Positions 1-22,200 of a DNA stretch of 22,200 nucleotides are shown piece by piece; position 1 is the first letter of the stretch; the number at the start of each line of letters is the position of its first letter. A model generated the notes under the pieces. That model had not been told where the DNA came from. It worked only from the letters and a program-made list of their open reading frames with translations, and did not search any database. The translations under genes and the position numbers were made by a program. This DNA comes from a virus: IMG/VR virus record IMGVR_UViG_2029527005_000007, positions 74,046-96,245 of that record, one strand, 5' to 3'.

Positions 1-10
1 GGACTCAGGC

Positions 11-196
11 TTGATTGTTAAGCGCACCACTGTATTCTTTAATAAAGAAAGGAAAGAACATATTGAAATGATCGTTATCTCTGCCCTAGGCAGCTTCCGT
101 GTTTTCGAAGGCGAACATACCAACTTCGAAAAAGAAACCAAGACGGGTTATGTATTACTCACCGACCCAGTTAAGCCAACTAAAAAGTTAGCTTAA
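11..196 (+). CDS. Small hypothetical protein, or 3' end of a gene entering from upstream
   Basis: Frame is open back to the window edge and its stop is followed by a terminator. An alternative ATG lies at 68. Start uncertain. Confidence 0.45.
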   Translation: MIVKRTTVFFNKERKEHIEMIVISALGSFRVFEGEHTNFEKETKTGYVLLTDPVKPTKKLA

Positions 197-231
197 TTCA
201 AGGCGTTAAATCGCTTATGAGTAAATAGTTC

Positions 232-276
232 AGGTACCCTCATTTGAGGGTGCCTTTATTATCCCCTTTATTTTTT
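232..276 (+). terminator. Intrinsic terminator
   Basis: Stem AGGTACCCTC-ATTT-GAGGGTGCCT (232-255) followed by a T-rich tract. Confidence 0.8.
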
Positions 277-299
277 GTCTAAATTTAGATTACAGTTTC

Positions 300-317
300 T
301 TTCAAACCTATATAGTT
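300..317 (+). promoter_or_regulatory. Putative phage early promoter (copy 1 of 4)
   Basis: TTTCAAACCTATATAGTT matches the motif at 5370, 10309 and 16812; most divergent copy. Confidence 0.55.
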
Positions 318-374
318 AGGGTGTATAAGAAAACAATAATGTTTTCTGACATTTAACTTTAATAGGATATCATC

Positions 375-785
375 ATGGAAAACATCAACACTACTGCTGC
401 TAACACTACTTCTGAAACTGTTGTTGAAGTTACTGCTGAGCAGGCAACTCTGAAAGTCGGTGAAGGTGCAACAATGGTTGAGAAAGAAAAGAGCTGGATG
501 AATGCACCAACTGTTGCTGCGCTGGCAGCTGCGAGTACTGCTGCAATCACCATGCTGGGTAAACGCGATCTGAGCATCGGCGCTGTAGTTGGTGCTGCGG
601 CTGGCGTCGGCACTGCATACCTCGGCACCAAATGGCTGAGCGAAGCAATCGGCGTTGAAGATCACGCGCTGGGTAAAGCAATGGGTTTGTTCGTGGGTAT
701 CGATCTGGGTTACGCACTGACCAACCTGGGCGGTAAAGTTCAGGCGCAGTATGTGATCGAAGAGTCAACTCAGAACTACCTGTAA
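375..785 (+). CDS. Hypothetical membrane protein with glycine-zipper helices (136 aa)
   Basis: RBS AGGA upstream. Acidic Thr-rich N-terminus followed by three small-residue hydrophobic segments (e.g. GAVVGAAAGVG, GKAMGLFVG). Confidence 0.8.
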   Translation: MENINTTAANTTSETVVEVTAEQATLKVGEGATMVEKEKSWMNAPTVAALAAASTAAITMLGKRDLSIGAVVGAAAGVGTAYLGTKWLSEAIGVEDHALGKAMGLFVGIDLGYALTNLGGKVQAQYVIEESTQNYL

Positions 786-806
786 TAAATGCAACATCGG
801 CAATAA

Positions 807-832
807 GGGCTGCGTCAATATAGATGCAGCTT
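807..832 (+). other. Intergenic stem-loop (weak terminator or mRNA stability/processing element)
   Basis: GGGCTGCGTC-AATATA-GATGCAGCTT with no immediate U-tract. Confidence 0.5.
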
Positions 833-855
833 AAACTTTTAAAACAATATAGATA

Positions 856-1290
856 ATGGGGTTACACAATATGAACATGAATAAAGCAATCGCAGGTATC
901 AAAACTGTTTTCATCAAACCGGAATTCACTACGCTGGAACAGCGCTTTGAAGATCAGTTGGAAATTCACATTGAGCCTTACGCAGAGCTCGGTGAAAAGC
1001 AGTTAGAGATTCTGCAAGCCATTGCAGACGACGCGCCGTTTATTGATGAACACACTCTGCGCGCAGGCAAAGTTCCAAACCCGTACAACTTCTACGCGTT
1101 CTACAAGCGTGGTAAAGAAACGTACATCTGCCCGGTACACGACTTTAAACAAACCTGTCTGAATCCGCTCTCTATGGAAGAAGACGCAGTACTCCTGGGT
1201 CGCTGGTCAGTGGGCGGATCAGTAAGTGCGGCGCGTTTGAAAGATCTGGTAAAAGAAGGTTACCTGGTCGGTTATGCGATCAAGCGTTAA
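856..1290 (+). CDS. Hypothetical protein (start may be ATG 871)
   Basis: 144-aa ORF filling the gap between the hairpin and a terminator; GGGG at 858-861 is suitably spaced for ATG 871. Confidence 0.8.
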   Translation: MGLHNMNMNKAIAGIKTVFIKPEFTTLEQRFEDQLEIHIEPYAELGEKQLEILQAIADDAPFIDEHTLRAGKVPNPYNFYAFYKRGKETYICPVHDFKQTCLNPLSMEEDAVLLGRWSVGGSVSAARLKDLVKEGYLVGYAIKR

Positions 1291-1293
1291 TTG

Positions 1294-1341
1294 GTAAAGG
1301 GAGCTTCGGCTCCCTTACTTCTTTCTTTTATTTTTTGTTTT
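1294..1341 (+). terminator. Intrinsic terminator with C(UUCG)G tetraloop
   Basis: GGGAGC-TTCG-GCTCCC (1299-1314) followed by a long T tract. Confidence 0.9.
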
Positions 1342-1386
1342 CTCATGGCAACTTTATGTAAACAATTAACTCCAAGGACAATTACT

Positions 1387-1788
1387 ATGTTTTGTGTTGG
1401 CACTCTGTCCAGTGATACGGGATGGGAAACCAAATCCGTAGATAACGCCATGAGTAAGCATTTTTACTACTGGTTTGTGTCGCGTGAAAACCAAAGTCGC
1501 ATTATCTCTAAAGTCCCGAGCTTTTATAAGTTGTGGAAAGACTACGGAGAGAAGCAAAACGAAATGGTGTCTAACACGCAGACCTATTTAACTTCCTACA
1601 TGCAAGAACTGTTCGATGACGTCACGGTTACTGTTAACGTTGAGGCTGTCGACAACAGTATTTCTATGTACCGTTTACTGGTATCCTGCATTGTTAACTA
1701 TCAGGGTACTCGCTACAGTTTGGCGAAAGTTGTTTCTGTTCGCCCAGACTCTTTTAATCTCCTCGACAAACACAGGTTAGGAACATGA
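1387..1788 (+). CDS. Hypothetical protein (133 aa), possibly T4 gp25-like baseplate/sheath-initiator fold
   Basis: True start is probably ATG 1387 (AAGGA upstream), since the 1291 extension reads through the terminator. A helix-then-strands pattern (LTSYMQELFDDVTVTVNV...YRLLVSCIV) suggests gp25-like; speculative. Confidence 0.7.
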   Translation: MFCVGTLSSDTGWETKSVDNAMSKHFYYWFVSRENQSRIISKVPSFYKLWKDYGEKQNEMVSNTQTYLTSYMQELFDDVTVTVNVEAVDNSISMYRLLVSCIVNYQGTRYSLAKVVSVRPDSFNLLDKHRLGT

Positions 1789-2594
1789 ACGCAGATGAAT
1801 TTTTGGGGATGTCTCCCGAGCACCAAGCGAAGATCCGCAGCAGCTTTGATTTCTTGAATCAGCTGGATGTGCAGAACATCGGTGGTACGGACTTCCTCAC
1901 TAAAGACGGTGTGCCGCTGAATGCGCTGCGCATGGTCAAAGAAAGTGATTTCGTAAAAGAGTGGCTGGTGCCGTTTGCACTGAACAATACCGCAACGCGC
2001 AACAACTACTTCAACTTCCCGAAATGGGGCGAGCTCAGTAACCAACACACCATGTGCGTGCTGGTTGTTGACGACAACGACTCCAGCAAACGCCTGTTCG
2101 TGGTGAAACCGCTGGCCAGTTATGAGATGTCTCCGCAAGAGCGCGAGATCATGCGCCAAGCCACAGCTGCGCTGCAAACCAGCATCCAAACCACATTGGA
2201 TGGTCAAGAGCCGGAACTCTCATCCGATCGCATCGTGGAAACCGCCAAGCAGTACATCACCAACGATGTCAACACGCCGATTCATGAACTCATTCCAACC
2301 GAGTTCTACCACAAACACGGTCTGTATGTCACTGCGCTGCGCGAAGCCGTTTGGGTGCGTGACGAATTCCTGGAAGGCAACATGAGTCGTGAAGACTTTA
2401 GTCGTTTCCTGGAGATTCGCACCAAGGAAGAACGCGACGGCGTAGCAACTCGCGAAGAGTACGAATTCATTCGTTCTTTCGTGCCGCACTTTGAAATCCC
2501 GGAAGACAAACTGGCTGCTCATGGCGATAAAGGCGGACAAGTGAAAAATAACGGTGATGACAATAATACTGTTATTGATCCCATGTCTTGTTAA
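1785..2594 (+). CDS. Hypothetical protein (269 aa, acidic)
   Basis: ATGA overlap with the upstream gene; long ORF in operon context; no motif recognised. Confidence 0.85.
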   Translation: MNADEFLGMSPEHQAKIRSSFDFLNQLDVQNIGGTDFLTKDGVPLNALRMVKESDFVKEWLVPFALNNTATRNNYFNFPKWGELSNQHTMCVLVVDDNDSSKRLFVVKPLASYEMSPQEREIMRQATAALQTSIQTTLDGQEPELSSDRIVETAKQYITNDVNTPIHELIPTEFYHKHGLYVTALREAVWVRDEFLEGNMSREDFSRFLEIRTKEERDGVATREEYEFIRSFVPHFEIPEDKLAAHGDKGGQVKNNGDDNNTVIDPMSC

Positions 2595-2603
2595 GGAGCG
2601 CTG

Positions 2604-3719
2604 ATGCGTCTGCTGTCTTGTTCTGATTTACACACTTGCCACCGACGCACACCCACTGCTCACATTTTACGCAACATGTCTCGCTTTTTCTACACGGATG
2701 TAGATTTAGCAAACGTTGATTTAATTCTGATCAGTGGAGATGTGTTTGATCGGTTCGTCGACAACGACAACCCTGACTTCCTGTTGACCTTGGAGTGGTT
2801 TAAACAGTTCTTTGTTAAGTGTAAACAACACAACGTGATTGTGCGGTTCACCGAAGGTACGACCCTGCACGATTGGGGGCAACCTCGCCACATTATGTTT
2901 TCTGTTGAAGAAGGCACGAATGTCAAGTACTTTGATGAGATCGCCATTGAAACCATCGAAGAGCTGAATAACCTCACCATCATGTATGTGCCAGACAACA
3001 TGTCTGACAAAACCCCGGACGAGATCTGGGAACGTGCTTTGCAGGTACTGACTGCTGCACAGTTAGACAAGGTTGATCTGATTGCTTTCCACGGTGGGTT
3101 CTACTGGCAGCTTCCGGAAAAAGCGCGCAAGCATGCGCACATGGAAGACCGCTGGAAAACCATTGTGAAGTACGGGATCTTTTCAGGCCATATTCATATT
3201 CCGGGTTCCTGGGAAGACATCATTTATAGTAACGGTTCATTTGACCGTATTCGTCACGGTGAAGAACATTCCAAAGGCGCATGGATTGTTGACATTGATC
3301 AGCAGAAAGAGATCAAGACAACGCGCTTCTGGGTTAATGAATTTGCCATGCCTTACCGCAGTGTTCGTGTCAGTATTGATGACTTGCCGGAATCGATTGT
3401 GTTATCGGTTAAGCATCTGCTGCAAAGCCAGAAGTTTCCTGTGGGTTCGCAGTTCCGTATTCAGGGCGGACATAAATCGGTGGTGAAGCCGATCATTAGT
3501 TCGCTGGTAAAAGAGTACCCTGATTATGGTTTTGCGGAAGACTCCGAAGATGATGAAGTATTGGTTGAACAAGATCTCTTCCAGACTTCAGATTATAAAG
3601 GTGTTGCGGTAACACAGGAAAATATCTTTGGTCACATTGAGCCTGACGTGATGGGTAAATTGGCGGGGTCAGATATTACACGTGACGAAGCGCTGGACGT
3701 ATTGAAGGAATTCTTATGA
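2604..3719 (+). CDS. sbcD: SbcD/Mre11-like metallophosphoesterase nuclease
   Basis: Calcineurin-like motifs SDLH, SGDVFD, EGTTLHD (GNHD variant), FHG and SGHIH; RBS AAGGAG. Confidence 0.85.
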   Translation: MRLLSCSDLHTCHRRTPTAHILRNMSRFFYTDVDLANVDLILISGDVFDRFVDNDNPDFLLTLEWFKQFFVKCKQHNVIVRFTEGTTLHDWGQPRHIMFSVEEGTNVKYFDEIAIETIEELNNLTIMYVPDNMSDKTPDEIWERALQVLTAAQLDKVDLIAFHGGFYWQLPEKARKHAHMEDRWKTIVKYGIFSGHIHIPGSWEDIIYSNGSFDRIRHGEEHSKGAWIVDIDQQKEIKTTRFWVNEFAMPYRSVRVSIDDLPESIVLSVKHLLQSQKFPVGSQFRIQGGHKSVVKPIISSLVKEYPDYGFAEDSEDDEVLVEQDLFQTSDYKGVAVTQENIFGHIEPDVMGKLAGSDITRDEALDVLKEFL

Positions 3720-4504
3720 GAACCTTAGGTGCGTTTAATATGTCGGTGGGAACGTCGATGGCATTGGAAAAAGATGCCATTGATGAGATCACTGTAACGA
3801 ATACGTTTCTGGTTAACTTGCGTACTTTGGTGCGCAACGTTATTCAGAGCTATGCCGCTGACGATATTATTGACGCAGAAACCGTGATTAAAGACACCAA
3901 GTCTGATCTCACGGAGCTGGCGAAGTGGCTGGCTGCTGCTGTAGGGCGTCGGAGTTTGGTATTCACGGTTTACTATCCGTCTTACAAATCACTGCGTTCT
4001 GTTTACAGCAAAGCAGATCTGGTCACCGATGAAACCCGACGGGAAAAGGCGCGACAGCAGAACAACTTGATTGAGAAAGTTTGTTTGAAGCTGTGCCAAG
4101 AGTTCCCACAACAGATCACTAAAACGGATACACAACTTCCGAAGTTTGGTGGTCGAGGGTTGATTATTACACATCACGTTGTTGATCTCACGATGACGAC
4201 ATCAACGACGCGATTAAAACTTTTAGAATCACACACGGGTACAGCTAAACCGTACACCAAGTGGTATACGAAATTAACCGGAGGTAAAGACCTTTTCTAC
4301 ATGCCGTTTAATCGACTCAGCATTCAAGTCTTTGGGGATAAAGCCACAAACTTTTATTCATCCTCTATGGGTCTGAAGAAGTTGATTGAAGATCTCGCCA
4401 TTGCGAAACAATGGAACTCTGGTACAAGTTACTCCAAAGTCCGTTCCGACATTAACGGGCTGCCTCCTGGCATTACTAAAGCGGGCTTGAAGTTATTACT
4501 TTAA
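3716..4504 (+). CDS. Conserved hypothetical protein resembling a degenerate FEN/T4 RNase H-like 5'-nuclease
   Basis: ATGA overlap with sbcD. Segments FLVNLRTLVRN, LIITHHVVDL and QVFGDK fall in FEN motif order but lack most acidic residues. Confidence 0.6.
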   Translation: MRTLGAFNMSVGTSMALEKDAIDEITVTNTFLVNLRTLVRNVIQSYAADDIIDAETVIKDTKSDLTELAKWLAAAVGRRSLVFTVYYPSYKSLRSVYSKADLVTDETRREKARQQNNLIEKVCLKLCQEFPQQITKTDTQLPKFGGRGLIITHHVVDLTMTTSTTRLKLLESHTGTAKPYTKWYTKLTGGKDLFYMPFNRLSIQVFGDKATNFYSSSMGLKKLIEDLAIAKQWNSGTSYSKVRSDINGLPPGITKAGLKLLL

Positions 4505-4567
4505 AACTGCACACCCTTTATATATGTAGACTTATAACCGAATTTTAGAAATTACAAGGATTAGATC

Positions 4568-5311
4568 ATGTCAGATTTCCAGCGCCCGCAAAACCAGTCT
4601 CGTCCGAAGACCATGCTGAACGATTATTCTCAGCCGCACCCGGAAACCGAACAACCTCTGCAAGGTGCCAAGCACAACGGCGCACTGCGTTTTGAACAGA
4701 AAGTCAACGGCGATATCGTCCTGCGTGTGTTCGACGGTATCTGGAGTCAGGAAAAGCGTGTTACTCGTGAAGTCACGCTGAACTACAACGAACGTGGTGT
4801 GCTGTTTGATACCATTCGTCAGGCGGCAGATATCAACACTCCGTTCTCTTCTGCGCAGCTGCCGATCAATCAGCAGGCGTGGGTTCGCGGCAACGACGGT
4901 AAAAGCAAACGTACCGACGAGCCGGTAAACAGCTGTAACTTCATCATCTCTCGTGATGAGAAAGGTCGTGTTACACTGACCTATCAGAAAGGCGACTACA
5001 GCTTCAAAACTGTATTCCGTATGGCGAACGTTGCGGCAATGCGCGTTAAGAACGCCGACGGCACTACCAGCGAAGACTTCGGCATGCCGAGCCGCGCTTC
5101 TGCTCGCGCCTGGTGTAACTTCCACGAAGAACTCCTGAACGATCTGGAGTGGAAAGCCTGGAAACCGAAAGGCGGCAATAATAACAATAACTCCAACGGT
5201 GGTGGCGGTAATAACAACTGGCAGAACCGTAACAACAACAATGGTGGTGGCAATGGCGGCGGCGCGATGGCAGCAACCACGCAGGAATTCGATGACGATA
5301 TCGAATGGTAA
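4568..5311 (+). CDS. chmC: ChmC-like (phiKZ gp67/Imp6 position) nucleic-acid-binding protein with Gly/Asn-rich disordered tail
   Basis: Directly upstream of the gp68-like gene; beta-rich core compatible with a Whirly fold; N/G-rich tail as described for ChmC; RBS AAGGA. Synteny plus architecture. Confidence 0.65.
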   Translation: MSDFQRPQNQSRPKTMLNDYSQPHPETEQPLQGAKHNGALRFEQKVNGDIVLRVFDGIWSQEKRVTREVTLNYNERGVLFDTIRQAADINTPFSSAQLPINQQAWVRGNDGKSKRTDEPVNSCNFIISRDEKGRVTLTYQKGDYSFKTVFRMANVAAMRVKNADGTTSEDFGMPSRASARAWCNFHEELLNDLEWKAWKPKGGNNNNNSNGGGGNNNWQNRNNNNGGGNGGGAMAATTQEFDDDIEW

Positions 5312-5337
5312 TAGCCAGACCTAAATAAATAGGCAGC

Positions 5338-5372
5338 CTAGGCGGGGGAAACCCTGCCTAGCTATTTATTTT
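5338..5372 (+). terminator. Intrinsic terminator with GAAA tetraloop
   Basis: CTAGGCGGGG-GAAA-CCCTGCCTAG (5338-5361) then CTATTTATTTT. Confidence 0.8.
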
Positions 5373-5387
5373 CAGACCTACATTATC
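5370..5387 (+). promoter_or_regulatory. Putative phage early promoter (copy 2 of 4)
   Basis: TTTCAGACCTACATTATC, 39 nt before the ATG at 5426. Confidence 0.65.
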
Positions 5388-5425
5388 TAACTAGTATAAA
5401 CGTAAATAATGGAAAGTGAGGCACT

Positions 5426-6997
5426 ATGTCTTTAAACATCTTTACCGTCCGTAACTCCAAAAAGAATTTTGATCGCTTAACAGTGGTCTGGGAGCAGGGT
5501 GAAGAGAAGCGCCATCTGCACTTCATGGGTAAGGGGTCGATTAAATTAGCCGAAGTTAAAAAGGAAGACAACGATGCGGACATGGAGTTATTTGCTCCGC
5601 TGAACAGCTATTTCGAAATGGCGCTGTCACCTGAACAACAGAAGCAGCTTTTTGATTTATATCAGCGCGGCGCAGATATCATTGAAGACGGTGAATTCGT
5701 CTCCTATGAAAAAGAGATGCGTCGCATTGAGCCAGTAATTCATGACATCCTGAGCTTGGTAAAACCTCAGAACCTCATGAATTACTTTGAGCATTCATCG
5801 AAGTTCATGGTGATCCCCAAAGACCTCAAGACCACCACTGGTCACGGTTACTATCCGCGGGAAACCACCTTCATCGTAGAAGACTACGTGAACATCGTGA
5901 AGGCGACGTTTTTAATTCGTACTGTGTTTCCTATTTTCTTCGGACTGCTTAGTCGACTGGAATCCTTTACTGGCTCCAGCTATGCCGAGCTGCTCTGCGG
6001 AACGTTACTGCGCAGCAACAGTGTCATCACTGAAACCGCAGCGTGGAAGCGACTGGAGAGCTACGTCAAGCACTCCTTTATGAAGAACACGCAAGCTGAT
6101 GCATCAATTCAGGTAGGTTCCACAGAACACACCATCGCGATGATTCTCAGCCGTATCGTCTTTAACCGTTTGTGTGTGGCAATCATTCCGGAAACTGAAA
6201 AAGGCAAATCCATTATCAATGCGATTTCCTCTGAAGTTAAACAGTTTGAGAACAACAACAACGGCTACCGTAAGAAAGAGAGCTACGGTGACGAAGACGA
6301 CAACAGCTCGTTCCTGGATGAACACCAGATCACCGAAGAAGTCCCCATGGCGAAAATCACGCAGATGGCGGAATACTTCTCCTTTGGTCTGCGCGATGAG
6401 AAAGATCAAGAACGTTTCACCAATCGTTTCAAACACCAGTGCTATGGCCTGGGTATCAAGAACGAGAAGCTGGTTGACATGATTTACGATCGTCTGCCAA
6501 CGGTGTGGAACTTCCAGCTCACTAAACCGATGCGTACGTTATTACAAATGACGTTTGCCGGCGATGTGTCTGAGCGCATCTATGATCATTGTGATTATCT
6601 GCAACTCACCGCGGCAATCTGTTTAGCGCAGGTGCGGTTATCAGAAAAAGGTTACGTCTATCTGCCGTCTCTGCTGTGCGCACAGTTTGCACAAGACGGA
6701 GTACAATCCGGTAACTCATTCCTGACACTGAGCAATGAAGATCGCGCACGACTGGGCGAGCTCTGCGACGTGCAGTCAAAGAACAACGAAGGCGGCAGCT
6801 TTAATGAAGCAGCGCTCTACGTGAAGGAGTTCTTTGAGGAACTGGAGAGCAATCAGTGGGAAAGTAATTTGGAGTTTGGGATCCTGGGAAATCCTGAACT
6901 GTACAGCAAAGTTAAGAAAGGTGACATGTTCGACCTTGAAATCACGGTTGAAGTCAAAGCCGAAGTCATGCGCCTTATCAATGAAATCAATCAGTAA
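5426..6997 (+). CDS. Non-virion RNA polymerase promoter-specificity subunit (phiKZ gp68-like)
   Basis: 523-aa, largely helical protein at the gp68 position in the gp67-68-69-70-71/73-74-75 order; size and synteny only. Confidence 0.7.
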   Translation: MSLNIFTVRNSKKNFDRLTVVWEQGEEKRHLHFMGKGSIKLAEVKKEDNDADMELFAPLNSYFEMALSPEQQKQLFDLYQRGADIIEDGEFVSYEKEMRRIEPVIHDILSLVKPQNLMNYFEHSSKFMVIPKDLKTTTGHGYYPRETTFIVEDYVNIVKATFLIRTVFPIFFGLLSRLESFTGSSYAELLCGTLLRSNSVITETAAWKRLESYVKHSFMKNTQADASIQVGSTEHTIAMILSRIVFNRLCVAIIPETEKGKSIINAISSEVKQFENNNNGYRKKESYGDEDDNSSFLDEHQITEEVPMAKITQMAEYFSFGLRDEKDQERFTNRFKHQCYGLGIKNEKLVDMIYDRLPTVWNFQLTKPMRTLLQMTFAGDVSERIYDHCDYLQLTAAICLAQVRLSEKGYVYLPSLLCAQFAQDGVQSGNSFLTLSNEDRARLGELCDVQSKNNEGGSFNEAALYVKEFFEELESNQWESNLEFGILGNPELYSKVKKGDMFDLEITVEVKAEVMRLINEINQ

Positions 6998-7017
6998 GTA
7001 AACGGGGACAGTGAAAG

Positions 7018-8439
7018 ATGAGTGAGATTAGATTAAACCAGGTTATGATCGGTATCGGCAACAACGTACACGATCAGTTCCATCGTTCAAACCGTATTGA
7101 CATTTTGGAAGACCTCGCCAACCGCGCCGCGCATGAGCGTTTCTCTGGCGGCATTACTCCGGCAACCATTGCACAGATGGGGATCACCGGCGGCGGCTTA
7201 GCAGCACAGCACTCTGGTCTGATTAACGTGGAAGGTGGCTGGAACCAGCGTCGTGGTCTGGCGATGTTACGCATGACCGTGGTAAACAATGCGCTGCAAG
7301 AAGACACCATGTCGGTACTGGGTTATCTTTCTGGCGGCGGCATGGCAATGGGTTCAATGGTGCCGGACGACGTACTCTTTATTCCGGTACGTAGCTGGAC
7401 CATGTCAACGTCAGCAACTCAGGACGTTCAGTATATGCCGACCACGTCGCGCATGATCACTGAGACATCACAATTCCTGATGGCGGACCCGGAGATGATT
7501 CGTCAGCTTCGTACTATCCGTCCGGTAGACGTGATCACTCACGGCTTTGGTCAGGTAGCAGCTGAAGAAGAAGACAGCAACATTCCGTATGCTGGCTCAA
7601 CCAACGCTGACCTGAACCATAACGGTGTGATCGTGTCTAAGGGCTCTAACCTGGATCCGCTGACCAACGCCCAAACCATCATGACGCATGCGGCACGTGT
7701 TTCTCGCCAACAGGTTTCTCATAACCTGCTTAGCGAAAACATGGCGATGAGCATGGGTGGGATTAGTGAGCAGGAGATCTTTGAACATCCGTTCCTGTCA
7801 CTGATGATGTCTGCGCTGGGCATGCCGAGCTATCAGGGCTTTATCGGTTTTACCTTTGGTGAGTTGCGTCAGGTGTTCCAGGGCTTTGACACTGCGGTGT
7901 TGCCAGCCACTGACCGTAACATCGAAGCACACAACCATCAGCTCGACAGCGATGTGATGGGTGAAGTGAGCTACCACGAAAAGATCGCTAACGAACTGGC
8001 GTTTATCTGTATGCACGCCATGATCGATGTGGGTCTGGTGTTCCTGGAGTTCGCTGCGAGTAATACCTCTTCCAACATGGGTATCCTCAACGGCGACATT
8101 TACTTCAACCCTGGTATTCCGGCCGGCGTATTGCCAAACGACCCGAACCTGCAAAACCGCGTGGAATCTCTGAAGGACTATATCTCTTCTACGTTCTTCC
8201 AGAAGTATGCGGTAAAAGCGCTGGGCAATTCTACACCGATGGAAGTTGCGGTGAAGATGAACCTGTTCGGTGAGTGTGTGGTGGATATCGTTCTCAACGG
8301 TGACTACGCCAACTCCAAGAAGAAGGTGTTCCCGTCTTACACCATTAACCGCGCAAGTTCTAACCTGGCGACCGACGAAGCGCAGGAAAGCATGGCATTG
8401 CAATACGTCGACAACCTGAAGAATTACTTCATTAAATAA
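7018..8439 (+). CDS. picA: Putative phage-nucleus protein import factor PicA/Imp1 (phiKZ gp69-like)
   Basis: 473-aa ORF directly after the gp68-like gene; synteny only, no motif recognised. Confidence 0.6.
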   Translation: MSEIRLNQVMIGIGNNVHDQFHRSNRIDILEDLANRAAHERFSGGITPATIAQMGITGGGLAAQHSGLINVEGGWNQRRGLAMLRMTVVNNALQEDTMSVLGYLSGGGMAMGSMVPDDVLFIPVRSWTMSTSATQDVQYMPTTSRMITETSQFLMADPEMIRQLRTIRPVDVITHGFGQVAAEEEDSNIPYAGSTNADLNHNGVIVSKGSNLDPLTNAQTIMTHAARVSRQQVSHNLLSENMAMSMGGISEQEIFEHPFLSLMMSALGMPSYQGFIGFTFGELRQVFQGFDTAVLPATDRNIEAHNHQLDSDVMGEVSYHEKIANELAFICMHAMIDVGLVFLEFAASNTSSNMGILNGDIYFNPGIPAGVLPNDPNLQNRVESLKDYISSTFFQKYAVKALGNSTPMEVAVKMNLFGECVVDIVLNGDYANSKKKVFPSYTINRASSNLATDEAQESMALQYVDNLKNYFIK

Positions 8440-8462
8440 ATTTCTAAAATACAGGATAACTC

Positions 8463-9893
8463 ATGAACGAACTTAATCGTCTGTACGAATCAATTCTGCT
8501 GGCCTGGGGTTGTAAGATTGACCAAAGCGGCAAGATCACCTGCGTAATGCTGGGCAAAGAGTATCCGCTCCGCATCGACGGTAAAGATCTGCATCTGCCG
8601 ATCTCCGAAGCACTGAACTCCGGCGCTGACCAGAAAGTGTACTTCCACCCAACCTGCGAAAGCATTATCAGTAAAGAGACTGAGGTCTTTAAGCTGAGCC
8701 GTCGTCTGGCTGGTATCCGTCTGCTGTCTGTGTTCCGTTCCATGATCCCGGTGCTGTTTGATATCTCAAGCCGCAAAGAGAAAAAGAGCTGGAACCAGGC
8801 CGTGTATGATGTCATCAGCCCGCTGGGTGTGGTGAAGAAAAGCGTGAAGGATGAAGTGTTCTCTATGCTGGCACGCCTGTCAGTGGAAGTAGAAGACAAC
8901 ACCGACAACCGCTTTATTCACTTCAAAATCACCAAGGGCGGCAAAGGCGAACTGGGCGAGCGTGTGTACTACAAAGCCAAGCCGAGCTTCCCGCTGTATG
9001 ACGTACTGGTTCGTGAACTGGCGCGTTCCGAAGGCCAACCGAAGAACGCCACTATCTCGGTCAACAACTTCACTATGAGTCGTGAAGCGATCGAGCTGAC
9101 TGTTCACCTGTTCCGTTCTATTCTGCCGGCAACGCAGAACCCGGATGCGCATGAGTTTGATGCGCTGGTGCCGGTCGCGGCGCGTTTCACTGCCTTCATG
9201 TACTGCTTCGGCAATGTTGCGGGTCAGCTGAACCGTGCACAGAACATGTTCCGCGGTGAGTTCGATAAGAAGTCGGTGTACAACATCGATGTGAGCTGGG
9301 AAGAACACCTGGAAGAGATTCCGGAGTTCTATCGTCAGGTGCCGGAACTGGACTACAACAGCCACAACGTGTACAAAGAAGGCGAGCAGCAGCAGAACGC
9401 GCTGGGCGGGAACATGAGCAATCTGTTCAACATCTCTACTCAGCAGCAGGCCGGCGTTCCAACCCAACACACAGCACAAACTGGTGAAGGCGAAGTCCGT
9501 GTTATCAACGGTATCGAATTCAACATGAAAGTGCCGACCATGTGGAACGGTGACCGCTACCTGCGTTCTGAACCTAACCTGGCACAGAACCGTGTGCATC
9601 ACTATGCGATTGACATGAACCAGCAAACGGTAATCTACGTTTGTTCGCGCATGGGTAACTTCCTGCATCGTGAAAGCATGCAACAGTACGGCGCTTACGG
9701 CGCGCAGCCTTACGCTCAGCAGCCGTATGGTTATGCTCCGCAGCAGATGCCGCAGCAGCAGCTGTACGATCAGTACGGTCGTCCGGTCGTGGTTCAGCAG
9801 CCGCAGCAGCAATCTCCGTATGCAACCAGCTACGGTCATCAAGCACCTTCTGCAAGCACCGTTAGTAATGATGCTATTGAAAGTGCGTGGTAA
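8463..9893 (+). CDS. Conserved core protein (phiKZ gp70 position) with Q/Y/P-rich low-complexity C-terminus
   Basis: 476 aa, RBS AGGA, syntenic position; tail QQYGAYGAQPYAQQPYGYAPQQMPQQQ. Confidence 0.75.
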   Translation: MNELNRLYESILLAWGCKIDQSGKITCVMLGKEYPLRIDGKDLHLPISEALNSGADQKVYFHPTCESIISKETEVFKLSRRLAGIRLLSVFRSMIPVLFDISSRKEKKSWNQAVYDVISPLGVVKKSVKDEVFSMLARLSVEVEDNTDNRFIHFKITKGGKGELGERVYYKAKPSFPLYDVLVRELARSEGQPKNATISVNNFTMSREAIELTVHLFRSILPATQNPDAHEFDALVPVAARFTAFMYCFGNVAGQLNRAQNMFRGEFDKKSVYNIDVSWEEHLEEIPEFYRQVPELDYNSHNVYKEGEQQQNALGGNMSNLFNISTQQQAGVPTQHTAQTGEGEVRVINGIEFNMKVPTMWNGDRYLRSEPNLAQNRVHHYAIDMNQQTVIYVCSRMGNFLHRESMQQYGAYGAQPYAQQPYGYAPQQMPQQQLYDQYGRPVVVQQPQQQSPYATSYGHQAPSASTVSNDAIESAW

Positions 9894-9907
9894 CAGCTAA
9901 GGTATAA

Positions 9908-9963
9908 TAACTACTACTCCTACCCTCGCGGGTAGGAGTAGTATTATATATCTTTTTTTTTAT
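9908..9963. terminator. Terminator between convergent genes
   Basis: 14-bp stem TACTACTCCTACCC-TCGC-GGGTAGGAGTAGTA (9912-9943) with a T run on the + strand. Confidence 0.85.
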
Positions 9964-10290
9964 TTAACTACGAACTGTATTACTACGTGATATAATACGG
10001 TCGATGGCGTCTGCATCAGGATAATACCATTTTTCCAGACGGCTGATATCTTGAAACGGAGTCTTGATACCAGTTAGGTAAGCACACACCCACCACAGTT
10101 TCGGCGGTACACCCTTCGCGCGCAAATAACCATAGAAGTCATTCTTAAAGGCGAACAACATACTGGTATCTAGCTCAACGGATGCTTGTGTGTTTGCGAT
10201 TAGAAAATCGCGGTGACTGCGGATGAGAGTCTTAAACTCTTCGGTATAGTAGACGTCATTCTCAACGACGTTTGCGGTACTTAACGGCAT
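9964..10290 (-). CDS. Small protein (108 aa), possibly T4 gp53-like baseplate wedge/LysM-related
   Basis: ATG at 10290 preceded by GGAG on the - strand. LWWVCAYLTGIKTPF resembles the gp53-type LWW.I...N.I.DP segment; function speculative. Confidence 0.65.
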   Translation of the reverse strand: MPLSTANVVENDVYYTEEFKTLIRSHRDFLIANTQASVELDTSMLFAFKNDFYGYLRAKGVPPKLWWVCAYLTGIKTPFQDISRLEKWYYPDADAIDRIISRSNTVRS

Positions 10291-10308
10291 GGTGTGGCTC
10301 CAATATAC

Positions 10309-10326
10309 TTTCGAACCTATATTATC
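10309..10326 (+). promoter_or_regulatory. Putative phage early promoter (copy 3 of 4)
   Basis: TTTCGAACCTATATTATC upstream of the nvRNAP beta gene. Confidence 0.7.
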
Positions 10327-10371
10327 AGGGTAGTGATACACAAACTGTTAACACGTTAGTAGAGGATAAGT

Positions 10372-12477
10372 ATGAAAAAGCCCAATCTCAAGTTGAGCAA
10401 GATCAATCAGATGCATCCTGATTTGATCGGCGTCAACACCAACCTCAACATCATGCCATATGGTGACTCAGCGTCACGTCTCTATATGGAAGGGAACATG
10501 GTGCCGAAGTCGGTTGTGGTAAGCGGTAACAGTGAACGTTTGATTACAACGGGGTTTGAAAAACAATACGGCGATACAGCACGTTCGATTCGCTGTCCGT
10601 CTGATATGACCGTAGAAGAAGTGTTCTACGTTCAGTCAACTCGCGGTGACGGTATTCTCACCGACGGCTGGAAAGAGATCTTTGTGATCTTTAAGAACGA
10701 AGACAAGAACTATTTCGACATTCTGGTTCTTCCTCGATTCCACACACAAAATACTTACGTTGGCTTTGAGTATGTCTACGACAAAGAGATGATGCGTCGC
10801 TTGAAGAAAGATGCGCCATTCTCTAAAGGTGAAGAGTTCGCCCGCTCACCGCGCGTACGCTCCAGCGGAGAGTGGAACTTCGCAACTGAAACCATCGTCT
10901 GTGCTATGTCCAGTCACGCTACCGAAGAGGACGGCATTCGCATCACCGACCGCTATGCTCGTGAAAAACTGCGCTGCATGTTTAAACATGAACGTGGCTT
11001 TGAGTATAACGAAACAGACTGGATTCCTCTGAACCTTTATGGAACAGAAGACAACCCACGTCCGTTTGCTCGCCCAGGCGAAACCATTCGCGAAGACGGC
11101 ATTGTTATGGGCTTCCGTCGCCGCGCTGGTTGTAACCCGCTGATCTCTTTGACTAAGAAAGGTCTGATGCAGCCGGACTACCTGTTTGACAAACTGTTCT
11201 ATGCACCACCAAGCTCGGTGATGATGGACGTGATTGTTGAAGGCGAAAAGATCAAAGACCGTTCCCATAACCGCAGCACTGAGCAGATCCCTCAACAGCA
11301 CAGTGAAGCGATGCGTGAATTTGAAGCCATGCAGAATGCCTTCTACGTCGAAGTCATTAACTGGTATGAGCGTCTGATCGTGCGCATGGGTGGTCAGGAA
11401 CCTGAGATCAGTTTTGAACTCGATCGTTTTGTGCGTGACGCCTACGGTAAGCACACCAAACGTAACGGTATCATCAACAACCTGGGCTACTCGTACAAGA
11501 ACATTCGTCAGAAAGACTGGAAGATCACCATCCGTCTGAAAGAAGAAGTGTCGGGTCGCGTTAAGTTTAAGATGGCAGGTACCAACGGGGACAAAGGTGT
11601 TGCAGTTGATATGATTCCGTGGCAGGACGCACCTCACTATGAGGACGGCACCTACGCCGACATCATTATTAACAACACACCGGCATTCCGTCGCCAGATC
11701 ATGACCATGCTGGCCGAAGCCACCATCAACTTCATTAACCTGCAGGTTCATAAGGAAGTGATCGCACTGCGTAATGAAGGTAAGTACAAAGAAGCGTACG
11801 ATCGGGTATTCATGTTCTATGAAACAGGGTTCCCGGAGTTCGCTGAAATCGTGAAGAACGTCATGGTAACGGAAGAAGATCGTAATGAGCATGTGGATTA
11901 TATCTGCAAGCACAACATCTCGGTTCATCTCCGTTCCGATGCGAAGGTCTACGGTATTAACATTATCCGTGAACTTCGTAAGGTGTTCAAACACAAACCG
12001 CAGAAAGTGAAATTCCGTGACGCCTTTGGCGAAATGGTGGAGTCACATTATCCGATCTTACTGACCAGCATGTACTATATGTTGTTGGATAAGTTCGGTG
12101 CAGATGACAGTTCTCAGTCTTTCCCGAAAGCCAACCCATTTGGTTTACCGGCGTCGAACAGCCAAGGTGACAAACACACCAACTGGTATATCGACAAAGG
12201 CAGCCGTAACATCGGTGAGTCAGAAACTCGCTGGGAAACGGCACACAACGGTACAAAAGAAAACATCAAACAGTTAGCGCTGGCGAACAGTGACATCGTT
12301 CGTACCAACGCCATCAAGCGCATTATTCGTGCTGATGATCCGTTTGAAATCGATTGCATCGTGACCGATGAGGAGATCGCCACTAACCGTGCGGTGATCA
12401 TGGGATCAGAACTGCTCAGTGACTCTGGGTATATCTTGCGTGCAGAAAAGCCTGAAGACAGGGACAATGAATTATGA
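10372..12477 (+). CDS. Non-virion RNA polymerase beta subunit, C-terminal part (phiKZ gp71-73-like)
   Basis: RpoB motifs: DSASRLYMEGNM (D..RalMg.NM), HATEEDGI (N.EDai), KMAGTNGDKGV (K...RhG.KGv), DIIIN and RNIGESE (R.GEME); RBS GAGGA. Confidence 0.92.
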   Translation: MKKPNLKLSKINQMHPDLIGVNTNLNIMPYGDSASRLYMEGNMVPKSVVVSGNSERLITTGFEKQYGDTARSIRCPSDMTVEEVFYVQSTRGDGILTDGWKEIFVIFKNEDKNYFDILVLPRFHTQNTYVGFEYVYDKEMMRRLKKDAPFSKGEEFARSPRVRSSGEWNFATETIVCAMSSHATEEDGIRITDRYAREKLRCMFKHERGFEYNETDWIPLNLYGTEDNPRPFARPGETIREDGIVMGFRRRAGCNPLISLTKKGLMQPDYLFDKLFYAPPSSVMMDVIVEGEKIKDRSHNRSTEQIPQQHSEAMREFEAMQNAFYVEVINWYERLIVRMGGQEPEISFELDRFVRDAYGKHTKRNGIINNLGYSYKNIRQKDWKITIRLKEEVSGRVKFKMAGTNGDKGVAVDMIPWQDAPHYEDGTYADIIINNTPAFRRQIMTMLAEATINFINLQVHKEVIALRNEGKYKEAYDRVFMFYETGFPEFAEIVKNVMVTEEDRNEHVDYICKHNISVHLRSDAKVYGINIIRELRKVFKHKPQKVKFRDAFGEMVESHYPILLTSMYYMLLDKFGADDSSQSFPKANPFGLPASNSQGDKHTNWYIDKGSRNIGESETRWETAHNGTKENIKQLALANSDIVRTNAIKRIIRADDPFEIDCIVTDEEIATNRAVIMGSELLSDSGYILRAEKPEDRDNEL

Positions 12478-14483
12478 TTAAGATCGGTTTACGTGAATTT
12501 GCTAATTTACCGGAAACCACTGTGTTGCGATGGCTCGGGTTCTATCGTCTGGTTGAAGTCACTGACGATGCAGGCGAAACCCTGATTACCGATACGCAAT
12601 CCCTGTTAGTAACCTGGCAGGGGATGATTGTTCACCGCAACTATAACTCATTCCCGTACAGCAACAAGGAAGTTGCGCGCATCTATATTCGGGATCAGGA
12701 ATTGGAGGTGTGTGAAGACAAACTGTTAGCACGACCGCTGAACCAGTTCCTGCCGATTGTGATGCGGGACATGAAAGACCCGGTGGAAGCAGACGGTATC
12801 AAAATGATGATTCACGTCTGGCAAGCCAAACTGAATAACCTCTTAACGGCGATGACTGAACGGTTTGCTATTTCCGTGACGTCAGATGACCTGATTGAGG
12901 TAATGGAAGATCCAGGCATCGTTGATATCAAAACGCGTGTGCTCAACGGCACGATTACCATCGACGAAGGTGAAGCAGAGTTCATCACCTACATGGCGAC
13001 GTCACCGACGTTAAGCAATGCCATGTTGCCACTTCTGTGTCGTACTGGCGGTACTAGCTACAACCAGGCGTATCAGTCTATCGTAGTACGCGGTGCGGTG
13101 TTCGACCTGGACAACAGCATCTTCCCGAACCCTATCATGGATTCGTATGCGGAAGGTGTCGTTAACCTGGCGGACTCACTGGCTGAGAAGAACGGTGCTG
13201 GTAAAGCACTGATCACCTCAGGCAAGGCACTGCAAGGCGCTGAGTGGTTCCACCGTAAGAACCAGCTGCATGCAGCGGTAGTACGCGGTGTGGATCACTT
13301 CACAGACTGTAATACAGATCTTCCGGTTCCGCTTAAGATCAAATCCAAAGAGTTCCTGCACGCCTGCTTTGGCAAGTATGCTGTTCAGGAAGATGGCTCT
13401 CTGGAACTGATCGATGCAGCTTACGCGAAAACAGTGGAAGTGGGTGACACCATTCATATCCGCTCAATCCCGTACTGTACAACAAAAGATGCAGCCATGC
13501 CGTGCGGTTGTTGTGTGGGTCAGATGAAACATGCTTATCCGTACAACACCATGATGGGGATGGATTGTAATATTGGTATTTACTCTGCGACCGCGGTGTG
13601 TCGCCCAATCGGCCAGGGAATGCTGAGTATCAAGCACTTCCTGCGCAATACGGTTGCCACGCCGTTTGTTGTCCGTAGTCAGGACAAAGACGCCATCAGA
13701 ACTAACGGTGATGATATTTTCTTACTGAAAGATCTCTGTATGGAAGGAACAAAACTAATTGTGAGTTCCGCGGTTACCAAAGAGCTGACTGACATCCGTT
13801 CGCTGGATAATCTTGATGATGTTACAGTAGACAAGCTGTCCTATTTTGATGAAGCCAGCCTCTCCTATTTAGAAGAGGACATCATGATTGGCGGCAAGAC
13901 ACTGTATCAGCGTTCGGTGAAAACCTCGATACCAAGTCGTAGTGCTCGCATGTCAAAAGACCTGTTAGAGTTCATCTTCGACAATGGTTGGGAAGTGATT
14001 GACAAGAAGTTCATCGCTATTGATTTGAGTACCTGGCATCACGAGCAGCCGCTGTTTACGCTGCCGTATACTCAGGAAGATATGGACATCTACCGTCGTG
14101 AAGTGGAAAGCTTTATGGCGCACTCTAAACGTAATAATCAGTGGAAAGAACAGGAAGTCACCCCGGCGCGGTTTGGTGAAGTGTTGGTGGAAATGTGGGA
14201 GATGTTGAACCACAAATTCAAAGGCATCAACATTCTGCACTGCGAAGTGCTGTTGTACGCTGTAATGGGTAAGAATCCCAAAAACGGATACTATGGGCTG
14301 GTAAATGGGCACGCTCCACGTTATTTCGTGAGCTTCCAGAACGCCATTTGGAACCGAGGCTTCGGCACACTGATGATCTACGATCACCAGCAAAACGTGT
14401 TGAACAACTTCAGTTCATTCTTAGTCAAAGAGCGTCAACCATCACCTTTCGAGGCTTATTGGCATTATGGTCGTAGAGAATAA
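12474..14483 (+). CDS. Non-virion RNA polymerase beta' subunit, C-terminal part (phiKZ gp74-like)
   Basis: RpoC motifs: RG...NPIMDSYAEGV, bridge-helix-like GKALQGAEWFHRK, Zn site DCNT...RSIPYC...CGCCVG, trigger-loop-like NIGIYSATAVCRPIGQGMLSIKH; ATGA overlap. Confidence 0.92.
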   Translation: MIKIGLREFANLPETTVLRWLGFYRLVEVTDDAGETLITDTQSLLVTWQGMIVHRNYNSFPYSNKEVARIYIRDQELEVCEDKLLARPLNQFLPIVMRDMKDPVEADGIKMMIHVWQAKLNNLLTAMTERFAISVTSDDLIEVMEDPGIVDIKTRVLNGTITIDEGEAEFITYMATSPTLSNAMLPLLCRTGGTSYNQAYQSIVVRGAVFDLDNSIFPNPIMDSYAEGVVNLADSLAEKNGAGKALITSGKALQGAEWFHRKNQLHAAVVRGVDHFTDCNTDLPVPLKIKSKEFLHACFGKYAVQEDGSLELIDAAYAKTVEVGDTIHIRSIPYCTTKDAAMPCGCCVGQMKHAYPYNTMMGMDCNIGIYSATAVCRPIGQGMLSIKHFLRNTVATPFVVRSQDKDAIRTNGDDIFLLKDLCMEGTKLIVSSAVTKELTDIRSLDNLDDVTVDKLSYFDEASLSYLEEDIMIGGKTLYQRSVKTSIPSRSARMSKDLLEFIFDNGWEVIDKKFIAIDLSTWHHEQPLFTLPYTQEDMDIYRREVESFMAHSKRNNQWKEQEVTPARFGEVLVEMWEMLNHKFKGINILHCEVLLYAVMGKNPKNGYYGLVNGHAPRYFVSFQNAIWNRGFGTLMIYDHQQNVLNNFSSFLVKERQPSPFEAYWHYGRRE

Positions 14484-14498
14484 ACCGTAGGAGCAGTC

Positions 14499-16043
14499 AT
14501 GCGACATACGTGTGTTATATCCGTGGCCAACAACTACCTCAGGGTGTACGATTACGCTGAGGAATTTGTCGATCGAGTATTAAAGCCGTTTTGTCGCATG
14601 TACTTGTCTAAAACGGGGATGGTGCCAGCAAAGCATAATCCCCGTCTTCAGGTCATGGCGGTTACACATCGCTTCATGCGGTTCAACCACGACCAGTCGG
14701 AAATTCGATTCACAAGTAGTTTGTTGGAAGAACTTAAAACTTTTATTGGTAGTCGAGGTTACGCACCCAAACGAATTCTTCAGGTCGTAGAACCTGAAAT
14801 TATTCCTATGCCCGCGACTATTAATTTCAAACCGGGAATAGGGACTCCGAAGGATGACCAGCTGGATTGGCTGAAGTACATCATGGAACCGGGTCCGCTT
14901 AAATTAAACAACGCCGCGACAGGGGTAGGGAAAACCTTTATGTCCATCTGGACTGCAGTTCAACTGCAGCAACGCGTTGTGATTATCGCTAACGCCCGAT
15001 TCTTGCCAGTGTGGAAGGTTGAGTGTGGTAACCTGTTAGACATAGCACCGGAAGATTATGTTGAAACAGATGTGGGTGGTTTGGATAACTTCTTGGCAGC
15101 CTTGAAGAAAGGCGTGGTGAATCCCAAGATCGTGGTGATTAGTTTGACCAAGATCGACATCATGCTCAAGAAGTCCAAAGCTGACCCGTTGGCACCAGAC
15201 CTCGATGATTTCTATCGTGAGTATCGTCCTGGCTTACGCGTGTATGACGAAGCCCACGAATCGATTCATCAGCTGTACCTGTCTATGATGTTTGGGAACA
15301 TTCGCAAAACCATTGCTAACACCGCAACGGTCAGAGCAGAAGACCCGATGACCAACAAGATCTATGGTTATCTGTATCCCAAAGAGTGTCGCCTGAAAGA
15401 AACGGAGTATTCAGCGCACATGCACGTCAAGGCACTGTTCTATCGCATTGACACCAGCAAGCACCGTATACGTTCCATGGCGCGTGGCGTGTACAACGAC
15501 ACGGTGTTTGAGGCTTCGGTAATGGATAACCACAAGCTTCAACCCCAGTATATCGAAATGATGTATAAGTTCTTTGATGACTATTATTATCATCGTCGTC
15601 GGCCGGGTACCAAGTGTCTGTTCTTCTTTACTAAGGTAGAGACGTGCAAGATCATGGTGGCTGCGCTGTTGAAACGTTATCCTGACCTGGATGCGATTTC
15701 ATTTACAGGGGAGCAGGGTGGTAAGGCAGAAACCAAAGATGAATATCGCAAGCACGAAGTGGTGTTTTCTACACCGGGTTCGTGCGGTACCGGTAAAGAC
15801 ATTCCAGGGCTGATTACCTGTATCAGCTTCCACAACGTGAAGTCACTACAGCGTAACTACCAGATGCGCGGGCGTATTCGTCCGATTAAGCAGACGGAAC
15901 ATCCAGACCTGGAACGCATCTATGGCTACACCGTGTGCGTGAACGAAAAGAAACACAAAGAGTACCACAAGTACCGGAAAGAGCTCTTTGAGGAATCTTC
16001 CTTGAGTTACCAGAGTGTCGATTCGGGCTTTACCTTAGCGTAG
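14499..16043 (+). CDS. Superfamily 2 DEAH helicase (UvsW/XPB-like; phiKZ gp75 position)
   Basis: Walker A AATGVGKT, DEAH, motif III TAT, motif V GTGKDIPGL, motif VI QMRGRIR; RBS AGGAG. Confidence 0.92.
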   Translation: MRHTCVISVANNYLRVYDYAEEFVDRVLKPFCRMYLSKTGMVPAKHNPRLQVMAVTHRFMRFNHDQSEIRFTSSLLEELKTFIGSRGYAPKRILQVVEPEIIPMPATINFKPGIGTPKDDQLDWLKYIMEPGPLKLNNAATGVGKTFMSIWTAVQLQQRVVIIANARFLPVWKVECGNLLDIAPEDYVETDVGGLDNFLAALKKGVVNPKIVVISLTKIDIMLKKSKADPLAPDLDDFYREYRPGLRVYDEAHESIHQLYLSMMFGNIRKTIANTATVRAEDPMTNKIYGYLYPKECRLKETEYSAHMHVKALFYRIDTSKHRIRSMARGVYNDTVFEASVMDNHKLQPQYIEMMYKFFDDYYYHRRRPGTKCLFFFTKVETCKIMVAALLKRYPDLDAISFTGEQGGKAETKDEYRKHEVVFSTPGSCGTGKDIPGLITCISFHNVKSLQRNYQMRGRIRPIKQTEHPDLERIYGYTVCVNEKKHKEYHKYRKELFEESSLSYQSVDSGFTLA

Positions 16044-16056
16044 TTTATCACTAATC

Positions 16057-16082
16057 GGAGTAAGGGGGAAACCTCTTACTCT
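16057..16082 (+). other. GAAA-tetraloop hairpin without U-tract
   Basis: GGAGTAAGGGG-GAAA-CCTCTTACTCT directly before the RBS of the next gene. Confidence 0.6.
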
Positions 16083-16096
16083 CTACGGGAGTATGT

Positions 16097-16771
16097 ATGT
16101 CAGAACAATTTTCGCAACAAGTTATGGACCAGATCAAAACCTTTATCAACGAGCGCGGTTTGAAGACTGGCGTGCCGTCGGACATTGCTCACTACATCGC
16201 CGAGCAGGTGCCGGCTGGCCAGGTCCGTATCCAGGATGAAAGTTGGGGTGAACCTGACAAGTGGATCTACCGCGGCCCGGTAGACGCTGAGAGCGACGAC
16301 GTGCTCTGCTATGGCTGGCGGGTCATGCAGAAGGGCAAAGAGTCTGAGCGCTATGAACGTGACCTGCACGATATGATCGGACCACGTTGGACGGTGGAAA
16401 TCCTGTCTGCTGAAGACAACCTCAACTTGCCGAAAACCAAACCGGGTAAAGAAACCAAATCAGAGCGGGAATCTCACGAGGCCCTCGAGCAAACCTTTAC
16501 TCCGTCTGATGACGTTGGTACCAAGATCGTTGACCAAACTTACGGCCAGGTCAACGACGCTATCTTTGCCGCTATGCCGGGTACACTGGCTATTCGCTGT
16601 GAAGACTGGAACAACGCCAACGCCTGGGTGCTGTTGGAAGAAGTTAAGGTCAAAGAAGAAAGCATGCAGGTATTGACTATTAACTACAGCAACGGTGTGA
16701 AAATGCCGTGGCATCCGTCTATGCTGGATCTCTCCAGCAAGAACTGGACCAGCAAAAGTCCGTTAGAGTAA
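16097..16771 (+). CDS. DUF2829/Tad2-like protein, apparently two tandem domains
   Basis: C-terminal AIRCEDWNN..WVLL...MPWHPSMLDLSSKNW matches the DUF2829 signature R.gWn...PW.pS..Dl.a.dW. The N-terminal half has a degenerate copy. Confidence 0.7.
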   Translation: MSEQFSQQVMDQIKTFINERGLKTGVPSDIAHYIAEQVPAGQVRIQDESWGEPDKWIYRGPVDAESDDVLCYGWRVMQKGKESERYERDLHDMIGPRWTVEILSAEDNLNLPKTKPGKETKSERESHEALEQTFTPSDDVGTKIVDQTYGQVNDAIFAAMPGTLAIRCEDWNNANAWVLLEEVKVKEESMQVLTINYSNGVKMPWHPSMLDLSSKNWTSKSPLE

Positions 16772-16777
16772 GACGTC

Positions 16778-16815
16778 AGGGGTGTTTTCGGACACCCCTT
16801 TCTTCATTACTTTTT
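16778..16815 (+). terminator. Intrinsic terminator with UUCG loop
   Basis: AGGGGTGTT-TTCG-GACACCCCT (16778-16799) followed by a T-rich tract. Confidence 0.85.
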
Positions 16816-16829
16816 AATCCTATATTACC
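16812..16829 (+). promoter_or_regulatory. Putative phage early promoter (copy 4 of 4)
   Basis: TTTTAATCCTATATTACC contains TATATTAC (16821-16828), the reported phiKZ early promoter core. Confidence 0.7.
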
Positions 16830-16860
16830 TATGCATAACCTAGTCAATAATGGAGTCACC

Positions 16861-17295
16861 ATGTCTACCCTTAGTCGCTTGTTGAAGAACCGTTATAAAA
16901 AGTATTACTTGGACCTGGCCGGCATCAATGCCAGCGTTGTTCGTATGATCACCCCCATGATTCCCAATATGGAGAAGAAGGGTGAGTTCAAAGATGGCTG
17001 GACGCGAAGCTACCCTAACCTGAACCTGGAGATCGACCACAACCCCTGTGGTTATCGTCTGGACCTGCGTAAAACCGGCGAGAAGACCTACAGCTACCGT
17101 TTACGCATTACCTTTAAGAAAGACGCACCTTTCTTCTGGGGAAGTCCACAACGCCGTCAGGACCTCACTACGCTAGTGAATCAAGAGTATAAAGAACACA
17201 AGCGTATGTTCGGCTTTTCACACAAAACCAACATCGTGACGCTGATGCAGCGCTACATCACTTTCGCAATCGAAGGCGAAATAAAACTCGACTGA
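16861..17295 (+). CDS. Basic hypothetical protein (144 aa)
   Basis: GGAG precedes ATG 16861; the longer 16708 start crosses the terminator and promoter. K/R/Y-rich. Confidence 0.8.
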   Translation: MSTLSRLLKNRYKKYYLDLAGINASVVRMITPMIPNMEKKGEFKDGWTRSYPNLNLEIDHNPCGYRLDLRKTGEKTYSYRLRITFKKDAPFFWGSPQRRQDLTTLVNQEYKEHKRMFGFSHKTNIVTLMQRYITFAIEGEIKLD

Positions 17296-17322
17296 CAATT
17301 CAGTAGTCTATTAGGAGTACAT

Positions 17323-17727
17323 ATGAAACAGACTATTGATCTGATCAAAATCCCACCTGGCTATACGTCTGACATTCACGAGTTCTGTTCACCAGTACTT
17401 GAAGTGGCAATGTTGCGCGGTGAAAAGGCGGGTACGTTCGATGACGATTTCTTCTATGAAGTATTGGAAACGCATCTGGCGGAAAATGAACAACGCATCA
17501 TTCTGCATAACGCGCACCGTTTTCTGGAGCAAAAACTTCATTTCATGGATCGTGAGTTCGAGCCCTTCTACGAAAAGGAGTTTGAAATCGGTTGCAGACA
17601 CTTCATACGAGACTTTCTCCACATCAATCAACTTCATACCGTTAGAGGGTTAAAGAGCGACGTATGGAAGATAAGCATAAAGCCGCTGCCCGGCAATATG
17701 TGGCAGTTAACGACGGTTGTCGGATAA
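17323..17727 (+). CDS. Hypothetical protein (134 aa)
   Basis: RBS AGGAG; operon context. Confidence 0.85.
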   Translation: MKQTIDLIKIPPGYTSDIHEFCSPVLEVAMLRGEKAGTFDDDFFYEVLETHLAENEQRIILHNAHRFLEQKLHFMDREFEPFYEKEFEIGCRHFIRDFLHINQLHTVRGLKSDVWKISIKPLPGNMWQLTTVVG

Positions 17728-18083
17728 GCCAAACTTTTACCGTCAAATATGGGTTTCCGCCTGAGCTCAACGAAGAGCAGTTGGAAGTGCTAACCACCAT
17801 GGTGTTGAATCGTATAGATTCTATAGTGACACACACTTCCTTTAACCGTGACACGTTAGCTCTGGTACACGCTCACATGACTCCCAGTCGCTGGGACGAA
17901 GAGAACGGTGGTACTGAAAACTTTTACCGCCGCGAAGCCATGATGATCGACGAAATGTTCAGTGACGTCGAGGATGATCGCGCGTATCGTTCTACTTTAG
18001 GAGATCTTGCCCGATGTCAATGCACGACGTTCAGTGTACAACTGATAACCAACAATCTGATATTTCTGGAGCTCCGGTTCTAG
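17664..18083 (+). CDS. Hypothetical protein, possible distant paralog of 17323-17727
   Basis: Fills the operon gap. Start uncertain (ATG 17664 or GTG 17700); both overlap the upstream gene. Confidence 0.7.
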   Translation: MEDKHKAAARQYVAVNDGCRISQTFTVKYGFPPELNEEQLEVLTTMVLNRIDSIVTHTSFNRDTLALVHAHMTPSRWDEENGGTENFYRREAMMIDEMFSDVEDDRAYRSTLGDLARCQCTTFSVQLITNNLIFLELRF

Positions 18084-18094
18084 GCGAAACCGTA

Positions 18095-18397
18095 ATGAAC
18101 ATGATGTTACAGATGTACCATCGTGCCAAGAAAGAGTTTTTCTTCCCTACCAGTCTGAAAACCAAAGAAGTTAAAACGGTTGAAGGCATCGCCGGCGGCG
18201 CCAAGATCGTGTTAACGCTCTGGGCAGGTCGCAGCGCGCGTCACGGCATGGAAGAGATGTGCTGTCGTATTAAAGTCACCCCTGAGATCGCTTGGGATGG
18301 CACTAACTTCGAGAAAGACTTCTTGCTGCATTCGCTGGCGCTGTTCAGTGACATGACTGTGAAGAGCGATCGCGACGGCATTTACTACGTTTGGTAA
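18095..18397 (+). CDS. Hypothetical protein (~100 aa)
   Basis: ATG 18095 follows the upstream stop at 18083; ends just before a terminator. Confidence 0.7.
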   Translation: MNMMLQMYHRAKKEFFFPTSLKTKEVKTVEGIAGGAKIVLTLWAGRSARHGMEEMCCRIKVTPEIAWDGTNFEKDFLLHSLALFSDMTVKSDRDGIYYVW

Positions 18398-18409
18398 AAC
18401 TCCTCCTCT

Positions 18410-18460
18410 TATTACGTCTACCCTAGGGTAGACGTAATAGAGTGCTTTCTTTTTTTTGTT
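18410..18460 (+). terminator. Intrinsic terminator formed by a perfect 30-bp palindrome
   Basis: TATTACGTCTACCCTAGGGTAGACGTAATA (18410-18439) then a T run. Confidence 0.85.
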
Positions 18461-18831
18461 TCAAGTATTTGTGATCGGTACACACCTAAGCGATAAGGGT
18501 CATTTGTAACCGTTTCAAAATAAAAAATATTTTTTAACGGTGAAGTAATTTTCTTATAACGACACGCAATTTCAAATTCTAATAACAGCTTGAGCTGAGA
18601 TAGAAATACAGCCAAGCAACTCGGGAGATTGACGCATGCACCAAACCTTTCTGTGGGATTATTATAATAATGGGTAGTTGTAACATAGAGTACGACACCC
18701 GCTGAGTTTAGCGTATCTAGAGTTTCGTCTTAAGAAGCTACGCATTTTTCCTACTTAGGTAGTTACACACATCGTTCTTAAATGGAAGTTTCAAAACAGA
18801 TCTATCCCAATCATCTAAGGAATCAACGAAA
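18461..18831. ncRNA. Candidate structured non-coding RNA, long 5' leader or cis-acting site
   Basis: Only long non-coding stretch in the window, containing at least five hand-folded hairpins; no family recognised. Confidence 0.3.
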
Positions 18832-19713
18832 ATGCCTAACAAAGATTATGAAGCCGCTTTGAAAGAGTTCCAATCAACCCATAACCAAGTGAGCGACCTG
18901 CTGACACCGGTTGAATACGCACGCTATCAGATATTGAGTTATCCTGACAACGTATCCATCCTGAACACAGCACTGAAGAAAAAATTAGCACTCGATCCTG
19001 AGTATGAAGTATGGGTGCCGATCCACTACTATAAGTATCTGGTACTGGACACGGCGAAAGGTGTCTCTACGTTCTACACGAAGTACGCGTTCATTAGTAA
19101 CAAAGGCAATATCCACCACATCCGTAAGAAAACCAAGGCGCCACAGGGCCATACCACTCAGAGCGGACATCAGAGCTCACTGGTACGTTTAATTGATGGC
19201 CCGGTTCGCTTCTCGTTACACCGCGCAGTTGCTTGCAGCTTCATCCCCCTGCCAGAGAAGTTTAAACATGTTGGTCACGGCTACGCACAGGTTAAGCACC
19301 TTGATAGCGATAAAGCCCACAACGACTTCCTGAACCTGACATGGGACTCAAGCGTAGTCGAGCAAGAGAAAGACCTGCCGTCGAATGTTACCCAATCAGC
19401 CATTCATCATGACCATTATGGCATCCGTCCATTAATGGGTGAAGTCATCATCCCTGGCGAACACTTAGGTGTACGTTTCATCCGCTCTGGCGATCGCGAG
19501 ATCACAGACCTGCTGGGGACCTCTGGCCTGGTTGACATCGACGAAGTCCTGCGTAACAAGGTGAAAGAAGTGAACGGCATTCGCTGGACGCCTGCCACCG
19601 ATTCCGATGTTATTGTCTATGGTACTTCTGTCATTCCGACTTCGCTGGTTCGTATCCTCAGATCTTATCGCGATAACGGCAGTAATCGTGCCGCTGGTTC
19701 TATTCGTGTTTAA
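18832..19713 (+). CDS. NUMOD4-HNH-NUMOD1-type homing-endonuclease-derived protein A, probably inactive
   Basis: EVWVPI...ISNKGN (NUMOD4-like), HRAVACSF...VKHLDSDKAHNDFLNLTW (HNH_3-like) and one C-terminal NUMOD1-like unit; RBS AAGGA. Confidence 0.8.
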   Translation: MPNKDYEAALKEFQSTHNQVSDLLTPVEYARYQILSYPDNVSILNTALKKKLALDPEYEVWVPIHYYKYLVLDTAKGVSTFYTKYAFISNKGNIHHIRKKTKAPQGHTTQSGHQSSLVRLIDGPVRFSLHRAVACSFIPLPEKFKHVGHGYAQVKHLDSDKAHNDFLNLTWDSSVVEQEKDLPSNVTQSAIHHDHYGIRPLMGEVIIPGEHLGVRFIRSGDREITDLLGTSGLVDIDEVLRNKVKEVNGIRWTPATDSDVIVYGTSVIPTSLVRILRSYRDNGSNRAAGSIRV

Positions 19714-19724
19714 GCACTGATGAC

Positions 19725-19761
19725 AAGTTTCTCCCTGCTCCTCCGGGGGCAGGGGCAACTT
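19725..19761 (+). other. Strong intercistronic hairpin
   Basis: AAGTT..TCCCTGCTCC-TCCG-GGGGCAGGGG.AACTT with a poor U-tract. Confidence 0.65.
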
Positions 19762-19794
19762 ATCCTTTGGTTACCCAACCCAGGAGATATGATA

Positions 19795-21183
19795 ATGAAT
19801 GCGAAACAATATAACAGTGAATTCAAGAAATTCATCAAGAACCATAACCAACTTTCAGATTTACTCACAGCCGAAGACTTACAGCGTTATCACCAACTTG
19901 ACTTCCCCGATAACGTGCAGATCGTCCACGACGCGCTGATAGAGAAGCTGAAAGAAGACCCCGACTACGAGGTCTGGGTTCCGGTTCGTTACTTCAAGTA
20001 CCTGCTGTTGAACACGGTGACGGGTGTTAAAGAGTTTTACACCAAGTACGCCTTTATCAGCAACAAGGGCAACCTCTACCATTTGCGCAAAACCCCGCAG
20101 CTGGACGTCAAAGAAAATGATGACGAATATCAGCAGAGCGTAGTGCAGCTCACCGATGGTTCCGTTAACTTCTCGGTGAACCGTGCGGTAGCAACCAGCT
20201 TTGTCCCGCTACCCAAGGACCTCAAAGCTTACGGTTACTATGCGCTGGAAGTCAAGCACAAAAACGACCGCAAGGGCGACAACGATTTCCGCAACCTCGA
20301 ATGGTTCGCGGGCAATCAGAACGACCAGACCGTGGTGGATGTCCCTAATGTGGTTCAAACGGTTAGGGAAGATAAACCTGTGCTGAACGTGACGAGCACC
20401 GACGATCGTACCGGCGAGTTGCTTTCTATTAATAGCAAGCCTTCTTCCGGTGAACACCCTGAGCAGTACCACATTCGTCCGATTATCCTGGAAGTCATGA
20501 TTCCAGGCGATTACTACGGCGTGCGGCTGATTCGTTCTTCGCCGAAGGAACTGGATGATCTGCTCGGTCCTGGTATGGCGTCTGCAGCAGAACACGCGGC
20601 TAACCTGAACCTTACGGTATACGGTTGTCGTTGGAGCTATGCGACCAACGATGAGGTCGCTCAGTATGGTGCATTGCGTGTACCGGCTAAGCTTCGTGCG
20701 TTACTGCATGAATATGCGGCGGGTCACTGCATGAACATTCTGGGAACCCGTGTGGCTGACGGACACATGATCCTGATTGAAGGGGATCCGTTAGAGACAG
20801 AACATCTGGGATTAAACTATTCCGATATTCTGAAAGTGTGCGATGGGGAGAAAGAAGCCCACAAGGGTTATACTTTCCGTCGGGTTGACGAAGAAGAGAT
20901 GCTGCAGCTTCGTACTGCTATTGACCTTCAAACAACCCAGACGTTCCCGCAGGAGGCGCCTGTAGTGAATTTCATTATGGGAAAGCGGATCTCGGATGGA
21001 CACCTTATTTTGTTTTGCACGGATCAAGAGATTGAGTTACTGGGATGGGATCCCAAGCTCGTCAACAAAGCCGCGCGTAAACGAGGTGTTCCCGTGTACG
21101 GCTATGAGTTCGAACGCGTTACCGATGATCTTACCGCGCTGAACTTACGTAACCTGATTGCCACACAGATCACCCAATTCTAA
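19795..21183 (+). CDS. NUMOD4-HNH-NUMOD1-type protein B (462 aa), paralog of A with two extra C-terminal repeats
   Basis: AGGAG 8 nt before ATG 19795. FYTKYAFISNKGN is identical to A; VKHKNDRKGDNDFRNLEW; repeats end GYTFRRV and GYEFERV. Confidence 0.8.
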   Translation: MNAKQYNSEFKKFIKNHNQLSDLLTAEDLQRYHQLDFPDNVQIVHDALIEKLKEDPDYEVWVPVRYFKYLLLNTVTGVKEFYTKYAFISNKGNLYHLRKTPQLDVKENDDEYQQSVVQLTDGSVNFSVNRAVATSFVPLPKDLKAYGYYALEVKHKNDRKGDNDFRNLEWFAGNQNDQTVVDVPNVVQTVREDKPVLNVTSTDDRTGELLSINSKPSSGEHPEQYHIRPIILEVMIPGDYYGVRLIRSSPKELDDLLGPGMASAAEHAANLNLTVYGCRWSYATNDEVAQYGALRVPAKLRALLHEYAAGHCMNILGTRVADGHMILIEGDPLETEHLGLNYSDILKVCDGEKEAHKGYTFRRVDEEEMLQLRTAIDLQTTQTFPQEAPVVNFIMGKRISDGHLILFCTDQEIELLGWDPKLVNKAARKRGVPVYGYEFERVTDDLTALNLRNLIATQITQF

Positions 21184-21191
21184 TGTGCTGC

Positions 21192-21237
21192 TAACTACTA
21201 CTGCCCTTTGCGGGGCAGTAGTAGTATATTTTTTTGT
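21192..21237. terminator. Terminator between convergent genes
   Basis: ACTACTACTGCCCT-TTGC-GGGGCAGTAGTAGT (21194-21225) then a T run. Confidence 0.85.
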
Positions 21238-22200
21238 TTATCGGAACGCTTGATCCCAAGCCACTTTACTGTTCGACGTACCAGAGATGTGACTCGCCTT
21301 CATACGAAGAAGCATAAAGACGGTCGCTGTGCGCGATACTGCTGCGGGTAAACGAGTAGCGGTCGCACCCAAGCCTTTACCTGCACAGGTCTTACAGTAG
21401 TCACCTTCACCAGTCAAGCAGAACTGCATCGCACGCATGGGAACAACTTTACCCTCATACTTGCTCCAGTTATCGTTGGTCAGCATTATGTCCTTGCCGT
21501 TGTCGATAACAAAGCAACCCAACCACAGTTTCTTGTTGGTTGGCCAGAGCATAATGAGTTCACCCTGCTTGCTACCACAGTTCTCTTCGACCACGCGCTT
21601 GGAGCCCATGATGCGCAGGATGTCTTTAACCCTTGCACCACCTTCACCCGTAGCTTTACCACGGTTGTATGCGCCTTCGATCGCGGTGTTGATGTAGTCC
21701 ACCATGTGACGTGGATCCCAGCCTTTGGTCAGTGGATCAACCAGTGGTACCCAGCTGTTGGTTTCAGAGTTGAACTCGATACCAAACATAATGAACATAC
21801 GTTTACGACAGTTGCTGACGTAGCTCTTGTCGATGTAGAACGTAGCCGACTCACCCTTCATCTGGATCTCATAATCCAGGTTAACGCACTGTTCAACGAT
21901 GTCGTTGAATACCAGTGGGTCAGAGAGACGATCTTTGTTCTCTTTCAACAGGCGATTCTTGAGGTCGATAACCTCTTTGGAAACCGTCAAAGAATCTTTG
22001 GAGCCGCACTTCACGATGGCGTAAAGAATACCTTCCAGGAAGTTAGCATTCTTGGAGATCTTTAATACGTCACGAACCGGCGCCTTACCTTCAGGAACCG
22101 ATTCACCTTCAGGCGGGTCATCCACCATGATGTCACTGATCCAGTCACGAATCAAACCTGGGGTGAGTTCACGGTTCTGATAGGGAATGACATGACCCAC
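21238..22200 (-). CDS. Virion RNA polymerase beta' subunit, C-terminal part (phiKZ gp80-like); 5' end outside the window
   Basis: Bridge-helix-like GAYNRGKATGEGG, Zn site ENCGS...RAMQFC...YCKTCAG, trigger-loop-like RMKASH. Second beta'-C paralog in the window, on the opposite strand. Confidence 0.85.
   Translation of the reverse strand: MGHVIPYQNRELTPGLIRDWISDIMVDDPPEGESVPEGKAPVRDVLKISKNANFLEGILYAIVKCGSKDSLTVSKEVIDLKNRLLKENKDRLSDPLVFNDIVEQCVNLDYEIQMKGESATFYIDKSYVSNCRKRMFIMFGIEFNSETNSWVPLVDPLTKGWDPRHMVDYINTAIEGAYNRGKATGEGGARVKDILRIMGSKRVVEENCGSKQGELIMLWPTNKKLWLGCFVIDNGKDIMLTNDNWSKYEGKVVPMRAMQFCLTGEGDYCKTCAGKGLGATATRLPAAVSRTATVFMLLRMKASHISGTSNSKVAWDQAFR

Follow-up and report, generated by a model that had tools for sequence, protein, structure and literature searches.

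The window, by which we mean the whole stretch of 22,200 nt that was analysed, forms the end (22 kb) of an IMG/VR record of 96 kb whose completeness was estimated by CheckV at 42%. It contains a gene for a 224-aa protein, hereafter called P0001, which is a member of the Tad2 (DUF2829, PF11195) family and has an unusual architecture, a single chain in which a flexible linker connects two domains of the Tad2 fold. The genes and features of the locus are listed below, with the evidence for the parts of the gene given in parentheses.

9912-9943, both strands: strong terminator-like hairpin, a perfect 14-bp palindrome
10372-12477, + strand: split RNA polymerase (RNAP) beta-type subunit, phrog_3295
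12474-14483, + strand: split RNAP beta-type subunit, phrog_3015
14499-16043, + strand: helicase, phrog_16
16057-16082, + strand: stable 11-bp hairpin, GAAA loop, U-tail absent, in the gap that separates the gene from the stop codon of the helicase
16087-16091, + strand: ribosome-binding site GGGAG, 5 nt 5' of the ATG (read from the sequence)
16097-16771, + strand: coding sequence of the two-domain Tad2-like protein P0001, 224 aa (ORF call)
16097-16156, + strand: N-terminal extension, aa 1-20, with a helix at aa 7-19, directly preceding 16157 (AF2 model, alignment)
16157-16402, + strand: N-domain, aa 21-102, a diverged Tad2 fold (hhalign, structure comparison, residue table)
16403-16519, + strand: disordered charged linker, aa 103-141 (pLDDT, alignment, composition)
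16520-16759, + strand: C-domain, aa 142-221, a canonical Tad2-like domain (PF11195, structure comparison, Foldseek, residue mapping)
16778-16809, + strand: terminator-like hairpin of 9 bp (16778-16799) with a T-rich tail, 7 nt past the stop codon

Source phage and transcription of the gene

The RNAP subunit shares 55% identity with its counterpart in the Erwinia phages RisingSun and Joad and 52% with that of the Pseudomonas phage EL, and the contigs that carry relatives of the gene are 223-243 kb long; we therefore assign the source to the phiKZ-like jumbo phages, as an uncultured member. Judging from this kinship only, the phage would form a nucleus. A phiKZ chimallin query found no match in the 96-kb fragment, nor did it find one in RisingSun, so that this search is uninformative on nucleus formation.

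The gene lies directly 3' of the helicase gene in every locus that carries the two-domain gene. RisingSun shares the SbcD...RNAP-helicase block, but there an unrelated gene of 144 aa comes after the helicase and the two-domain gene is missing from this slot; the two-domain gene is therefore an accessory insertion and not part of the core machinery. When the window phage is compared with the phage of a related locus (L007), the helicases are 82% identical, while identity drops to 30% for P0001, 29% for the next small gene (144 aa) and 48% for the small gene following that (134 aa). The gene heads a fast-evolving stretch, and rapid divergence is not unique to it. The small genes after the helicase (16861-18397 in the window, 1719-3274 in L007) are maybe a variable accessory region. 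As for the first of them, the listed ORF with a GTG start at 16708-17295 overlaps the 3' end of the Tad2-like gene and reads across the terminator; the downstream gene most likely starts at the ATG at 16861, which has a GGAG 6 nt upstream, giving a protein of 144 aa whose relatives have 144-146 aa. No family match was obtained for this 144-aa protein.

The gene is on the same strand as the RNAP-beta and helicase genes and begins 53 nt 3' of the helicase, and a GGAG or GAGG is preserved before the gene in its relatives. Upstream of this gene cluster, the hairpin at 9912-9943 stands between a 476-aa gene and a small minus-strand ORF preceding the RNAP operon. The first intergenic +-strand hairpin with a T-tail after it is the one at 16778-16799 (MFE -16.2 kcal/mol, z -3.8), and a hairpin is found at the equivalent place after the gene in three related loci (L002, L005 and L007); two weaker terminator matches, at 12600 and 15604, are inside coding sequence. 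This arrangement agrees with transcription of the gene together with the RNAP-helicase genes. A preliminary description of the DNA, made from its letters, had suggested such co-transcription, and the common strand, the gap of 53 nt and the terminator after the gene speak for it, but the stable hairpin that intervenes between the helicase and the gene complicates the picture. That hairpin (16057-16082; MFE -17.5 kcal/mol, z -3.0) has counterparts at the equivalent position in two distant relatives, L007 with -16.9 kcal/mol and L008 with -19.2 kcal/mol, where the sequence differs and shows compensatory changes. It may attenuate the transcript, serve in its processing or make it more stable, and because a stable and conserved hairpin precedes the gene, expression of the gene may not simply track that of the operon.

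Two Tad2-fold domains in one chain

The C-domain belongs to the Tad2 family by sequence. Pfam PF11195 (Tad2-like) matched aa 161-218 of P0001 with 26.2 bits, which is barely above the gathering cut-off of 25 bits; the score was 26.9 bits when the C-domain was scanned alone and 26.7 bits in the whole-genome scan. The same family was matched on the C-domain of four of the five full-length homologues with 22-31 bits, two of these four exceeding the cut-off, while the fifth homologue, P0005, had no Pfam match; the single-domain relatives scored 18-33 bits. Family membership based on sequence holds for the C-domain only. Our main AF2 model, built with an input of 10 sequences, has a mean pLDDT of 76.9, with 84-90 in both domains. 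Its C-domain (aa 145-221) matched ten Tad2 entries, which include SPO1 Tad2, ModTad2, HgmTad2/AcrIIA7 and SptTad2, with Z of 9.6-10.7 and an rmsd of about 2.0 Å over 71-75 residues, as compared with Z 4.6 for the next-best fold, and Foldseek likewise matched the C-domain to Tad2 (E 2.9e-4, probability 1.0).

The N-domain is much more diverged. Scanning each half against DUF2829, which the preliminary description had put forward as a check, gave the expected match for the C-domain but none for the N-domain at E up to 10, and the N-domain had no match in PHROGs or NCBIfam either. Its relation to the C-domain becomes visible as the compared profiles grow. BLASTP of one half of P0001 against the other gave E 0.021, and hhalign with four sequences per profile gave E 0.0024. 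With larger profiles, to which two distant homologues and three single-domain relatives were added (six N-domain against nine C-domain sequences), hhalign returned a score of 38.2, E 1.6e-6 and a probability of 90% in an alignment that is colinear over 63 columns, whereas 100 column-shuffled C-profiles used as controls reached a maximum score of 16.5 and reversed profiles scored 12.7-13.4. Even plain BLASTP connects the N-domain of P0001 with the C-domain of P0005 (E 0.004). Six N-domains, six C-domains and four single-domain proteins could be aligned by MAFFT over their full length, and the sole invariant column among these 16 domain sequences is that of W50/W171. Against the single-domain relatives alone, the N-profile gave a weak match in the same register (E 0.021); the N-domain is therefore nearest to its own partner domain. 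These sequence comparisons fit an origin by internal duplication, or by fusion of a neighbouring paralogue, in the ancestor of the clade.

For the comparison of the domains we preferred an alignment of six sequences (A4), which is nearly gap-free and agrees with both the hhalign result and the 16-domain alignment. A MAFFT alignment of ten sequences, which placed the second half of the N-domains of P0005 and P0006 differently, was set aside in its favour.

The predicted structures point in the same direction. In the main AF2 model the N-domain consists of E21-27, H28-37, E43-47, E55-62, E71-78, H90-92 and E97-102, and the C-domain of E142-147, H149-158, E165-168, E177-185, E188-196, E202-204, H209-213 and E217-221 (E, strand; H, helix), so that both follow the order beta-alpha-beta-beta-beta-(beta)-alpha-beta. 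A first AF2 model, made from 4 close sequences, had a mean pLDDT of 54 and left the C-domain unmodelled, and was used for the N-domain only; the six best PDB matches of this N-domain were all Tad2, with Z of 5.8-6.3 and an rmsd of 3.0-3.7 Å over 72-74 residues. In a search independent of Foldseek, only two of 48,161 representative PDB chains had Z >= 5, and both are Tad2 proteins, ModTad2 (5.9) and HgmTad2 (5.7), aligned to aa 25-102. Thus both halves have the Tad2 fold in the models (helix alpha1 and then an antiparallel sheet of five strands, the last of which is preceded by a short helix), the N-domain with Z values that are moderate and come from a predicted model but agree with the sequence evidence.

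The preliminary description had proposed two tandem Tad2-like domains in one chain, and the Pfam match of the C-domain together with the hhalign result and fold of the N-domain bear this out; in particular, its proposal that the N-terminal half would adopt the Tad2 fold is upheld by the structure searches. The DUF2829 signature that it saw in the C-terminal part is real, but the bounds of the repeats, given as aa ~25-101 and ~148-218, had to be mended to aa 21-102 and 142-221. A charged linker is likewise present, but it has about 39 aa (103-141) and not ~45. This linker contains 14 charged residues, has a pLDDT below 50 at aa 114-132 in the AF2 model, and differs in both length and sequence among the homologues in the six-sequence alignment. 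The pTM of the AF2 monomer model is 0.46, that is, confident packing of the two domains against each other is not predicted. In front of the N-domain, the extension has invariant columns at M1, S2, F5 and I13, and its conserved helix (aa 7-19) is without a counterpart in single-domain Tad2 according to the AF2 model.

P0001 has five full-length homologues with 28-59% identity, the closest pair being 59% identical. All of the six two-domain proteins come from uncultured phiKZ-like jumbo phages, and both domains are conserved in every one. An exhaustive profile search of 1.84 billion cluster representatives returned only three two-domain clusters, represented by P0001 with its close relatives, P0005 and P0006, and three single-domain relatives of the C-type; searches based on words and patterns added only P0002-P0004 and P0011. 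A stand-alone N-type protein was not found in a search that relied on shared words, and its absence is thus not proven. Looking for more two-domain relatives in IMG/VR and JGI contigs returned only the same clade, and megablast and tblastn against the phage collection gave no useful match. In profile searches of the PDB the best match was SPO1 Tad2 with E 1.1, while NCBIfam gave no match and PHROGs weak matches only.

Several jumbo phages already carry domains labelled Tad2-like in UniProt. Tad2 matches of ~200 aa in BFVD, with alignments of more than 200 columns, may include further tandems; the one that was checked, from Tetrasphaera phage TJE1, turned out to be single-domain. The TJE1 gene (L016:1087-1746), annotated as a 'Tad2-like domain-containing protein' of ~206 aa, looks like an over-extended ORF: its Tad2-like part starts at an internal Met and has about 89 aa, and the part upstream lies across an ORF of a different frame that is the more plausible one.

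Ligand-contact residues and the candidate function

SPO1 Tad2 holds gcADPR by means of W25, N26, W73, S76, T78 and D79 (10.1101/2023.05.01.538930), and HgmTad2 loses binding in its W21A/N22A and S90A/T92A/D93A mutants (PMC10680739). The C-domain of P0001 has the motif residues W171, N172/N173, Y197, N199-G200, W205, P207, S208, D211 and W217. According to the HMM alignment to SPO1 Tad2 and the domain alignment, a mapping that is predicted and does not come from a solved structure, the SPO1 contacts W25, N26, W73, S76 and D79 correspond to W171, N172, W205, S208 and D211 of the C-domain, and the sole contact lost is T78, the equivalent of which is L210.

We consider it moderately likely that P0001 is a Tad2-type immune-signal sponge, of which the C-type sites would bind an ADPR-derived Thoeris signal and which would have, in addition, a non-equivalent N-type site. 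In such a mechanism, cytoplasmic P0001 would sequester a nucleotide-derived immune signal, most likely of the Thoeris cADPR type and held by the C-domain sites, and this sequestration would shield the phiKZ-like jumbo phage from signalling-based abortive infection.

The preliminary description had called the two domains unlike, and indeed the mean identity between N-domains and C-domains is 15.6%; the single-domain relatives are on average 28.5% identical to the C-domains and 11% to the N-domains. At the positions equivalent to those of SPO1 Tad2, the N-domains of P0001, P0002, P0003, P0004, P0005 and P0006, in this order, have the following residues.

W25 equivalent: W in 6/6
N26 equivalent: G, G, D, G, A, V
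Position after N26: E, E, D, D, Y, E (all C-domains and all single-domain relatives have Asn here)
W73 equivalent: Y, Y, W, W, W, W
P75 equivalent: R, R, N, N, P, P
S76 equivalent: D, D, D, D, T, S
D79 equivalent: D, E, N, S, D, D

In P0001 the contact equivalents are W50, G51, Y86, D89 and D92, which depart from the ligand-contact set; its N-domain retains W50, Y86, D92 and W98 and is without the N-N, Y-x-N-G and P-S motifs. The Y-x-N-G turn is missing from the N-domains in general, and the P-[ST] of the second motif is gone in 4/6 of them, being kept only in P0005 and P0006, the most distant homologues, which read W-F-P-T-D-E-D and W-A-P-S-A-F-D. The aromatic walls of the pocket are thus preserved in the N-domain but its polar lining is not, and the domain is a site that was remodelled or else a scaffold. 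The N-domain may even bind nothing, because most of the polar ligand contacts of known Tad2 are absent from it.

If so, P0001 would be a sponge of single specificity, in which only the C-domain sites bind and the N-domain serves as a scaffold, for example for the oligomeric state or solubility of the protein. We think this rather unlikely. The substitutions at the N26 equivalent, the loss of the following Asn and of Y-x-N-G and the variation at the D79 equivalent are in its favour, as are the missing Pfam match and the faster divergence of the N-domain, which shows a mean identity of 37% among N-domains as compared with 48% among C-domains. On the other hand, W50 does not vary in any of the 16 domain sequences, the second aromatic residue of the pocket is always retained, the most distant homologues still have W-x-P-[ST]-x-x-D in the N-domain, and the N-domain as such is conserved in 6/6 homologues. 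That P0001 is not an immune-signal sponge at all, and that its Tad2 fold binds another nucleotide or metabolite or acts on the transcription or replication machinery encoded next to it, is improbable in our estimation: the fixed place after the RNAP-beta/beta'/helicase genes in every carrier and the marginal Pfam score would suit it, but the C-domain preserves, beyond the fold, the ligand-contact set of proven sponges, and the gene is absent from the RisingSun slot despite the same RNAP-helicase block.

Possible assemblies and comparison with known sponges

The Tad2 sponges known so far have a single domain, form homotetramers and vary in their ligands (PMC10680739; 10.1101/2025.08.24.671296), and the homologues bind these signals in pockets of two kinds between protomers (10.1101/2025.08.24.671296): non-dimeric pairs hold gcADPR between them, and the dimer takes up cyclic dinucleotides or cUMP (PMC10680739; 10.1101/2025.08.24.671296; 10.1101/2023.05.01.538930). 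Because Tad2 pockets form only between protomers, the P0001 chain must oligomerise, and for P0001 as a Tad2-type sponge two models can be considered. In model (a), two chains would form a pseudo-tetramer mimicking the Tad2 tetramer, in which one two-fold axis would be exact, with N/N and C/C pairs, and the other two axes would relate N-domains to C-domains. In model (b), four chains would build an N4 core and, apart from it, a C4 core, with the linkers as tethers, as modelled for Tad2-Acb4. Both models would lead to two kinds of site, not one. The long and variable linker and the pTM of the predicted monomer fit model (b) slightly better; model (a) is in keeping with an origin in which a domain that associates with itself was duplicated.

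A further possibility, to which we give a low probability, is that the duplication broke the symmetry of the sponge, so that the pseudo-tetramer would have either a canonical C/C pocket together with an N/N pocket that has been remodelled, or two pockets of hybrid N/C type for an asymmetric ligand. If this were true, one small protein could neutralise two different immune signals, and these may include signals of CBASS or type III CRISPR, which matter most to nucleus-forming phages.

The closest comparison is with SPO1 Tad2 (gp34.65; PDB 8SME/8SMF/8SMG, 8WJE), the founding Thoeris anti-defence 2 sponge. Its fold is common to both domains of P0001, with Z near 10 in the comparison with the C-domain and near 6 with the N-domain, and it has the W-N, W-x-P-S-x-x-D and terminal W motifs in common with the C-domain. 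The sequence identity between the two proteins is only 15-17%, however, and SPO1 Tad2 has a single domain of 89 aa and forms a homotetramer in which the two pockets are identical, whereas P0001 is a 224-aa chain with two unlike domains and an N-terminal helix. HgmTad2/AcrIIA7, SptTad2 and ModTad2 (PDB 8KBI-K, 8WJD, 9EIB, 8V3E), which are among the structural matches of the C-domain with Z 9.6-10.7, provide a precedent for one Tad2 assembly that accommodates ligands of two types in two types of pocket between protomers. Their second specificity is gained through an insertion or through a second interface of identical protomers, whereas P0001 would have come to its second type of domain by whole-domain duplication and divergence; the AF2 model of P0001 is without the beta2-beta5 insertion.

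Fusion of sponge domains via unmodelled linkers is an established route to the inhibition of more than one system, and the published fusions are Tad2-Acb4 of Pasteurella phage Pm86 and Tad2-PF21825 'Sequestin' (10.1101/2025.07.12.664507). Like P0001, these have two sponge-type domains per chain and a flexible linker, but their partner domains are of different families (PF13876 and PF21825), while the partner in P0001 is a Tad2 fold without a Pfam match. Tad2-like genes are already present in jumbo phages related to the source phage, an example being that of RisingSun gp7 (YP_009612751), which is encoded at another locus and is only remotely similar to P0001. This protein is annotated as 'putative thymidylate kinase' (L014:1541-1912) and is probably a single-domain Tad2-like protein, with 37.7 bits to Pfam Tad2-like; its gene adjoins the real thymidylate kinase gene. 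Neither Tad2-Tad2 tandem chains nor Tad2 proteins of Chimalliviridae came up in the literature that could be searched.

The known routes by which sponges broaden their range are insertions, second interfaces and fusion to other sponge families, and a natural Tad2-Tad2 tandem that pairs a canonical with a remodelled domain would be an additional route to a wider ligand range, by duplication and then divergence. The two domains could be mutated or expressed one at a time, which would make the protein a simple system for the evolution of sponge specificity. For the phage, signalling-based defences are among those that jumbo phages must still counter, and Tad1 is the only characterised jumbo-phage anti-defence protein according to a 2026 review (PMC13282480). 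The Tad1 of phiKZ, a characterised sponge of a nucleus-forming phage (PMC13282480), has a fold unrelated to Tad2, and the gene described here would add a candidate by which jumbo phages counter signalling-based defences.

Follow-up and report, generated by a model that had tools for sequence, protein, structure and literature searches.

A fixed and selected tandem derivative of an I-HmuI-type homing endonuclease behind a virion RNA polymerase gene of an uncultured jumbo phage

Results

The window that we analysed, the whole 22,200-nucleotide stretch at positions 74,046 to 96,245 of IMG/VR record IMGVR_UViG_2029527005_000007, comes from an uncultured jumbo phage and contains two neighbouring genes, here termed A and B, which form a unit of their own bounded by intrinsic terminators (Table 1). 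The start of B with support from a ribosome binding site (RBS) is 19795 (or 19789), and the longest-ORF start at 19720 is not favoured. The pair converges, with a gap of 55 bp, on a gene for a virion RNA polymerase (RNAP) subunit that is 50% identical to RisingSun gp50, 47% to EL ORF044 and 28% to phiKZ gp80 (E 2e-27), in the same synteny as the latter. phiKZ gp80 is a virion RNAP and head protein, and A-B therefore lie beside a conserved essential gene that may hold a target site. A preliminary description of this DNA had proposed two intact, free-standing ORFs with good RBSs, tail-to-tail with a virion RNAP gene, and this arrangement was borne out: the neighbour is the gp80 homolog, and no Rfam match to an intron or RNA element was found around the pair. 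The leader of the unit contains no ORF with homologs and gave no Rfam matches, and its RNA folding energy is no better than that of shuffled sequence (z 0.10). No near-identical DNA to the locus was found in isolated phages. A third paralog, C, which is canonical and had not featured in the preliminary description, lies about 40 kb upstream of A-B in the same record.

Table 1. Coordinates of the A-B unit, its flanking elements and the parts of the two proteins
Feature	Position	Strand	Remarks
Intrinsic terminator ending the upstream gene block	18409..18440	+	14-bp stem, then T-run
Non-coding leader of the A-B unit	18441..18831	+	About 80% nucleotide identity in relatives
Gene A, I-HmuI-type protein with degenerate active site, 293 aa	18832..19713	+	AAGGA RBS
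A residues 1-58, N-terminal helical extension that I-HmuI lacks	18832..19005	+	Four helices in the AF2 model
A residues 153-180, beta-beta-alpha-Me remnant (K155, H156, N168, E177, K180)	19288..19371	+	Same positions in the family: N, H, N, N, H (conservation at least 90% in each)
A residues 198-285, single C-terminal NUMOD/HTH-like predicted DNA-binding module	19423..19686	+	Maps onto the I-HmuI C-terminal domain
Gene B, I-HmuI-type protein with three C-terminal predicted DNA-binding modules, 462 aa	19795..21183	+	GGAG RBS
B residues 151-179, beta-beta-alpha-Me region (K154, H155, N167, N176, T179)	20245..20331	+	Conserved motif
B residues 186-228, hypervariable linker, predicted disordered	20350..20478	+	pN 0.31-0.35, indels; inside the 175-225 stretch with pLDDT <50
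B residues 229-458, three NUMOD/HTH-like modules	20479..21168	+	Repeated strand-strand-helix-helix-strand units (model)
Hairpin terminator where B and the RNAP gene converge	21194..21225	.	14-bp stem, 7 GC pairs, T-run
phiKZ gp80-type virion RNAP subunit gene, 3' part, cut by contig end	21238..22200	-	phrog_2962, E 1e-97

A and B are 43% identical across the whole of A (BLASTP E 1e-76), with the N-terminal ~120 residues best conserved, in agreement with the preliminary description, whose quoted motifs are all present. Their family profile matches I-HmuI (1U3E) with E 1.3e-25, the second domain of the profile corresponding to 1U3E residues 119-171. The structural superposition on I-HmuI that had been suggested was carried out with AF2 models and gave the I-HmuI fold for both proteins. 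For A (pLDDT 86.9) no structure other than 1U3E matched clearly (Foldseek E 6e-7; VIA Z 10.4 over 158 of 174 residues, rmsd 15.8 A), and B (pLDDT 83.9) aligned with it over 153 residues (VIA Z 9.8, rmsd 12.5 A), the high rmsd values reflecting differing domain orientation. Neither protein reached the Pfam HNH_3 gathering score of 24.8 bits, B scoring 14.9 bits and A giving no match; canonical relatives scored 20.9-37.6 bits, and since only two of five reached the cut-off, the whole family is divergent from the Pfam model. phiKZ gp72 is weakly similar to B (E 0.006).

The match of A to I-HmuI begins at residue 59. The preceding 58 residues are conserved family-wide, with only 3 variable columns among the A sequences, and this domain had no match in Pfam, PDB or ESM Atlas. 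At the other end of the proteins, B residues 229-458 matched Pfam PF22083 at 21.9 bits, under the cut-off, and the C-terminal modules of B matched small DNA-binding domains and the DNA-binding domain of I-TevI (VIA Z 3.5-5.0).

In the profile alignment to 1U3E the family Asn before the catalytic His corresponds to D74, the His to H75 and the distal Asn to N96, so that the earlier mapping of the I-HmuI ligands holds. The V-K-H that had been read at the catalytic His is present in both proteins: the position of metal ligand D74, where at least 90% of the 87 family members in the alignment have Asn, is Lys in A (K155) and in B (K154), and a D, N or H ligand is absent there. The catalytic His itself, in the first strand of the hairpin (A H156, B H155), is invariant in all orthologs, and the structural Asn is invariant in both proteins. 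The preliminary description had also seen no clearly positioned distal Asn in either protein, which is correct for A, where Glu177 occupies this position and K180 that of the family His, but not for B, where N176 aligns with I-HmuI N96, is invariant and stands six residues past the Trp of NLEW, in a family column that is at least 90% conserved. At +3 from N176, where the family has a His, B has T179. Altogether two or three ligand positions are altered in A and one in B. N176 is thus in the right column, yet its helix is not predicted: the AF2 model of B has no helix after the hairpin, and pLDDT is <50 from residue 175 through residue 225. B retains, in H155 and N176, the residues of the minimal dyad of the His-Me superfamily, a His in strand 1 and an Asn at the start of the helix (PMC5714182).

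Across the family, 117 of 123 sequences with N or D before the His keep both the His and the distal Asn, as against only 4 of 26 without, and three of these four are B and its two orthologs. Loss of the pre-His N/D accompanies loss of the His or of the helix Asn in about six of seven independent contrasts. Truncated or dead forms, such as RisingSun gp80, are numerous in the family, and many are without the helix.

The A clade is sister to the B clade (SH-aLRT 97); the two have stems of ~0.8 substitutions per site and arise from within canonical members with N-H at the active site, which indicates that the pre-His substitution is common to A and B by descent. The comparison sample comprised three independent lineages, the window plus two, and A-B are intact and syntenic in the three related contigs that represent these two further lineages. 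dN/dS was 0.08-0.10 for A and 0.05-0.09 for B, the RNAP gene having 0.06-0.10 and the small upstream genes 0.16-0.22, at synonymous sites near saturation between relatives (dS ~1.5 for B). That the relatives are one recent clone is excluded by dS >1 in the flanking genes. Intact, syntenic genes with dN/dS of 0.05-0.10 at near-saturated synonymous sites are not neutrally decaying selfish genes, and the selection that had been proposed for the pair is upheld.

Selection is distributed differently in the two proteins. In A, amino-acid changes are enriched in residues 153-180 (9 of 29 variable columns, p 0.001) and likewise in residues 157-187 (p 0.001), and are depleted in residues 1-156 (p 5e-6), the nuclease motif evolving faster than the rest of the protein and the N-terminal half being almost invariant (omega 0.005-0.05). 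In B, just 2 of the 110 variable columns lie in residues 150-184 (p 0.004), the most constrained segment, where the codons for K, H and N turn over synonymously without change of residue. A also stands out among 15 genes as the least divergent at synonymous sites (pS 0.285), an island of ~90% nucleotide identity. Codon bias was rejected as the cause of this low divergence (ENC 49.4 for A and 49.3 for B); it could reflect recent horizontal exchange, which would point to continuing mobility. No long direct repeats that would suggest gene conversion between A and B were found, and no co-conversion tract was found in the 3' end of the RNAP gene, where pS is highest.

Mobility was directly apparent for canonical relatives. 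A canonical family member forms a clean 1416-bp insertion in phage PaBa1 relative to EL, which is without it, between flanks that are 97% identical, and this insertion is at the same junction as A-B, behind the gp80-type gene; GXNNE2 and GXNNA8 have the same arrangement as PaBa1. Patchy distribution, which the preliminary description had named as evidence against a selected role, is therefore a property of canonical relatives at this junction and not of A-B, for which presence/absence polymorphism was not seen in the three related contigs. No similarity was found between the leader of A and that of the Elvirus insertion. The genomic contexts of the nearest canonical kin, P0004 and P0007, were not found in IMG/VR, and one metagenome scan for canonical kin returned only the same lineage and fragments.

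Discussion

The A-B pair derives from a mobile homing endonuclease and is fixed and under selection. A and B probably arose long ago by tandem duplication of a free-standing HNH homing-endonuclease gene of I-HmuI type, from a family that appears to insert at the convergent junction behind the gp80-type virion RNAP gene. In this phage lineage the cassette would have passed beyond a transient selfish stage, to become fixed, inherited with its neighbours and held under purifying selection. In the common ancestor of A and B the metal-ligand Asn before the catalytic His would have been replaced by Lys. A would later have lost the helix Asn and His, its nuclease motif drifting with the N-terminal, putatively DNA-binding half remaining nearly invariant. 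These ligand losses, together with the drifting motif and the near-invariant N-terminal half, suggest that A is very probably nuclease-dead and probably works now as a sequence-specific DNA binder rather than a cutter, although its catalytic His is retained and a Glu at position 177 could in principle bind a metal. In B the minimal His-Asn pair is very strongly constrained and accompanied by three predicted DNA-binding modules; the protein presumably still uses this surface on DNA, either for binding alone or for weak or altered nicking, two readings between which we do not choose. Most likely the pair is selected for acting on DNA that resembles a homing site: it may protect the site of its own phage, interfere with related phages in co-infection, or autoregulate. 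Taken as a whole, a fixed tandem duplicate of a dead binder, A, and a binder or altered nickase, B, is in our judgement the best explanation, to which we give about an even chance.

The preliminary description had gone further and regarded both proteins as apparently catalytically dead. That both are purely DNA-binding, either as regulators or as shields of the virion RNAP locus against rival homing nucleases, is a possible but less probable account. It would fit the common N-to-K change at the I-HmuI D74 position, the finding that family members without the pre-His residue have nearly always lost the other site residues too, the missing His at +3 and the absence of a modelled helix in B, and HNH_3 scores that are low or nil in comparison with canonical kin. 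For A this part of the earlier claim very probably stands, on the broken site and relaxed motif. B, however, retains the minimal dyad, within a segment that is its most conserved and in which codons turn over synonymously, and A, with its clearly broken site, is relaxed in the same segment, a contrast which suggests that the site of B still matters. A single Asn ligand is enough for the His-Me nucleases I-PpoI and Serratia nuclease, and B may for this reason even be fully active. The proposal of a domesticated DNA-binding module is supported in part, in respect of purifying selection, synteny and the degenerate state of A, but sits less well with a dyad in B that is kept under constraint.

At the other extreme, both proteins could be ordinary active nicking homing endonucleases of unusual site, with Lys for one ligand and Glu or Asn for the other, that are still homing. 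The invariant catalytic His and structural Asn of both proteins are consistent with this, as is the position of the cassette at a junction demonstrably invaded by canonical kin, and recent lateral exchange would give a pattern such as the island of low synonymous divergence in A. B has no such low-dS signature, A has lost two family-invariant residues with relaxation of its motif, the pair shows no presence/absence polymorphism, and Lys at the metal-ligand position is expected to disfavour metal binding; we regard continued homing by both as improbable. Most improbable of all is that A and B are what is left of selfish elements in decay, of no use to the phage. Degenerate active sites, and the frequency of truncated or dead forms in the family, would be in keeping with decay, but not the intact ORFs in all relatives at near-saturated dS, the low dN/dS or the near-invariance of the first 156 residues of A.

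Phage homing endonucleases are usually treated as transient selfish genes. Here a single family at a single junction includes a mobile canonical form, a fixed altered pair under strong selection and many truncated forms without the helix, so that the transition from a selfish nuclease to a DNA-binding protein retained by its host can be tested directly. A more specific and rather doubtful idea is that an HNH homing endonuclease has been made into a permanent two-protein anti-homing module, with A dead and B Lys-substituted, both of which would recognise homing-site DNA of the family behind the virion RNAP gene; its job would be to guard the locus against, or compete with, the active endonucleases of co-infecting relatives. 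If this is true, it would be an immunity system made from the invader's own scaffold. Homing endonucleases can decide competition between co-infecting jumbo phages, as is the case for phiPA3 gp210 (PMC11620839). Our results also call for caution, in that numerous jumbo-phage proteins annotated as "HNH endonuclease" are probably unable to cut.

The fold of A and B is that of I-HmuI of Bacillus phage SPO1 (HNH_3, His-Me finger group 2), a nicking homing endonuclease with which they share the NUMOD4 sheet, the His-bearing beta-hairpin, the C-terminal HTH-like module, the catalytic His and the structural Asn. I-HmuI is intron-encoded, whereas A and B are free-standing, carry the additional 58-residue helical N-terminal domain and have Lys in place of D74; in A, Glu replaces N96, and B has three C-terminal modules in contrast to the one of I-HmuI. 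I-TevI, a further homing-endonuclease scaffold kept for DNA binding, acts as an autorepressor. The canonical kin (Elvirus UZV40172.1 in phage IR-QUMS-PaBa1, paralog C and P0004/P0007/P0008) have the architecture and N-terminal extension of the A/B family and, unlike A and B, keep N-H ... NLEW ... N..HA. UZV40172.1 occupies the same junction as A-B but belongs to another clade of the family and is present or absent among 97% identical genomes.

PhiPA3 gp210 is, like A and B, an I-HmuI-type HNH protein of a nucleus-forming jumbo phage that is associated with a virion RNAP gene. It is an intron-encoded HNH nickase that targets the phiKZ virion RNAP gene gp178, and shows that HNH enzymes are selectable as weapons between co-infecting jumbo phages (PMC11620839). 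However, gp210 lies inside an intron of the gene for a different virion RNAP subunit, and A and B lie outside the gene, behind a gp80-type subunit; the active site of gp210 is proven, H82R abolishing nicking (PMC11620839), in contrast to the altered ligands of A and B. Retention of the His-Me scaffold for DNA binding has precedents in AP2/ERF, which is linked to HNH homing endonucleases, and in Smad MH1, a His-Me finger that has lost catalysis and kept DNA binding (PMC5714182). Smad MH1 has lost the catalytic His, whereas A and B keep theirs.

Results

The window, the terminal 22.2 kb of a 96-kb IMG/VR record from an uncultured jumbo phage, carries RNA polymerase (RNAP) genes about 50% identical to their counterparts in Erwinia phage RisingSun and Pseudomonas phage EL. 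Its gene order is that of phiKZ, with gp71-73-like and gp74-like RNAP genes, a gp75-like helicase, several small genes and a convergent gp80-type gene whose product is 28% identical (E 2e-27) to phiKZ gp80, a virion RNAP subunit and head protein. Flanked by hairpin terminators, the neighbouring paralogous ORFs A and B separate the small genes from this convergent gene. A start for B at 19720, giving the longest ORF, was rejected because the GGAG ribosome-binding site favours the downstream start. Around A-B, an Rfam search returned no match, intron-like or other. The leader of A, ~80% conserved in relatives, gave no Rfam hit, and its folding shows no advantage over shuffled sequence (z 0.10). 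A promoter or UTR is a likelier identity for it than a structured RNA.

Features of the A-B locus and related genes (prefixes before colons are record or locus handles)
Feature	Position	Size	Remark
Gene A	window 18832-19713	293 aa	AAGGA ribosome-binding site
Gene B	window, start 19795	462 aa	GGAG ribosome-binding site
Hairpin terminators flanking A-B	window 18409-18440 and 21194-21225		
Leader of A	window 18441-18831	391 nt	non-coding
Linker in B, residues 186-228	window 20350-20478		hypervariable, indel-rich
Paralog C	G000:C1:53131-53877 (= L003:1456-2280)	about 259-274 aa	V-N-H...NLEW...N..HA
Further canonical member	L015:1435-2493 (= G001:C1:74587-75573), L027:4944-6002	353-aa frame	109-kb and 224-kb contigs
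IR-QUMS-PaBa1 insertion	L006:5651-7066	1416 bp	annotated merely hypothetical protein
RisingSun gp80	L036:2498-3016	172 aa	short form, G-H
phiKZ gp72	L035:2487-3437		HNH ORF

A and B share 43% identity along the full length of A (E 1e-76). Searching 1.8 billion representative proteins recovered 192 family members, and a profile of 87 of these matched I-HmuI (1U3E) at E 1.3e-25. I-HmuI was also the sole clear structural match of the confident AlphaFold models (pLDDT 86.9 for A, 83.9 for B), both for A (Foldseek E 6e-7; VIA Z 10.4, rmsd 15.8 Å, 158/174 residues aligned, model residues 59-258) and for B (VIA Z 9.8, rmsd 12.5 Å, 153 residues aligned). I-HmuI lacks the helical extension formed by the first 58 residues of A and B, for which no match was found anywhere searched. 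C-terminal NUMOD/HTH-like modules number one in A and three in B. The variable linker of B (pN 0.31-0.35) joins the nuclease-like domain to the first DNA-binding module, inside a stretch (175-225) with pLDDT <50.

In the profile alignment, the family consensus L-x-V-N-H...N-L-E-W-x-T-x-x-x-N-x-x-H-A aligns to D74, H75, N87 and N96 of I-HmuI. Among 87 aligned sequences, four of the positions (the Asn before the His, the His itself, the distal Asn and the His after it) each reach at least 90% conservation. The preliminary description had noted Lys before the His in both proteins, as we also find, and had considered that neither has a clearly positioned distal Asn, which holds for A but not for B.

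Active-site residues of A and B
Family position	I-HmuI	A	B
Pre-His Asn	D74	K155	K154
Catalytic His	H75	H156	H155
Structural Asn	N87	N168	N167
Distal Asn	N96	E177	N176
Following His		K180	T179

The minimal His-Me site is defined by a key pair, the strand-1 His and an Asn or His at the start of the helix, with the residue preceding the His an extra, often present ligand (PMC5714182). By this criterion the site of B is formally complete and that of A is not. In neither model, however, is the hairpin followed by a proper helix, and confidence drops sharply from residue ~175-180 onward.

Residue states were counted in 149 aligned family sequences retaining the Trp of NLEW. Both the His and the distal Asn are kept in 117 of the 123 with N or D before the His, and in 4 of the 26 without, three of these four being B and its two orthologs. 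A tree restricted to the N-terminal part places about 17 changes at the pre-His position. Of the well-supported independent contrasts, about 6 of 7 combine such a change with loss of the remaining site, and none shows the opposite (sign test ~0.03). A and B form sister clades (SH-aLRT 97), each on a stem of ~0.8 substitutions per site.

Three related contigs from two independent lineages have intact ORFs in the order A-B-RNAP. In the only three independent lineages sampled, the window's own and two more, dN/dS was 0.08-0.10 for A, 0.05-0.09 for B, 0.06-0.10 for the RNAP gene and 0.16-0.22 for small upstream genes; synonymous divergence in the flanks approaches saturation. Of 29 variable columns in A, 9 fall within residues 157-187, where amino-acid changes are concentrated (p 0.001), and just 4 within residues 1-156, which are almost free of change (p 5e-6). 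In B, 110 columns vary, only 2 of them in the motif region (150-184; p 0.004), where the codons for K, H and both N have changed synonymously with the residues unchanged.

Discussion

The A-B pair derives from a mobile I-HmuI-type homing endonuclease and is now fixed and under selection. Since the two clades are sisters nested within canonical N-H proteins, the N-to-K change most simply would have occurred once, before the duplication, and been retained in both lines since. We read the substitution patterns as suggesting a relaxed nuclease pocket in A and an actively maintained one in B. The earlier proposal of a domesticated, non-cutting DNA-binding module is partly supported. A is very probably nuclease-dead, retained for its N-terminal and C-terminal predicted DNA-binding parts, and B may be either a binder or a weak or altered nickase. 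The particular functions put forward in that proposal, among them transcription regulation, binding of the origin or genome, and shielding of sites from homing nucleases of rival phages, are candidate roles.

A also stands out as an island of ~90% nucleotide identity where the background is 70-80%. In a comparison of 15 genes between the window's phage and a relative, A has the lowest pS, 0.285 (others 0.33-0.76; helicase next at 0.334, B 0.663). Codon bias was ruled out as the cause. The simplest explanation would be that lineages recently exchanged the A segment by recombination; nucleotide-level constraint is also possible.

Nuclease degeneration with retention of the N-terminal module is a recurrent theme across the family, because many degenerate members are ~165-aa forms that stop just past N-L-x-W and thus have no helix. 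Such forms cannot be canonical nucleases, and the N-terminal module seems to be maintained on its own in them. These short forms carry an HNH endonuclease annotation. RisingSun gp80 and ~15 short representatives have neither the metal-binding helix nor any C-terminal module, and several of them also lack the His.

Canonical relatives are mobile. In EL only 60 bp separate ORF043 from the gp80-type ORF044. At precisely this junction, between its ORF043 homolog and gp80-type RNAP gene, the Elvirus Pseudomonas phage IR-QUMS-PaBa1 carries a clean insertion that codes for a canonical family member, and both flanks are 97% identical to EL. The free-standing homing endonuclease gene thus shows a textbook presence/absence polymorphism. 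GXNNE2 and GXNNA8 share the IR-QUMS-PaBa1 arrangement, HHBS8_1 has a family copy at another location, and several further Elvirus genomes have none. The Elvirus junction gene falls in a different family clade from A and B, and the junction behind the gp80-type gene is therefore a repeated landing site. Paralog C, ~40 kb upstream of A, has a canonical motif and is probably an active homing endonuclease, inserted separately. A further canonical member in related contigs sits at a locus outside the window record's coverage; each genome of the A-B group thus has at least three family genes. With C in the window genome and a different canonical member in a relative, canonical copies are patchy whereas A-B is stable. 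In phiKZ, gp72 lies between the two halves of the gp71/73 RNAP gene; it is only distantly similar to B (E 0.006) and so marks a distinct HNH lineage that accompanies a different RNAP gene.
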